From NCBI GenBank assembly GCA_963729605.1, contig CAVSNY010000003.1:256001-320000 (forward strand): 64,000 nt of DNA. Reading direction: 5' to 3'. A model generated the notes under the pieces. That model was not told where the DNA came from, did no database searches, and worked only from the letters and a program-made list of their open reading frames with translations. A program made the position numbers and the translations under genes. Of this stretch, positions 1 to 64,000 are shown in pieces (positions within the stretch are counted from its first letter, which is position 1; each line of letters opens with the position of its first letter). Source of the DNA: an uncultured Gammaproteobacteria bacterium. Its GTDB lineage: Bacteria > Pseudomonadota > Gammaproteobacteria > DRLM01.

Positions 1-1
1 A

Positions 2-934
2 GGCCTGAACATAGCCGTCGATGTCGCGGCCAATCAGCGGCAGGCGTTTGGTACGGATCACGTGATCCGGCGTCGCCGGTCCTTGCTGGGCGATGCGCGC
101 GACCTCGGGATGGGCGGCGAAGGCGCGGCTTTTTTCATCGTCCTGCCAGCTCACGATGAGCGGTGTGCCGGCCCGTCGGGACAGCTCGGCGCGCAGCGCC
201 GCGAGTTCGCGGCGCGAAGCTGATGGTACTGGTTCGACCGGCGGCAGCGAAAACGTCCAGGCGTTTTGGTTTTGCAGATAGCGCTCGGCGCGATCGACCA
301 GCGTGATCATGCGTTCATACGACTCGCGCGCCGTGGCGCCGAAGGAAAAGATGCCGTGATTGAGCAGCACCATGCCGATGGTATTCGGCCCCGCGTCGCG
401 GGCGAAGCGCAGCGCGCAGTCGCGCGCGAGGTCGAAGCCGGGCATGACGTAGGGAATGATCACCACGCTGTCGCCGTAAATCTCTTTGATGCGTTCCAGG
501 CCGCCTTCGGTGTTGGTGACCGTGACCAAGGTATCGGAATGGGTGTGGTCCACGTATTTGTGCGGCAGCACCGCATGCAGTATCGCTTCCACCGAGGGCG
601 TGGGCGCGGCGGCGTCGATGGTGTTGGTGCGCAATTCGTTGACCATCTCGGGATCGGAAAGGCGTTCGAGGCGCGCGAGCGCCAGTAGATGGCGCATGCG
701 CACCGGCGCGAAGCCGGCGCGGTCGATGGTCTCGAGGTCCCAGCCGCTGCCTTTGACGTAGAGGATTTCCTCTTCTTCACCGAGGATGTTTTTCTGAGTG
801 ATCTTCACCGAGGTGTTGCCGCCGCCGTGCAACACCAGCGAAGGGTCGCGGCCCAGCAGGCGCGAGGTGTAGACGCGCAGGCCCAGTTCATCGGTGAATT
901 GCGCGGCGTCGTGATCGTTCCACAGGCTCTTCAT
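2..934 (-). CDS. Bifunctional class II aldolase/short-chain dehydrogenase (RhaD-like), running off the left edge of the window
   Basis: Manual translation from ATG at 934: MKSLWND..LRVYTSRLLGRDPSLVLHGGGNTSVK..KGSGWDL..PSVEAILH..VDHTH..NHGIFSFG..GPATPDHVIRTK. Absent from the ORF track because no stop lies in the window. Confidence 0.85.
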   Translation of the reverse strand, partial: MKSLWNDHDAAQFTDELGLRVYTSRLLGRDPSLVLHGGGNTSVKITQKNILGEEEEILYVKGSGWDLETIDRAGFAPVRMRHLLALARLERLSDPEMVNELRTNTIDAAAPTPSVEAILHAVLPHKYVDHTHSDTLVTVTNTEGGLERIKEIYGDSVVIIPYVMPGFDLARDCALRFARDAGPNTIGMVLLNHGIFSFGATARESYERMITLVDRAERYLQNQNAWTFSLPPVEPVPSASRRELAALRAELSRRAGTPLIVSWQDDEKSRAFAAHPEVARIAQQGPATPDHVIRTKRLPLIGRDIDGYVQA

Positions 935-1149
935 GGTGTTCTCTATGCTAGGACGGGAGGCGCTCATGTTACTCATTAGTGAGTCAAGAGGGCTACACTT
1001 TCCACTGCGTTCCCGCCCCTGTGCAGGGGGCCGGACAGGGTGGGGGCAGGCAAATCATCGTGTTTACTCAGGAGTCGCAAGGTGAGTCGTGTCGTCTACT
1101 GGGTGATTGCTGAGGAGCGGCTTGAATCCGCCAACTGCGCGGGCGGCTA

Positions 1150-2325
1150 TCAGGCGTGCGTCAGGGGCAGCGTGCGGGTATCGGCGACCGGCGTCTTGTC
1201 CGGCAGCGAAGGCCGCAGCCGCGCCATCACCGCGGCGGCGGTGGCGCGATAGGCGGTGAGTTTGCCACCGTAGATCGTCAGTACCCGCGGCCGGTGTTCC
1301 CGGTCGGGCAGCAGGATGGTTTCCCGGGATCGGCTGAAGGGCGCGCCGGGGCGGGCGGGTAATACCCGCAGCCCGGCGAAGCTGTCGAGCAGCCGCGGTT
1401 CGTCTTGCCGGTGTTGCGGGAAGTAATGGGCCAGGGTTTCCCGGAGATACTCGATCTCCTCGGGCAGAGGATGCACTTGCGCGGGGGCGCCGCGATAGAC
1501 GGTCTCGGTGGTGCCGACCAGCGTCGCGTCGCGCCAGGGCATCACGAATACCGCGCGGCGGTCGCGCGGCGCCTCCAGATAATAAATGCCGCGCCGGAGT
1601 TGGCCGGGCACCAGGATGTGGGTGCCTTGTACCAAATCCACCGTGCAGTGCGGTGGCGAAGGACGCACGCGCCGCAGTACATCATTGGCCCAGGGGCCCG
1701 CCGCGTTCACCAGTACCCGGACTTGGCATTGCCGCGGCTGGCCGTCGTGATAATGCAGCGCGACGCCGTCGTCGCCGCAGTCGGCGTGTTCGATGTGGGC
1801 AGGGAGCGCGAGTGTCGCGCCTAAACTCAGCGCCGAGCGCATCACGGCGCGGGTGAGGGCGGCGTCGTCGGTTTGCGCGTCGGGATAACAATACACGGCG
1901 CGCAGGCCGTCGGTATTCAAGCCGTCCAGGTCGGCCCATTCCCCGCGCGGTACGCTGCGGAACCGGCTGTCTTCGCCCAAACCGGCGAGGAGGGCGTAGA
2001 GGCTCAAACCGGCGCGGACCTGCCAGGGCGCGCGGCGGGTGTCGCGGTACAAGGGTAAATAAAACGGCCGCATCTTCACCAGGTCGGGGGCCAGCTTCAG
2101 TAACAGGGCGCGCTCTTGCAGGCATTCGCGGACCAGTTTGAACTGGCCGCTTTCGAGATAACGCAGGCCGCCGTGGATCAATTTACTGGAGCGGCTGGAA
2201 GTGCCCGCCGCCAGCGCGGTCTGTTCCAAGACCAATACCGAATAACCCTGGGCGGCGGCGGCCTGGGCGACCCCCGCACCGTGTATCCCGCCGCCGATGA
2301 CCGCGAGATCGTAACGTTCAATCAA
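1150..2325 (-). CDS. FAD-dependent glycerol-3-phosphate dehydrogenase/oxidase family (short GlpD-like)
   Basis: GGGIHGAG FAD motif, GTSSRSSKLIHGGLRYLE, NAAGPW and GGKLTAYR motifs. Confidence 0.85.
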   Translation of the reverse strand: MIERYDLAVIGGGIHGAGVAQAAAAQGYSVLVLEQTALAAGTSSRSSKLIHGGLRYLESGQFKLVRECLQERALLLKLAPDLVKMRPFYLPLYRDTRRAPWQVRAGLSLYALLAGLGEDSRFRSVPRGEWADLDGLNTDGLRAVYCYPDAQTDDAALTRAVMRSALSLGATLALPAHIEHADCGDDGVALHYHDGQPRQCQVRVLVNAAGPWANDVLRRVRPSPPHCTVDLVQGTHILVPGQLRRGIYYLEAPRDRRAVFVMPWRDATLVGTTETVYRGAPAQVHPLPEEIEYLRETLAHYFPQHRQDEPRLLDSFAGLRVLPARPGAPFSRSRETILLPDREHRPRVLTIYGGKLTAYRATAAAVMARLRPSLPDKTPVADTRTLPLTHA

Positions 2326-3076
2326 GATGTGCGCCGCTGCGGAGCTGCGGGTTTTTGAGCATTTCGCCGATGGCCATGGTTTCGATCAGGGCCGCGCCGC
2401 GTTGCGCCAATTGCAAGGCCAGGCGTACTTGAGTGACTTCGTAGAACATCCATTTCCAGGGACCGAACCACAAGGGTTCGCTCGTATCCTTGGGGAGTTT
2501 GGTGTAGTTGCAGATGAGGTAATCCGGTACCAGCTCGGTGGCTTTGGCGCGCGACTCTTCGTTCCAGGCCCGCATCACCCAGCCGATGCGTTTGGCGCCC
2601 ATGGCGCGGGCGGTGCGCAGCGAAAGGGTGTCATAGGAGATGACCACGAAGCGCGACTTGAGCGGCGCAAGAACGGCGAGGATGGTCTTGACGACCTTCT
2701 CGCGGCCGTGGGCCTCCAGGCTTTCTTCCTTGATTTCCACGAAGGGGGTGACGCGGGGATGCTGTTGAAACAGTTCCACCGCCGCCGCCAGGGTGGGGAT
2801 GGTGAGGTTGCGGTAGCGGGTGCCGAACCGTTTCGGTTCGTTGGCCGACAGCTCCGCCAGTTTTTCCAATTTGGTGTTGATGATGCGGCCGCGGGTGCCG
2901 GTGGTGCGCATCAGGCTTTCATCGTGCAGGAGTACGGGTATACCGTCGGCGGTCATCTGCACGTCGAATTCAACATAGCGGGCGCCCGCGGTGATGGCCG
3001 CGTTGATACTCTCCAGCGTGTTTTCCGGATAGCGGCGGGGATAGCCCCGGTGGGCGACCAGCTGCGGTATCTCCAT
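2318..3076 (-). CDS. Glycerophosphodiester phosphodiesterase family
   Basis: VAHRG..PENTL..VEFDVQMTADG..LLHD signature; likely start MEIPQL at 3076. Confidence 0.88.
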   Translation of the reverse strand: MEIPQLVAHRGYPRRYPENTLESINAAITAGARYVEFDVQMTADGIPVLLHDESLMRTTGTRGRIINTKLEKLAELSANEPKRFGTRYRNLTIPTLAAAVELFQQHPRVTPFVEIKEESLEAHGREKVVKTILAVLAPLKSRFVVISYDTLSLRTARAMGAKRIGWVMRAWNEESRAKATELVPDYLICNYTKLPKDTSEPLWFGPWKWMFYEVTQVRLALQLAQRGAALIETMAIGEMLKNPQLRSGAHLD

Positions 3077-3191
3077 GCAAGGTACTCTCCTGTGAAGATC
3101 GGCAAAAAATGTAACCTTATACATGCCATGTTGGCAATGTATTAATTTACTTTTAAGAAATTTAATTTTGAAATCGATTTTGCGGGCGGTG

Positions 3192-4631
3192 CTAGGTCTG
3201 CTCTACTTCTTGTCGCCAACGCTGATAACGTGCCTGTAACGCCGGATGATGTGTCGGACTAAAAGAGCGTGCCTTGCTTGATGATTCAAATCCCGCAGAG
3301 GGGCCGGCCATCAACCAGGCCACGCCACGCGCAGTGGCCTCGGTTTGTTCCGGCCGCATGACCGTTGTGCCGCCGAGGTCGGCGAGACGCTGGCAGAGTC
3401 CGTCCAGCCGGGCGAGGCCGCCGCTCACGATCAAGGTTTGGGCCGGTTTGCCCGCGGTCTCGGCCATGAGTTCCAGGTTGACCTGAAGCAAAAACACGAT
3501 GCTCTCGATCACCGCCGTTAGCCTGGCCGCGGCGTTGCCGTCGCCCACGAAATACGAGGGAAGCTCGGGCCGCCAGTAAGGACTGCCCAGTCCGGCGACG
3601 CCGTTGATGAACAGGGGCGGTGACGGGGTTTGGGCCATCCAGTCGGGTAAGCCGGCGGTGATTTCAGCGTCGGTGATTTTCAGTTGGGCGGCGGCCCAGC
3701 TCAAGGCGCTGCCGGCGCCGTTGACGGTGCCTTCCAAGACATAGGTGCGCCTTTCCGCGTCGGCGTACGCCAGGCTGGTGAGCAGGCGTGTCGGCGCGGG
3801 GCGTGCCGGCGTGGGACGCTGGAGGAAGGCGCCGGTGCCGAGGTTGATGAGCACGGTGTCGGGATCGATGGGGCCAAAACCGAAGAGGGCCGCGGATTGA
3901 TCGCCGGTCACGACGGTGAGTGGGATGCGTCGCCGGCCTATCACGAGATGACCGAATGCATGCCGGCTAGGTACACAAGCCGGCAACACGGCGGCGGGGA
4001 TGCCGAATACATTCAGCAGATCGGGATCCCAGTCCGCGGTCGTCAGATTGAATAACAGGGTGCGGGAGGCGTTGGCGGGATCGGCGAGGATGTTGCCTTC
4101 CGCCGTCAAACGCGCCGTTAAAAAACCGGCCAAGGGACCGGCGGCCAAACGGCCTTCTTCGAGCGCCGTTTGCACCTCGGGCAGTCGATCCAGACACCAG
4201 CGCAGTTTGCTGGCCCCGTAGTGCGGAGAGAGGACCAGGCCGGTGCGCTGTTGTATGAAGGGTTCCGCGTGGGAAAGGCCGCTCAGCCAGTCGGCCATGC
4301 GGCGGTCTTGCCAGCTGAGGATGGGCGACAAGGCGCGGCCGTTGCGTCTGTCCCAGCACACGATAGTGGAGCGCTGGGTGGCGAGTCCCGCCGCGATGAT
4401 GGGGATATGCTCGGCGACTTGCCTCGTCACCTCCGCGACCGCCTCCCGCACCGAGGCCACCATCGCCTCGGCGTCGTGCTCCACCTGTTGCGGCGCGGGA
4501 TGATACGTCGTGATGGGTACGGCGGCGTGGGCTACGGTCCGACCGCGGCGATCGAACAGGACGGCACGGCTGGCGTGGCCGCCTTGATCGATGGCGAGGT
4601 AGAGTCCTTGGCCGCCGCGGTATTCGTTCAC
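3192..4631 (-). CDS. FGGY carbohydrate kinase (glycerol kinase-like)
   Basis: AIDQGG, TQRST..WD, WQDRR, NASRTLL, GDQSAALFG, GTGAF and SGG motifs. Confidence 0.88.
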   Translation of the reverse strand: MNEYRGGQGLYLAIDQGGHASRAVLFDRRGRTVAHAAVPITTYHPAPQQVEHDAEAMVASVREAVAEVTRQVAEHIPIIAAGLATQRSTIVCWDRRNGRALSPILSWQDRRMADWLSGLSHAEPFIQQRTGLVLSPHYGASKLRWCLDRLPEVQTALEEGRLAAGPLAGFLTARLTAEGNILADPANASRTLLFNLTTADWDPDLLNVFGIPAAVLPACVPSRHAFGHLVIGRRRIPLTVVTGDQSAALFGFGPIDPDTVLINLGTGAFLQRPTPARPAPTRLLTSLAYADAERRTYVLEGTVNGAGSALSWAAAQLKITDAEITAGLPDWMAQTPSPPLFINGVAGLGSPYWRPELPSYFVGDGNAAARLTAVIESIVFLLQVNLELMAETAGKPAQTLIVSGGLARLDGLCQRLADLGGTTVMRPEQTEATARGVAWLMAGPSAGFESSSKARSFSPTHHPALQARYQRWRQEVEQT

Positions 4632-4697
4632 GGGTGTTGCATGGTGGGATCGACACCCCCGATTCGCGCGTAGCGACCTCGGCGGCGGATTACCAGT

Positions 4698-5138
4698 CTA
4701 TTTATTTTCCCCCGGCGCCACGGTGATGGTGATTTTTTCCGAAACGACCGGCGGTGTGTGCGGCAGATGGTGTTGGTCGCCCAGGATGAGTTGCAGCGTG
4801 TGTTTACCCGGCGGCAGTTCGAGGCGGGTCTCGGTCTGGCCGCCGCCGAAGTGACGATGCTGGTTGTCCTTGGGTATGGGCTGATCCAGCGGCGGCAGGG
4901 TATCTACATCGATCAATAAATGGTGGTGACCGGTATTGGCTTGCTCCACGCCGGCGGGCGCCACACCCATATTGCTCAAACCAAACAGCACGGTCACCGG
5001 GCTGGTAACCGTTGCGCCGTTGGCGGGGGAGATGATGTAGACCTTGGCCCCTTCCGGTGCGACCGAGGCCGCGAAACCAGGGGCGGCGAATGCCAGGGTT
5101 GTGCAAATAACGACTAGCAGACTGCTGATTGTTTTCAT
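4698..5138 (-). CDS. DUF4399-like secreted protein
   Basis: Signal peptide, then VYIISPANG, GHHHLLID, HFGGGQTE and LPPGKHTLQL..GD..H motifs. Confidence 0.75.
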   Translation of the reverse strand: MKTISSLLVVICTTLAFAAPGFAASVAPEGAKVYIISPANGATVTSPVTVLFGLSNMGVAPAGVEQANTGHHHLLIDVDTLPPLDQPIPKDNQHRHFGGGQTETRLELPPGKHTLQLILGDQHHLPHTPPVVSEKITITVAPGENK

Positions 5139-5414
5139 GGGGTTTCCTTGGGGTGCTGGCCAAACAAAAAGAGGGACAGGATCGATATTTTTATCATACC
5201 GCCGGAGGATTCTACACTTCCTGGTCATTGATAGAGGAAAAAACTGTCACGACAAGGAGTAAACCCCATGCTGGTTAAAATCGGCATCTGGCCGGACGGC
5301 CTTGAATAAAAAGTCGTTCTATTAAAAAGCCGAATAATCCTCGCCTTAAAGCAGAGGCGGGCCGAGTTTTTGCCTGAAAAAGTGAGGTTTAACACGGTAG
5401 CCTGTTGCTCCGGC

Positions 5415-5441
5415 TAAAGCTTTATCGCCCCCGGCCGATTC
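5415..5441 (+). promoter_or_regulatory. Putative sigma28 (FliA)-type promoter
   Basis: TAAA-N15-GCCGATTC, about 30 bp upstream of ATG 5474. Confidence 0.55.
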
Positions 5442-5473
5442 TATCCGGTAAGTAGTCTGCAGGGGGATCTTAT

Positions 5474-6466
5474 ATGTTGTATTTCAAATTACCCTCAAGC
5501 TCTAGATCCCTACAGTTAGTTTCGGTAGTCATGAAGGCTACAACTTTGCTGTTTTTTCCGCTGGGCATTTTTGTGGCGCATGCCGCTTTCGATCTCAATT
5601 GGGCGCGTGACGAAGGAGGTTATGTCAATAACGATGCCCATGTTGCTTGTGACATGAGCTATATCTCGGATAATTGTGGTGGTTTCGGCACCCTGAATGG
5701 CTCTCACGTTGATGGTACCGCGTTTTTCCAGCAGCAATTCGATAATGGGGGTCAAACCTATTTCCATCTCATCGTGGGCGATCATACAAGAGATGCCTTC
5801 GCGCAAGAGGTGATCATCAAGGCAAACGCGGGCAACAATTACTGGGACAATCGCAGCAATAACATCGCGGTGTCGCATACCAGAGCCAACACCAGCGACC
5901 AAACCTTCAGTATGTCGCAACCCTATAGCAGCGATTCGACCCGGACCGGTACGGGCTCCGGCAATCCCAATAGCGTCATCATGCGCCAGGTGATCGACAG
6001 CGGTGAAATCGTGCAAGAATTCTTGAAGGACTCCTTTACCCAAAAACCCAAGATCACCCAAACCATCACCGGTGCCGGGGCGCAAGCGGGCATGGTGAGC
6101 ACGGTGGTCATCGACATGAGCGGGAAGAATTATTCGGACCTGACACCGATTACCGCGGGTTCGTTCACCAACACCCTTACTCTGAGCGGCGCGCTCATCA
6201 ACGGGACCAGCGGCAACTTCAACAACAGCACCGACGCGGATTCCAATTACCTGACCGCGGGCGGCTTCACCTACACAACGGGTTCGGGCACGGGCGGCAG
6301 CGCGGGCAATTACACCTACATGGACGCGGCGGACGACGCGAATCCCATATTCGAGCCTTATAACCTCAACTGGCAAGGTTATTGTAAACCCTCCGAGAAT
6401 CCCAATTGGGGTAACGGCGCTTGCAATGGCGGCGGCAGTGGTGGCGGTGGCGGTTGGGGTTGGTAG
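5474..6466 (+). CDS. Secreted hypothetical protein with a C-terminal GGGSGGGGGWGW tail (paralog 1)
   Basis: 330-aa ORF with AGGGGG RBS, hydrophobic N-terminus ending AHA-A, two Cys pairs and a Gly/Trp tail. Confidence 0.8.
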   Translation: MLYFKLPSSSRSLQLVSVVMKATTLLFFPLGIFVAHAAFDLNWARDEGGYVNNDAHVACDMSYISDNCGGFGTLNGSHVDGTAFFQQQFDNGGQTYFHLIVGDHTRDAFAQEVIIKANAGNNYWDNRSNNIAVSHTRANTSDQTFSMSQPYSSDSTRTGTGSGNPNSVIMRQVIDSGEIVQEFLKDSFTQKPKITQTITGAGAQAGMVSTVVIDMSGKNYSDLTPITAGSFTNTLTLSGALINGTSGNFNNSTDADSNYLTAGGFTYTTGSGTGGSAGNYTYMDAADDANPIFEPYNLNWQGYCKPSENPNWGNGACNGGGSGGGGGWGW

Positions 6467-6563
6467 CGTTTGTCTCTCGGGAATGCTTTAAGGAAGCGTT
6501 GAATCATTCCATCCTGGAATTTTCAGAGCACGAAAAACGCAACATGTCATTTTTGCTTTTCTT

Positions 6564-6599
6564 CATTTTCAATGGCTAACCGCCATTGAAAATGGCGGT
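6564..6599. terminator. Hairpin(s) between convergent genes, probable terminator
   Basis: Perfect 13-bp inverted repeat CATTTTCAATGGC/GCCATTGAAAATG overlapping a 9-bp one, ACCGCCATT/AATGGCGGT. Confidence 0.55.
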
Positions 6600-6623
6600 A
6601 CCTCTGAATAAATAAAAGGTTCC

Positions 6624-8459
6624 TTAATCTAAACCCACCGGTAGCGGAGGCTGTACAAGATCAGGTCTGTTCTTCTGCTCGCTCTTCAGTAGCTGGTGGG
6701 CGCCGATATACAACTCATCCATGGCGGTATTCATGAAACAGCGGAAAGCATCTTCCGGCGTGCATGCGATGGGTTCGCCGCGCACATTGAACGACGTATT
6801 GACGATCACCCCGTAACCGGTCAATTGCTTGAAGCGGGTGATCAAGGCGTGATAGAGCGGATGGGTATCGGCATGCACGGTTTGAACCCGCGCCGAATAA
6901 TCCACATGCGTGACCGCGGGAATATCGGAGCGCGCGATGTTGACCTGATCGAGTCCGCGAATATCGCGTTCGGCATCGGTGCGTTCACGGCGTCGCGAGC
7001 TTTTGACCGGCGCGACCAACAGCATATAGGGACTGTCCACCGCCAAATCGAAATATTCGGCCACGTCTTCGCGCAACACCGAAGGCGCGAACGGGCGAAA
7101 CGACTCGCGGTATTTTATTTTCAGATTCATCACCGATTGGGTGGAGGGTGAGCGCGGGTCGCCTAAAATGCTGCGTGCGCCCAAGGCGCGCGGACCAAAT
7201 TCCATCCGACCTTGAAACCAGCCGATGACCTTGCCGTCGGCGATGGCGCGGGCGGCCTGATCGACCAATTGCGTTTCATCGAGCGCATGGTAATGCGCAC
7301 CGAGACGATCGAGGTCGGCCTTGATTTCTGGGTCGCCGTACGACGGTCCGAGATAGGCGCCATGCATGCCGTCGCGACCGCTGCGTGACGCCCTTTGGCC
7401 TTCGCATTGGAGGTGATAGACTGCCAACGCGGCGCCGACCGCGCCGCCGGCATCACCGGCCGCGGGCTGGATCCACAATCCATCGTATAAACCGCTTTGC
7501 AATAATTTACCGTTGGCCACGCTATTGAGCGCGACGCCGCCCGCCAAACACAGATTCGCCATCCCGTATTCATGGCGGAGGGCGTTTGCCAATTTCAATA
7601 CCACCTCCTCGGTCACCACTTGGATCGAACGGGCCAGGTCCATATCCATTTGCGTGATTTCCGTCTCGGGGCGGCGCGGACCGCGTCCGAATAAGCGATC
7701 GAAATGGCGATTGGTCATGGTGAGACCGGTGCAGTAGTTGAAATAGCGCATGTTCAAACGAAATGAGCCGTCGGCCGCGATCTCGATGAGATGCCGGCGG
7801 ATGAGGTCGGTGTAAACCGGTTCACCGTACGGCGCCAGGCCCATCAGTTTGTATTCGCCGGAGTTGACTTTAAAGCCGGTGAAATAGGTGAAGGCCGAAT
7901 ACAGCAGGCCTAGGGAATGGGGAAAATGGATCTCTCGGATCGGGCGCAGCGTCCGGCCTTTGCCGATCATCACCGAGGTGGTGGTCCATTCACCCACGCC
8001 GTCCATGGTGAGAATCAATGCCTCATCGAACGGCGAGGGATAAAACGCGGAGGCGGCGTGGGAAAGGTGATGTTCCGAGAATAACAACCGTTTTGCGTCA
8101 AAATCCGGGGCGAGGGCCTGCAAGCCGCGGATCAATTCCCGTTTTTGGAAGAGCTTCTCCTTGAGCCACAGCGGCATGGCTTTGACGAAGGAACGGAAGC
8201 CGGCTGGCGCGAAGGCGTGGTAGGTCTCGAGCAGCCGTTCGAATTTGAGGAAGGGTTTTTCGTAAAACACTACCCATTGGATTTCATCGAGGCCGATGCT
8301 GGCTTCGCGCAGGCAGTATTGTATGGACCGTGCGGGAAAACCGGCATCGTGTTTGACGCGAGTGAAGCGCTCCTCTTGCGCCGCGGCGATAACGTCGCCA
8401 TCGCGGATCAGCGCCGCGGCGCTATCGTGGTAATAAGCGGAGAGACCGAGAATCCACAC
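6624..8459 (-). CDS. O-carbamoyltransferase, NodU/CmcH/TobZ (SxtI-like) family
   Basis: YYHDSAAAL..QEERFTRVKHD, EHHLSHAASAF, DGVGEW, GEYKLMGLAPYG, AGGVALN, GPRALGARS, RESFRPFAP and NTSFNVRGEPI motifs. Confidence 0.95.
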   Translation of the reverse strand: MWILGLSAYYHDSAAALIRDGDVIAAAQEERFTRVKHDAGFPARSIQYCLREASIGLDEIQWVVFYEKPFLKFERLLETYHAFAPAGFRSFVKAMPLWLKEKLFQKRELIRGLQALAPDFDAKRLLFSEHHLSHAASAFYPSPFDEALILTMDGVGEWTTTSVMIGKGRTLRPIREIHFPHSLGLLYSAFTYFTGFKVNSGEYKLMGLAPYGEPVYTDLIRRHLIEIAADGSFRLNMRYFNYCTGLTMTNRHFDRLFGRGPRRPETEITQMDMDLARSIQVVTEEVVLKLANALRHEYGMANLCLAGGVALNSVANGKLLQSGLYDGLWIQPAAGDAGGAVGAALAVYHLQCEGQRASRSGRDGMHGAYLGPSYGDPEIKADLDRLGAHYHALDETQLVDQAARAIADGKVIGWFQGRMEFGPRALGARSILGDPRSPSTQSVMNLKIKYRESFRPFAPSVLREDVAEYFDLAVDSPYMLLVAPVKSSRRRERTDAERDIRGLDQVNIARSDIPAVTHVDYSARVQTVHADTHPLYHALITRFKQLTGYGVIVNTSFNVRGEPIACTPEDAFRCFMNTAMDELYIGAHQLLKSEQKNRPDLVQPPLPVGLD

Positions 8460-8460
8460 G

Positions 8461-8610
8461 TCAAAAAACGGTGTAGATGAAGGGGGCGAGGGCGCTGCCT
8501 TGTACGAAGACGATCAGAGCGCCGAGCAGTAACAAGACCATGATGATGGGCAACAGCCAGATTTTTTTTCGGGCACGCATGAAGGCCCATAATTCGCGGA
8601 TAAAATCCAT
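8461..8610 (-). CDS. Small membrane protein, DUF5989/SxtK-like (49 aa, not in ORF track)
   Basis: Manual translation MDFIRELWAFMRARKKIWLLPIIMVLLLLGALIVFVQGSALAPFIYTVF*; TGATG overlap with the upstream gene. Confidence 0.85.
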   Translation of the reverse strand: MDFIRELWAFMRARKKIWLLPIIMVLLLLGALIVFVQGSALAPFIYTVF

Positions 8611-8990
8611 CAGAATTGGTCCTTGAAGGAACTAAAGGTGTTTTCTTCGCGTGAAGTCCAATAACTGGGTGCGGGTCCGGCGCGCAGCTTGAGGGTGTCA
8701 CGGCCGATCATTCTAAATACCAACGCGAGGGGCGTGATCAATAAAAAAAAGGCCAGCGCCAGTAGCAGCCAGGTGTTGAGCGTACCCAGCACATGGCCCA
8801 CCGCCAGCCATACTTTGAGCAGCGGTTTTAGAACGATGGGTGCGGCGAGGGCTAGCACCGCCAAGCCTGCCGCCGCCATCAGCCAGGAATCGGCCGGTGC
8901 TCGGCCATCGAGTGTCGGCCATAGCGCTATCGCCCCGGCGATGCCCGCCAGGATGAGTCCGAATGATCTTTCTTGCCGGTATCCAGCCAT
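8610..8990 (-). CDS. SxtJ-family membrane protein
   Basis: ERSFGL, LKPL..W..GHVLG..N..LL..FFLLITP, GRD.LKL..SYW..F.DQF pattern. Confidence 0.8.
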   Translation of the reverse strand: MAGYRQERSFGLILAGIAGAIALWPTLDGRAPADSWLMAAAGLAVLALAAPIVLKPLLKVWLAVGHVLGTLNTWLLLALAFFLLITPLALVFRMIGRDTLKLRAGPAPSYWTSREENTFSSFKDQF

Positions 8991-9223
8991 TTTAAGTTCA
9001 CTTTGAATAGTTCATCGAGACGGCGTTCGGTTGGCGCTAACGGCAAGCGGCTCCGGGGCGATCCCTCCGTTTTTCTATAACGGGAGAGGGCGCGGCTCGC
9101 TTGAACGAATCCTGACCTACCCGTAAAAATATTATTCCGATCAAATAGAAGTCTACCGTAGAGTTCCGGTACAATGCCAGAATTGGCGCCGGCCTCAATC
9201 CACCACAACGTCGAATTCATGTT

Positions 9224-11110
9224 TTGATCTCCGCTATGCGCAATGTATCTGCCAATCGCAGGAAGCTGCTGCTTTATACCGTAGTGCTGTTTTTTCCGGT
9301 GGCGTTTTTTTTAGTTCTGGAAAGCGGGCTGCGTTATTTTGACTATGGGGAGAATCTGGATTTATTCGTCCCGGCGCCCGCCGGGTTCGCCGATAAAAAC
9401 TTTCTAATGACCAACCCGGAGATCGCCCGGCGTTATTTCTCGTCCCAGTCGTATCGGCCACGCCCGCCGGATGAATATTTCCTCCAAGAGAAGCCTAAGA
9501 ATGGTTATCGGATCTTCGTGCTCGGCGAATCGACGACGGCTGGTTGGCCTTATCCCAATAACGTGATGTTTTCACGGATGCTCAATCAGCGCTTGGCGGA
9601 GGCGTTTCCCGAACGGGACATCGAGGTGGTGAATACCGCCCTCGCCGCGGTGAACAGTTTCACTTTGAATGATTTCATGGATGAGATTCTGGCGCAGCGA
9701 CCCGACGCCATTTTGATATATGCCGGCCACAATGAATTTTATGGCGCGCTGGGCGCCGGTTCCACCGAATCTTTAGGGCGGGTGCGCTGGGTGGTCAAGG
9801 CGTATCTGGCTTTGTTGCGTTTCAAGACCGTGCAGTTATTGCGTGACGTCGTCAATAATTCCAGCGGGTGGATAGCCGGCTTGGTATCGGATAAATCGCC
9901 GCAGGATCCGTACCCCACTTTGATGGGTCGCATGATAGGCGAAGCCAGTATTCCCTACGGCAGCGCAACCTACCAGGTGGCCAAGCGGAATTTTCAGGAA
10001 AATCTGCGGGAGATATTCCGCAAGGCCCAGCGAGCCGGTGTGCGGGTGCTGGCCAGTGATCTGGTGAGCAATGTGCGGGATCACCGGCCGTTTGCCGCGG
10101 TCCATGAAGGCGATGAGCTATCCGCCGATGTGATCTTCGAATGGGCAAAATTGCTCGATAAAGAACAGATGTACGGCATGGCCAGGACGGCTTATTACTG
10201 GGCGAAGGACATGGACGGCCTCCGTTTCCGCGCCTCCGAAGAATTCAACGATGTCATCCATCAGGTGGCGGCCGAGTTTAAAGTGCCGGTGGTACCGATG
10301 AAGTCTTATTTTGAAGCCGTTTCGCCGCAAGGGATCATCGGCGCCAATTTGATGCTGGAACATTTGCATCCCAATAGCGATGGTTATTTGTTGATGAGCG
10401 AAGCCTTTTTTCAGGGAATGCGTCAACATCAATTTATCAGTGCGACGTGGGATGCAAATAAAATCAGGCCTCTTGCTTTCTACGCGCAATATTGGGGCAT
10501 TACTGAACTTGATCGGGCTCTCGGCGCCTTTCGGGTCATGCAGCTGATGGATCATTGGCCGTTTCAGCCGCCTTCATCACCCACGCGTATCTTCGCGGAC
10601 TATCAACCTCAGACCAAGGCGGAAGAACTTGCTTACAGGGTTGCCAAAGAAGAGTTGGACTTTTTTCAGGCGCATGTCGAACTCGCGGCTTATTATTTTC
10701 AGCAGGGACAAAATGAACGGGCATTCGCGGAATATCAAGCGTTGATAAATGCCGTACCTTATGACGCCCATGTTTATCTCAGCGCCGCAAGCGTGTTGCT
10801 GCAACAAAGACAATATGAGCAGGCATTACCTTTGCTTTACGGCTCGCTTACCCTCAAAGACAGCAGTACCGCGAACAAATGGATAGGCCAGATCCATTTA
10901 TATAATAATCGGCCGCAGGAGGCCCTGAAGTTCCTTGAAAAAGCCTTTGCCCTGGAACCGAAAGATACCCAATTGCTTTACAACCTCGCCGGAGCCTATG
11001 GGCTAACCGGCCAGAAGGATAATGGCCGTCGGTTATTCGCGCATTTGGAAAAGCTCGCGCCGGACTTTCCCCGACTGGATCAGCTGAAACAATTATTGAA
11101 TCAACCTTGA
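9224..11110 (+). CDS. Membrane-anchored SGNH/GDSL hydrolase-like protein with C-terminal TPR repeats
   Basis: N-terminal TM helix; SGNH blocks VLGESTT, YAGHNE and EHLHPN; TPR-like helices in the last ~140 aa. Confidence 0.8.
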   Translation: MISAMRNVSANRRKLLLYTVVLFFPVAFFLVLESGLRYFDYGENLDLFVPAPAGFADKNFLMTNPEIARRYFSSQSYRPRPPDEYFLQEKPKNGYRIFVLGESTTAGWPYPNNVMFSRMLNQRLAEAFPERDIEVVNTALAAVNSFTLNDFMDEILAQRPDAILIYAGHNEFYGALGAGSTESLGRVRWVVKAYLALLRFKTVQLLRDVVNNSSGWIAGLVSDKSPQDPYPTLMGRMIGEASIPYGSATYQVAKRNFQENLREIFRKAQRAGVRVLASDLVSNVRDHRPFAAVHEGDELSADVIFEWAKLLDKEQMYGMARTAYYWAKDMDGLRFRASEEFNDVIHQVAAEFKVPVVPMKSYFEAVSPQGIIGANLMLEHLHPNSDGYLLMSEAFFQGMRQHQFISATWDANKIRPLAFYAQYWGITELDRALGAFRVMQLMDHWPFQPPSSPTRIFADYQPQTKAEELAYRVAKEELDFFQAHVELAAYYFQQGQNERAFAEYQALINAVPYDAHVYLSAASVLLQQRQYEQALPLLYGSLTLKDSSTANKWIGQIHLYNNRPQEALKFLEKAFALEPKDTQLLYNLAGAYGLTGQKDNGRRLFAHLEKLAPDFPRLDQLKQLLNQP

Positions 11111-11244
11111 TAAGGACACGAAGTTGCTAACGGACCTTATGTGCGTGTGCCTTAAAGTAAGGCTAGTTGTATTGGAATAGTGGAGACTGTTTCTGTCGCG
11201 GGAGACGGATGTGACCCAAGTTTCGTATTTGGGCTGAGAGTACG

Positions 11245-11300
11245 AACACTTCGTTACCGCCCCCTCCAGTATGATCCGTGGAGGGCGATAACAAAGTATT
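11245..11300 (-). other. Long RNA hairpin in the 3' region of paralog 2
   Basis: 22-bp stem with three G-U pairs and a 2-nt bulge that forms fully only on the minus strand. Confidence 0.5.
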
Positions 11301-11346
11301 TTACAAAGGTGCTGAAAGGATCGTGGCAGTCTGACGTAAAAATTTA

Positions 11347-12435
11347 CTACCAACCCCAGCCGCCGCTGCCACCACCACTACTACCCCCCTGGTATACGGG
11401 CTTGACGCCGAATGGATCGGTCACCCACGTAAACGGTCCGGTGCCGCTAATTGAGCTGGTAGCAATGCGGTTTTTATTATCGCTGCGATTATCATAGGCC
11501 TGAAAACCGAAGCCCGATTGCGCGACCCAGGTAACCTTGACATCGTCGCCCGGCTGCCAAGTGATGGTGCCGCCACTGCCGCTACTGTCGCTGCTGCTTC
11601 TTCCGCCGCTACCGCCAAAACCACTGCTACCGCTGCGGCTGTTGCCGCCGCTCAGGCTGGCGCTGCCCGATTTGGTGAGCATGTCGCCTGCGACTTCCCG
11701 CATGACGAACATGTTCACGCTGCCGCCGCCATTCCAGCCGAAACCACCACCACCCCAGCCACCACCACCACCGCCACTGCCGTTAAATTGAGAACCATTG
11801 ACGGTCTGGCCGATGTCCAATTTAAAGCCGGTACGGTTACCGTTCGCGTCCAGATTGGCTAGATATTTGAAATCACCCACCATATCAACCGTAGAGCTTA
11901 TCGCGGCGCCGCCAAAGTTCTGGGTGATTTCGATATTGGGTTGTCCGGCAACGGCCGCCCAGCCGGTGTTGATCTGCGCGGTCATCAAGAACTTATCGTT
12001 GCCCGTGCCTCTGACTACCTGCGAAACGGATAAACCCGAGGTTTCACCGCTGGTGGTGGTGGTTGCTTCCGATTCGCCGGCGCTGGTGGTCCATTGCGAG
12101 ATAAAGCCGCCTTGTTTGACGAAAGATTCCGAAGCGAAGGCAACCGTCCCCGGCAAGCCGCTGGCATTGGAGTCGGTGAGTATGCTCTGCATATACCGGC
12201 CATTATTATTACCCGTGCCGGCGGTGATCTCTCTCTGCAACAGTCCGGGCGCCGACGTGGGCGTACCGCAGAGCGCACCGGAGGCGCAGGTCGCCGAGAT
12301 GGCGCCATTATTAACCGACCAGCCACCAAACGGTATCGGCGGCCCACCGGTGACGGTACCCGGGACTACCAGGGGAGTGGCGGCAACCAGCCAGAGCGCC
12401 TTATGTGTGAATAAAGATTTATTATGCTTATTCAT
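11347..12435 (-). CDS. Secreted Gly-rich hypothetical protein with a GGSGGWGW tail (paralog 2)
   Basis: Signal peptide, C-x5-C, internal GGGGGGWGGGGFGWNGGG; aligns by eye with 12477-13436. Confidence 0.8.
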   Translation of the reverse strand: MNKHNKSLFTHKALWLVAATPLVVPGTVTGGPPIPFGGWSVNNGAISATCASGALCGTPTSAPGLLQREITAGTGNNNGRYMQSILTDSNASGLPGTVAFASESFVKQGGFISQWTTSAGESEATTTTSGETSGLSVSQVVRGTGNDKFLMTAQINTGWAAVAGQPNIEITQNFGGAAISSTVDMVGDFKYLANLDANGNRTGFKLDIGQTVNGSQFNGSGGGGGGWGGGGFGWNGGGSVNMFVMREVAGDMLTKSGSASLSGGNSRSGSSGFGGSGGRSSSDSSGSGGTITWQPGDDVKVTWVAQSGFGFQAYDNRSDNKNRIATSSISGTGPFTWVTDPFGVKPVYQGGSSGGGSGGWGW

Positions 12436-12476
12436 GGGTTACCTCGAATTGGGTTCCATGTTGCTTAAAAGATTCA

Positions 12477-13436
12477 TTACCAACCACCACGACCACTACC
12501 GCTGCCGCTGCTACTGGCGCCGCCGCTGCCATTTGCCGGCATGGCAGGTGCCGTTCCAAACGGCGGGTTCACCCAAGTGAAGGGCGCGGGATTGGATTCG
12601 GATTGGTTACCGATGGGGGCGATCGTGTCGCTCAGGTTGTCATAATTCTGCCAACTCAGATTGCCACCTGATGCATCGCCTTCGAAGTCGACCCGCTGTC
12701 CGACCCAGACTACCTGGATAACGTCTCCGGCCTTCCAAGTCATTTTCTTGTTGCCGGGCAAGGTAGCCGTGCCGGCCGCCTTAAGCATATCGCCACCGAC
12801 CCGGCGCATTACGAACATTTGATCATCCACCTGTTTGGTGGTGACGGGTTCACTGAAATAAGAACTTAATTCAATCAAGGTGCCGGTTTGTAAACCGTTG
12901 TTGTCGTTGTTACCGGCGATATGGGTTGTATCATTGAATTTTTGCCCGGCACTGGTCGATTCAGTGATTTTTTGAACGATGTCGATGCTTGGCGTGCCTG
13001 GCGTGGCGGCCCAGCCTCGGTTGATTTGAACCGCTGAGTCAAAAATTCGGGTTTGCGCGGTGGTGATGCTTTCACTATGCAGCATCTGTTTGTCGGAAAT
13101 TCCGAAGGAGCTTGGCGCGGTGGTTGTGCCCATTTTGATGAAATTTTCATCCGAAAACGGCAAACCGGTGGCGGGGACGCCCGTTGATGTTGAACCTGTG
13201 ACGATGGTTTGGACGAAGGCTTGGCCGCTTAAGGGATCTTCGACGCGCCGCTGTAAAAAGCCCGGTCCGCTGCTGAGTTCGGAACATTGAAAACCGGTTC
13301 CGCATGTCGCGGCAACCCCGCCATTGCTGACAGACCACTGATCAAACGGTGTGGGCGCACCACCAAAGGCGGATGATGCACATAAAGCTGCCAAGCCCAC
13401 TGGCACCAGCCCAGAGAAATGCAATCGCCAAGTCAT
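12477..13436 (-). CDS. Secreted hypothetical protein with a GSGRGGW tail (paralog 3)
   Basis: Signal peptide, C-x5-C; shares WSVxNG, QINxGWAA, MFVMRxVxGDML, TWxxGD and PFTWVxxPFG with paralog 2. Confidence 0.8.
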   Translation of the reverse strand: MTWRLHFSGLVPVGLAALCASSAFGGAPTPFDQWSVSNGGVAATCGTGFQCSELSSGPGFLQRRVEDPLSGQAFVQTIVTGSTSTGVPATGLPFSDENFIKMGTTTAPSSFGISDKQMLHSESITTAQTRIFDSAVQINRGWAATPGTPSIDIVQKITESTSAGQKFNDTTHIAGNNDNNGLQTGTLIELSSYFSEPVTTKQVDDQMFVMRRVGGDMLKAAGTATLPGNKKMTWKAGDVIQVVWVGQRVDFEGDASGGNLSWQNYDNLSDTIAPIGNQSESNPAPFTWVNPPFGTAPAMPANGSGGASSSGSGSGRGGW

Positions 13437-13649
13437 GTTTACCCCCTTAGCTGGCTTCTAAGCTTATAAATGCATTTGATGATGCTCAGGCCAGTTTTAA
13501 TTTTCTAATAACTGCGACGAAACTATCATAATCGGATGGTCATTGCAATTGGGTAGAGCGGGGGGTGCTTCCAATCGCCTTTAATAATAATATGAAACAA
13601 CGATGTAATTTAGCCTATTTTGGTATTTAAAAATCTTACGGATTAAGGG

Positions 13650-14027
13650 GTGTGTGTGGTTATCACGGGTGTGGTGCATGCTGGGGTCTTGGTGGCGGAT
13701 ATAACCCGTTCCTTGGGGTTTTATCATGATGTGTTGGGCATGCATTTGGACAATAGCCGCCCCAATTTAGGTTATCCAGGCGCATGGTTGCGGGCCGGTC
13801 GGCAACAGATTCATTTAATGGAGTTGCCTAATCCGGATCCTGTGGTAGGTCGTCCGCTTCACGGTGGGCGCGATCGGCATATCGCTTTGACCGTGAACGA
13901 TGTCGAGGCGCTGCGTCGTCGTTTAGCGGCGGCGGACATTCCTTGCACTTTGAGTAAATCGGGAAGGAAAGCCGTATTCTGCCGTGACCCGGACGGCAAT
14001 GCCTTGGAGTTTGTTGAGCAGGACTAA
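13650..14027 (+). CDS. VOC/glyoxalase family protein
   Basis: HAGVLV..SLGFYHDVLG, QIHL, RDRHIAL and FCRDPDGNALE motifs. Confidence 0.85.
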   Translation: MCVVITGVVHAGVLVADITRSLGFYHDVLGMHLDNSRPNLGYPGAWLRAGRQQIHLMELPNPDPVVGRPLHGGRDRHIALTVNDVEALRRRLAAADIPCTLSKSGRKAVFCRDPDGNALEFVEQD

Positions 14028-15184
14028 TTGTTGGTGAGTAAGCGCAGGGCCTTGTCTTGTACCCGTAACAGCATGGTGCCGTCCAGTACCGAGAGCAAGG
14101 TTTCGCCTACCATTTGTCTGCGCCAGCCATGCAGTACCGAGGCGGATGTATCACCTAGCACCAGTTGTTCCACGTGTTTGCGGCTGGCGATGACACTAGG
14201 ATGTATGCAGTGTTCGGTGCTCAGTTTGCGGATGACGGCCAGCAATATATCCACCACGACTTCTTGCTCCTCGGTCAGCGGTACGGTTTGATGGGTGTCC
14301 GGCACTGGAATGGGCGGGTGATTTTGCGCCTCGGCGATGATCCGCAGAATGGATTCTCCGTGCCGTGCCGCGCTTTGTTCGTGTAATCCGCGTAATTGCG
14401 CCAACTCGATTTTATTTTTGGGTTGCAGGCGGGCGAGATCGAGCAGGTTCTCATCGCGCAAGATCCAACTGCGGGGGCGATCCTGTTGTTGCGCGGTTTC
14501 TTCTCGCCATTTCGCCAAATTCTGGGCCACGGCCAATTGGCGGCCCCGTAGGCGCTGGAGCCCTTTTACACGCAGCCAGGCATCCGCGGGTGGATTGGCG
14601 TAAAGCGAGGGCTCGCTGAGTTCCGCAAAATCGTTATCCAACCACTGCAAACGGCCTTTGTCGGCCAAACTGTCGCGGAGGCGGGGATAGAGCGCGGCCA
14701 GATAACGCACGTCATCGGCGGCATAGTCGAGTTCCGCCCGGGAGAGCGGCCGGTGCGACCAGTCGGCCCGGGTATGCGCCTTGTTCAGCAGTACACCCAG
14801 CATCGACTCCACCAGCGCCGCATAACCCATCTGTTCTTTTAAACCCAATAGCGGAGCCGCCAATTGGGTATCAAATACCGGCCGAGGTAATTCGCCGCGC
14901 AAATGGTAAAACATTTCCATATCCTGTCGCGCCGCATGCATGACCTTGGTAACCGAGGGGTTGTAGAGGGTCGCCAATAAAGGGCCGAGATCGGTTATGG
15001 CGAGGGGATCGATACAAGCCACGGACTGCTCCGTGGCGATTTGTACCAGGCATAGTTGTGGATAAAAGGTTTTCTCGCGGACGAATTCCGTATCCAGTGC
15101 TATCCAGCGAGCATTTTGAATCTGCTCGAAAAATTCGGCCAAGGCGGACGTAGTATTAATATAAGTATATGGCGTGGTATTCAT
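14024..15184 (-). CDS. rnd: Ribonuclease D
   Basis: ALDTEFVREKTFYPQLCLVQI, HAARQD, FDTQLAA, DWSHRPL..YAADDV and an HRDC region. Confidence 0.95.
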   Translation of the reverse strand: MNTTPYTYINTTSALAEFFEQIQNARWIALDTEFVREKTFYPQLCLVQIATEQSVACIDPLAITDLGPLLATLYNPSVTKVMHAARQDMEMFYHLRGELPRPVFDTQLAAPLLGLKEQMGYAALVESMLGVLLNKAHTRADWSHRPLSRAELDYAADDVRYLAALYPRLRDSLADKGRLQWLDNDFAELSEPSLYANPPADAWLRVKGLQRLRGRQLAVAQNLAKWREETAQQQDRPRSWILRDENLLDLARLQPKNKIELAQLRGLHEQSAARHGESILRIIAEAQNHPPIPVPDTHQTVPLTEEQEVVVDILLAVIRKLSTEHCIHPSVIASRKHVEQLVLGDTSASVLHGWRRQMVGETLLSVLDGTMLLRVQDKALRLLTNN

Positions 15185-15350
15185 GGGGCATCAGCATAAC
15201 AGCGCATCCGCTCACTACCAAGGTCGTCCCCGTAAATTTAAAGCCCGTTTGCAATGGGCTCTACAAGGTGGCTGAGGTGGTGGCTTAGAGAGTATTGGCC
15301 ATCATAAAAAGTGTGTGCCAATCACATTAGGCCGAATAATTTCCAGGGCC

Positions 15351-15380
15351 AAAAAAAAGCCCCAACGGTCGGTTGGGGCT
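15351..15380 (-). terminator. Rho-independent terminator
   Basis: 9-bp GC-rich stem running into an 8-T tract on the minus strand. Confidence 0.8.
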
Positions 15381-15440
15381 CAGTGGGTGGCTCAGGTGAC
15401 GGCGGGGGGTTGGGGGGGATGAGGTGCCGCCACCTTAGTC
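15351..15440 (-). ncRNA. Candidate ~90-nt small RNA with a C-rich loop and an intrinsic terminator
   Basis: Upstream sigma28-like promoter; 10-bp stem enclosing ACCUCAUCCCCCCCAACCCCCC; terminator AGCCCCAAC-CGACC-GUUGGGGCU followed by a U run. Confidence 0.6.
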
Positions 15441-15447
15441 AAATAAC

Positions 15448-15474
15448 TTATCGGTCCGATTTGAGCCGACTTTA
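15448..15474 (-). promoter_or_regulatory. Putative sigma28-type promoter
   Basis: TAAA(GTC)-N15-ACCGATAA on the minus strand. Confidence 0.65.
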
Positions 15475-15499
15475 GGGGTAATTAAAAATATTTTTCAGG

Positions 15500-15704
15500 C
15501 GACGAGCCAAGGAGAGCGAAGCGAGGGGGAGGAGCCCGCGGTAGCCGCGATGCGGCGTCAGCCAGCGTGGTAGCCATGACGCGCTGCGTAGTAGCGTGTC
15601 GTGGCGTTTGCCTGGCGTCCGGGGCGAAAGGAATCAACGTCGCGAGACCGAGGTCGATTCGCACACGGAGGTGCGAATCGTTTCCTGAGGGCCGCGACAC
15701 ATCG
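15500..15704 (+). repeat. Structured non-coding repeat, MITE-like (copy 1, 205 bp)
   Basis: Near-identical inverted copy at 31260-31491; several internal hairpins. Confidence 0.85.
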
Positions 15705-15772
15705 GAAGGCCTTAGGCTCTGTTGACATTTTGCCAGTCCGGGTGGGATATAGGCGGAATTTTGAAGGACGCG

Positions 15773-15946
15773 ATGAACAGATCAGTACTTACGGATAAGC
15801 AGTGGGAAATAATACGGGGTTATCTGCGCAATCATCCGCGCGTCTATGTTGGAAATGAAGAGCAGTGTCGGCAGTTTTTGGACGCGGTATTGTGGATACT
15901 CAGAAGTGGCGGACAATGGCGGCTCTTACCCAAAGAGAAAGGCGAT
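15773..15946 (+). pseudogene. IS5-family transposase, N-terminal fragment
   Basis: MNRSVLTDKQWEII..CRQFLDAVLWILRSGGQWRLLPKEKG, after which similarity stops. Confidence 0.8.
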
Positions 15947-16151
15947 AGGCATCCTCTTGCCGTCTGTTTCTTCGCATCCTCCGGTCCGATTGCCGCAGAT
16001 TGCTATCCGCCAATCAGCACCAGCCGCGTATCAAAAAGTGCTTGCTCATCACCCCCTGAACGCACCGCAGGATGGCGACAAGCAACACAACGAGCAGCCC
16101 TTCAACCTGACCGAGAATCCGCCGATGACCACCGCGATTCACGCGCAGCAC

Positions 16152-17641
<1,490 letters not shown>

Positions 17642-17744
17642 GGCGAGACCGCCGCCGGCCCCGGTGCCGTGGCCGCGCCGCCTGTCTGCAGAATCACAGG
17701 CAGGCCGGACCGCCCCAGGGTTGAAGCGAACGTCGGTCATGACT

Positions 17745-19418
17745 TCAATCCGTCACCGCGCCGAGACTCGCGCTCGACACCGAGCGCGCGTACTTGGCCA
17801 GCACGCCGCGCGTGTAGCGCGGCGCGGGCGGTTTCCATTGCGCGCGGCGGCGCGCGATTTCTTCGTCGGGCACATTGAGCTGAAGCAGACGCCGTTCCGC
17901 GTCCAGGGTGATGGAGTCGCCTTCCTCGACCAGCGCGATCGTGCCGCCCACCGCGGCTTCCGGCGCGACGTGGCCGACCACCATGCCGTAGCTGCCGCCG
18001 GAGAAGCGCCCGTCGGTGACGAGACCCACCGAGTCGCCCAGACCCTGGCCGACGAGGGCGGCGGTGGGCGAGAGCATCTCGCGCATGCCGGGACCGCCCC
18101 TGGGGCCCTCGTAGCGGATCACCACCACGTCGCCCGCTTCGATCTCGCGTGCCAGGATCGCCTGCATGCACGCCTCTTCCGAATCGAACACGCGCGCCGG
18201 GCCGGTGATCCGCGGAACCTTCACCCCGCTGGTCTTGGCCAGCGCGCCTTCTTCGGCCAGATTGCCCTTGAGGATCGCCAGATGACCGTGCGGATAAACC
18301 GGCCGGGACCACGGCCGGATAACGTCCTGGGAGGCAGCAGGTTCCTCCGGCACGTCCCGCAGCACCTCGGCGAGGGTCCGCCCGGTCACGGTGAGCGCAT
18401 CGCCGTGCAGCAGGCCGCGGGCGAGCAGCATCTTCATCACCTGCGGGATGCCGCCGGCGCGGTGCAGGTCGGTGGCGACGTAGCGCCCGGACGGCTTCAG
18501 GTCGCACAGCACCGGCACCCGCCGGCTCATGGCGTCGAAATCGTCGAGCGCGAGCGCCACCCCGGCGGCGTGGGCGATGGCGGGCAAGTGCAGCACGGCG
18601 TTGGTGGAGCCGCCGAGCGCCATCAGCACGGCCAGCGCGTTCTCGAACGCGGCGCGGGTGAGAATGTCGCGCGGCAGGATTTGCCGGCGGATCGCCCCCA
18701 TCAGCGCTTCGGCTGATTGCGCCGCGCTGTCGGCCTTCTCCGCGTCCTCCGCGGCCATGGTCGAGGAATACGGCAGGCTCATACCCATGGCCTCGAACAG
18801 CGAGGCCATGGTGTTGGCGGTGTACATGCCACCGCAGGAGCCGGCGCCCGGACAGGCGCGGCGTTCGATCTCGAGCAGTTCCTGTTCGTCTATTTTATGC
18901 GCGGTGTATTGCCCCACCGCCTCGAAGGCGCTCACGATGGTGAGGTCGCGGTCTTTGTAGCGGCCCGGCTTGATGGTGCCGCCGTACACGAACACGGCCG
19001 GAATATTCAGGCGCGCGATGGCGATCATCGCGCCGGGCATGTTCTTGTCGCAGCCGCCCGTGGCGAGCACGCCGTCCAGACTCTGGCCGTTGCACACGGT
19101 TTCGATGGCATCGGCGATCACCTCGCGCGACACCAGCGAGTATTTCATGCCCTCGGTGCCCATCGCGATGCCGTCCGAGATGGTGATGGTGCCGAAGGTC
19201 TGCGGCATGGCGCCGGCGGCCTTGAGCGCATCACTGGCCGCCTCCACCAGCCTGCGGATTCCGGCGTTGCACGGCGTGATGGTGCTGTGCGCGTCGGCCA
19301 CGCCGACGACGGGTTTGTCGAAATCCCGGTCGCCGAATCCCACGGCGCGCAGCAGGGCGCGGTTGGGCGAGCGCTGCACGCCTTGGGTGACGATCCTGCT
19401 TTTGCGATTGTCGGACAT
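17745..19418 (-). CDS. ilvD: Dihydroxy-acid dehydratase
   Basis: [54 protein letters not shown] and TDGRFSG motifs. Confidence 0.95.
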
Positions 19419-19537
19419 GATGATCTACCCTCGCGTGGAATCTGAGTGGCCGCTGCAATGCCGTAGCCCTGTAGCTGAATGCCCGCGCCTGGCGCGGGCC
19501 TCGCGGACGGGATTTTGCACGCGCGGACTGCATGCAT

Positions 19538-20575
19538 TCATTCGACGAGCCTCCACGCCACCGTGCCTCCGGCGCGCAGCGGCACCAGGGCATCCCCGCC
19601 GAGGTCGATCTCCGGCGGGACCCGCCAGGCCTGCTTCACCAGCGTGACGGTGTCGCGGTTGCGCGGCAGGCCGTAGAAATCCGGCCCGTGAAAACTGGCG
19701 AACGCCTCCAGTTTGTCGAGCGCGCTCGCCTGCTCGAACACCTCGGCATAGAGTTCGATGCCCGCGTGCGCGGTGTAGAGGCCGGCACAGCCGCAGGCCG
19801 ACTCCTTGGCGCGCCGCGCGTGCGGGGCGCTGTCGGTGCCGAGGAAGAATTTGGGGTTGCCGCCGGTCGCGGCGGCGACGAGCGCCCGGCGGTGCGCCTC
19901 GCGCTTCAACACCGGCAGGCAGTAGGCGTGCGGGCGAATACCGCCGATGAACATGGCGTTGCGGTTGAGCAGCAGATGGTGCGCGGTGATGGTGGCGGCT
20001 ACGTTCGGGCCGGTGCGCTCGACGAACTCCACCGCCTCGCGCGTGGTGATGTGTTCCAGCACCACCTTGAGGCGCGGGAAACGCTCAACGATGGGAATCA
20101 GATGCCGTTCGATGAACACCCGCTCGCGGTCGAAGACGTCCACGTCCGCATCGGTCACCTCGCCGTGCAGGAGCAGCGGCAGGCCCACTTCCTCCATGAC
20201 GGCGAACACCGCCTCGCAGCGCGCGAAGTCGCTGACGCCGAATGCGGAATTCGTCGTTGCGCCCGCGAGAAAGGCCTCGCCCACGCCGTATACGATGCCA
20301 CTGGCTTTGGCGCGCACGATCTCTTCGGGCGAAGTATGGTCGGTGAGATACAGCGTCATCAGCGGTTCGAAGCACATCTCCGCCGGCAGCGCCGCCAGGA
20401 TGCGGTCGCGGTAGGCGCGCGCCTCGTCCACCGTGCGCACCGGCGGATCGAGGTTGGGCATGACCATGGCGCGGGCGAAGCGCCGCGCCGTGTCGGGGAG
20501 CACGGCGGCGAGCATTTCGCCATCGCGCAAGTGCAGGTGCCAGTCGTCGGGGCGGGTGAGAGTCAGGGGTGTCAT
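19538..20575 (-). CDS. pyrC: Dihydroorotase, type II; region of the catalytic Lys is aberrant
   Basis: [39 protein letters not shown] and FLGTDSAPH motifs. Confidence 0.88.
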
Positions 20576-20577
20576 GG

Positions 20578-21444
20578 TCAGGGGTTGCAATAGTCGCAGC
20601 GCCCGGGGTCGGCGTAGCGAGACTCGTTGCGCTCGCGGGTTTCGCGGTGCGCGCACTTGAGACAGCCGTGGATCTCGGCCCGAGTCTCGCGGGTGGGCGC
20701 GCCGCAGTCGGCGCAGGGCAGGCCGGCCACGTGCTCGACGAGCCAGAAGCCCGGCGCGCCGCAGGCCGGACACGGTGACAGCAGTTTCTTCACCAGATCC
20801 TCGGCCGCGAGGCGGATGTTCTCCATGCGCGTGGGATTGGCGTGCGCCCGCAGGTCGGTCTCCAGGAACACCAGGCGGTCCGCCGATTGGGTTTGCGCCC
20901 AGGCGAAGGCGGCTTCCAGGTCTGCCCAGGCGGCGATGCCCTTCTTGATGCGAGGGTCGTTCTCGCCCTCAGGACGCACGACCAGGTGATGCGCGGGAAA
21001 CTCCGTCTGCCGGGCGAAGGCCTCGGCCGCCGCCCACTCCCCGGTCAGCAGGTGCGCGTGGTTCGCCTTGCCCTGCGCGAGGCCCACGATCTCCAGTCCC
21101 TGTTCGTCGTCAATGAAGATCAGGAACTCCACGTTCCAGGGAAACATCCCCACCATCGGGTCCGGGCCGAACGAGCCTTCGCTGGCGAGCCCGATCGGCA
21201 GACCGGCGAGCTCCATGCCGATGCGCGCCTTCCTGCGCGCCGCTTCGAGCTGCGTGCCCGCGCGCGGGATTTCGCGGGTGAAGGTGCCGAGCTGGTCGGT
21301 GTCGTAACCGTCCACGCGCTCGACCCGGCAGCCCAGCGCGGGATCGAGCGCCGAGGCGATCGCGCCTTCCTTGCCGTGCTGGGTGAGCAGCGCGATGCGC
21401 CGGCCGGCGTACGGGGAAGCGGGATATTTCGTCCTCGCGCTCAT
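20578..21444 (-). CDS. DUF6671-like protein with a Cys-rich C-terminus
   Basis: [41 protein letters not shown] and four CxxC pairs. Confidence 0.7.
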
Positions 21445-21556
21445 CCAGCCCCCCGCCCGTCATGCGGCGCGAAACCCGCCGCGGCCGGGGCGACCGTGGC
21501 CCCCCGATGGCGCGCCCAGGCAAGCGCGCGGCGGTCGATGGCGGAGAAGCTGCGCA

Positions 21557-22516
21557 TCAGCGGCCCCGCACCAGATTCATCACCTGCCCCATGTCCAGGC
21601 TACGCGCCTGCTGCTCGATCTGCGGCAGGTATTGCGCCTGCATCTGCCTGGCCGGACCGAGCAGGTTCTGAAAGGACTCGCGCAAGAGCGCCGTGCTCAT
21701 CACCCGCCCACCGGCGTAATGGCGCTTGGCCACCTGGCCCAGGGCATAGGTCGTGGCGAAGGAAAAGGCCATGCCGGTCGCCGCACTGCCGACCTTGCCG
21801 ACAGTCCTGCCCGCTGCCTTGCCGAGCAGGCCACCCAGGAGTTTGCGGCCGAACTGTTCCAGATATTGCGAAGTCATGCCGACGCCGGCGGCAGCGAGGA
21901 ACTCCTTGATGTGGCCCTGGTCGAGGGCATAGCCGTGGGCCTTGCCGATTCCGTGCACCAGCTTGATCTGCAGGGGAATGATGGCCATCGACGCCCAGGA
22001 TTGCGGCAGCAGTTCCAGGGCGCCGGCGATCAGCGCGTGGTGGTGGATGGACTTGTCCAGATCGGCGTCCGCGACGTTCGGCTGCGCCGCGACGACGGCG
22101 CCCACCGCCCCGGCAGCGCTGGGTGTCGCCGCTTCCGAAAGCCCGACCACGGCGTTGGCTTCGCTCTCGATGCGCTGCGTACTGCCCGCGTCGAGTCCGA
22201 GCCGGCCCTTCAGTCCGGCGAGGAAGGCTCGTTCCGTATCGCTCTCCCGGCCATCGGCGTTGCACACGCACACCGCCATTTCATAGGCCAGCTGGCGCAG
22301 TTCGGGACTGTCGAGGGCGTCGATCGCCTGATCCAGAGTGGCGCGTTTCAGCAGCACGTCCTGGTACAGGCGGGCTAGGTTGGGGGCGCCGGCCTCGCCG
22401 GCGAGGGAATCGGCGATGTCACGAATGGCCTCGCGCTCGCGGTCGTGCTTGGCGCCGTCGGCAAAGGCGGCATGGAGGGCGACGGCGAGAACGGCTTGCT
22501 GCGACGTGGTGTGCAT
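21557..22516 (-). CDS. TerB-like N-terminus plus DUF697/YcjF-like membrane domain protein
   Basis: AAFADG..ERE and YEMAVCVCNADG..ERAFL repeats, then a hydrophobic GxxxG-rich region. Confidence 0.6.
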   Translation of the reverse strand: MHTTSQQAVLAVALHAAFADGAKHDREREAIRDIADSLAGEAGAPNLARLYQDVLLKRATLDQAIDALDSPELRQLAYEMAVCVCNADGRESDTERAFLAGLKGRLGLDAGSTQRIESEANAVVGLSEAATPSAAGAVGAVVAAQPNVADADLDKSIHHHALIAGALELLPQSWASMAIIPLQIKLVHGIGKAHGYALDQGHIKEFLAAAGVGMTSQYLEQFGRKLLGGLLGKAAGRTVGKVGSAATGMAFSFATTYALGQVAKRHYAGGRVMSTALLRESFQNLLGPARQMQAQYLPQIEQQARSLDMGQVMNLVRGR

Positions 22517-22543
22517 GTGGTGTCTTCGAGGTGGATGAAAGGT

Positions 22544-22945
22544 TCAGCGGGCGAGTGGGGTCGCAAGGTGCGACCATACGTCCAGCAGATTCGCTGCGAG
22601 CACGATCCACCAGGCCAGGATGGCGACGCCGGTGGCGGCGGCCGCAATGTCCTTGATGATGCGGATCTTCTCGTCGTGGCGCGTCTCGACGAAGTCGCAC
22701 AACGCCTCGATCGCGGTATTGAAGAGCTCTGCCGCCAGCACCACGCCGGTGGCCAGCAGGATGATGGCGGCATCCACCCAGGCGTGCAGCCAGAGCGCCA
22801 GACCCAGCACCAGCAGGGACAACACGGCCTTGTACAGCACGCTGAAGTCATTCAGCACCGCGTAGCGCAGGCCGGCGCTGATCACGGCCAGCTTGCGCAG
22901 CGGGTGATAGCCGGGCTCGCCGGTGCCGAGGAACTTGTTTCTCAT
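22544..22945 (-). CDS. Diacylglycerol kinase family (DgkA-like)
   Basis: ELFNTAIEALCD..KIRIIKDIAAAA motif; three TM segments. Confidence 0.8.
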   Translation of the reverse strand: MRNKFLGTGEPGYHPLRKLAVISAGLRYAVLNDFSVLYKAVLSLLVLGLALWLHAWVDAAIILLATGVVLAAELFNTAIEALCDFVETRHDEKIRIIKDIAAAATGVAILAWWIVLAANLLDVWSHLATPLAR

Positions 22946-22951
22946 GTCGCT

Positions 22952-24043
22952 TCAGCTCCCCTCGCGCGGCAGGGCCACGCGCTGGCGCAGCCACAGCACG
23001 GCCAGCGTCACGACGGTGATCGGCAGCACGAAACCGAGCACCGCGGCGGAGAACTGCGGCAATGCCGCGTGCTGGGTCGCAGCCAGGATCAGGAAGGTCA
23101 CATACGCCGCATAGTAGGCGACGAACAGCGCGCCTTCCCAGCGCGCAATCAGGTGGCCGGTGGCGAAAATCGGCAGGCAGGCGAAGGCCACCGCGATCAT
23201 CACCAGCAGGTCGAAGCGCACCAGCGCCGGCGCGATCTCGAGACCGCCAGGCGTGACCAGCGCTGCGATGCCGCCGATGCCAAGGAGGTTGAACAGATTG
23301 CTGCCGATCACGTTGCCCACCGCGATGTCACGCTCGCCGCGCAGCGCGGCCACGATCGAGGTGGCGACCTCGGGCAGGCTGGTGCCGACGGCGACAATGG
23401 TCAGGCCGATCACCACCTCGCTCACGCCCAGCACGCGCGCGATGGCCACCGCGCTGTCGACCAGCCAGGTGGCGCCCAGCACGAGCAGCGCCAGTCCGCC
23501 GGCGATCAGCGCCAACTGCACCGGCAGGCGACCAAGCCAGCCGTTGGCGGCGCCGAATTCCTGCGCGTACTCGGCCTGGATCTCCGGACTCTCCCGGCGC
23601 CCCTGACGGATGGCGAAGACCGTATAGCCCACGATGCCGGCGACCAGCAGCAGGCCGTCGAAGCGGCCGATGCGACCGTCCAGCGCCATGATCCAGAACA
23701 GCACTGACACGCCGACCATCAGCGGCACGTCGAGCCGCACGAGCTGCTGCGACACCGCCAGCGGCAGGATCAGCGCCGCTGCGCCGAGTATGAACAGCAC
23801 GTTGAAGATATTGCTGCCAACGATGTTGCCGGCGGCGATGTCGGCCTGGCCCGCCAGCCCGGCCTGCACGCTGACCGCCAGTTCCGGCGAACTGGTGCCG
23901 AATGCGACCACGGTCAGGCCCACGACCAGCGGCGTGATGCCGAAGCGCAGCGCCAGCCGCGAGGCGCCGCGCACGAGCAGTTCGGCGCCGGCGATCAGCA
24001 GCGCCATGCCAAGGGCGAGATAGACCAGGTCACTGATACTCAT
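22952..24043 (-). CDS. Calcium/sodium antiporter (YrbG/CaCA family)
   Basis: Two alpha repeats, GTSSPE..GNIVGSN and GTSLPE..GNVIGSN. Confidence 0.92.
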   Translation of the reverse strand: MSISDLVYLALGMALLIAGAELLVRGASRLALRFGITPLVVGLTVVAFGTSSPELAVSVQAGLAGQADIAAGNIVGSNIFNVLFILGAAALILPLAVSQQLVRLDVPLMVGVSVLFWIMALDGRIGRFDGLLLVAGIVGYTVFAIRQGRRESPEIQAEYAQEFGAANGWLGRLPVQLALIAGGLALLVLGATWLVDSAVAIARVLGVSEVVIGLTIVAVGTSLPEVATSIVAALRGERDIAVGNVIGSNLFNLLGIGGIAALVTPGGLEIAPALVRFDLLVMIAVAFACLPIFATGHLIARWEGALFVAYYAAYVTFLILAATQHAALPQFSAAVLGFVLPITVVTLAVLWLRQRVALPREGS

Positions 24044-24065
24044 TGTCGGCTCCGGATGCGGCGTG

Positions 24066-24450
24066 CTACGGCCAGCGGTTGCGAAAGAATTGGTGGTTGA
24101 ACGCCGTGCCGTGTTCGCTGCAGGCGTTGAAGAGGTCGAAGAACTGGAACAGCACGAAGGCGGTGAAGGCCAGCGTCAGGGCGCAGGCCTCGCCCTGCGG
24201 TTGGGCGTACCCAGAACAGCGCCAGCGTGCCCACGGCCATGGTGAAGCCATTGCCCGGCGCGCCGCAGGCCGGCCACAGAGACCAGAGTCTGGCGAGCAG
24301 ACTCATCTGCAGCAGAGGCGCGATGACCTGCGCTTTCCCGTGCTGGGTCAGCAAGGCCACGGATTGGCCGTCATACGGGTCAGCATCGCGTTGTCCCGAC
24401 GCACTCGTCGGAACAGCCGTTAGAGGCGTGCCGGCAGCCGGTCTGGCGAC
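24066..24450 (-). pseudogene. Fused remnants: an internally deleted DUF6671-like gene and a C-terminal fragment of a cation P-type ATPase
   Basis: [29 protein letters not shown] matches both ends of 20578-21444; TLAFTAFVLFQFFDLFNACSE..FFRNRW resembles the P-type ATPase C-terminal TM region. Confidence 0.6.
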
Positions 24451-24452
24451 GT

Positions 24453-25475
24453 TCACGGCTCTCGCTTCTCCGTCGTCGTCGGCTGCTTTGGCGGGAACGG
24501 ATAGGCGCTGCCGCCCTTGCCGCGCGGCGGAAGGTAGAGCGACAGCAGCATCGTGATCGCCAGGATGCTGACCGTGACCGACAGCGACCAGACCACCGGG
24601 ATCTTGTATAGATCCACGATCAGCATCTTCACGCCGATGAACACCAGCACCAGCGCCAGGCCGTAGCTCAGCAGATGGAAGCGCTCGTGCGCGCCGGCCA
24701 GCAGGAAATACATCGCCCGCAGGCCGAGAATGGCGAACACGTTCGAGGTCAGCACGATGAACGGATCGGTGGTGATGGCGAAGATTGCCGGGATCGAGTC
24801 CACCGCGAACACCACGTCGACGATGCCAATCAGCACGATCACGATCGCCAGTGGCGTGGCCATGCGCACGCCGTTCACTACCGTGAAGAACTTTTCGCCA
24901 TCGTAGGCCGGTGCGATGCGCACCTTGCTGCGCAGAAATTTCAGCGCCGGGTTGGCCTCCAGGTCCGGCTCCTTGCCGGCAGCCCACCACATCTTGATCC
25001 CGGTGAACAGCAGGAAGACGCCGAACAGATAGAGAATCCAGTGGAACTGCGCGATTAGCCAGGCGCCGATCAGGATCATCACCGCGCGCAGCACCAGCGC
25101 GCCGAGGATGCCGATCATCAGCACGCGCTTCTGGAACTCGGCCGGCACCGCAAAGTAGGTGAACAGCATCAGGAACACGAAGATGTTGTCCACCGCCAGC
25201 GCCTTTTCGATCAGGTAGCCGGTGATGAACTCCACTGACTTGGTGTTGGCCAGATCGCGCGCGACGGGGTCGTCACCGAGGCCGCCCAGATACCACCACA
25301 GCCAGCCGACGAAGACGAAGGACACCGCCACCCAGATCAGCGACCACACGGCCGCTTCGCGCATCGAAACCCGGTGCGCGCCCTGGCGGTTGAGGGCGTA
25401 GAAATCCAGGACCAGAGCGACCAGCACGAACAACGTGAACAGCGTCCACATCAAAGGGGTGCCAATGGTCATCAT
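24453..25475 (-). CDS. TerC/Alx family membrane protein
   Basis: [32 protein letters not shown] and [13 protein letters not shown] motifs. Confidence 0.92.
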
Positions 25476-26380
25476 TTCTTGTTTTTCCGGAGGAACTCGG
25501 GCGTCGGTCCTGTTGCCTGAAGTGCAGCGATGCGCTCAGCCAGCGGCGGGTGGGTCATGAACAGGCGCTTGAGCCCGCCAGCGCCGCCGCCGGCGATGCC
25601 GAAGGCCGCCAGCTTGTCGGGCAGCGGCTGCGGATGCAGGCTGTTCAAACGCTCCAGCGCCGCGATCATGTTGTCGCGGCCCGCCAGGTTTGCGCCGCCC
25701 TGGTCGGCGCGGAACTCGCGCTGGCGCGAGAACCACATGACGATGATGGCGGCCAGGACGCCCAATACCAGGTCGGCGACGATGACGGTCACCCAGAATG
25801 CCGGACCGTGGCCGTTCTCGGTCCTGAAAATCACCCGGTCGACTGTGTGACCGATCACCCGCGACAGGAACAGGACGAAGGTGTTGACCACGCCCTGGAT
25901 CAGCGCCAGCGTCACCATGTCGCCGTTGGCGGCGTGCGCGATTTCATGGCCGAGCACCGCTTCCGCCTCCTCGCGCGTCATCTGCTGCACCAGGCCGGTG
26001 GAGACGGCGATCAGGGCCTTGTTCCGGCTCATCCCGGTGGCGAAGGCGTTGGCGTCGGGCGCCTCGTAAATGCCGACCTCGGGCATGCCGATGCCCGCCT
26101 GGCGCGCGTACTTGCGGACCGTATCCACCAACCAGGCCTCGATCGCGTTCGACGGCACCTCGATCACCCGCACGCCCATCGTCTTCCTGGCCATCCACTT
26201 GGAAACGGCCAGCGAGATGAGCGAACCGCCGAAGCCCATCACCGCGGCGAACACCAGCAGCGCGCCCAGGTTCAGCCCTTGTTCGTTCAGCCAGGGCTCC
26301 ACACCCAGCACGCGCATGCTGACCGAGAGCACCAGCAGGATGGCCAAGTTGGTGGCGAGAAACAGGACGATACGTTTCAT
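25472..26380 (-). CDS. htpX: Membrane zinc protease HtpX
   Basis: [38 protein letters not shown] and THPPL motifs. Confidence 0.95.
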
Positions 26381-26396
26381 GCTCGGTTCCCTGGGA

Positions 26397-27068
26397 TCAT
26401 TGCCGCGACTGTTGCAGACGGACTTCGATCGCGCCGCCGGGGCGGCGCGTCAGCGCCAGGTCGAAGGACTCACCGTCGCGCTGGAACTGGTGCCGTTCCG
26501 CATCGGGTGTGGCGGAGATCACCTCCCGCACGTAGCCGGCGCCGGCAAAACCCCGCACGTAGTGCGTGAGCACCGCGTCGAAATCGGCGCGTCCCGCGTA
26601 GTGCACGTCGATCGTTCCGCCATCGCTCGCGTAATGGCTGCGCACCAGGCCGGGATAACGCGGGACCGGTCCGGGGTCGGCGCCGCTGACGTCGCGCGCT
26701 GGCGGCTCGTCACCGAGCCCTGGCACCCAGCGGTCGACCTGTTCCTTGACGCCCGGCAGCCAACGCTCGGCCTGCGCCTTCAGATCCGGCGCCACCTGCT
26801 CGATCCTCGTTGCGCCCTCGGTGACCGCGCGCTTGCCCATTTCCGTCGCGGCCGGCGCCTGCGCCCACATCCAGGACAGCAATGCGATACCGGCCCAGAC
26901 GATCAGGCCGATGATGAGCAAGACGATGCCGCCCAGTATCAGCCAGGTGCGCATACGAATGGTTCGCAGGCTCGAAACGGCCTGCGTCAACAACCCAGGA
27001 ATGTTCATTCTGTCCATTTCTCCCCCGTTGACGGACGTTTGCCGCACGTTCCGGCCCACAGCCACCAC
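26397..27068 (-). CDS. Hypothetical membrane-anchored protein (start uncertain)
   Basis: One TM helix, then [19 protein letters not shown]; co-oriented within the operon. Confidence 0.6.
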
Positions 27069-27117
27069 TCCTTCAAGGAGCGTGCAGCGGGCATCGCGGC
27101 GCCTGTCGTTATCTGCA

Positions 27118-27420
27118 TCAGAACTTCTCCGGCCTCAGTGCCGACACGTCGTTGACGAACAGCACCATGCCGTAATCGTCGTAGTAGCGCGCCCACAGAT
27201 GCCTTGCGATGGCGTCGGCGATCTCGGCGTCGCACAGGATTTCGATGCGGATGTTGCTGCTTTCGTCCCAGGCGGCGTCGCGCGGCCCACGGCGGCCTTT
27301 GCCACGGGCGTCGGTGATGGTGAAGCCGCACGCCCCCAAGCGCTCGATCTCCTCAACCAATATCCTTTCCAGGGCCGATTCGGTAATGATGGTGAGCAGT
27401 TTGCGTGTTGAGCTGTTCAT
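27118..27420 (-). CDS. P-II-like regulator (SbtB-like)
   Basis: KLLTIITE, GFTITDARGKG, NIRIEILC and V.ALRPEKF; directly downstream of the SbtA-like gene. Confidence 0.85.
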   Translation of the reverse strand: MNSSTRKLLTIITESALERILVEEIERLGACGFTITDARGKGRRGPRDAAWDESSNIRIEILCDAEIADAIARHLWARYYDDYGMVLFVNDVSALRPEKF

Positions 27421-28376
27421 GAGCCGAGACCTCCGGTCAGCGCAAATGCCTGCGTCGCCATGGCGTGATAGAGCGGAATGCCGACCAGGACGTTGAACGG
27501 GAAAGTGACGCCCAATGAGGCGGCCAGCGACAGCGTCGGGTTCGCTTCCGGCACCGAGATGCGCATGGCCGCAGGCACGGCGATGTAGGAGGCGCTCGCG
27601 GCCAGGATGCCCAGCATTGCCGTGCCACCCAGCGACAGCCCGAGCCCCATTCCCAGCGCGATACCCACCACAGAGGAGACGAGCGGCATGCCGACACCGA
27701 ACAACACGAGAAATGGACCGTGCTGCCGCAGGCTGCCGAACTGGGCGGCCGTGATCAGCCCCATCTCCAGCAGGAATAGGGCGAGGATGCCTTTGAACAG
27801 GTCAAAGAAGAGGGGCTTGATGGACGTCAGTCCCTCCGGGCCTGCCGCCCAACCGATCAGCAACCCGCCGACGAGCAGCACGATACCCTTGCCCAAAAAG
27901 ACCTCATGGGCCACGGCACGCAGGCGCGTTTCGCGCGAGAAGCCGCGGGCGAGCAGGATGCCCACCAGGATGGCCGGAATCTCCAGCACTGCGAGCAGGA
28001 ACGGCATGTGCGCTTCGAACTCGATCTGCCGGCTGGCGAACCAGGCGACTGCGACGGCATAGGTGGCGACGCTCACCGAACCGTAGTGGGCGGCGATGGA
28101 GGCCGCATCCGCGCGCGGCACGCGACCGGCAAAACGCAACACCGGGAATGCTAGCAGCGGCAACAGCGCGCCCATCGCAATGACGGCGAGCGCCTGCGGC
28201 ACCAGTTCGCCGAAGGGCTGGCGGGCGAGTTCGATGCCACCCTTGAGACCGATGGCAAGCAGCAGCAGCATGCTCACCAGGTCATACACGGCTGCGGGCA
28301 GGCGCAGCTCCGACCGCAGCAGGCCGGCGGCCAACCCGAGCAGGAAGAACAGCAGAACGGGATCGAGCATGCTCAA
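27417..28376 (-). CDS. Sodium-dependent bicarbonate transporter family permease (SbtA-like)
   Basis: LLAIGLKGG, AAHYGSVS, FLLEMG, ASASYIAVPAAMR and LGVTFPFN motifs. Confidence 0.9.
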   Translation of the reverse strand: MSMLDPVLLFFLLGLAAGLLRSELRLPAAVYDLVSMLLLLAIGLKGGIELARQPFGELVPQALAVIAMGALLPLLAFPVLRFAGRVPRADAASIAAHYGSVSVATYAVAVAWFASRQIEFEAHMPFLLAVLEIPAILVGILLARGFSRETRLRAVAHEVFLGKGIVLLVGGLLIGWAAGPEGLTSIKPLFFDLFKGILALFLLEMGLITAAQFGSLRQHGPFLVLFGVGMPLVSSVVGIALGMGLGLSLGGTAMLGILAASASYIAVPAAMRISVPEANPTLSLAASLGVTFPFNVLVGIPLYHAMATQAFALTGGLGS

Positions 28377-28909
28377 GATGGCGTTCCTCCAACGTGCGGT
28401 TGCGCCGGCGGCAGGAGCAAGCCGCCGTTGCCGTCCAGGTAAAGCGGAGACAGCACCAGCCCGGGATAGCGCGCCTCGAGTGCGCGCAACTCGTCATTTG
28501 CGCAGCGCTCGGACGTGTCGTCTCTGAAGACAGGGATGAAGCGGGCCGCAAGCGTGGCGGTCTCCGTCTCTTCATACCCGAAGCACTCCAGCAGCGCCGC
28601 CACCAGATCGACGCGGGGGACGGTGCGGGCCGCCGCTTCCAGCCAGCACAGCATCCAGATCCCATTGATCCCCGTTGTCTCGAGGATGCGCACGGTTCGC
28701 CGCGCGCCACCCGCGTCCGGCAGAACCAACGCGGATGGCAGGTTCGCCACCCCCTCGTCATCGATCCAGATGCCCTGGATGACTTCCGGCGCGCTGCCGG
28801 GCGACCGACGGTGAAGAATCGACAGGTACGCGGCCAGTTCTTTGCCGGCGCGCTCCAGATCCGCAAAGCGGCGAACCAGCAAGAAGACGCCTCTGGGTTC
28901 GCTGGGCAT
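28373..28909 (-). CDS. Hypothetical protein, first gene of the operon divergent from nhaR
   Basis: AGGAG RBS before MPSEPRG; stop overlaps the SbtA-like start. Confidence 0.55.
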   Translation of the reverse strand: MPSEPRGVFLLVRRFADLERAGKELAAYLSILHRRSPGSAPEVIQGIWIDDEGVANLPSALVLPDAGGARRTVRILETTGINGIWMLCWLEAAARTVPRVDLVAALLECFGYEETETATLAARFIPVFRDDTSERCANDELRALEARYPGLVLSPLYLDGNGGLLLPPAQPHVGGTPS

Positions 28910-29101
28910 GCCTTCATCTCCTGTGACGACTATGTATTGGGATCGACTCAAGGCCGGGCCAAACCCTGGCTGACCGAGCTTCCAGTGCGTTCGCTCAGTC
29001 CCGCCCATTGGGTGCGGTCACAATTATCAATTTTTTACAAAGACAATAAAAGTCGTTTATTCTTACATAACTACGCGGAAAAAATTGCTGATAGGGGCCG
29101 G

Positions 29102-30043
29102 ATGAATCTCAAGCACCTGCGCTACTTCTGGGTGACCGCACATGCCGGGAGCGTTGCTGCGGCGGGCAACCAGCTTCATCTGACGCCGCAAACCGTCGGC
29201 GCCCAGATCAAGCTGCTCGAGAACGAGCTCGGGACAGCCTTGTTCAAACCCGCTGGGCGCGGCCTCGAATTGACCGAAGCGGGGCGCGTCGCTCTTTCCT
29301 ACGCCGACGAGATCTTTGCGCTCGGTCAGGAGATGGTTTCGTCGCTGCGAGCCACCGGTATCCCGGAACACGCGGCAGCGGCGTTTCGTGTAGGAGTTTC
29401 CGACGCAGTCCCCAAATCGCTGACCCACCGTTTGCTGGCTTCGCTGAGGCGGCCGACGAAGCCGGTCCGGCTGGTCTGCCGCGAAGGCTCGATCGAGGCC
29501 TTGCTCGGCGAATTGGCCCTGCACCGGCTGGAGATGGTGTTGGCCGATCGTCCCATGCCGGCCGGATTGGCCGTCCGCGCACACAGCCGCAAGCTGGGCG
29601 AATGCGCTCTTGCCTTCTTCGCTCCTCCACGGCTCGTGCGGCAGGATACGGTCTTCCCGGCCTGCCTGAACGGAGCCCCGCTGCTGTTACCCGGACAGAA
29701 CGCGGCGGTACGGGGCGAAATCGACCGCTGGCTGGGCGAGGTGCGCCTGTCCCCACGAGTCGTCGGTGAATTCGACGACAGCGCCCTGATGAAAGTTTTT
29801 GCTCAGGCGGGTGAGGGCTATTTCCCTGCGCCAGCCATCATCTCGGATGAGATCTGCGCGCGCTATGGCGTCAGCGAGGTGGGGCGGGTGGATGAAATAC
29901 GCGAAGCGTTCTGGTTGATCAGCACCGAGCGGCGCATTCAGCACCCGGAGGTTCGCGCCGTGCTCGAGGCCGCCCGTGGGGCCGTCTTCAGCACGGCTGC
30001 CGGCGGCGAAGCAGTGCGGCAACAAACGTGTCTCGATCGATGA
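29102..30043 (+). CDS. nhaR: LysR-family Na+-responsive activator NhaR
   Basis: MNLKHLRYFW..GSV..LHLTPQTV, VGVSDAVPKS, GEFDDSALMKVF and ERRIQHP motifs. Confidence 0.85.
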   Translation: MNLKHLRYFWVTAHAGSVAAAGNQLHLTPQTVGAQIKLLENELGTALFKPAGRGLELTEAGRVALSYADEIFALGQEMVSSLRATGIPEHAAAAFRVGVSDAVPKSLTHRLLASLRRPTKPVRLVCREGSIEALLGELALHRLEMVLADRPMPAGLAVRAHSRKLGECALAFFAPPRLVRQDTVFPACLNGAPLLLPGQNAAVRGEIDRWLGEVRLSPRVVGEFDDSALMKVFAQAGEGYFPAPAIISDEICARYGVSEVGRVDEIREAFWLISTERRIQHPEVRAVLEAARGAVFSTAAGGEAVRQQTCLDR

Positions 30044-30993
30044 TGTTGCACCTCACCTCCTGCGCAAGCGATTTGGCCGTCGCCGTGGACCTGCTGCGAG
30101 CAGGCGAACTGGTGGCCTTGCCTACCGAGACCGTCTACGGGCTGGCTGCCGACGCGACCAATGCCGACGCTGTGCACGCCATCTTTCATGCCAAAGGCCG
30201 CCCCGCCGATCATCCTCTGATCGTGCATATCGCCGCGGCCGAACAACTGCCGGTCTGGGCCGACGAGGTCCCGGAGGCGGCCTGGCGGCTGGCTTCTGCG
30301 TTCTGGCCTGGGCCGCTGACATTGGTGCTGCCTGCGGCGCCGGCCGTCTCGCCGCTGTTGACGGGAGGCCAGACAACGATCGCGCTGCGTGTGCCGGCCC
30401 ATCCGGTGTTTCAGGCCGTGTTGCGGCAGTTCGGCCGAGGCTTGGCCGCACCATCCGCAAATCCCTTTGGTCGCATCAGCCCGACCACCGCGACGCATGT
30501 GCAGTGCCACTTGGCCGGAAGGATCGCGGCGGTTGTCGATGGCGGCCCATGCCCGGTCGGTATCGAATCCACCATCGTGGATCTCAGCGGCGACCAGCCC
30601 CGCATTTTGCGGCCTGGTATGATCGCCGTCGAGGCCGTCGCGCAGCATCTGCCTCGAATCGCCACCACTGGAGCCCCTGCGCCGCGCGTACCGGGTACGC
30701 TGGCCTCGCATTACGCGCCACGCAAGCCGTGCTTCAGGATTCCGATCGATCTGCACAAGGAACCGTTCTCGGGTCAGCGTCTGGGACTGCTTGCGACTCG
30801 TCCCGTCAACTGGCCGGTGGCGAGATTCTGGCCGATGCCAGCGTACCCTGAAGACTACGCGCGTGTGCTGTATTCGACACTGCACCAAGCCGATGCCAGT
30901 GACCGCGACGTCCTGCTGATCGCACTGCCACCAGACGAACCGTCATGGGTGACCATACAGGACCGGATCCGCCGCGCGACGCGATCTCTTTAG
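30028..30993 (+). CDS. Threonylcarbamoyl-AMP synthase (Sua5/TsaC2 type)
   Basis: PTETVYGLAAD, KGRPADHPLIVH, FWPGPLT, APSANPFG, GIESTIVD and PG.LASHYAP motifs. Confidence 0.92.
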   Translation: MSRSMMLHLTSCASDLAVAVDLLRAGELVALPTETVYGLAADATNADAVHAIFHAKGRPADHPLIVHIAAAEQLPVWADEVPEAAWRLASAFWPGPLTLVLPAAPAVSPLLTGGQTTIALRVPAHPVFQAVLRQFGRGLAAPSANPFGRISPTTATHVQCHLAGRIAAVVDGGPCPVGIESTIVDLSGDQPRILRPGMIAVEAVAQHLPRIATTGAPAPRVPGTLASHYAPRKPCFRIPIDLHKEPFSGQRLGLLATRPVNWPVARFWPMPAYPEDYARVLYSTLHQADASDRDVLLIALPPDEPSWVTIQDRIRRATRSL

Positions 30994-31110
30994 CAGACAG
31001 TGGCAGTTGCAGCTTGGCGGAACGCCGCCGCGATGCAGTGCGGAAGCGAGTAGCTCACGGGGCTGGGGCACGCGGCCGGGGGACGGCGCGGACGCCAATC
31101 TGGGGCAAGT

Positions 31111-31563
31111 CGGTCGTGTCGCCCGGCGTGGTGTAGGTTCTAGAGTGGTCATCGGCGGCACCTGGCTTAGGTTTGGGTTTCGACGACCAACCTGAACACA
31201 AGGAACCACCGATGACCGACGAGATGATGAACCTGCAGGCGCTTCTGGAGAAGAGCCCGCGATGTGTCGCGGCCCTCAGGAAACGATACGCACGTCCGTG
31301 TGCGAATCGACCTCGGTCTCGCGACGTTGATTCCTTTCGCCCCGGACGCCCTGCGTCCGCCACGACACGCTACTACGCAGCGCGTCATGGCTACCACACT
31401 GGCTGACCCCGCGTCGCGGCTAAAGTCCGGCTGTCTCACTCTTGCTGGACCGCGGGCTCCTCCCCCTCGCTTCGCTCTCCTTGGCTCGTCGAACGCCGAT
31501 CTGCTACGCGAGATGATTGGTTTTGCCAGCCAGAGGCTGATGGAGCTGGAAGTGGGCGCGCTG
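31111..31563 (+). mobile_element. IS256-family left end and truncated transposase, interrupted by repeat copy 2
   Basis: End-like GGTCGTGTCGCCCGGCGTGGTGTAG; MTDEMMNLQALLEKSP[insert]NADLLREMIGFASQRLMELEVGAL is typical of an IS256 N-terminus. Confidence 0.75.
31260..31491 (-). repeat. Structured non-coding repeat, MITE-like (copy 2, 232 bp)
   Basis: Inverted copy of 15500-15704 carrying an extra 27 bp. Confidence 0.85.
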
Positions 31564-32152
31564 AACATCGGGACATGGCGGCAAGGATTCGTGCCGTCAG
31601 GCCGATAGCCCCACACCTCGGCCAAGTTGAACATCTTGCGCAGGATGCTGAACGCCTTGTTCGCCTCGGTCTGCTTGTACGAAAGTTTTTCCATCAGTCC
31701 GGCAACATCGGGCCGCTTCACGTCGTGAACCTTCTTGCGGCCCAGCAGCGGGATGATGCAGCGGTCGATGACGCCTTGATAGCCGAGTTGGGTGCTGGGC
31801 TTGTTGCGCTTCTTGGAGTAGTCCTCCATGAATTTCTTGCACAACTCCGCAACAGTGGGCGCCTTGCGCGCCTCGGTCTTGGCGGCACCAGGATCGCCGC
31901 CTCGGCGAACCTCAGCCAGCCAGTTCTGCGCCAGCGAGCGGGCCTGTTCGACGGTCAGTTCTCCGTACATGCCCAACGCCGGCTTGCGCCGCTCGCCGGC
32001 ATTCGTCCGGTACTGGAGCATGAAGACCTTGCGGCCGGCCGGTGTAAAATCTTGCACAGGAAGCCGGGAACAAGCGTGTCACGCAGCTCGATGGGCTGCG
32101 CCTGGGGTTTTGCCGCATCGACTGCGGACTTGGTGAGTTTGATCTTAGCCAT
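31561..32152 (-). pseudogene. Tyrosine integrase of Tn4371-type ICE, frameshifted and lacking the catalytic domain
   Basis: MAKIKLTKSAVDAA..RDTLVPGFLCKI / TPAGRKVFMLQYRTNAGERRKP..MFNLAEVWGYRPDGTNPCRHVPMF; frameshift near 32047. Confidence 0.8.
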
Positions 32153-32329
32153 GATGACTCCTCGGAAAGACGCGGTTTCCAGGAGCCTGTTAGGAGCCAA
32201 GCGGACGGAAGCCGGGTCAAGTTTCGGAAAGCACCGGCATAGGATGAACTCACGTAAGTTCTTGATAAACATGCCACAACGGGCTGTGGCGTAGTCCAGC
32301 GAAGTTCGGTGCTGGAGTCATGCTGAAAC

Positions 32330-32764
32330 AAAAAAAGCCGTGCGAAAGCGCAGGCGCTCGGGCGCTCCCGCGGTGGGTTTTCGACAAAAGTCCATGCCTT
32401 AACGGATGCGTTGGGATATCCGATCAAATATATCCTGACAGGTGGGCAGGAGCCGGACATTGGCCAAGCAGGGAATTTGCTTATCGGAATACAAGCGGGA
32501 GCCTTGCTGGCCGACAAAGGCTACGATGCCGATGCGCTGCTGGAGACCCTGAAGGAAAGTAGTATGGATGCGGTCATTCCGCCCAAAGCCAATCGCACGG
32601 TACAGCGTCCCTGTGACTGGTATTTATACAAGGAGCGCCACTTGATTGAGTGTTTTTTCGGCAAGATCAAACACTATCGCCGGATCTTTTCACGCTATGA
32701 GAAATTGGCGGCGAACTACCTGAGCTTTTTGTCTTTCGTCGCTGCGCTTATTTGGCTTCGGTAA
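32330..32764 (+). pseudogene. IS5-family transposase, C-terminal part (DDE region)
   Basis: A7G slippery run, then QALGRSRGGFSTKVHALTDALG..LADKGYDAD..IPPKANR..YKERHLIECFFGKIKHYRRIFSRYEK. Confidence 0.85.
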
Positions 32765-32820
32765 ATGTCAACAGAACCTAGACGGCCGGCCAGGAATGGC
32801 TCTCACTTGGACCGGTACCT

Positions 32821-34218
<1,398 letters not shown>

Positions 34219-34363
34219 TTATACCCGAGGTCATTCCGATTGATTCATATTGCATCGCCAATCCGCCAAGAATGCGGAGACATTCTATTATCGGGTAAGA
34301 CGCTTTAATTCCTGGCCTGCTTGGCGCCTAAGTAATCTTAATAAATGAATCGAGCCGGTGTGT

Positions 34364-34999
34364 TTAACCCGGGCCGACCTCCGCCAGCAGCTGTTGCGCG
34401 GCGCTGAGAATATGGCGGCGGCCGAAGAATAATTGCCAGCGGCTGCCGCCGCACTGCCGCCACAGCACCGTGGAACGGATGGCGGCGAGCAACAGGGTAC
34501 GCACCTTGTTGGCGTTGTCGGGATTGGACAAATGACCTTGAGCGCCGGCGACGATGATGCGCGGCGTCAGGGTGCTGATCGTGTCGACATAACAGGCGGC
34601 GAGGCTGGCGATGATATTTTCGTGGGTGATGTCGAAGTGGACGCTTTGCCCGCGCGCCTTTTCAACACCGGCGCTGATCTGCTGCAACATGGCCGGCCGT
34701 TTTATCAGTTGGCGTTCCAGGTGCAGCACATTGACCACGTATTTCACCACCTCGAGATTTTGCGGCGAACGGGGATCGCCGATTTGTTTGATGAGCAACT
34801 CCAGGCCGTAACGCACGCCCGCGACGCCGCCGTATACCGCTTCGGTATTGGCCGGATTGGTTGCGAAGAGGCTGTGCACGCAGACCGCGAAGGCGTCTTG
34901 CCTCACTTTGCCCTCGTGGGCCAGGTCACGCACCAGGCCGGTGGCTTGAAAGATGCCGGCCAAGGCCAGGGTTTGTTCGTTGGTACTGCGCTGGATCAT
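34364..34999 (-). CDS. hflD: High-frequency lysogenization protein HflD
   Basis: ALAGIFQA, TISTLTPRIIV.G, R.LLLAAIRS.VLWRQ.GG.RWQL; purB-hflD-mnmA synteny. Confidence 0.92.
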   Translation of the reverse strand: MIQRSTNEQTLALAGIFQATGLVRDLAHEGKVRQDAFAVCVHSLFATNPANTEAVYGGVAGVRYGLELLIKQIGDPRSPQNLEVVKYVVNVLHLERQLIKRPAMLQQISAGVEKARGQSVHFDITHENIIASLAACYVDTISTLTPRIIVAGAQGHLSNPDNANKVRTLLLAAIRSTVLWRQCGGSRWQLFFGRRHILSAAQQLLAEVGPG

Positions 35000-35048
35000 G
35001 ATAAATAGTCGTTTCGTGATGAGTGATGATGGAATGAATCGCGTCGGT

Positions 35049-36170
35049 TTAACGAAGTAATTCGTCGATGACGCCGCCACCCAGGCAGACCTCGCCTTGA
35101 TAAAACACCACGGATTGCCCCGGGGTGACCGCGCGCTGCGGGTGAGCGAAAATCACTCGGTAGCGGCCGTCGTCGTCGCGGCAAACCGTGCAGGTTTGAT
35201 CGGGTTGACGATAACGGGTCTTGGCCTGGCATTGCAGCGGCAGACTCGGCGGTTCGCCCGCCACCCAATGCAGGCCGTTCGCCAGCAAACCCCGGCTGAA
35301 CAATAAGGGATGATCGTGTCCCTGCACGACGATCAGCGTATTGGACGCCAGTTGTTTGTCCACCACGTACCATGGCGAATCGTCCGCGTCGCGCCGCCCG
35401 CCGATGCCCAAGCCCTTGCGCTGGCCGAGTGTGTAATGCATCAAACCGTGGTGTGCGCCCAAATATATACCGTCCGGGTCGCGGATGTCGCCGGTCTGCG
35501 CGGGCAGATAGCGCGATAAAAACCGGCTGAAATCGCGTTCGCCGATGAAGCAAATGCCGGTGCTGTCTTTTTTGGCGGCATTATGGAAACCGGCCTCGGC
35601 GGCGATGCGGCGCACCTCGGATTTTTGCAGTTCGCCCACGGGAAACAAGGTGCGCGCCAGCTGTTCCTGTCCCAAGGTATACAGAAAATAGGTTTGATCC
35701 TTACCGGCGTCGCGCGCCTTGAGCAGTTGATAACGGCCGGCCGTTTCGCGCACCCGCGCGTAATGGCCGGTGGCGATATAATCCGCGCCTTGGTCCAACG
35801 CGTGCTGGAGGAAGGCCTTGAACTTGATTTCCTTGTTGCAGAGGATGTCGGGGTTCGGCGTGCGGCCGCGGCGGTGTTCGGCCAGAAAATATTCGAAGAC
35901 CCGTTCCCAGTATTCGCGGACGAAATCGATGGCGTCGAGTTCGAGGCCGAGTCGCTCGCAGACGTTCCAGGCGTCGCGTGCATCGTCAGTGGCGGTGCAG
36001 GGGAAACTGGGGTCGGTCTCTTCCCAGTTTTTCATGAATACGCCGCTGACGCGATACCCCCGACGTTGCAGCAACAAGGCCGCTACCGAGGAATCCACGC
36101 CGCCGGACATGCCGGTGATGACGCGGGGGGCGGCGTGCTGCGAGGCGGAATGGAGTTGGCTTTCGGTCAT
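35049..36170 (-). CDS. mnmA: tRNA 2-thiouridylase
   Basis: [34 protein letters not shown] and [12 protein letters not shown] motifs. Confidence 0.97.
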
Positions 36171-36230
36171 TCGTCTATGTCATCGAATCGCGGGCGGCGG
36201 CAAGGGTTCGGCGCGGTGCTGCTGGGGCGT

Positions 36231-36686
36231 TTAAACGGTGTTGGGCACGTCCGCGTAAAGGTCCAGCGGATAACGGCGGCCGGCCAGATAATCGTCGACG
36301 CAGCGTAAAACCAAGGGACTGCGCAATTGGCCGCCGATTTCCAGCATTTCCGGCCGGGTCAGCCACCAGGTGCGGACGATGCCGGAATCGAGGGGTTGAG
36401 CCGGATCGTGGTCGAAACATTCGCCGGTGAAACAAAATCGCAGATAGGTATCGCCGTTGGCCGGATGGACCCAGCGGTAGACACCCAGCAGTGCGATGGG
36501 GCGAAAACCCCAGCCGGTTTCCTCGCGGGTTTCCCGCACCACCGCGTCGAGGATGCTTTCCCCCGCCTCGACATGGCCGGCCGGCTGGTTATAGACCACG
36601 CGTTCCCCGCTGAGCTCCTCGACCAGAAGATAACGGCCCTCGTTTTCAATGACGGCGGCGACGGTAACGTGAGGTGTCCAAATCAT
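36231..36686 (-). CDS. nudJ: Nudix hydrolase NudJ
   Basis: PHVTVA, NQPAGHVE.GES..RETREETG and LRSPLV motifs; synteny. Confidence 0.85.
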   Translation of the reverse strand: MIWTPHVTVAAVIENEGRYLLVEELSGERVVYNQPAGHVEAGESILDAVVRETREETGWGFRPIALLGVYRWVHPANGDTYLRFCFTGECFDHDPAQPLDSGIVRTWWLTRPEMLEIGGQLRSPLVLRCVDDYLAGRRYPLDLYADVPNTV

Positions 36687-36713
36687 GGCGAAACTATAAC
36701 ACAATCAGGTAGC

Positions 36714-37289
36714 TCATTCAGCGCGGGAACGCGGTCGGAACGGGGGCAGGACGTACTCCAGTTCGCGCCATTCGCCCGGTTGCAGATCGCCGAGTTGCCA
36801 GGGACCGACGGCATGCCGTACCAGGCGCAAGGTCGGATGGCCGACCGCGGCGGTCATGCGCCGCACCTGGCGATTGCGGCCCTCGCGCAGGCTGATGTCC
36901 AGCCAGGTGGTGGGGATGGCGGCGCGAAAACGGATGGGCGGGGTGCGCGGCCACAGCGCCGGCTCGGTGATGGCGCGCGCCTCGGCAGGCGCGGTCGGTC
37001 CGTCGTTGAGCGATACGCCGTTTCGCAATTGTGCCAGCGCTGCGGCGGAAGGCAGGCCTTCGACCTGCACCCAATAACGTTTGTCGAGTTTGTGGCGGGG
37101 ATCGCTGATGCGGTGCTGGGTGGGGCCGTCATCGGTGAGCACGACCAGCCCTTCGCTGTCGCGATCGAGCCGGCCGGCGGCGTAAACATTCTTCACCGGA
37201 ATAAAATCCGCGAGGGTCCGGCGGCCGCCGCCGTCGGTGAACTGGCAGAGCACGTCGTAGGGTTTGTTGAACAATAGAATCTTTGCCAT
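36714..37289 (-). CDS. rluE: 23S rRNA pseudouridine synthase E
   Basis: [23 protein letters not shown] and [12 protein letters not shown] motifs. Confidence 0.9.
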
Positions 37290-37368
37290 GTGTTTTGAGT
37301 TAGCGGCGTCGCGAAACGAACTGCTACAATGCGGCCTTTGTGATTTGTGCCATTTCCAGGAGTCGTCG

Positions 37369-38625
37369 ATGTCCTACGAAAAAATCAAAGTGCCCTCTAA
37401 TGGGGCGGCTATCCTTGCCCAGGCCAATGGCGCATTGCAAGTGCCCGACCGGCCCATTATCCCCTTTATCGAGGGCGACGGCATCGGCGTGGACGTGACT
37501 CCGGTGATGCACGCAGTGGTGGATGCCGCGCTGGCCAAGGCCTACGGGCAGAAGCGGTCGATCGCCTGGATGGAAATCTACGCCGGCGAAAAGGCCACCA
37601 AGATCTACGGCCAGGACGTGTGGCTGCCGGCGGAGACACTGACCGCGCTGCGCGAATTTTCCGTGGGCATCAAAGGGCCGCTCACCACGCCGGTGGGCGG
37701 CGGCATCCGCTCGCTGAACGTCGCGCTGCGCCAGGACCTCGATCTTTATCTCTGCTTGCGGCCGGTGCGTTACTACCCCGGCACGCCGAGCCCGGTGAAG
37801 GCGCCGGAAAAGGTCGATATGGTGATTTTCCGCGAGAATTCGGAGGATATATACGCCGGCATCGAATGGGCCGCGGAAACACCCGAGGCCAAGAAGCTCA
37901 TCGAGTTCCTGCAAAAAGAGATGGGCGTGAAAAAGATCCGTTTCCCGGCGACCTCCGGCATCGGCATCAAGCCGGTGTCGCGCGAGGGCACGCAACGGCT
38001 GGTGCGCAAGGCCATCCAATACGCCATCGACAACAACCGTAAATCGATTACCCTGGTGCACAAGGGCAATATCATGAAGTTCACCGAGGGTGCCTTCAAG
38101 AATTGGGGATACGAACTCGCGAAGCAGGAATTTGGCGCGGTCGAGATCGACAAAGGTCCCTGGTGCAAAATCAAAAATCCCAACACCGGTGCGGACATCC
38201 TCATCAAGGACAGCATCGCCGATGCCTTTTTGCAAGAAATCCTGCTGCGTCCCAGCGAATTCGACGTGATCGCCACCCTCAATCTCAACGGCGATTACAT
38301 CTCCGATGCGCTGGCGGCGCAGGTGGGAGGTATCGGCATCGCCCCCGGCGCGAATCTCTCCGACACCATCGGCCTGTTCGAGGCCACTCATGGCACCGCG
38401 CCCAAATACGCGGGTAAGGATATGGTCAACCCCAGTTCGCTGATCCTGTCGGCCGAGATGATGCTGCGTCACCTGGGTTGGACCGAGGCGGCGGATTTGA
38501 TCGTCAAAGGGGTGGGCGGGGCGATTGCGGCCGGCACCGTCACATATGATCTGGCCCGGCTCATGTCCGGCGCGACTGAACTGAGTTGTTCAGATTTTGG
38601 GCGGGCGGTGATAGGAAGAATGTGA
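37369..38625 (+). CDS. icd: NADP-dependent isocitrate dehydrogenase
   Basis: [40 protein letters not shown] and EATHGTAP motifs. Confidence 0.97.
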
Positions 38626-38639
38626 CGCTAAGCACTTCG

Positions 38640-38661
38640 CTGCGGGCTGAAAGGCCCGCAG
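38640..38661. terminator. Hairpin between convergent icd and cspD
   Basis: CTGCGGGC-TGAAAG-GCCCGCAG; no U tail. Confidence 0.45.
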
Positions 38662-38687
38662 GGTCAGCGCAGTGATACTAAAAAGGC

Positions 38688-38933
38688 CTAGTTGATGGTG
38701 TCGGTGTTCGTCTCGGCTCCGATCAGAGCCGGGCGAATGCTCGCCGCCATCCAGCCTTTGGGTCCCTGTTGGATTTGAAATTCGACCTTCTGTCCTTGTT
38801 TGAGGGTACGGTAGCCTTCCATTTCGATGGCGGAAAAATGGGCAAATACCTCTTCGCCCCCTTCATCAGGCAGAATGAACCCATACCCCTTGGCGTTGCT
38901 AAACCACTTTACTATTCCAGTAGCGGTTTTCAT
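38688..38933 (-). CDS. cspD: Cold-shock domain protein CspD
   Basis: GIVKWFSNAKGYGFI..FAHFSAI.MEGYRTLK.GQ; divergent from clpS. Confidence 0.88.
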   Translation of the reverse strand: MKTATGIVKWFSNAKGYGFILPDEGGEEVFAHFSAIEMEGYRTLKQGQKVEFQIQQGPKGWMAASIRPALIGAETNTDTIN

Positions 38934-39203
38934 CTTATAACATCTCCGCAATATTGCGGCTAAGGCCGCTTATTTCATTGCCAGAGATCCGTGGTACAGC
39001 TTGGACCTCGATCCCCGCTCGTAACCGCATGAGCATCTTGAACTTAAGCATAGACACTCTCATCTAACTCAGTATCATTGTCAAGTATGGGGTTAGAAGT
39101 TATGAAGGCGCTGGCTACTGGCGCCGGATGTCCCGAGTGGTTGGCTTATGTATACACTCAAGGGATTCCTAAATTCGTTCGTTATATTGAGTAGGCATGA
39201 CAT

Positions 39204-39524
39204 ATGAGTGTACGGCGTGACCCGATCCCCGGCGACGGGGTGGCCACCAAAGAGGCAAAACCGGAGTTGAAGCAGCCGCCTTTGTATAAGGTGGTGATAT
39301 TGAATGACGACTACACCCCCATGGATTTCGTGGTGGAGGTTTTGCAAAAGTTCTTCGGCATGGACCAGGAGAAGGCGACACAGATCATGTTACATGTACA
39401 CACGCGAGGTGCGGGAGTCTGTGGTGTTTATACCCGTGACGTGGCGGAAACCAAGGTCCATCAGGTCAACCGTTACGCTCGTGAGAATCAGCACCCTTTG
39501 ATGTGTACGATGGAGCAGACGTAA
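39204..39524 (+). CDS. clpS: Clp protease adaptor ClpS
   Basis: [27 protein letters not shown] motifs. Confidence 0.96.
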
Positions 39525-39552
39525 TGCGACGTAAGGAAGTAGAGGTAACGGT

Positions 39553-41832
39553 ATGTTAAGTCAAGATTTGGAAAGTACGCTTAACTCAGTGTTTCGTGAG
39601 GCGCGTGATCGCCTGCACGAATTCGTCACTGTGGAGCACCTGTTGTTGGCGCTGCTCACCAATACCGTTGCTACCAAAGTCCTTCAGGCCTGTGGCTCGG
39701 ACATTGAGCAGTTGAAGAAAGAACTGAACCGGTTTATCGAAGAGACTACCCCCCATCTCGCCCCGGATGACGGGCGGGAGATCCAGCCGACCCTGGGATT
39801 TCAAAGAGTGTTGCAACGGGCGGTTTTTCATGTGCAATCCTCGGGCAAAAAAGAGGTGACCGGGGCCAATGTGCTGGTGGCCATCTACAGTGAACAAGAC
39901 TCCCAGGCCGTCTTCCTGCTCAACCGGCAAAACGTCAGCCGCCTCGACATAGTGAATTACATTTCCCATGGCATTTCCAAGATCCATGGTGAGGAAGACG
40001 ACGCGGATCATCTGTCGTCCTCAAACAATGACGAAGAGATGGGTGAGGCGCCGGCCAAGACCCCATTGGAAAATTTTGCAACCAACCTCAATGAGTTGGC
40101 TAAACAAGATAAGATTGATCCTTTAATTGGTCGTCAGGACGAAATCCTGAGGACCGTGCAGATATTGTGTCGTCGCCGGAAAAATAATCCGCTCTTTGTC
40201 GGTGAAGCCGGTGTGGGCAAGACCGCGCTCGCCGAAGGCTTGGCCAAGATGATCGTAGACGGCAAAGTACCGTCGGTCATCGCCGACAGTACGGTTTACT
40301 CTTTGGATTTGGGCGCGCTGCTGGCGGGCACCAAATACCGTGGCGATTTTGAAAAACGCTTGAAGGCGGTGCTGGCCCAGTTGGCGCGGGAGCCGGGCAG
40401 CATCCTGTTCATCGACGAGATTCACACCATCATCGGCGCCGGGGCGGCCTCGGGCGGCGTGATGGACGCCTCCAATTTGATCAAACCGGCGCTTACCTCG
40501 GGCCGGATGCGCTGCATCGGTTCCACCACCTATCAGGAATACCGCGGCATCTTTGAAAAAGACCGGGCGCTGGCCCGCCGTTTTCAAAAGATCGACGTCG
40601 ATGAACCCTCGGTGGCGGATACGGTGGAAATTCTGCGCGGCCTCAAATCTCGTTTCGAGAAACATCACGGCGTGAAATACGCGCGCGGCGCTTTGCAGGC
40701 GGCGGCCGAGCTGTCGGCCCGCTATATCAATGAACGGCATTTGCCCGATAAGGCCATCGACGTCATCGACGAGGCGGGGGCCACCCAGCAACTTCTTGCG
40801 CCCTCCAAGCGCAAAAAGATCATCGGCGTCACCGAGGTGGAAAACGTGGTGGCGAAGATGGCGCGCATCCCGCCCAAGAGCGTGTCCGCTTCCGACAAAG
40901 AATCGCTGCGCAATCTGGAACGCGATCTCAAACTGATGGTGTACGGCCAGGACGAGGCCATCGACGCGCTTGCCACCGCCATCAAAATGGCCCGCTCGGG
41001 TTTGGGACACGCGCAAAAACCGGTGGGCTCCTTCCTGTTCGCCGGCCCCACCGGTGTGGGCAAAACCGAGGTCTCGCGGCAATTGGCCAAGGTCCTCGGT
41101 ATCGAACTCATACGTTTCGATATGTCGGAATACATGGAGCGCCACACCGTTTCACGTTTGATCGGCGCGCCGCCCGGTTATGTCGGTTTTGATCAAGGCG
41201 GTTTGTTGACCGAGGCCGTCACCAAACATCCCCATGCGGTTTTGCTGCTGGACGAGATCGAAAAGGCCCATCCGGATGTGTACAACCTGTTATTGCAGGT
41301 GATGGACCACGGCACCCTCACCGACAACAACGGGCGCAAGGCCGACTTCCGCAATGTGATCGTGATCATGACCACCAACGCCGGCAGCGAACAAAGCAGT
41401 CGTCGCTCCATGGGTTTTACCCATCAAGATCATTCCAGCGACAGCATGGAAGTCATCAAGAAGGCCTTTACCCCGGAGTTTCGCAATCGCTTGGACGGCA
41501 TCATCCAGTTCCATCAATTGGACGAGACTACCGTGAGCCATGTGGTGGACAAGTTCATCGCCGAATTGGAGGCCCAGCTCGAAGAGAAGCAAGTCACTCT
41601 GGAGGTGGACGATGCGGCGCGCCGCTGGCTGGCTAAACACGGGTTTGATCCGCAGATGGGCGCCCGGCCGATGGCCCGGGTAATCCAGGAACAGATCAAA
41701 AAACCCTTGGCGGGCGAATTGCTGTTCGGCAAGCTCACCACCGGCGGTCATGTCTCCATCTCCGCGCAGGGCGATCAGCTCACCTTTGCATACGAAACCA
41801 GTGAAGTGGCACGGGTGCCGGAGCAAGTTTGA
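39553..41832 (+). CDS. clpA: ATP-dependent Clp protease ATPase subunit ClpA
   Basis: Two Walker A motifs ([16 protein letters not shown]), [13 protein letters not shown] and [10 protein letters not shown]. Confidence 0.97.
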
Positions 41833-41846
41833 GTCATCCGAGATAT

Positions 41847-41884
41847 GGCACTGCGCCGCACCGTGAGAGGCGCGGTACAGTGCC
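41847..41884. terminator. Hairpin between convergent clpA and infA
   Basis: GGCACTG..CCGC / GCGG..CAGTGCC imperfect stem. Confidence 0.4.
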
Positions 41885-41935
41885 TCTCATAAGATCGACG
41901 CGTGGCGGGCGCAAATAGAAACTGGATGAAATATC

Positions 41936-42154
41936 TCAACGGGCGCGGAAACTGATGCGTCCCTTGCTGAGATCGTAGGGGGTCAACTGTACGGTTACCT
42001 TATCGCCGGTCAATATCCGGATATAGTGTTTGCGCATCTTGCCCGAAATGTGGGCAGTCACCACATGGCCGTTGTCCAGCTGGACACGGAACATGGTGTT
42101 GGGCAGGGTTTCGATGACAGTCCCTTCCATCTCGATATGGTCTTCTTTCGCCAT
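41936..42154 (-). CDS. infA: Translation initiation factor IF-1
   Basis: [30 protein letters not shown]. Confidence 0.97.
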
Positions 42155-42321
42155 ACGGCAACCGCTCTCCATTAATTCAACGGGGTGATTTGCCCAAGGA
42201 GATCCCCTGGGGCTGTTAATTTAGAAGGCGCATATTGCCCGAACTGGGGGAATTTTTCAAAGGCGGGTGATCGGGAGCAAGCGGGCGATCGGCGCGAACC
42301 GGCTAAAACACACCGTTAATT

Positions 42322-43056
42322 TCAAGGTAAGTAGGGCTGCCAGCGTCCTTGCCGCAAGATTTCCATGGGCCGGAATTGATTCTTGTAAGCCATTTTCCGG
42401 CATTGTTCGACCCAATAACCGAGATAAAGCCAGGGCAGCCCCAGCCGCCGGCATTCTTGAATTTGCCACAACACGGCGAAATTGCCCATGCTGCGCTGGG
42501 CCTGGTCCGGGTCGAAGTAGGTATACACCGCGGACCAGCCTTGTTGAAGTTGGTCGATCACCGCCACGGCCAGCAGATTTTCCTGATCGCGGATTTCCGC
42601 GCACCAGGTGTCGCTCCACGGGCTGATGAAGAAGGAGGCGTATTGGGCCGGATCATTCACGTCCATGCCGCCGCCCGGATGACGGGCCGCGATGTAGCGG
42701 CGATAAAGGCTAAAGTGCGCGGCGTCGTAACGGGCGGGCAGCAGGCGGACCCGCAGGTCTTGGTTGCGTTGCCAGATCCGGCGTTGACGGCGGGACGGGA
42801 CAAAAGCGTCCACGGGGATGCGCACCGGCACGCAGGCGTCGCATTGACGGCAGCGCGGCCGGTACACCAGATCGCCGCTGCGGCGGAATCCCAGATCCAC
42901 CAGTTCGCTGTAAATAGCCGGACTCATGGCCAGGGCGGGGTCCACGAACTGGGTTGAGGCGACTTCCGCCGGCAGATAACCACACACATGGGGGGCGCCC
43001 GCATATAACTTCAGGGTGCGCTGTGGCGGATGAGGTTTGCCCGGATTTTTATTCAC
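42322..43056 (-). CDS. ate: Arginyl-tRNA protein transferase family (Ate/Bpt)
   Basis: H.CGYLP, GFRRSG..YRPRC..C.AC, AVYTYFDPD and YLGYWV..C.KM.YK motifs. Confidence 0.9.
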   Translation of the reverse strand: MNKNPGKPHPPQRTLKLYAGAPHVCGYLPAEVASTQFVDPALAMSPAIYSELVDLGFRRSGDLVYRPRCRQCDACVPVRIPVDAFVPSRRQRRIWQRNQDLRVRLLPARYDAAHFSLYRRYIAARHPGGGMDVNDPAQYASFFISPWSDTWCAEIRDQENLLAVAVIDQLQQGWSAVYTYFDPDQAQRSMGNFAVLWQIQECRRLGLPWLYLGYWVEQCRKMAYKNQFRPMEILRQGRWQPYLP

Positions 43057-43769
43057 GCCGAATTATCCGCCGCCGCGGTCCGCCACGGCGCGGACCGGGG
43101 TTCCTGATCGCACCATTGATCGAGTTGGGCGATAAACTCGCGGCGCGGGATGAGGGTGGCGCCGAAGCGGGTGAGATGTTGGGAGACGACTTGGCAATCG
43201 ATGAGTCGATAGCCGCACGCCCGCAATTGGGTGACGGCCTGGGCAAAGGCCACTTTGGAGGCGTCGCGGCGCCGGCTGAACATGGATTCGCCGAAGAATA
43301 CCCGGCCGATCGCCACCCCATACAGCCCGCCCACTAATAGCCCTCGATGCCAAGTCTCGATCGAATGGGCATGACCCAGCCGGTGCAATTGGCAATAGGC
43401 CTCGATCATCTCCTCGGTCAACCAAGTCCCCAAGCCATCGGCGCGCGGCAGGGCGCACTGGCGAATGACCTCGGCGAAGGCTTGATCGAAGCTCACGGTG
43501 TAGTCGCCTTTGCGCAGCGTCTTGGCCAGACTGCGTGAGATGTGCAACGCCTCCGGATAAAGTACCGCCCGCGGGTCCGGCGACCACCAGAGTATCGGCT
43601 GGCCCGCGCTGTACCAGGGAAAGATGCCGAGTCGGTAGGCGTTGAGTAGACGCTGCGGGCTGAGATGGCCGCCCGCCGCGAGCAAGCCGTCGGGTTCGCT
43701 GAGGGCGAGCGCCACGTCGGGAAAGGCGACGTCGTCGTCCCGCGGGTCCAGCCAGCAGAGCTTGGTCAC
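43053..43769 (-). CDS. aat: Leucyl/phenylalanyl-tRNA protein transferase
   Basis: GLLAAGG, AY..GIFPW, WWSPDPR, GGLYG, FFGESMFS and ASK motifs. Confidence 0.95.
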   Translation of the reverse strand: MTKLCWLDPRDDDVAFPDVALALSEPDGLLAAGGHLSPQRLLNAYRLGIFPWYSAGQPILWWSPDPRAVLYPEALHISRSLAKTLRKGDYTVSFDQAFAEVIRQCALPRADGLGTWLTEEMIEAYCQLHRLGHAHSIETWHRGLLVGGLYGVAIGRVFFGESMFSRRRDASKVAFAQAVTQLRACGYRLIDCQVVSQHLTRFGATLIPRREFIAQLDQWCDQEPRSAPWRTAAADNSA

Positions 43770-44938
43770 GGCTTTGCCGCTCCAGCGGCCAAGGGGGTGG
43801 AATCCGTCTCCATTTTAAAAGGGAGGTGCGCGCTCAACGCTTCGCGATGACAGGCCATGAGACCGCGTTCCTCGTTGAGAAAGCGAATCACGGCGCCGTG
43901 AAAGCGCGGGTCCAGCATCCAATGGGCGGAATAGGTGAAGGTGGGCGTGAAGCCGCGGCTGATTTTATGTTCGCCTTGGGCGCCAGGTTCGAAACGGCGG
44001 AGACCTTCGCGGATGCAGTATTCGATGCCGGCGTAATAACAGGTCTCGAAATGCAGGCTGTGAAACGTCTCGCTGGCGCCCCAATAACGGCCATACAAGG
44101 TGTCGTCGCTGCGAAAGCTGAGGGCCGCCGCGACATATTCGCCTTGATGGCACGCCAGGACCATCAGCAGTTGTTCCGGCATGGACGCGCCGATCTCTTC
44201 GAAGAAGCCGGGGCTGAGCGGCACCATGCCGCTTTTCTCCAGAAAAGTGCTGCGGTAAAACCGGTAAAACGCTCGCCATTCCCGGGCACCCAATTCGGTT
44301 CCCGACAATGTCCGCAATTCGATGCCGGCCTCACGCACCCGGCGCCGTTCCCGTTTTACTTTCTTGCGCTTTTCGGCCGTGAACCGGCCGAGGTAATCGT
44401 CTAAATCGGCGTAGCCTTGATTGTGCCAATGGTATTGGCAACCCAGCCGTCGTTCAAAGCCGTGGGTTTCCAGCGCCGCGGTCTGGTCTGCGCTGGTGAA
44501 CAACCAATGCAAAGACGAAACGTTCAGTTCCGCGGCTAAGGTTTTTGCCTTTTCAATCAGGGCGTGGTCCACGGCCTGGGCTTGGGCCGTGTCACCCAAA
44601 AGTATCCGGGGGCCGGTGCAGGGGGTGTAGGGGATGGCCGCCACCAGTTTTGGATAATAGTCCTCGCCGTGATGCGCATAGGCCTGCGCCCATGCCCAAT
44701 CGAAGACGAATTCGCCCCAGGAGTGAGATTTGAGGTAAAGTGGAAGCGCCCCGATTAATGCCGTGTCATCCCAGGCCAGCAGATAGCGCGGCGTCCAGCC
44801 GCTGTGGCCGCCCACCGCGCCATGCCGTTCCAAGGCACTGAGGAATTCATGGCGGACAAACGGGTAGCCGCCGGTCGGAAAACGGTTCCAGGCGCGGGCC
44901 TCAATCTCACTCAATTGTTCCGCGATGGTGATGTGCAT
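43766..44938 (-). CDS. FemAB-like GNAT protein (DUF482)
   Basis: YLKSHSWGEFVFDWAWA, YYPKL, YGRYWG, LHFETCYY and GAQGEHK..RGF motifs. Confidence 0.88.
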   Translation of the reverse strand: MHITIAEQLSEIEARAWNRFPTGGYPFVRHEFLSALERHGAVGGHSGWTPRYLLAWDDTALIGALPLYLKSHSWGEFVFDWAWAQAYAHHGEDYYPKLVAAIPYTPCTGPRILLGDTAQAQAVDHALIEKAKTLAAELNVSSLHWLFTSADQTAALETHGFERRLGCQYHWHNQGYADLDDYLGRFTAEKRKKVKRERRRVREAGIELRTLSGTELGAREWRAFYRFYRSTFLEKSGMVPLSPGFFEEIGASMPEQLLMVLACHQGEYVAAALSFRSDDTLYGRYWGASETFHSLHFETCYYAGIEYCIREGLRRFEPGAQGEHKISRGFTPTFTYSAHWMLDPRFHGAVIRFLNEERGLMACHREALSAHLPFKMETDSTPLAAGAAKP

Positions 44939-45040
44939 GCGGGCATTTTAACGAATCGTGGGTGGCTGCGGTTGGTTAAATATAAACCGGGTTTGGCACG
45001 GCCTGTGGCGTTTGCATTTCAATGACAAGCTCTCTCTCAA

Positions 45041-45874
45041 ATGGAGCGGACCATGCACTATCCGGCGCAAACATTCATCACTCTAGTCGTATTGTGGCTC
45101 ATGCCGGGGGCGGTTTCTGCCACCGCGGCGTTGAGTGCCGATGAAATCATCAATAAGGCCTACCGCGTCGACGGCGGACGCGATGGTATTTCCCGGCTGA
45201 CTTTCACCTTCCAAAAACCCGACACCTCGGAAAAGAAGCTGACCTTCAGCATGGTATGGAAGGCGTATGGCGATGAAGACGACATCGACAGCAAGATTCT
45301 CTTTTTCAGCGAATTCCCGCCCGACGAACGCGGCAAGTCCTTCATGGCCTGGGTTTATAAAGACCGCATGGACGATCACTGGGTTTATTTGCCCGAACTG
45401 CGCATGGTGCGCAAGGTCAGCCATGGCGCCCATATGAGTAAACACGATGACGATGATTTCGCCCTCTCGGTGTTGACCCGCGGTGATTTGGTGCCGAGAA
45501 AACCGGAAGTCGATCGCCATACCTTGCTTGGCGAAGAAGAACTCAAGGGCCGCCCTTATTACGTGGTGGAAAGCCGCCCCAAACAGACCAGTGAGGAATA
45601 TCCTTATCAACGAGTTCGGCGCTGGATATCCAAGCAGGACTTTCTCATCGAACGCATCGATTATTACGGCAGCGGCGCCACGCCGGAAAAACAACAAGAG
45701 ATAACCTGGGAGCGTCGCGACAAGGTCTGGGTATGGACCCGCGTATTGGGCGTCCAAGCGAAAAGCGGGGCGCGTACCTTGCTGGAGATCAGCGATATCC
45801 GGGTCAATCTCGGTTTAAAGGACGACGTCTTTTCGGCGCGCAGTCTGCGGCTTGGGGTCGAGTCGGTGCGGTGA
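45041..45874 (+). CDS. Outer-membrane lipoprotein-sorting (LolA-like) protein
   Basis: Signal peptide; PPDERG..F..DDHWVYLPELR.VRK and N.GL.D.VF motifs. Confidence 0.7.
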   Translation: MERTMHYPAQTFITLVVLWLMPGAVSATAALSADEIINKAYRVDGGRDGISRLTFTFQKPDTSEKKLTFSMVWKAYGDEDDIDSKILFFSEFPPDERGKSFMAWVYKDRMDDHWVYLPELRMVRKVSHGAHMSKHDDDDFALSVLTRGDLVPRKPEVDRHTLLGEEELKGRPYYVVESRPKQTSEEYPYQRVRRWISKQDFLIERIDYYGSGATPEKQQEITWERRDKVWVWTRVLGVQAKSGARTLLEISDIRVNLGLKDDVFSARSLRLGVESVR

Positions 45875-45999
45875 ACCCGGCTGGCGCGGCAGGCGGGCTT
45901 CAAAGTTCAAGCCAAGGTTGGCCTAAGCGCTTACAAATGGGTTACAATCGCGCGCCGCGGGTCAATTCAGAAAGCTCTAAGGTGTTGATCCCAAAGTCC

Positions 46000-46087
46000 G
46001 GAGAGGTGGCTGAGCGGTCGAAAGCGGCGGTCTTGAAAACCGTTGAGGCGCAAGCCTCCGGGGGTTCGAATCCCTCCCTCTCCGCCA
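46000..46087 (+). tRNA. tRNA-Ser (anticodon TGA)
   Basis: GGAGAGG acceptor stem, CT-TGA-AA loop, long variable arm, GGTTCGAATCC and CCA end. Confidence 0.95.
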
Positions 46088-46139
46088 TAAACACTTTGGA
46101 AACACCGTGCTTGGTCACGCGATAACATTTCTTTCACCC

Positions 46140-47084
46140 ATGCTCGATTCACCGCCCGTCATCTTCATCATGGGTCCCACCGCGTCCGGCAAGACCGATC
46201 TGGCCGTCGAGTTGGTGCGGCGTCTTCCCTGCGACATCATCAGCGTCGATTCCGCCATGGTGTATCGCGGCATGGACATCGGGACCGCCAAACCGGGCCC
46301 GGATATCTTGGCGCAGGCCCCGCATCGGCTCATCGACATTCTCGATCCCGCCGTCGCGTATTCCGCCGCGCAATTTCGCGCCGATGCCCTCCGTGAGATA
46401 GAGGCTATCCATGCCGCCGGGCGCATTCCCTTGCTGGTGGGCGGAACCATGTTGTACTTCCGCGCGCTCCAGCATGGTTTGTCGGCGCTGCCCTCGGCCG
46501 ACGCCGAGGTGCGCGAGGCTATCGACGCCGAGGCGCGGGAGCGGGGCTGGGGCGTGCTGCATCAACGCCTGGCGCAAATCGATCCCGCCGCCGCCGCACG
46601 CATCCATCCCAACGATCCGCAACGCATACAGCGCGCGCTGGAAGTGCATCAACTGACCGGCCGGCCTTTGTCCTCATTTTTTACCGGCCAGGTCACCTCC
46701 ATGCCGGCTTTGCGCGGGACTCTCATCAAAGTGGTGATGGCGCCCGGCGACCGGTCGCTCATGCGGCGACGTATCGAGACCCGTTTTAATCAAATGTTGG
46801 AGAGGGGCTTGATTCGGGAAGTCGAGGCCCTATATCAGAGGGGAGATTTGGAGAGGGAGCTGCCGTCCATACGTTCGGTCGGATATCGACAAGTATGGGA
46901 GTATTTGTCCGACGAGCTTTCTTATTCGGCCATGGTGGAACGGGCGACCACCGCGACGCGGCAACTAGCGAAACGCCAGTTGACTTGGTTGCGGCGGGAA
47001 GAAAGTGCGCAATGGTTTGATAGTCTGCAACCCATGGCGTTTAACAGTGCAATCGAATATATTGAAGTCGCCATGAAGACATAA
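46140..47084 (+). CDS. miaA: tRNA dimethylallyltransferase
   Basis: [47 protein letters not shown] and [11 protein letters not shown] motifs. Confidence 0.97.
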
Positions 47085-47169
47085 ACAGGGAATATGCTAA
47101 TCTTGTTAACGAGCCCTCCTTAATCCAGGGGATAAGCGGGGGACCAATAAGGAAATAAGGAGAAAGAGT

Positions 47170-47424
47170 ATGAGCAAGGGGCAATCCCTCCAAGACCCTT
47201 TTTTGAATACATTGCGCAAGGAGAAGATTCCCGTTTCCATCTATTTGGTGAATGGCATCAAGCTGCAGGGGCAAGTGGAGTCATTCGATCAATTCGCGGT
47301 GTTGTTGAAAAACAGTGTAAGTCAGATGGTTTATAAACATGCCATTTCCACCGTGGTACCCTCACGGCCGGTGAAAATGACGTTTTCGGAAGAGGATACG
47401 TCGTCGGGACCGGGTAACGCCTAG
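47170..47424 (+). CDS. hfq: RNA chaperone Hfq
   Basis: [32 protein letters not shown]. Confidence 0.98.
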
Positions 47425-47448
47425 TATTCAGGAGCAATCAGAAGTCAC

Positions 47449-48792
47449 GTGCATTTTATTGAGCGCCCTCGGGGGGGTGAACGAGCTGTCCTGGTCCATG
47501 TGGATTTCAACGCCGCGGACGCCCAGGAGGATTTTCAAGAATTTTACGAACTCGTCCACTCCGCGGGGGCGCTATCCGTGGCCGTGGTGCGTGGCGCGCG
47601 CCAGGCCCCGGATTCTAAATATTTCGTAGGCAGCGGCAAGGCCGAAGAGATACGCGTGCAAGTGGAACAGGCCGGGGCGGAAGTGGTGATATTCAATCAC
47701 AGTCTGACGCCTGGGCAGCAACGCAATATAGAGCAGTTGGTGAAGTGCCAAGTCTTGGATCGCACCGGCTTGATTCTCGATATTTTCGCGCAGCGGGCCA
47801 CTTCCTTCGAAGGCAAGCTGCAAGTGGAACTGGCGCAATTGCGTCATTTGTCCACCCGTCTGGTGCGAGGTTGGACCCATTTGGAACGGCAAAAAGGCGG
47901 TATCGGCTTACGCGGTCCCGGTGAAACTCAGTTGGAAACCGACCGTCGCTTGATCAAGCAGCGCATCGATCAACTCAACAAACGTTTGGAAAAGGTCCAG
48001 CGGCAGCGGGATGAACGGCGTCGTTCCCGTGATCGTTCGCGCATGGATACGGTTTCACTGGTGGGTTATACCAACGCCGGCAAATCCACTTTGTTCAATA
48101 CGCTCACCGGAGCGGAAGTGCATGCCGCCGATCAATTGTTCGCCACCCTCGATCCGACCTTGCGCCGCCTCGAGTTGCCCGGACGGGACGCCGCCATCCT
48201 GGCCGACACCGTGGGTTTCATCCGCCATCTGCCCCATAATCTAGTGGCCGCCTTTCGCGGCACCTTGGATGAAACCCGCGAAGCCGGTCTGTTGCTGCAC
48301 GTCATCGATGCCCGCGAGCATGAACGCCAATCGCGTATCGATCAGGTCAATCACGTTTTGGCGGAAATCGGCGCCGATGTCGTGCCGCAGATCCAGGTGT
48401 TCAATAAAATTGATTTACTCAACGACGGTGTCCCCAGAATGGATCGCGATGCGGAAGGTTGCGTGCAGCGGGTATGGGTGTCGGCCCTCACCGGCGCCGG
48501 CATGGAATTACTGCGGGAGGCGGTGGCGGAGCGCTTGCATCAATTGCGCGCCGCGCCTGGCGCGGCCCAAGGTATCCGCAAACTGAAAGAACGGGTGTAC
48601 ATCGCACCGCAGGCGGGTAAACTGCGGGCACGGCTGTTCGAGCAGGGCGTCGTCAGCGGCGAAGAGCCCAGTGAAGCGGGTGGCTGGGTGTTGACGCTGG
48701 AGTTGTGGAGCGATGAATTGGATGCCCTGACTCGGGACGAAGGCTGTCAACTGCTGACGGATTATCCGCTCGACGCCGTCAGCAACGGCTAG
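47449..48792 (+). CDS. hflX: GTPase HflX
   Basis: RGPGETQLETDRR, GYTNAGKST, FATLDPT, DTVGFI and NKID motifs. Confidence 0.97.
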   Translation: MHFIERPRGGERAVLVHVDFNAADAQEDFQEFYELVHSAGALSVAVVRGARQAPDSKYFVGSGKAEEIRVQVEQAGAEVVIFNHSLTPGQQRNIEQLVKCQVLDRTGLILDIFAQRATSFEGKLQVELAQLRHLSTRLVRGWTHLERQKGGIGLRGPGETQLETDRRLIKQRIDQLNKRLEKVQRQRDERRRSRDRSRMDTVSLVGYTNAGKSTLFNTLTGAEVHAADQLFATLDPTLRRLELPGRDAAILADTVGFIRHLPHNLVAAFRGTLDETREAGLLLHVIDAREHERQSRIDQVNHVLAEIGADVVPQIQVFNKIDLLNDGVPRMDRDAEGCVQRVWVSALTGAGMELLREAVAERLHQLRAAPGAAQGIRKLKERVYIAPQAGKLRARLFEQGVVSGEEPSEAGGWVLTLELWSDELDALTRDEGCQLLTDYPLDAVSNG

Positions 48793-48873
48793 CCGGTTGC
48801 GCATTCCTGTCCGACGCACCTACAATGGCCCCCTTTATGAATATTGATTATTCAAGCACTAACGGAGTCGCAA

Positions 48874-50082
48874 ATGGCCTGGAATGAACCGGGTGGGTCG
48901 CAAGATAAAGACCCCTGGGGTGGACGGCGTAAAAATCAAGGTCCTCCGGACTTGGACGAGGTGATCCGCAAGTTTCAGAAAAAGCTGGCGGGTATTTTCG
49001 GAGGCAAGGGTGGCGGTAATGGTGGCGATGCCGGCGGTACCGGCGGCGGCAATACCGCCTCGGCCGGTGCCGTGGTCATCATCGCCGCGGCGATCGTCGT
49101 CTGGCTGGCCTATGATTCCATCCACTTCATCCAACCCGCTGAACGGGGTGTGGTGCTGCGTTTCGGAAAATACGTGGATACGCTCCAGCCGGGTCCCAGC
49201 ATCCGCTTGCCGAGGCCGATTGAAAGGGTCGTGCGCGTCGATGTGGACCAGATTCGCACGGTGGAAATCGGTTATCGAGGCGAAGGCGGCCGCCAGGGTG
49301 TGACGGTGGCCAACGAAGCGCTGATGCTGACTCGGGATGAAAATATCGTCGATATCAAATTGGCGGTACAATACAAAGTCAAATCCCCGGATGATTATTT
49401 ATTCTTCGATCGCGATCCCGACATCACCATGCGTAAAGCCACCGAGAGCGCCATCCGCGAGACCGTCGGTAAAAGCGAGATGGACTTCATCTTGAAGGAA
49501 GGACGCAGCGAAGTGGCGGCCCGCACCAAGGATTCCCTGCAGGCGACGCTGGATCGTTATAACACCGGGCTAATTGTCACCAGTGTCAATATTCAAGACG
49601 CCCAGCCGCCCGAGCAGGTGCAGGAGGCCTTTCTCGACGCCATCCGCGCCCGCGAGGATCAAGAGCGTTTGATCAATGAAGCGGAGGCCTACGCCAACGA
49701 GGTGATCCCCAAGGCGCGCGGTGAAGCGGCCCGTCTGGTCGAAGACGCCAACGCCTACAAGGCCCGGGTCACCGCCTCCGCGGAAGGTGAAGCCAACCGT
49801 TTCCTGCAAGTGTTGCGTGAATATCAGAAGGCGCCGGAAGTGACGCGGGAACGTCTGTATATCGAATCCTTGGAGAGCGTATTGCAAAACTCCAGCAAGA
49901 TAATGGTGGATGTCCAGAAGGGCAGCAATCTGCTTTATCTGCCTCTCGATAAACTGATCCAACGGCCGTCCGAAGAAGGAGGGGCCGCCCCTAACTCGAT
50001 GCCCGCACCGCCGCGCGCCACCGCGCCCGCCGTGCAATCGGACACCCAGCGCAGTACCAACCGCAGCCGGGAGATACGCTGA
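48874..50082 (+). CDS. hflK: FtsH modulator HflK
   Basis: MAWNEPG..GPPDLDE, SPFH domain and APEVTRERLY motif. Confidence 0.96.
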   Translation: MAWNEPGGSQDKDPWGGRRKNQGPPDLDEVIRKFQKKLAGIFGGKGGGNGGDAGGTGGGNTASAGAVVIIAAAIVVWLAYDSIHFIQPAERGVVLRFGKYVDTLQPGPSIRLPRPIERVVRVDVDQIRTVEIGYRGEGGRQGVTVANEALMLTRDENIVDIKLAVQYKVKSPDDYLFFDRDPDITMRKATESAIRETVGKSEMDFILKEGRSEVAARTKDSLQATLDRYNTGLIVTSVNIQDAQPPEQVQEAFLDAIRAREDQERLINEAEAYANEVIPKARGEAARLVEDANAYKARVTASAEGEANRFLQVLREYQKAPEVTRERLYIESLESVLQNSSKIMVDVQKGSNLLYLPLDKLIQRPSEEGGAAPNSMPAPPRATAPAVQSDTQRSTNRSREIR

Positions 50083-50960
50083 TGAACCAAAATCAAAAAA
50101 TGCTCGGGCTAGTCATATTGCTGGGCGTACTGATCCTGGGTTCGTTCTCCATTTTCACGGTGAATGAGACCCAACGGGCCATACTGTTCCGGCTGGGCGA
50201 GATCGTGCGCACCGATTATGAACCGGGTCTCCATTTGAAGATCCCCTTCGTCAATAACGTGCGCACCTTCGAAAAACGCATCATGACCTTGGACGTGGAG
50301 CCGGAACGTTATCTGACCAGCGAAAAGAAAAACGTCATCGCCGATGCCTTCGTCAAATGGCGCATCGAAGACGTAGCGCGTTTCTACACCTCGGTGCGTG
50401 GCGACGAGGCGCAAGGCGCGCTGCGTTTGTCGCAGATCATCAAGGACAGCCTGCGCGGCGAATTCGGTAAACGTTCCATACAAGATGTGATCTCCGGCGA
50501 GCGCGAGCAGATCATGAATCTGGTCACCGTCAGTGCGAGCAGACAGGCCCAGGAGTTCGGCATCAGCATTATCGACGTGCGACTCAAGCGCATCGATTTG
50601 CCGGCCGACGTCAGCGACTCGGTGTTCCGCCGCATGGAGGCGGAGCGTTCGCGGGTGGCGCGAGAGTGGCGTTCGCAGGGCGCCGAATCCGCCGAGCGGA
50701 TCCGCGCCGATGCCGACCGCCGCCGCACGGAGATCGTCGCGGAGGCCTACCGCGAATCGCAGACCGTGCGCGGTAGCGGTGATGGGGCGGCCTCGGAAAT
50801 CTATGCCAAAGCCTTTGATAGAAATAAAGAGTTTTATTCTTTCTATCGGAGCCTGGAGGCGTATCGGAACACATTCAACAGCCAGAATGATCTCCTGGTG
50901 GTCGACCCCAACGCGGACTTTTTCAAGTATTTCAAGGATGCCGACGCCCGCCGGAAATAA
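50082..50960 (+). CDS. hflC: FtsH modulator HflC
   Basis: PGLHLKIPF, RMEAER and FYSFYRSLEAY motifs. Confidence 0.96.
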   Translation: MNQNQKMLGLVILLGVLILGSFSIFTVNETQRAILFRLGEIVRTDYEPGLHLKIPFVNNVRTFEKRIMTLDVEPERYLTSEKKNVIADAFVKWRIEDVARFYTSVRGDEAQGALRLSQIIKDSLRGEFGKRSIQDVISGEREQIMNLVTVSASRQAQEFGISIIDVRLKRIDLPADVSDSVFRRMEAERSRVAREWRSQGAESAERIRADADRRRTEIVAEAYRESQTVRGSGDGAASEIYAKAFDRNKEFYSFYRSLEAYRNTFNSQNDLLVVDPNADFFKYFKDADARRK

Positions 50961-51126
50961 TCCCCGTGCCGGCGAGACAGGGTACGGCAGTATAAATCGT
51001 GTATAATTTCCGCCGCTTTAAGGCCGGCGAGGGTCGCGGTGCCCACGGGTACCGTCGCCCTCGCCGAGGCGCCTTATTGCCAGTCGGGACCGGCCAGGCA
51101 AGACGATGTAGAGTGAACCGCGCGGC

Positions 51127-51312
51127 ATGTGGCACGAGCTCTTAATTGGACTGGCCTTGATGTTGGTCATTGAGGGCGTAGTACCGTTCCTCAGTCCTGC
51201 CGTCATGCGCCAAGCCTTGTCGACCATGGCGCAAATGGATGACCGATCCCTGCGCCTGTCCGGGCTGCTGAGCATGGTGATCGGGGTGGTCTTGCTTTAT
51301 TTGCTGCGTTAA
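51127..51312 (+). CDS. DUF2065 (YjeT-like) small membrane protein
   Basis: ALMLVIEG..PF..P..LR..GL pattern; position between hflC and purA. Confidence 0.85.
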   Translation: MWHELLIGLALMLVIEGVVPFLSPAVMRQALSTMAQMDDRSLRLSGLLSMVIGVVLLYLLR

Positions 51313-51328
51313 AACGTCGGCGCAAGGT

Positions 51329-52573
51329 GTGCGGAACGTGAAAAAAAATGGAAAAACTTCTAGCGCGACGACATCAGCGACCGATCCGTTTATCGCGCAC
51401 GATGACCGTTGGCTGCTACCCGAAGGTATCGAAGAATTATTGCCCGACCAGGCCGAGCGCCTGGAGCGGCTGCGCCGCCAATTGCTGGATCTGTTCGCCG
51501 GTTGGGGCTACCGCATCGTCATTCCGCCGATCATCGAACACCTCGAATCGCTGTTGGTGGGCACCGGCCGCGATCTGGAGTTGCAGACCTTCAAACTCAC
51601 CGATCAGCTGACCGGCCGTCTGCTCGGCGTGCGGGCCGACATGACGCCGCAAGTCGCACGGATCGACGCCCACCGGCTGAAGACCACCGCGCCCTCGCGC
51701 TTGTGTTACGTGGGCCCGGTGTTGCACACACGGCCGCAGGGCTTCGCCCGCACCCGCAGCCCGTTTCAAGTCGGCGCGGAATTGTACGGCCACGGTGGCA
51801 TCGAGAGCGACGTCGAGATCCTCGCGCTGATGGTGGCCACTTTGTCCACGGTCGGTCTGCATCAGCCTCACATCGATCTCGGCCACGTCGGGGTGTTCCG
51901 CGGTCTGGCGCGGGAAGCCGGCCTCAGCGACGAGCAAGAACAAGTATTGTTCGACGCCCTGCAACGCAAGGCCAAACCCGAAATCAACGAATACGTCGAG
52001 GCCTTGGCCATCGAACCCGCTTATCGCCGCATGTTCTCCGCCTTGGTGGATTTGAACGGCGGCGGTGAAGTCATGGAAGAGGCGCGCGACCGTTTGCGAG
52101 AGGGTGGACGGGCCGTGCAGCGGGCCTTGGACAATTTGCAGCAGATCGCCGCGGCGGCCCAGGCCCGCATGCCGGCGATCGGCCTGCACTTCGACCTCGC
52201 CGAACTGCGCGGCTATCACTATCAAACCGGCGTGGTGTTCGCGGCCTTCGTCCCCGGCCACGGCCAGGAGATCGCCCGCGGCGGGCGTTACGACGACATC
52301 GGCCGCGCCTTCGGCGGCGCGCGGCCGGCCACCGGTTTCAGCACCGATTTGGAAACACTCATTCTGCTCAGCCGCAATCACAGCCCGCGCACCGGCGGTA
52401 TCTTCGCGCCCTGCGCCGACGACGCGGCGCTCGCCGCGCTGGTGGCCGGTCTGCGCGAGCAAGGCCAGCGCGTCTGCATGGCCTTGCCGGATCAGCAGGG
52501 CGGGGCGCGGGAAGTGGGTTGCGACCGGATCATCGAGCAACGCGACGGCGCTTGGGTCGTCACGGCGTTATAG
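51329..52573 (+). CDS. hisZ: ATP phosphoribosyltransferase regulatory subunit (start uncertain)
   Basis: RWLLPEGIEELLP, RADMTPQVARIDAH, QVGAELYG and RGGRYD..RPATGFS motifs. Confidence 0.92.
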   Translation: MRNVKKNGKTSSATTSATDPFIAHDDRWLLPEGIEELLPDQAERLERLRRQLLDLFAGWGYRIVIPPIIEHLESLLVGTGRDLELQTFKLTDQLTGRLLGVRADMTPQVARIDAHRLKTTAPSRLCYVGPVLHTRPQGFARTRSPFQVGAELYGHGGIESDVEILALMVATLSTVGLHQPHIDLGHVGVFRGLAREAGLSDEQEQVLFDALQRKAKPEINEYVEALAIEPAYRRMFSALVDLNGGGEVMEEARDRLREGGRAVQRALDNLQQIAAAAQARMPAIGLHFDLAELRGYHYQTGVVFAAFVPGHGQEIARGGRYDDIGRAFGGARPATGFSTDLETLILLSRNHSPRTGGIFAPCADDAALAALVAGLREQGQRVCMALPDQQGGAREVGCDRIIEQRDGAWVVTAL

Positions 52574-53905
<1,332 letters not shown>

Positions 53906-53976
53906 CGGGTTTATCCGCGCCGCGGAGGGATGTTGTGATCAGCGAAAACCGATTAAGGGGATTTGAAGTTTTGAGA

Positions 53977-54063
<87 letters not shown>

Positions 54064-54122
54064 AAGGTGTATAGCAGTGCGGCCGAGCCGCGAACCCTCT
54101 AACAGGGCAAAAAGTGCCGCGA

Positions 54123-54152
54123 ACTTTAACAAGGAGGTCCGCGGCTTGTCAA
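54123..54152 (-). promoter_or_regulatory. Putative sigma70 promoter of tRNA-Leu
   Basis: TTGACA-N18-TAAAGT followed by a GC-rich discriminator. Confidence 0.5.
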
Positions 54153-54239
54153 TGATGAAACCGCGCGAATAATACATTGGCGCGGCCGCGCCCGGCCAAC
54201 CGCCGTGGCGCGCAACTATGCGAAGGATTAGTAAACATT

Positions 54240-56477
54240 ATGGCGAAACGCCGTTTAATCGACGACCCGCATCGCGACCGGGAGGCGGAAAAATACGCCA
54301 ACCCCATTCCTAGCCGCGAATATATTCTCGACATACTGACTCAGCGCGGTTCGCCGGTCAGCTTCGAGCAGATCGCCGAGACTTTAAGCCTCGGCGACGA
54401 GGAACAACTGGAGGCCTTGCGCCGCCGGCTGCGCGCCATGGAGCGCGACGGCCAAGTGGTTTTCAACCGCAATGGCGACTACGGTCTGGCGGAAAAAATG
54501 GATTTGGTGCGCGGCCGGGTAGTCGGCCACCCCGACGGTTTCGGTTTCCTGGTGCCCGACGAAGGCGGCGACGATTTGTTCCTTTCGCCCAAACAGATGC
54601 GGTCGGTGCTGCACGGCGATCGCGCCCTGGCCTGCGTGTTGGGCGTCGATCGGCGCGGCCGCCGCGAGGGCGGGATAGTGGAGGTGCTGGAACGCGCCCA
54701 CGCCCGCATCGTCGGCCGTTTTCATCTGGAGCACGGCCTGGGTTTGGTGATACCGAGTAATTCGCGCATCACCCAGGACATCGCCATTCCGCCCGAACAT
54801 CGCGGCGGCGCCACCGTCAACCAGATCGTCGAAGTGGAGATCATCGAGCAACCCAGCAAACACTCGCAGCCCATCGGCCGCATCGTCAACGTGCTGGGCG
54901 ATCACATGGCGCCGGGCATGGAAGTGGACATCGCGGTCCGCAGTTACGACCTGCCCCATGAATGGCCGCTGGCGGTATTGCAGGAGATCGCGCCGCTCAC
55001 CGCCGAGGTGCCGGAAGCGGCCAAGCAGGGCCGCATCGATTTACGCAGTACGCCGTTGGTCACCATCGACGGCGAGGACGCCCGCGACTTCGACGACGCG
55101 GTGTATTGCGAACCCCATGGTAAGGGCTGGGTGCTGCTGGTGGCCATCGCCGACGTGTCGTCTTACGTCAACCGCAACACCGCGCTGGATCAACACGCCC
55201 ATTTGCGCGGCACCTCGGTGTATTTCCCGGGACGGGTCATTCCCATGCTGCCGGAAATCCTGTCCAACGGTTTGTGTTCGCTCAATCCGCATGTCGATCG
55301 GCTGTGCCTGGTGGCGGAGCTCATCATCACCCATACCGGCCAGGTGAAGAGCCACCGTTTCTTCGAAGGCATCATGCGATCGGCGGCGCGGCTCACCTAC
55401 ACCGAAGTGGCGGCGGCGGTGGTGGAACGCAACGTCAAAACGCGCAATCAAGTAAAGACCGTGTTGCCGCAACTGGAAGAGTTGTATGCCCTCTATCAAG
55501 TGATGCGCGCGCGCCGCGATAAACGCGGAGCCATCGACTTCGACACCACCGAAACCAAAATCGAATTCGGCCGCACCGGCAAGATCGATCGCATCGTGCC
55601 GCTGGTGCGCAACGACGCCCATCGCATGATCGAGGAATTCATGGTGGCCGCCAACGTCGCCGCCGCGGAGTTCCTGCTCGATAAAAAGATTCCGGCGCTC
55701 TACCGCGTACACGCCGGACCCTCGGTGGAAAAGCTCGCCGACTTGCGCGATTTTCTCGCGGAAATGGGCCTGAGCCTGGGCGGCGGCGACGAACCGGAGC
55801 CCAGGCATTACGCGCAGTTGCTCGACAAGGTGCGCGAGCGTCCCGATGCCCGTCTCATTCAGACCGTGCTGCTGCGCAGCTTGAGTCAGGCGGTCTACAG
55901 TCCGGACAACACTGGCCACTTCGGGCTGGCCTACGAGGCCTATACCCATTTCACCTCGCCGATCCGCCGCTATCCCGATCTGCTGGTGCATCGCGCCATT
56001 CGCCATCTGGTGGCGGGCGGCCGCGCCGAGGAGTTCGCCTACGGCCACAGCGATATGATGAACGCCGGCGCCCATTGCTCCACCACCGAACGCCGCGCCG
56101 ACGAGGCCACCCGCGACGCCATGGACTGGCTCAAGTGCGAATTCATGCAGGATAAAGTGGGCGAGGTGTTCGACGGCATCATCACCTCGGTGACCGGCTT
56201 CGGCTTATTCGTCGAGCTGAAAGACATCTATGTGGAAGGACTGGTGCACATCACCAACCTCGGCCAGGATTATTTCCATTTCGATCCGGTCAAGCACCGC
56301 ATGTTGGGCGAACGCACTAAGGCCGTGTATCGCCTGGCCGATCCGATCTCCGTGAAAGTGGTGCGGGTCGATCTCAACGAAAAGAAGATCGACTTTGAAT
56401 TGGTCGGAGCAGACAAGGCCGCGCCCGATACCAAGGACAAACCCCGCAAGCGTAGCCGGCAACGTAAAAAGACCTAG
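54240..56477 (+). CDS. rnr: Ribonuclease R
   Basis: TIDGEDARDFDDA, RGTSVYFP, HFTSPIRRYPDL, an S1 domain and a basic tail. Confidence 0.97.
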   Translation: MAKRRLIDDPHRDREAEKYANPIPSREYILDILTQRGSPVSFEQIAETLSLGDEEQLEALRRRLRAMERDGQVVFNRNGDYGLAEKMDLVRGRVVGHPDGFGFLVPDEGGDDLFLSPKQMRSVLHGDRALACVLGVDRRGRREGGIVEVLERAHARIVGRFHLEHGLGLVIPSNSRITQDIAIPPEHRGGATVNQIVEVEIIEQPSKHSQPIGRIVNVLGDHMAPGMEVDIAVRSYDLPHEWPLAVLQEIAPLTAEVPEAAKQGRIDLRSTPLVTIDGEDARDFDDAVYCEPHGKGWVLLVAIADVSSYVNRNTALDQHAHLRGTSVYFPGRVIPMLPEILSNGLCSLNPHVDRLCLVAELIITHTGQVKSHRFFEGIMRSAARLTYTEVAAAVVERNVKTRNQVKTVLPQLEELYALYQVMRARRDKRGAIDFDTTETKIEFGRTGKIDRIVPLVRNDAHRMIEEFMVAANVAAAEFLLDKKIPALYRVHAGPSVEKLADLRDFLAEMGLSLGGGDEPEPRHYAQLLDKVRERPDARLIQTVLLRSLSQAVYSPDNTGHFGLAYEAYTHFTSPIRRYPDLLVHRAIRHLVAGGRAEEFAYGHSDMMNAGAHCSTTERRADEATRDAMDWLKCEFMQDKVGEVFDGIITSVTGFGLFVELKDIYVEGLVHITNLGQDYFHFDPVKHRMLGERTKAVYRLADPISVKVVRVDLNEKKIDFELVGADKAAPDTKDKPRKRSRQRKKT

Positions 56478-56491
56478 CGGGAATCCACGAA

Positions 56492-57253
56492 ATGGCGAAG
56501 CGCGAACTCATCTTCGGCATTCATGCCGTCATGGCGGCCTTGCGGCGCGACGCCGGACAGCTCAGCGAACTGCTGGTGGCGGAGGGCGGCCGCAAGAATC
56601 CGCGTTTGCGCGAACTCATCGAGCTCGCCGAACAAACGGGGCTGCCAGTGAATTATCAAAGCCGCGAGGCGCTGGATGACTTGGTGCCCGACGGCGTGCA
56701 TCAAGGTGTGGTGGCCTGGAGCGCCGCCGCTGCGCCGATGGTCAGCGAAGATGATTTAGTGGGCTTGGTGGAAGGCTTGCGCGTACCGGCGTTGTTATTG
56801 GTGCTCGACGGCGTGCAGGATCCGCACAACCTCGGCGCCTGTCTGCGCAGCGCCGATGCCGCCGGGGTCCACGCGGTCATCGCGCCGAAAGACCGCGCCG
56901 TCGGCCTTACCCCCACCGTGCGCAAAGTCGCCTGCGGCGGCGCCGACACAGTGCCCTTCGTGCAGGTCACCAATCTGGCGCGCACCCTGCGCGAACTCAA
57001 GGATGCCGGCGTGTGGCTGGTGGGCGCGGCCGGCGACGCATCGGAAAGTCTGTACGACGCCGATCTGCGCGGCCCGATCGCCATCGTGATGGGCGCAGAG
57101 GAAAAAGGCCTGCGCCGCCTCACTCAAGAACACTGCGATTTTCTGGTGCGCATCCCCATGGCCGGCAGCGTGGAAAGTTTGAACGTCTCGGTCGCCACCG
57201 GCGTCTGCCTGTTCGAAGCGGTGCGGCAGCGGGCCGCCAAAAAGGGCGGGTAA
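56492..57253 (+). CDS. rlmB: 23S rRNA G2251 2'-O-methyltransferase
   Basis: HQGV, LDGVQDPHNLGACLRSADAAG and IPMAGSVESLNVSVA motifs. Confidence 0.96.
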   Translation: MAKRELIFGIHAVMAALRRDAGQLSELLVAEGGRKNPRLRELIELAEQTGLPVNYQSREALDDLVPDGVHQGVVAWSAAAAPMVSEDDLVGLVEGLRVPALLLVLDGVQDPHNLGACLRSADAAGVHAVIAPKDRAVGLTPTVRKVACGGADTVPFVQVTNLARTLRELKDAGVWLVGAAGDASESLYDADLRGPIAIVMGAEEKGLRRLTQEHCDFLVRIPMAGSVESLNVSVATGVCLFEAVRQRAAKKGG

Positions 57254-57432
57254 AGGCCCACGCCGCAGGGTGCCGCCAGTCGCTTGCGGAGGAATTTCGC
57301 GCCGCGTCGCTGATCCGCTTGTTCGCACCGACATCGCCGACCGCGCCACATTTAGTCAGGGCTGAATGCGCGGTAGCGATTGAACCGTTTATTCCGCCCT
57401 GGGTATTGCACCGCGCCAGCGGCGGGCGACGT

Positions 57433-59607
57433 TCACCATGTCTCTTTCATGACTTCCGTCAACGCGGGCCGTGGCCGTCGCTCCGCGGTCGCGGCGGGTG
57501 GCGTGGCGCCGTCGGCTTGAGTGACCGCGACGTTGAGCGGCGAGTCGGTGATCCGCCATTGGCCTTTTAATATATTGGTGGGCGCGTCGCCGCTAAAGGC
57601 GATGTAACTCGCGTTACCGTAATGGGGTAGTTTTCGCGCGAGGCCGGCGAAGGCCGCCGGATTATCGCAGCCCAGCCACACCAACGCTTGCTCGGCCGTG
57701 CCCTTTTGACGCGCGCTCAACACCACGGCGTGCTGCTTGCGTTGCAAAGTTTGACCGGCGAGATTGACGGTGGCGTCGCCGAACTTGGCCTCTGCGCCGG
57801 TGAGGGCCGCGGCCAGTTGAGGTTGAAAGCGGTTCTCCCAACCGAACAGCCACACGCCGCGATCGGCGGGCAGCTCCCGCAACTTGTCGTCCCAGCCGAC
57901 GCTGATGTGTTCACTCTCGCGGGCCCAGGCTTGCGCCAGCTGCGTGTAAGCCTCGCGTAGATTGGGCGGCGCGGCGGCGGGCAATACGATCAGCAAACGT
58001 TCGGCCGCCAGCGCCTCGCTGAGCGTGGGCGGCAGTTCGTCGCGGTCCAAGCGCCGGAATACGTCGAATTCCGGATCCACCTCCACCCGCCAGGGCCGGG
58101 CCGCGAGTCGCAGATGGGTGACGCTCCGTTTGTCATTCATGGTGACGACCTGTTGCAACGCGGAGTCCTGTCCTTCGAGGGTGACGGCGATCGGCACTTG
58201 CAGCGGATAGGGCGGGCCCTCTTGAGTTTGTTCCAAGACCAGTTCCAGTTGATAGCCGTCTTCTTTGGGTGTGGCGCGCGCGGTCGCGACCCGCAGTGAA
58301 GGCGCGCCGGTGCGCTGCAACCAGGATGGGAAAGCCGCTTGCAAGGAAACGCCGGCTTCTTTTTCGAAGGCGATACGTAAATCGTTCCAGCCGGCGGTTT
58401 GAAAGGCGTTGTCCCGATAAAAGCGGCGCAGGCCGGCGATAAAGCGCGCGTCGCCCAGCTGGAGACGCAGCGCATGGAAAAACATCAGCGCCTTGTCATA
58501 ACCGACGGCCTGACTGGCGCTGCTGTGGCGGGCGCTAAATTCACTAAGGGGAAAATCGCGCTCGGCGGCCACGTAATTGCGGTAGCGCAACAAGGCGTCG
58601 CGCCGGTAATTGGCGCCTTCGCCGCGCCGTTCCCGCAGCAGGTGATCGGCGAGATAACTCGTCAGACCTTCCGACCAATTGCCCGCGGCGTAATCCACGT
58701 ACACGCCGTTGCCCCACCAGTTGTGCAAAATTTCGTGGGGAAACGAACTGTGCAGGATAAACGGCAGGCGGATCACTTGCGGTCCGAGCAGGGTGAAAGA
58801 AGGCATGCCGTAGCCCGATTCCCAGCTATTTTCCACCAGGGCGAATTTGGCGTAAGGATAGGGCGCGATCAGTTGCGAATAGAGGTCGACGTACTCGGCC
58901 ATGGTAGCTAAATATTCTTCCGCCAACGCGCGGTCGGGCCGGCGCAGCATTACCAGCGTGTTCACCGCGCCGGCGGTTTGTTGATACTCATGGAAGCGCG
59001 CGGCGATTAAATAGATTTCTTGTTGCGGATGATTTTCTTCCCAACGTACCGAACTGGGATTTTGTTCCGGCGGTGGCGGGATGCGCGCGCCCTGGCTGAC
59101 CGCGGACCAGGCGGCGGGCAATTGCACGTCGAGGGAAAAACTCACCCGTTCATCGTTAAACTGTGGATACCAGTGGCTGTTGCCATCCAAGTAAACGCCG
59201 TCGGCCGTGATGAATCCACGGGTGTCCGCCTGGCTGCGGCCGAGACCGGACTCCCTCTCGCGCAAGGGGTGGGCGATCTTGCCTTCGTAACTGAGGGTGA
59301 TACGGCCTTGGCGAGGAGGGCTCTGCAATACATACGCGGCCGGACCGCGCGTTGTGGCGGGACCGGCGGGCAGGGCGCGCAACGGCGGATCGGCCCGGGT
59401 GATTTTCAAATCGGGATGCAGATACAATCGCCATGCCGGCGCCGCGTCATCGGCGGCCGGTACGCTGATGACGTCGCTGACGATGATGCGCCCGGTCTCC
59501 GGCAGCAATTGGACCCGCAGGTCATGATGAACGACCGCATCGGCCCGGGCCGTCCAGGGCGCCAACAATATCATCGCAAGTGTCCAGAGTGCCCGGCGCA
59601 TGGTCAT
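57433..59607 (-). CDS. Secreted M1-family metallopeptidase
   Basis: Signal peptide; GYGMP, HEILHNWWGN..WSEGL (HExxH..E) and GYDK motifs. Confidence 0.85.
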   Translation of the reverse strand: MTMRRALWTLAMILLAPWTARADAVVHHDLRVQLLPETGRIIVSDVISVPAADDAAPAWRLYLHPDLKITRADPPLRALPAGPATTRGPAAYVLQSPPRQGRITLSYEGKIAHPLRERESGLGRSQADTRGFITADGVYLDGNSHWYPQFNDERVSFSLDVQLPAAWSAVSQGARIPPPPEQNPSSVRWEENHPQQEIYLIAARFHEYQQTAGAVNTLVMLRRPDRALAEEYLATMAEYVDLYSQLIAPYPYAKFALVENSWESGYGMPSFTLLGPQVIRLPFILHSSFPHEILHNWWGNGVYVDYAAGNWSEGLTSYLADHLLRERRGEGANYRRDALLRYRNYVAAERDFPLSEFSARHSSASQAVGYDKALMFFHALRLQLGDARFIAGLRRFYRDNAFQTAGWNDLRIAFEKEAGVSLQAAFPSWLQRTGAPSLRVATARATPKEDGYQLELVLEQTQEGPPYPLQVPIAVTLEGQDSALQQVVTMNDKRSVTHLRLAARPWRVEVDPEFDVFRRLDRDELPPTLSEALAAERLLIVLPAAAPPNLREAYTQLAQAWARESEHISVGWDDKLRELPADRGVWLFGWENRFQPQLAAALTGAEAKFGDATVNLAGQTLQRKQHAVVLSARQKGTAEQALVWLGCDNPAAFAGLARKLPHYGNASYIAFSGDAPTNILKGQWRITDSPLNVAVTQADGATPPAATAERRPRPALTEVMKETW

Positions 59608-59767
59608 CCTTATGTTCGTTGGCCCTAATTTTCCACACACATCATACCTTCTCTCAGACCGGGTGTAGAGGCCGCCCGGGGACGGCGGCGGCTTGCAGTT
59701 CACATTCTCCGCGGTCAAACTAGGCGGCGGCTTTTGGTGACCGGCATGTAACGGGAGGACGGCGGTT

Positions 59768-60055
59768 GTGGCGGTGCGTGACGAGCCCGTGTTGGGCAAT
59801 TGGTATCACGATGCGGATACCGAGCAAGAGTTTCAAGTGGTGGCGTATGACGAGATCGGCGGGATAGTCGAGGTTCGATTCGACGATGGCGATGTCAAGG
59901 TCATGGAGCTGGACGAATGGTTCGCCAGCGATTTGAAAATCATAGATCCGCCCGATGACTGGTCCGTTGCGGATCCCGACGACGAGGACGGCGAAGCTTG
60001 GTCCACTGGCCGTGGGACTTGGGACGATGACACCGAGTTTCCCGAACGTGATTGA
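59768..60055 (+). CDS. Small acidic DUF6763-like protein
   Basis: P.LG.WY..FQVVA.DE..VEV.F.DG.V..W..P.DWS pattern shared with 63632-63940. Confidence 0.65.
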   Translation: MAVRDEPVLGNWYHDADTEQEFQVVAYDEIGGIVEVRFDDGDVKVMELDEWFASDLKIIDPPDDWSVADPDDEDGEAWSTGRGTWDDDTEFPERD

Positions 60056-60104
60056 AGCGTGTTTGGCCGCTGGCTGAATTTTAATTGGTAGTAATCTCTT
60101 CGAG

Positions 60105-60935
60105 GTGTTCATGCCTAAAATGATCAATGCCATCCTAATCGGGCTATTGTTGAGTATGTCCACGTTGGCTAACGCCGCTGTCGGCGAAGCGGCCGCGCCG
60201 GAACCCCTGCCGCCGGAATTGCAGCGGCTGGAGCAACAGGCGCTCAAAGGTGATGTCGCGGCGCAATCGGAATTGGGCATGGCCTATGTATTGGGCAAAG
60301 GCATTTCACGCGATTACCAGCAGGCCCGCGATTGGTTGAGCAAGGCCGCGGAAAAAGGCGACGCGGTGGCGCAGGCCTTGCTCGGTTATTTGTATCGGGA
60401 CGGCTTGGGCGTCGAACGCGATGCCGCTGCGGCGGCGCGCTGGTACCAAGCGGCGGCCGCGCAGGGGCATGTCAACGCGCAAACCAATCTGGCGCTCTTG
60501 TACAAAAACGGTGAAGGCATCCCGCGCAATTACCCTGAAGCCATGGCATGGTTCAATAAAGCCGCCGAGCAAGGGGATGTTTACGCTCAGGCCAATTTAG
60601 GATTGATGTATGAAGAGGGCTTGGGTACCCAGCGTAATTACAATACCGCGGCGCGGTGGTATGGCCAGGCCGCGGAAGGCAATCATGAATTGTCGCAACG
60701 CAAGCTCGCGCATTTATATGAAACCGGACAAGGCGTGCCGCAGGACAATGTGAAGGCCTATACCTGGTACGCCATCGCCGGGGTGTGGCAAGGCGGCGAT
60801 ACGCTGGCCATGGACGACCCGCGCCTGAAACTCAGTACGCGCATGAGTCCTGAGCAAATCGAGGAGGCCAATCAGGCCGCCATGACCTGGTGGGAAAAAC
60901 ACTTCAAGGTCGACGACAGCGCGCCTGTACCGTAG
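60105..60935 (+). CDS. Secreted Sel1-repeat protein
   Basis: Signal peptide and about five AQ..LG..Y..G.G..A..W..AA..G repeats. Confidence 0.9.
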   Translation: MFMPKMINAILIGLLLSMSTLANAAVGEAAAPEPLPPELQRLEQQALKGDVAAQSELGMAYVLGKGISRDYQQARDWLSKAAEKGDAVAQALLGYLYRDGLGVERDAAAAARWYQAAAAQGHVNAQTNLALLYKNGEGIPRNYPEAMAWFNKAAEQGDVYAQANLGLMYEEGLGTQRNYNTAARWYGQAAEGNHELSQRKLAHLYETGQGVPQDNVKAYTWYAIAGVWQGGDTLAMDDPRLKLSTRMSPEQIEEANQAAMTWWEKHFKVDDSAPVP

Positions 60936-60963
60936 CGACGCGGCGGATCGCGGTTGGATTAAT

Positions 60964-61203
60964 TCAAGCCAGAAAGAGTTTGCATACATCCGGTTTGCGG
61001 CAGACCGTCTCGTAAGCCTTGTCATAGAGCCGTTCTTTGCCGCGGCGGGCGCATTCCGCGTAAACCAGATCCAACATGGCATGGGAGTCGGCGCGGGGGT
61101 TGCTCATGTGCGCCATCGACATGCATACGCAATGCTGCACGTAGTGGATGAGTTCACTCTCTTTGGCTAATTCAAGCGAATCACGGAATTCATCGAGATT
61201 CAT
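60964..61203 (-). CDS. Small hypothetical Cys/His-containing protein (79 aa)
   Basis: Strong AGGAGG RBS before MNLDEF; upstream sigma28-like motif. Confidence 0.65.
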   Translation of the reverse strand: MNLDEFRDSLELAKESELIHYVQHCVCMSMAHMSNPRADSHAMLDLVYAECARRGKERLYDKAYETVCRKPDVCKLFLA

Positions 61204-61304
61204 ATCGAATCCTCCTTTGGCCCAACTACCAGCCGTCAGTCCAGGATCGACATGTCCATGTCCGAGCAATGATGCTCAAAATCGGTCTTGCCTTAATACC
61301 CCAT

Positions 61305-61331
61305 TATTCGGCACGGGCAGCGAAACCTTGA
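61305..61331 (-). promoter_or_regulatory. Putative sigma28-type promoter
   Basis: TCAA(GGTTT)-N15-GCCGAATA on the minus strand. Confidence 0.5.
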
Positions 61332-61346
61332 AATTTTCAGATTGAC

Positions 61347-62864
61347 TTACGGATTTGAGACGGGAATCACGGAGAAGTTTCGCTCGATAAGAAAAGGCTC
61401 GTCGAAATGGCGGCGCCCGACGAAGGCCGTGGCATGATTACCCCATTGTCGCATCGCGCCCGAGCTGGGGATGCCCATCGGCCACAATATCCAACGTTCG
61501 CCGCGTTGCGTGCCTGGCACCAGCCCCCGTTCGGCGAATAGACTGCGCTGAGCATCGCCTTGCCGGGTGGGCAACGAACGCAGCTTATCGTAAGGCGCGA
61601 ATTGGTACGATCTGTCCGGTTCCGCTGGATCATCGATCAGTATCTGTTGCAAATAATGAGTGCGGGCGCTGACGCGAACGCGCAGCCGTTGCGCCTCGCT
61701 CACGGAGGGCGCGCTTTGCGGTATCAAGATCGGTTCTTGATAAATACGCGGGCGTTCGATCAGCCGCAACGACTCGCCGGGGAAAAACAGGTGATAACAG
61801 CCGCAAGGATGAATGCTGTCGTATAACAAGGGGCGGCCGTCGTCGGCGAGGGTGACCCGCCAATGGATGCCGTCAAGGGGGCCCGCCAGCATATCCAGAC
61901 TGCTCTCGGCGGGCCGCGCCGCGAACCATATCGTGTAATTCAATTGCAACAACACCCGGCCGCCGAAGCGGGTGTAAGAAGCATGGGTATAAACCACGGG
62001 TTGAGTGACGTCGATTTGCGGCCAGGGTGTCGTTCCCCAAAAAGGCCGTCCCGGGCGGTCATCGTCGTCCACGGTGTCCAGCTCCCAGACCGGTGCGTAA
62101 CGGCTGAACAGGACGGCCAGCTGTGCGGCCGTGGGGACGGGTATGCCCAAAGGATCGGCGCTGGTCCGCAGGATGTCCGCTACTTCGCTATCGGAAACCG
62201 GTGGTGAGAGGGGAGGGCGATAGTGCAGCCAAGCGCCGAGAGGCGGCGGTTTGATCGCGGCGTCCGCGAATAATCGACGCACTCTCTTTTGCCAGTGACT
62301 GACGGAGGCGCGCACCACCAATGCGCTGAGCGGATAAACGCCTATCGCCCGTTGCGCGGTCCGATAGTTGTCCGGCACCTCGGCCCGACGCACCAGGGTT
62401 TGCCACGACTCGCCGCTATTCAGCTCGGCAACGCTCAATAACTCGCCGCACCGGGCGATGCCGTCCAACACGTCGCCGCGCCCCGGCGTCCGTCGCTGAA
62501 GTTCGCTGCGTGCCGCGGGGGGAAGATTGGCGTATTCAAAACGTCGCGCGGTTTGATCCAAGTCGCGCAAATGTTTTAACCACACCTGAAATTTAATTTC
62601 ATCTTGGATATCCGGCACCAGCGTAGCGAGCAAACGGTCAACCCGCAAATAAGGGAAGCCGGCCACCGGTACCGTTTGAAAATCGCGTGCCTGGAAACGT
62701 GCCGTCAGTTGGTCGAATTGTTGGAAAAAATCGCGGCAATCACTTAGCGGGGCCGCCGGATCGGCCGGGGGTAATGGCCTTTGAATGGCGCACCCCGTTA
62801 ATAAAATGATCGCCGACAGCATCAGCCGTGCACGTGACGCGCGGTTTGGGCGGGTCGTGTTCAT
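61347..62864 (-). CDS. Hypothetical lipoprotein
   Basis: Lipobox LTGC; HPCGCYH and MRQWG.HATAFVGRRHFD motifs. Confidence 0.7.
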   Translation of the reverse strand: MNTTRPNRASRARLMLSAIILLTGCAIQRPLPPADPAAPLSDCRDFFQQFDQLTARFQARDFQTVPVAGFPYLRVDRLLATLVPDIQDEIKFQVWLKHLRDLDQTARRFEYANLPPAARSELQRRTPGRGDVLDGIARCGELLSVAELNSGESWQTLVRRAEVPDNYRTAQRAIGVYPLSALVVRASVSHWQKRVRRLFADAAIKPPPLGAWLHYRPPLSPPVSDSEVADILRTSADPLGIPVPTAAQLAVLFSRYAPVWELDTVDDDDRPGRPFWGTTPWPQIDVTQPVVYTHASYTRFGGRVLLQLNYTIWFAARPAESSLDMLAGPLDGIHWRVTLADDGRPLLYDSIHPCGCYHLFFPGESLRLIERPRIYQEPILIPQSAPSVSEAQRLRVRVSARTHYLQQILIDDPAEPDRSYQFAPYDKLRSLPTRQGDAQRSLFAERGLVPGTQRGERWILWPMGIPSSGAMRQWGNHATAFVGRRHFDEPFLIERNFSVIPVSNP

Positions 62865-62932
62865 GTTGGCCGCGACGTTTCCATGTGATAATGCCGTAAG
62901 TCATTTTTCACCGACCAGACCCCCGTCTCCAA

Positions 62933-62959
62933 TAAAGTTTTTTTATGGTGAGCCGATTG
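62933..62959 (+). promoter_or_regulatory. Putative sigma28-type promoter
   Basis: TAAAGTTT-N11-GCCGATTG, very close to the FliA consensus TAAAGTTT-N11-GCCGATAA. Confidence 0.65.
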
Positions 62960-63029
62960 TTGTGATATCTATAATGACGACGTTCCGCTCGAGTATCCTG
63001 GCGCCGACCCCTAAGTGGATGCGAGACTC

Positions 63030-63596
63030 ATGAAAAATATTAATAAAAGGACGCGTGGCTGCTTAATCGCGCTGTTGTGCAGCCTGATCGCGGGCTTGGC
63101 CTTTGCGGAGAAACCGGAAGTTGCCCCGCCTTTGACCCCGCTCGCCGTCGATGGTATTCACGATCCCGACAATCCCGCCTTGCCGTCGCTGCAAAACCCC
63201 GAGGAGTCCATGATCACCTTCCCCAAGGATCGCCGCGGTGAAGTGCAGTGGGTGGAATCCTTGAATAAAGGCATCATCACGCCCCGCAAATTTGTTACCG
63301 GCGACAGCGGAGAAGGCGAGGAATTGAAAGAGTTGGACCTCGACATCATCATGAAAAATACCGCGCAGATGCCCCATGTGCGTTTTCCGCACCTTGCCCA
63401 CACCCGTTGGCTGGCGTGCAGCAATTGCCATTCGGAAATATTCATACCCAAGGCCGGCGCCAATCCCGTCAGCATGGAAAAGATTTTGAAGGGTGAATAT
63501 TGTGGCCGGTGCCACGACAAAGTCTCTTTCGCACTATGGGCCTGCGAACGCTGCCACAGCGTGCCGCACCCCGGTTCTCCGCCGAAATGGTGGTAA
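63030..63596 (+). CDS. Periplasmic triheme c7-type cytochrome c
   Basis: Signal peptide; FPHLAH and three CxxCH motifs (CSNCH, CGRCH, CERCH). Confidence 0.88.
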   Translation: MKNINKRTRGCLIALLCSLIAGLAFAEKPEVAPPLTPLAVDGIHDPDNPALPSLQNPEESMITFPKDRRGEVQWVESLNKGIITPRKFVTGDSGEGEELKELDLDIIMKNTAQMPHVRFPHLAHTRWLACSNCHSEIFIPKAGANPVSMEKILKGEYCGRCHDKVSFALWACERCHSVPHPGSPPKWW

Positions 63597-63631
63597 GGAC
63601 AACGGTGAATCCGCGTGCGTAGCAACGAGGT

Positions 63632-63940
63632 TTAGTCGAGACGGTCCACATCGTCCAATGGATTTGACCAATCGCCGGGCCGTAATGCGATGTCGCTATA
63701 ACCGAGATCGTCTTTTTCGATATCGTCGAAAGGGGCCGACCAGTCCTTGGGCGCGGCCGTCGGCGCAATCTCCAACATACGCCAGGTCTCCATCTCATAT
63801 TCCTCGACTTCGCCGTCGTAGAATTGTACTTCCACCGTCGCTTCATCTTCATCGACGGCGACCACTTCAAAAGATTGGCCGAGGGAATTTTTATACCAAT
63901 CCCCCACGGCGGGCTGATATGGATTGTCTTCTAGTATCAT
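63632..63940 (-). CDS. Small acidic DUF6763-like protein
   Basis: PAVGDWY..FEVVAVDE..VEVQFYDGEVEE..W..PKDWS.P.D; GGAGG RBS. Confidence 0.7.
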   Translation of the reverse strand: MILEDNPYQPAVGDWYKNSLGQSFEVVAVDEDEATVEVQFYDGEVEEYEMETWRMLEIAPTAAPKDWSAPFDDIEKDDLGYSDIALRPGDWSNPLDDVDRLD

Positions 63941-64000
63941 GACGTGCCCTCCATGTTTGCCGCTGCCAAACGGCATGAATCCGCAGTCTATGCTAGCCCC

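What the first reader, a model, noticed from the sequence alone, without database searches (positions are those of the whole stretch)
5474..13436. Three related secreted proteins with Gly-rich GGW(GW) C-terminal tails bracket a carbamoyltransferase/SGNH module: candidate undescribed surface-protein system
Seen: ORFs 5474-6466, 11347-12435 and 12477-13436 are each 319-362 aa, have signal peptides and an early Cys pair, and end in a Gly/Ser linker with a terminal Trp (GGGGGWGW, GGSGGWGW, GSGRGGW). The last two align end to end. The first shares only an N-terminal pattern (xQ(Q/R)x..G..(Y/F)..I(V/L)..F(A/S)xExxxK), yet keeps the tail, which suggests the tail is selected independently of the body. 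Both sets point inward around SxtI/J/K-like and SGNH-TPR genes. Established: NodU/CmcH enzymes transfer carbamoyl groups, and C-terminal tails often act as sorting or assembly signals; this tail lacks the TM/basic segment of GlyGly-CTERM or PEP-CTERM. Inference: these may be subunits of a secreted fibre, sheath or matrix, with a new C-terminal signal, modified or anchored by the enclosed module.
Basis: partly seen in the sequence, partly recalled or inferred. Interest (0 to 1): 0.85.

Follow-up and report, generated by a model that had tools for sequence, protein, structure and literature searches.

The report
Tail-tagged surface proteins with carbamoyl relay
Three genes of an undescribed family of likely secreted, predicted beta-sheet proteins flank a four-gene enzyme module, and across related bacteria the glycine/tryptophan tail turned up only in genomes with that module, so the module likely passes carbamoyl groups across the inner membrane to decorate these likely surface-coat proteins.

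Summary
The three ORFs, their Cys pairs, Gly...Trp tails and the enclosed SxtJ-DUF5989-carbamoyltransferase / SGNH-TPR module are real. The proteins are two homologous types (A, B) of one superfamily with no Pfam, NCBIfam or PDB-sequence match. Both are predicted open beta-meander sheets and co-occur in 20 of 23 positive genomes among 400 gammaproteobacteria.

The tail is not a general sorting signal: most homologues lack it (B 6 of 150), and similar segments sit in internal loops. It does track the module. The SGNH-TPR gene is in 6 of 32 family-positive genomes, each time within 3 kb of a W-tailed A gene; 0 of 36 A genes from 20 genomes without it are W-tailed.

DUF5989 ends in FIYTVF, the FxYxxF acyl-shuttle motif of DltX/PatA. 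Best reading: a carbamoyl version of the tyrosine-shuttle/SGNH envelope relay, aimed at a tailed subset of likely abundant surface proteins. Chemistry, target and self-assembly are inferred, not shown.

The parts
5474..6466 (+). Type A member (P0001), 330 aa: signal-peptide-like N-terminus (start may be ATG 5531), two Cys pairs, predicted beta-meander, disordered GGGGGWGW tail
6624..8459 (-). NodU/CmcH/SxtI-type O-carbamoyltransferase, 611 aa, no TM segment, motifs HHLSHA/DGVGE/GDAG present; belongs to the A-linked group (69-83% identity)
8461..8610 (-). DUF5989 (SxtK-like) membrane microprotein, 49 aa, one TM helix, C-terminus FIYTVF matching the FxYxxF acyl-shuttle motif
8610..8990 (-). SxtJ-family membrane protein, 126 aa, 2-3 hydrophobic segments; its stop codon overlaps the DUF5989 start
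9224..11110 (+). SGNH/GDSL protein with N-terminal TM anchor and C-terminal TPRs, 628 aa (GESTTAG, GHNEFY, LEHLHP); likely periplasmic
11347..12435 (-). Type B member (P0002), 362 aa, internal GGGGWGGGGFGW loop insert and GGSGGWGW tail
12477..13436 (-). Type B member (P0003), 319 aa, predicted all-beta open curved sheet (pLDDT 87.9), disordered GSGRGGW tail

Best explanation
The three genes are tail-bearing members of one undescribed superfamily of likely secreted, predicted open beta-sheet proteins that likely form an abundant surface coat, and the enclosed four genes likely form a carbamoyl relay that would modify them or their glycans outside the cytoplasm. Steps: (1) the cytoplasmic SxtI-type enzyme activates carbamoyl phosphate (established for the family; recalled). 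(2) With SxtJ it would load the group on the Tyr of the DUF5989 FIYTVF end (motif shown; chemistry inferred by analogy with DltX/PatA). (3) The membrane-anchored SGNH protein would take it on its Ser and pass it to a hydroxyl acceptor (inferred). (4) Its TPR domain would bind the disordered Gly...Trp C-terminus and so select the tailed paralogues (co-occurrence shown; binding inferred). My odds: one superfamily of exported proteins 0.85; abundant structural surface role 0.55; carbamoyl relay 0.6; tailed proteins or their glycans as targets 0.4.
For: Homology: hhalign A/B 96.4% and reciprocal HMM cross-hits. Co-occurrence: 20 of 23 positive genomes among 400. Structure: all-beta models; B strands show one conserved hydrophobic/Gln face and one variable polar face, with G/S/T/N/D-rich, Lys-poor composition. 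RNA-library contigs cover the window B genes in 3 runs and A in 1 and lie deepest on a tail-less B paralogue in a stretch not used to pick the runs (a hint only). Tail/module link: SGNH-TPR in 6 of 32 genomes, each within 3 kb of a W-tailed A; 0 of 36 A genes W-tailed in 20 genomes without it. 19 of 21 members of the P0001 clade lie within 6 kb of module genes. W-tails occur in three A subclades and in B. The 4 W-tailed B genes with known context flank the module, while close relatives at another site are tail-less, even within genome G002. DUF5989 ends FIYTxF in 10 of 12 related loci and in the window; FXYXXF is the shuttle motif in PMC12148441.
Against: No MBOAT or AT3 membrane transferase was seen in the loci, so how the group crosses the membrane is unexplained. 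SGNH transferases act on glycans in the known relays, and the sister carbamoyltransferase clade (61-63%) sits in loci without A/B genes, three of four beside glycan or pilin genes. The SGNH protein could be a hydrolase, as proposed for SxtL (PMC2679770); its acid position is Glu (EHLH). Linked loci represent only about four lineages, about ten of them one lineage, so shared history or co-transfer may explain part of the link. GG[W/F/M]G segments also occur in loops, and an unrelated TPM protein has a similar tail. Two tail-less A genes also lie near the module. The A gene of G002 is broken while module and B genes are intact. Contig depth cannot rank genes.
Confidence: 0.42

Rival explanations
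1. The module is a carbamoyl relay for an envelope polysaccharide (O-antigen, capsule, EPS). It travels with the tailed genes as a surface-property cassette. The tail is a low-complexity sticker that helps the proteins self-associate or bind the modified glycan and is not read by the enzymes.
For: The sister module clade lies in glycan/pilin loci with separate SGNH genes. Known shuttle-SGNH systems acylate polymers. GGW/GGF/GGM segments occur in loops and as GGM tails in module-less genomes (9 of 36 Gly-rich without terminal W). The region is lower in GC (0.548) than the genome (about 0.61).
Against: No glycosyltransferase or polysaccharide export gene was recognised in the A-linked loci listed (most neighbours judged from sequence, not family scans). 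This SGNH carries TPRs. Terminal Trp appears in several subclades only where the SGNH-TPR gene is present.
Confidence: 0.3
2. The linkage is historical. One ancestral A-plus-module block was inherited or transferred, nearby paralogues gained tails by local recombination, and the module has an unrelated small-molecule substrate.
For: One A clade and one carbamoyltransferase group account for most linked loci. The module is patchy (3 of 12 family genomes for the carbamoyltransferase). Gly-rich DNA recombines easily (general knowledge).
Against: Gene order differs between lineages, yet adjacency persists at 69-83% enzyme identity. W-tailed A genes also stand far from the module in a module-bearing genome (L070, G302).
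Confidence: 0.15
3. A and B are outer-membrane barrel-forming subunits (oligomeric pores, perhaps serving the undecaheme electron conduit), and the aromatic C-terminus is a BAM-type signal.
For: The best structural neighbours of the B model are parts of large barrels (Z up to 11.1; rmsd 5.3 for LptD and PapC). All 23 A/B-positive genomes have a hit to the 11-heme cytochrome.
Against: The fits are partial, with rmsd 5-16 A and no Foldseek hit at E<=1e-3. The hydrophobic face carries conserved Gln/Ser and the other face is polar. Tails are disordered, not strands. 26 of 49 undecaheme-positive genomes lack A/B, and the overlap follows kinship.
Confidence: 0.1

Closest known systems
DltABCDX and PatAB acyl-shuttle relays (PMC12148441, passages read)
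   Same: A single-TM microprotein ending in FxYxxF plus a membrane-anchored SGNH protein, encoded with a cytoplasmic activating enzyme.
   Different: No MBOAT. The activating enzyme is a NodU/CmcH carbamoyltransferase, with SxtJ as the only other membrane protein. The SGNH has TPRs. The proposed acceptor is a protein or its glycan, not teichoic acid or peptidoglycan.
sxtI-sxtJ-sxtK-sxtL block of the cyanobacterial saxitoxin cluster (PMC2679770, PMC2684587, passages read)
   Same: Same gene kinds: O-carbamoyltransferase, SxtJ, small SxtK-like protein (DUF5989 = SxtK is recalled), GDSL/SGNH protein.
   Different: No other saxitoxin-type gene was recognised among the window neighbours scanned. 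The SGNH gene is divergent and carries TPRs. The papers call SxtJ/K unknown and propose SxtL as a decarbamoylase.
C-terminal sorting tails (PEP-CTERM, GlyGly-CTERM and kin)
   Same: A short C-terminal segment shared by otherwise distant secreted proteins.
   Different: No TM or basic segment, no NCBIfam match, absent from most family members, also found internally.
Gly-rich Trp-ended tails of TPM-domain (YgcG-like) proteins
   Same: One TPM protein of this genome ends GGGGFGGGGASGRW.
   Different: Unrelated body. That such tails are common in TPM proteins is recalled, not tested.
S-layer, sheath and curli/Fap-type surface polymers
   Same: Export signal, acidic G/S/T/N/D-rich composition, beta structure with a Gln ladder, multiple paralogues, tandem-domain fusions, apparently high transcript level.
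   Different: No sequence or fold match. The predicted fold is an antiparallel meander, not a beta-solenoid. Polymerisation is untested.

Membership tests
FxYxxF acyl-shuttle/SGNH relay (Dlt/Pat type) | C-terminal FxYxxF hexapeptide after a TM helix | tested here: met
   FIYTVF after a TM helix in the window; FIYTxF in 10 of 12 related loci, L/V at the first position in 2
FxYxxF acyl-shuttle/SGNH relay (Dlt/Pat type) | Membrane-anchored SGNH protein with catalytic Ser/Asn/His | tested here: met
   TM 15-33, GESTTAG, GHNEFY, EHLHP (Glu for the usual Asp)
FxYxxF acyl-shuttle/SGNH relay (Dlt/Pat type) | MBOAT membrane transferase that loads the Tyr | tested here: not met
   None among the module genes of the window; the genome was not searched for an unlinked MBOAT
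FxYxxF acyl-shuttle/SGNH relay (Dlt/Pat type) | Covalent acyl-Tyr and acyl-Ser intermediates | not testable with these tools
   needs biochemistry
NodU/CmcH O-carbamoyltransferases | Carbam_trans_N and _C domains above cut-off | tested here: met
   352 and 240 bits; not NodU itself (128 bits vs cut-off 1000)
PEP-/GlyGly-CTERM sorting signals | Motif, then TM helix, then basic residues at the C-terminus | tested here: not met
   No C-terminal hydrophobic segment, no NCBIfam hit
Outer-membrane beta-barrel proteins | Closed barrel with lipid-facing hydrophobic outer surface | tested here: inconclusive
   Only partial barrel matches; strand pattern fits a soluble sheet; oligomeric closure not tested; coordinates not inspected
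Curli/Fap amyloid subunits | Curlin/Fap repeats forming a beta-solenoid | tested here: not met
   No Pfam hit in 118 B and 66 A members; the model is a long-strand meander
S-layer/sheath proteins | Self-assembly into a lattice on the cell surface | not testable with these tools

The most novel reading that the evidence does not exclude
A new fold superfamily forms the main surface lattice of undecaheme-bearing (likely electron-uptake) Gammaproteobacteria. A subset of subunits is enzymatically O-carbamoylated in the periplasm by an MBOAT-free tyrosine-shuttle relay that picks its protein substrates by a C-terminal Gly...Trp tag read by TPRs. This would be a tag-directed protein carbamoylation pathway and would give the orphan SxtJ/SxtK families a function.
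Probability: 0.25. Interest if true: 0.88.

Novelty: new variant of a known kind. Interest (0 to 1): 0.7.

Why it matters
If right, it extends the recently solved acyl-shuttle chemistry to carbamoyl groups without an MBOAT and assigns a testable role to DUF5989/SxtK and SxtJ, which the papers read list as unknown. It also names a large unannotated superfamily (450 clusters at 50% identity for type B alone). This family marks a clade of uncultured, undecaheme-bearing gammaproteobacteria and may be among their most abundant surface proteins, at the interface where they would touch minerals or electrodes.

Tried and rejected
Family and sequence searches: Pfam, NCBIfam and PDB sequences gave no hit for A or B; one DnaJ row at E 0.75 was dismissed. 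ESM Atlas best scores were 0.78-0.80, chance level.

Fold searches: Foldseek PDB had no hit at E<=1e-3 for either model. VIA-align gave only partial barrel or sheet matches; this does not prove a new fold. The viral fold library was not searched. No A-B fusion was found among the held proteins over 420 aa; many are B-B fusions.

Rejected readings: the module as a recent chance insertion (my reading) was dropped. The tail as a family-wide sorting signal was rejected. Promoter scan: 4 sites vs 6.3 expected; terminators 16 vs 10.4 +/- 3.5, not informative. Slam/type XI export of B paralogues: SlipAM E 0.026, below cut-off, a lead only. Genes without RNA-contig cover are not shown silent.

Literature: I looked for a syntenic, highly expressed homologue in the Tenderia transcriptome table (PMC5371394, supplement 3: two term searches and parts 1, 48, 96 of 173). 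Synteny was not kept at the nickel locus and nothing could be mapped. Searches listed no paper on these proteins or on DUF5989 as a shuttle (DUF5989: 0 occurrences in the 15 papers). Schultz et al. 2023 (Nat Microbiol), which surveyed the motif, could not be opened and may already mention carbamoyltransferase-linked microproteins. Supplements of the Tenderiales preprint were not seen.
Full report
OBSERVATION. P0002 and P0003 (type B) are 31% identical end to end. P0001 (type A) is not detectably similar pairwise. Profile comparison links the types (81.7% with a shallow alignment; 96.4%, E 1.4e-9 with deeper ones), and each HMM weakly hits members of the other type. Between them lie a NodU/CmcH carbamoyltransferase, DUF5989, SxtJ and an SGNH-TPR protein. 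Only 4 of 5,925 six-frame ORFs of 150 aa or more in the genome end in Trp with at least 4 Gly in the last ten residues: these three and a TPM-domain protein.

THE FAMILY. The genome holds 3 A and 5 B genes; the five outside the window have no tail. Neither type matches Pfam (0 of 118 B, 0 of 66 A members), NCBIfam or PDB sequences. B has 450 clusters at 50% identity, of which the best 150 were seen; many are B-B fusions and none of those held is an A-B fusion. Both types are in 12 of 12 genomes of the host family. In an even draw of 400 genomes of the class, A is in 21, B in 22, both in 20, over nine families (one further genome unscored, at most five candidates scored per genome). Named relatives are labelled uncultured Gammaproteobacteria. 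All 23 positive genomes also hit the host's 11-heme cytochrome, but so do 26 others (49 of 400, some partial). A preprint (10.1101/2022.05.06.490989, passages) describes such an undecaheme, UetJ, in Tenderiales and neighbouring orders. I read the overlap as kinship, not proof of joint function.

STRUCTURE AND ABUNDANCE. AlphaFold2 gives B a confident all-beta model (pLDDT 87.9) and A a fair one (77.5); tails and N-termini are disordered. Neither has a Foldseek hit at E<=1e-3. VIA-align finds only parts of large barrels (B: Z up to 11.1, rmsd 5.3-16; A: Z up to 8.0), which I read as an open curved meander; I could not inspect coordinates. In B the strands have one conserved hydrophobic face with a Gln ladder and one variable polar face, and both types are G/S/T/N/D-rich and Lys-poor. 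This suits a soluble exported protein with free edge strands. In three RNA libraries from two studies, near-identical contigs cover the window B genes, and in one also A. On a stretch not used to pick the runs, contigs on the tail-less B paralogue have depth 392-1404 in X3 against 10-53 for listed neighbours, with the same trend in X2 and X4, while the probably-DNA run X1 is nearly flat. The tool warns that contig depth cannot rank genes, so this is a hint of a major structural protein, no more. Tail-less paralogues often sit by CTERM-type or Ig/Fn3 surface-protein genes, or by a LolA-like/DUF1302/MMPL block.

THE TAIL. It is not family-wide: 6 of 150 B representatives and 36 of 66 A hits by a strict pattern (8 and 47 by a loose one). 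GG[W/F/M]G segments also fill internal loops (24 of 118 B, 35 of 66 A). It is therefore not needed for export. It does follow the module. The SGNH-TPR gene is found in 6 of 32 family-positive genomes, in each within 3 kb of a W-tailed A gene (L032 and G010 counted once). In 20 genomes without it, 0 of 36 A genes with a visible end are W-tailed, though 9 have Gly-rich ends without terminal W. Not all copies were examined, six negative genomes not at all, and one truncated ORF was dropped. Among 58 A ORFs of 250 aa or more from all loci fetched by then, 22 were tailed and linked, 6 tailed and unlinked, 3 linked without a W-tail, 27 neither (redundant, five short ORFs left out). In a tree of 56 (two duplicates dropped), 19 of 21 members of the P0001 clade (support 0.98) lie within 6 kb of module genes; the two others are on 1.2 and 4.7 kb contigs. 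W-tails also occur in two further A subclades. These loci amount to about four lineages. For B, the 4 W-tailed genes with context (G000, G002) flank the module, and 28 other distinct closed ORFs (3 fragments) have no tail, including close relatives beside aroC in G001, G005 and G002 itself. B tails were not found in the other module-bearing genomes.

THE MODULE. Carbamoyltransferases split into a 61-63% clade (4 sequences, support 1.0) with no A/B gene in about 19 kb, three of them beside glycan or pilin genes, and eleven at 69% or more, ten with A in the locus; the eleventh is near a contig end in a genome whose A genes flank SGNH-TPR. The enzyme has no TM segment; SxtJ has 2-3, DUF5989 one, and SGNH-TPR one N-terminal anchor. 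DUF5989 ends FIYTVF here and FIYTxF in 10 of 12 related loci. PMC12148441 (passages) defines FXYXXF as the acyl-shuttle motif whose Tyr carries the group from the membrane step to an SGNH Ser, on the microprotein DltX or on PatA; that paper contains neither 'carbamoyl' nor 'DUF5989'. Papers on the sxtIJKL block (passages) list SxtJ/K as unknown and SxtL as a proposed decarbamoylase.

MECHANISM. Shown: anatomy, homology, motif, co-occurrence. Inferred: carbamoyl transfer enzyme to Tyr shuttle to SGNH Ser to a surface acceptor; TPR recognition of the tail (TPRs often bind C-termini; recalled); assembly of A/B into a coat. Against it: no MBOAT equivalent, glycans are the usual SGNH acceptors, few independent lineages, a broken A gene in G002, and internal copies of the motif. 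The main rival keeps the relay but aims it at a polysaccharide, with the tail as a sticker.

VERDICT. A real and recurrent system, not filed under any tested family. It likely works like the Dlt/Pat shuttle relays but lacks their MBOAT, and it is coupled to an unannotated superfamily. New variant of a known kind; interest 0.7. The scan's index gave no look-alike by sequence or by words.

Noticed in passing
G000:C7:464551-465456 (L074:4552-5457): Tail-less B paralogue at a site conserved across the family, between nikR-cbiMQO-type nickel transport genes and an O-methyltransferase/LolA-like/DUF1302/MMPL/barrel/TPR block; it carries the deepest RNA-library contigs seen.
   Followed up: partly
G000:C4:74701-75705; L033, L060, L069, L071: A-type genes without W-tail recur beside metG/apbC/dcd-like genes in several families, probably an ancestral copy; G233 has four tandem copies with GGM-rich tails.
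   Followed up: partly
L021:16794-17806 (G002): The orthologue of the window's A gene is split into two ORFs while the module and both B genes are intact.
   Followed up: no
L065, L061, L066, L062: A sister SxtIJK-type module (61-63%) with the same shuttle-like DUF5989 end sits mostly in glycan or pilin-glycosylation loci, with separate SGNH genes in L065: a candidate glycan carbamoylation relay.
   Followed up: partly
L023:14322-16373, L028:8565-10583: B-B fusion proteins (about 680 aa) lie next to large Fn3/Ig surface proteins; CTERM-like genes are nearby.
   Followed up: partly
G000:C6:434900-437587: 895-aa cytochrome with 11 CxxCH motifs (UetJ-like).
   Followed up: partly
G000:C6:459498-460358: TPM-domain protein with a similar Gly-rich Trp-ended tail.
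   Followed up: partly
L073:12352-14940, L074:13477-16239: Long TPR proteins with C-terminal barrel-like parts near tail-less B genes; weak Slam (SlipAM) similarity in one, below cut-off.
   Followed up: partly
L064:18446-19420 (G058): A GGM-tailed A gene lies directly beside a flagellin-like gene.
   Followed up: no
window 15500-17700: A transposase-like fragment, a thymidylate-synthase-like fragment and a bioA-like gene split over frames mark a GC step from about 0.54 to 0.70; names judged from translations only.
   Followed up: no
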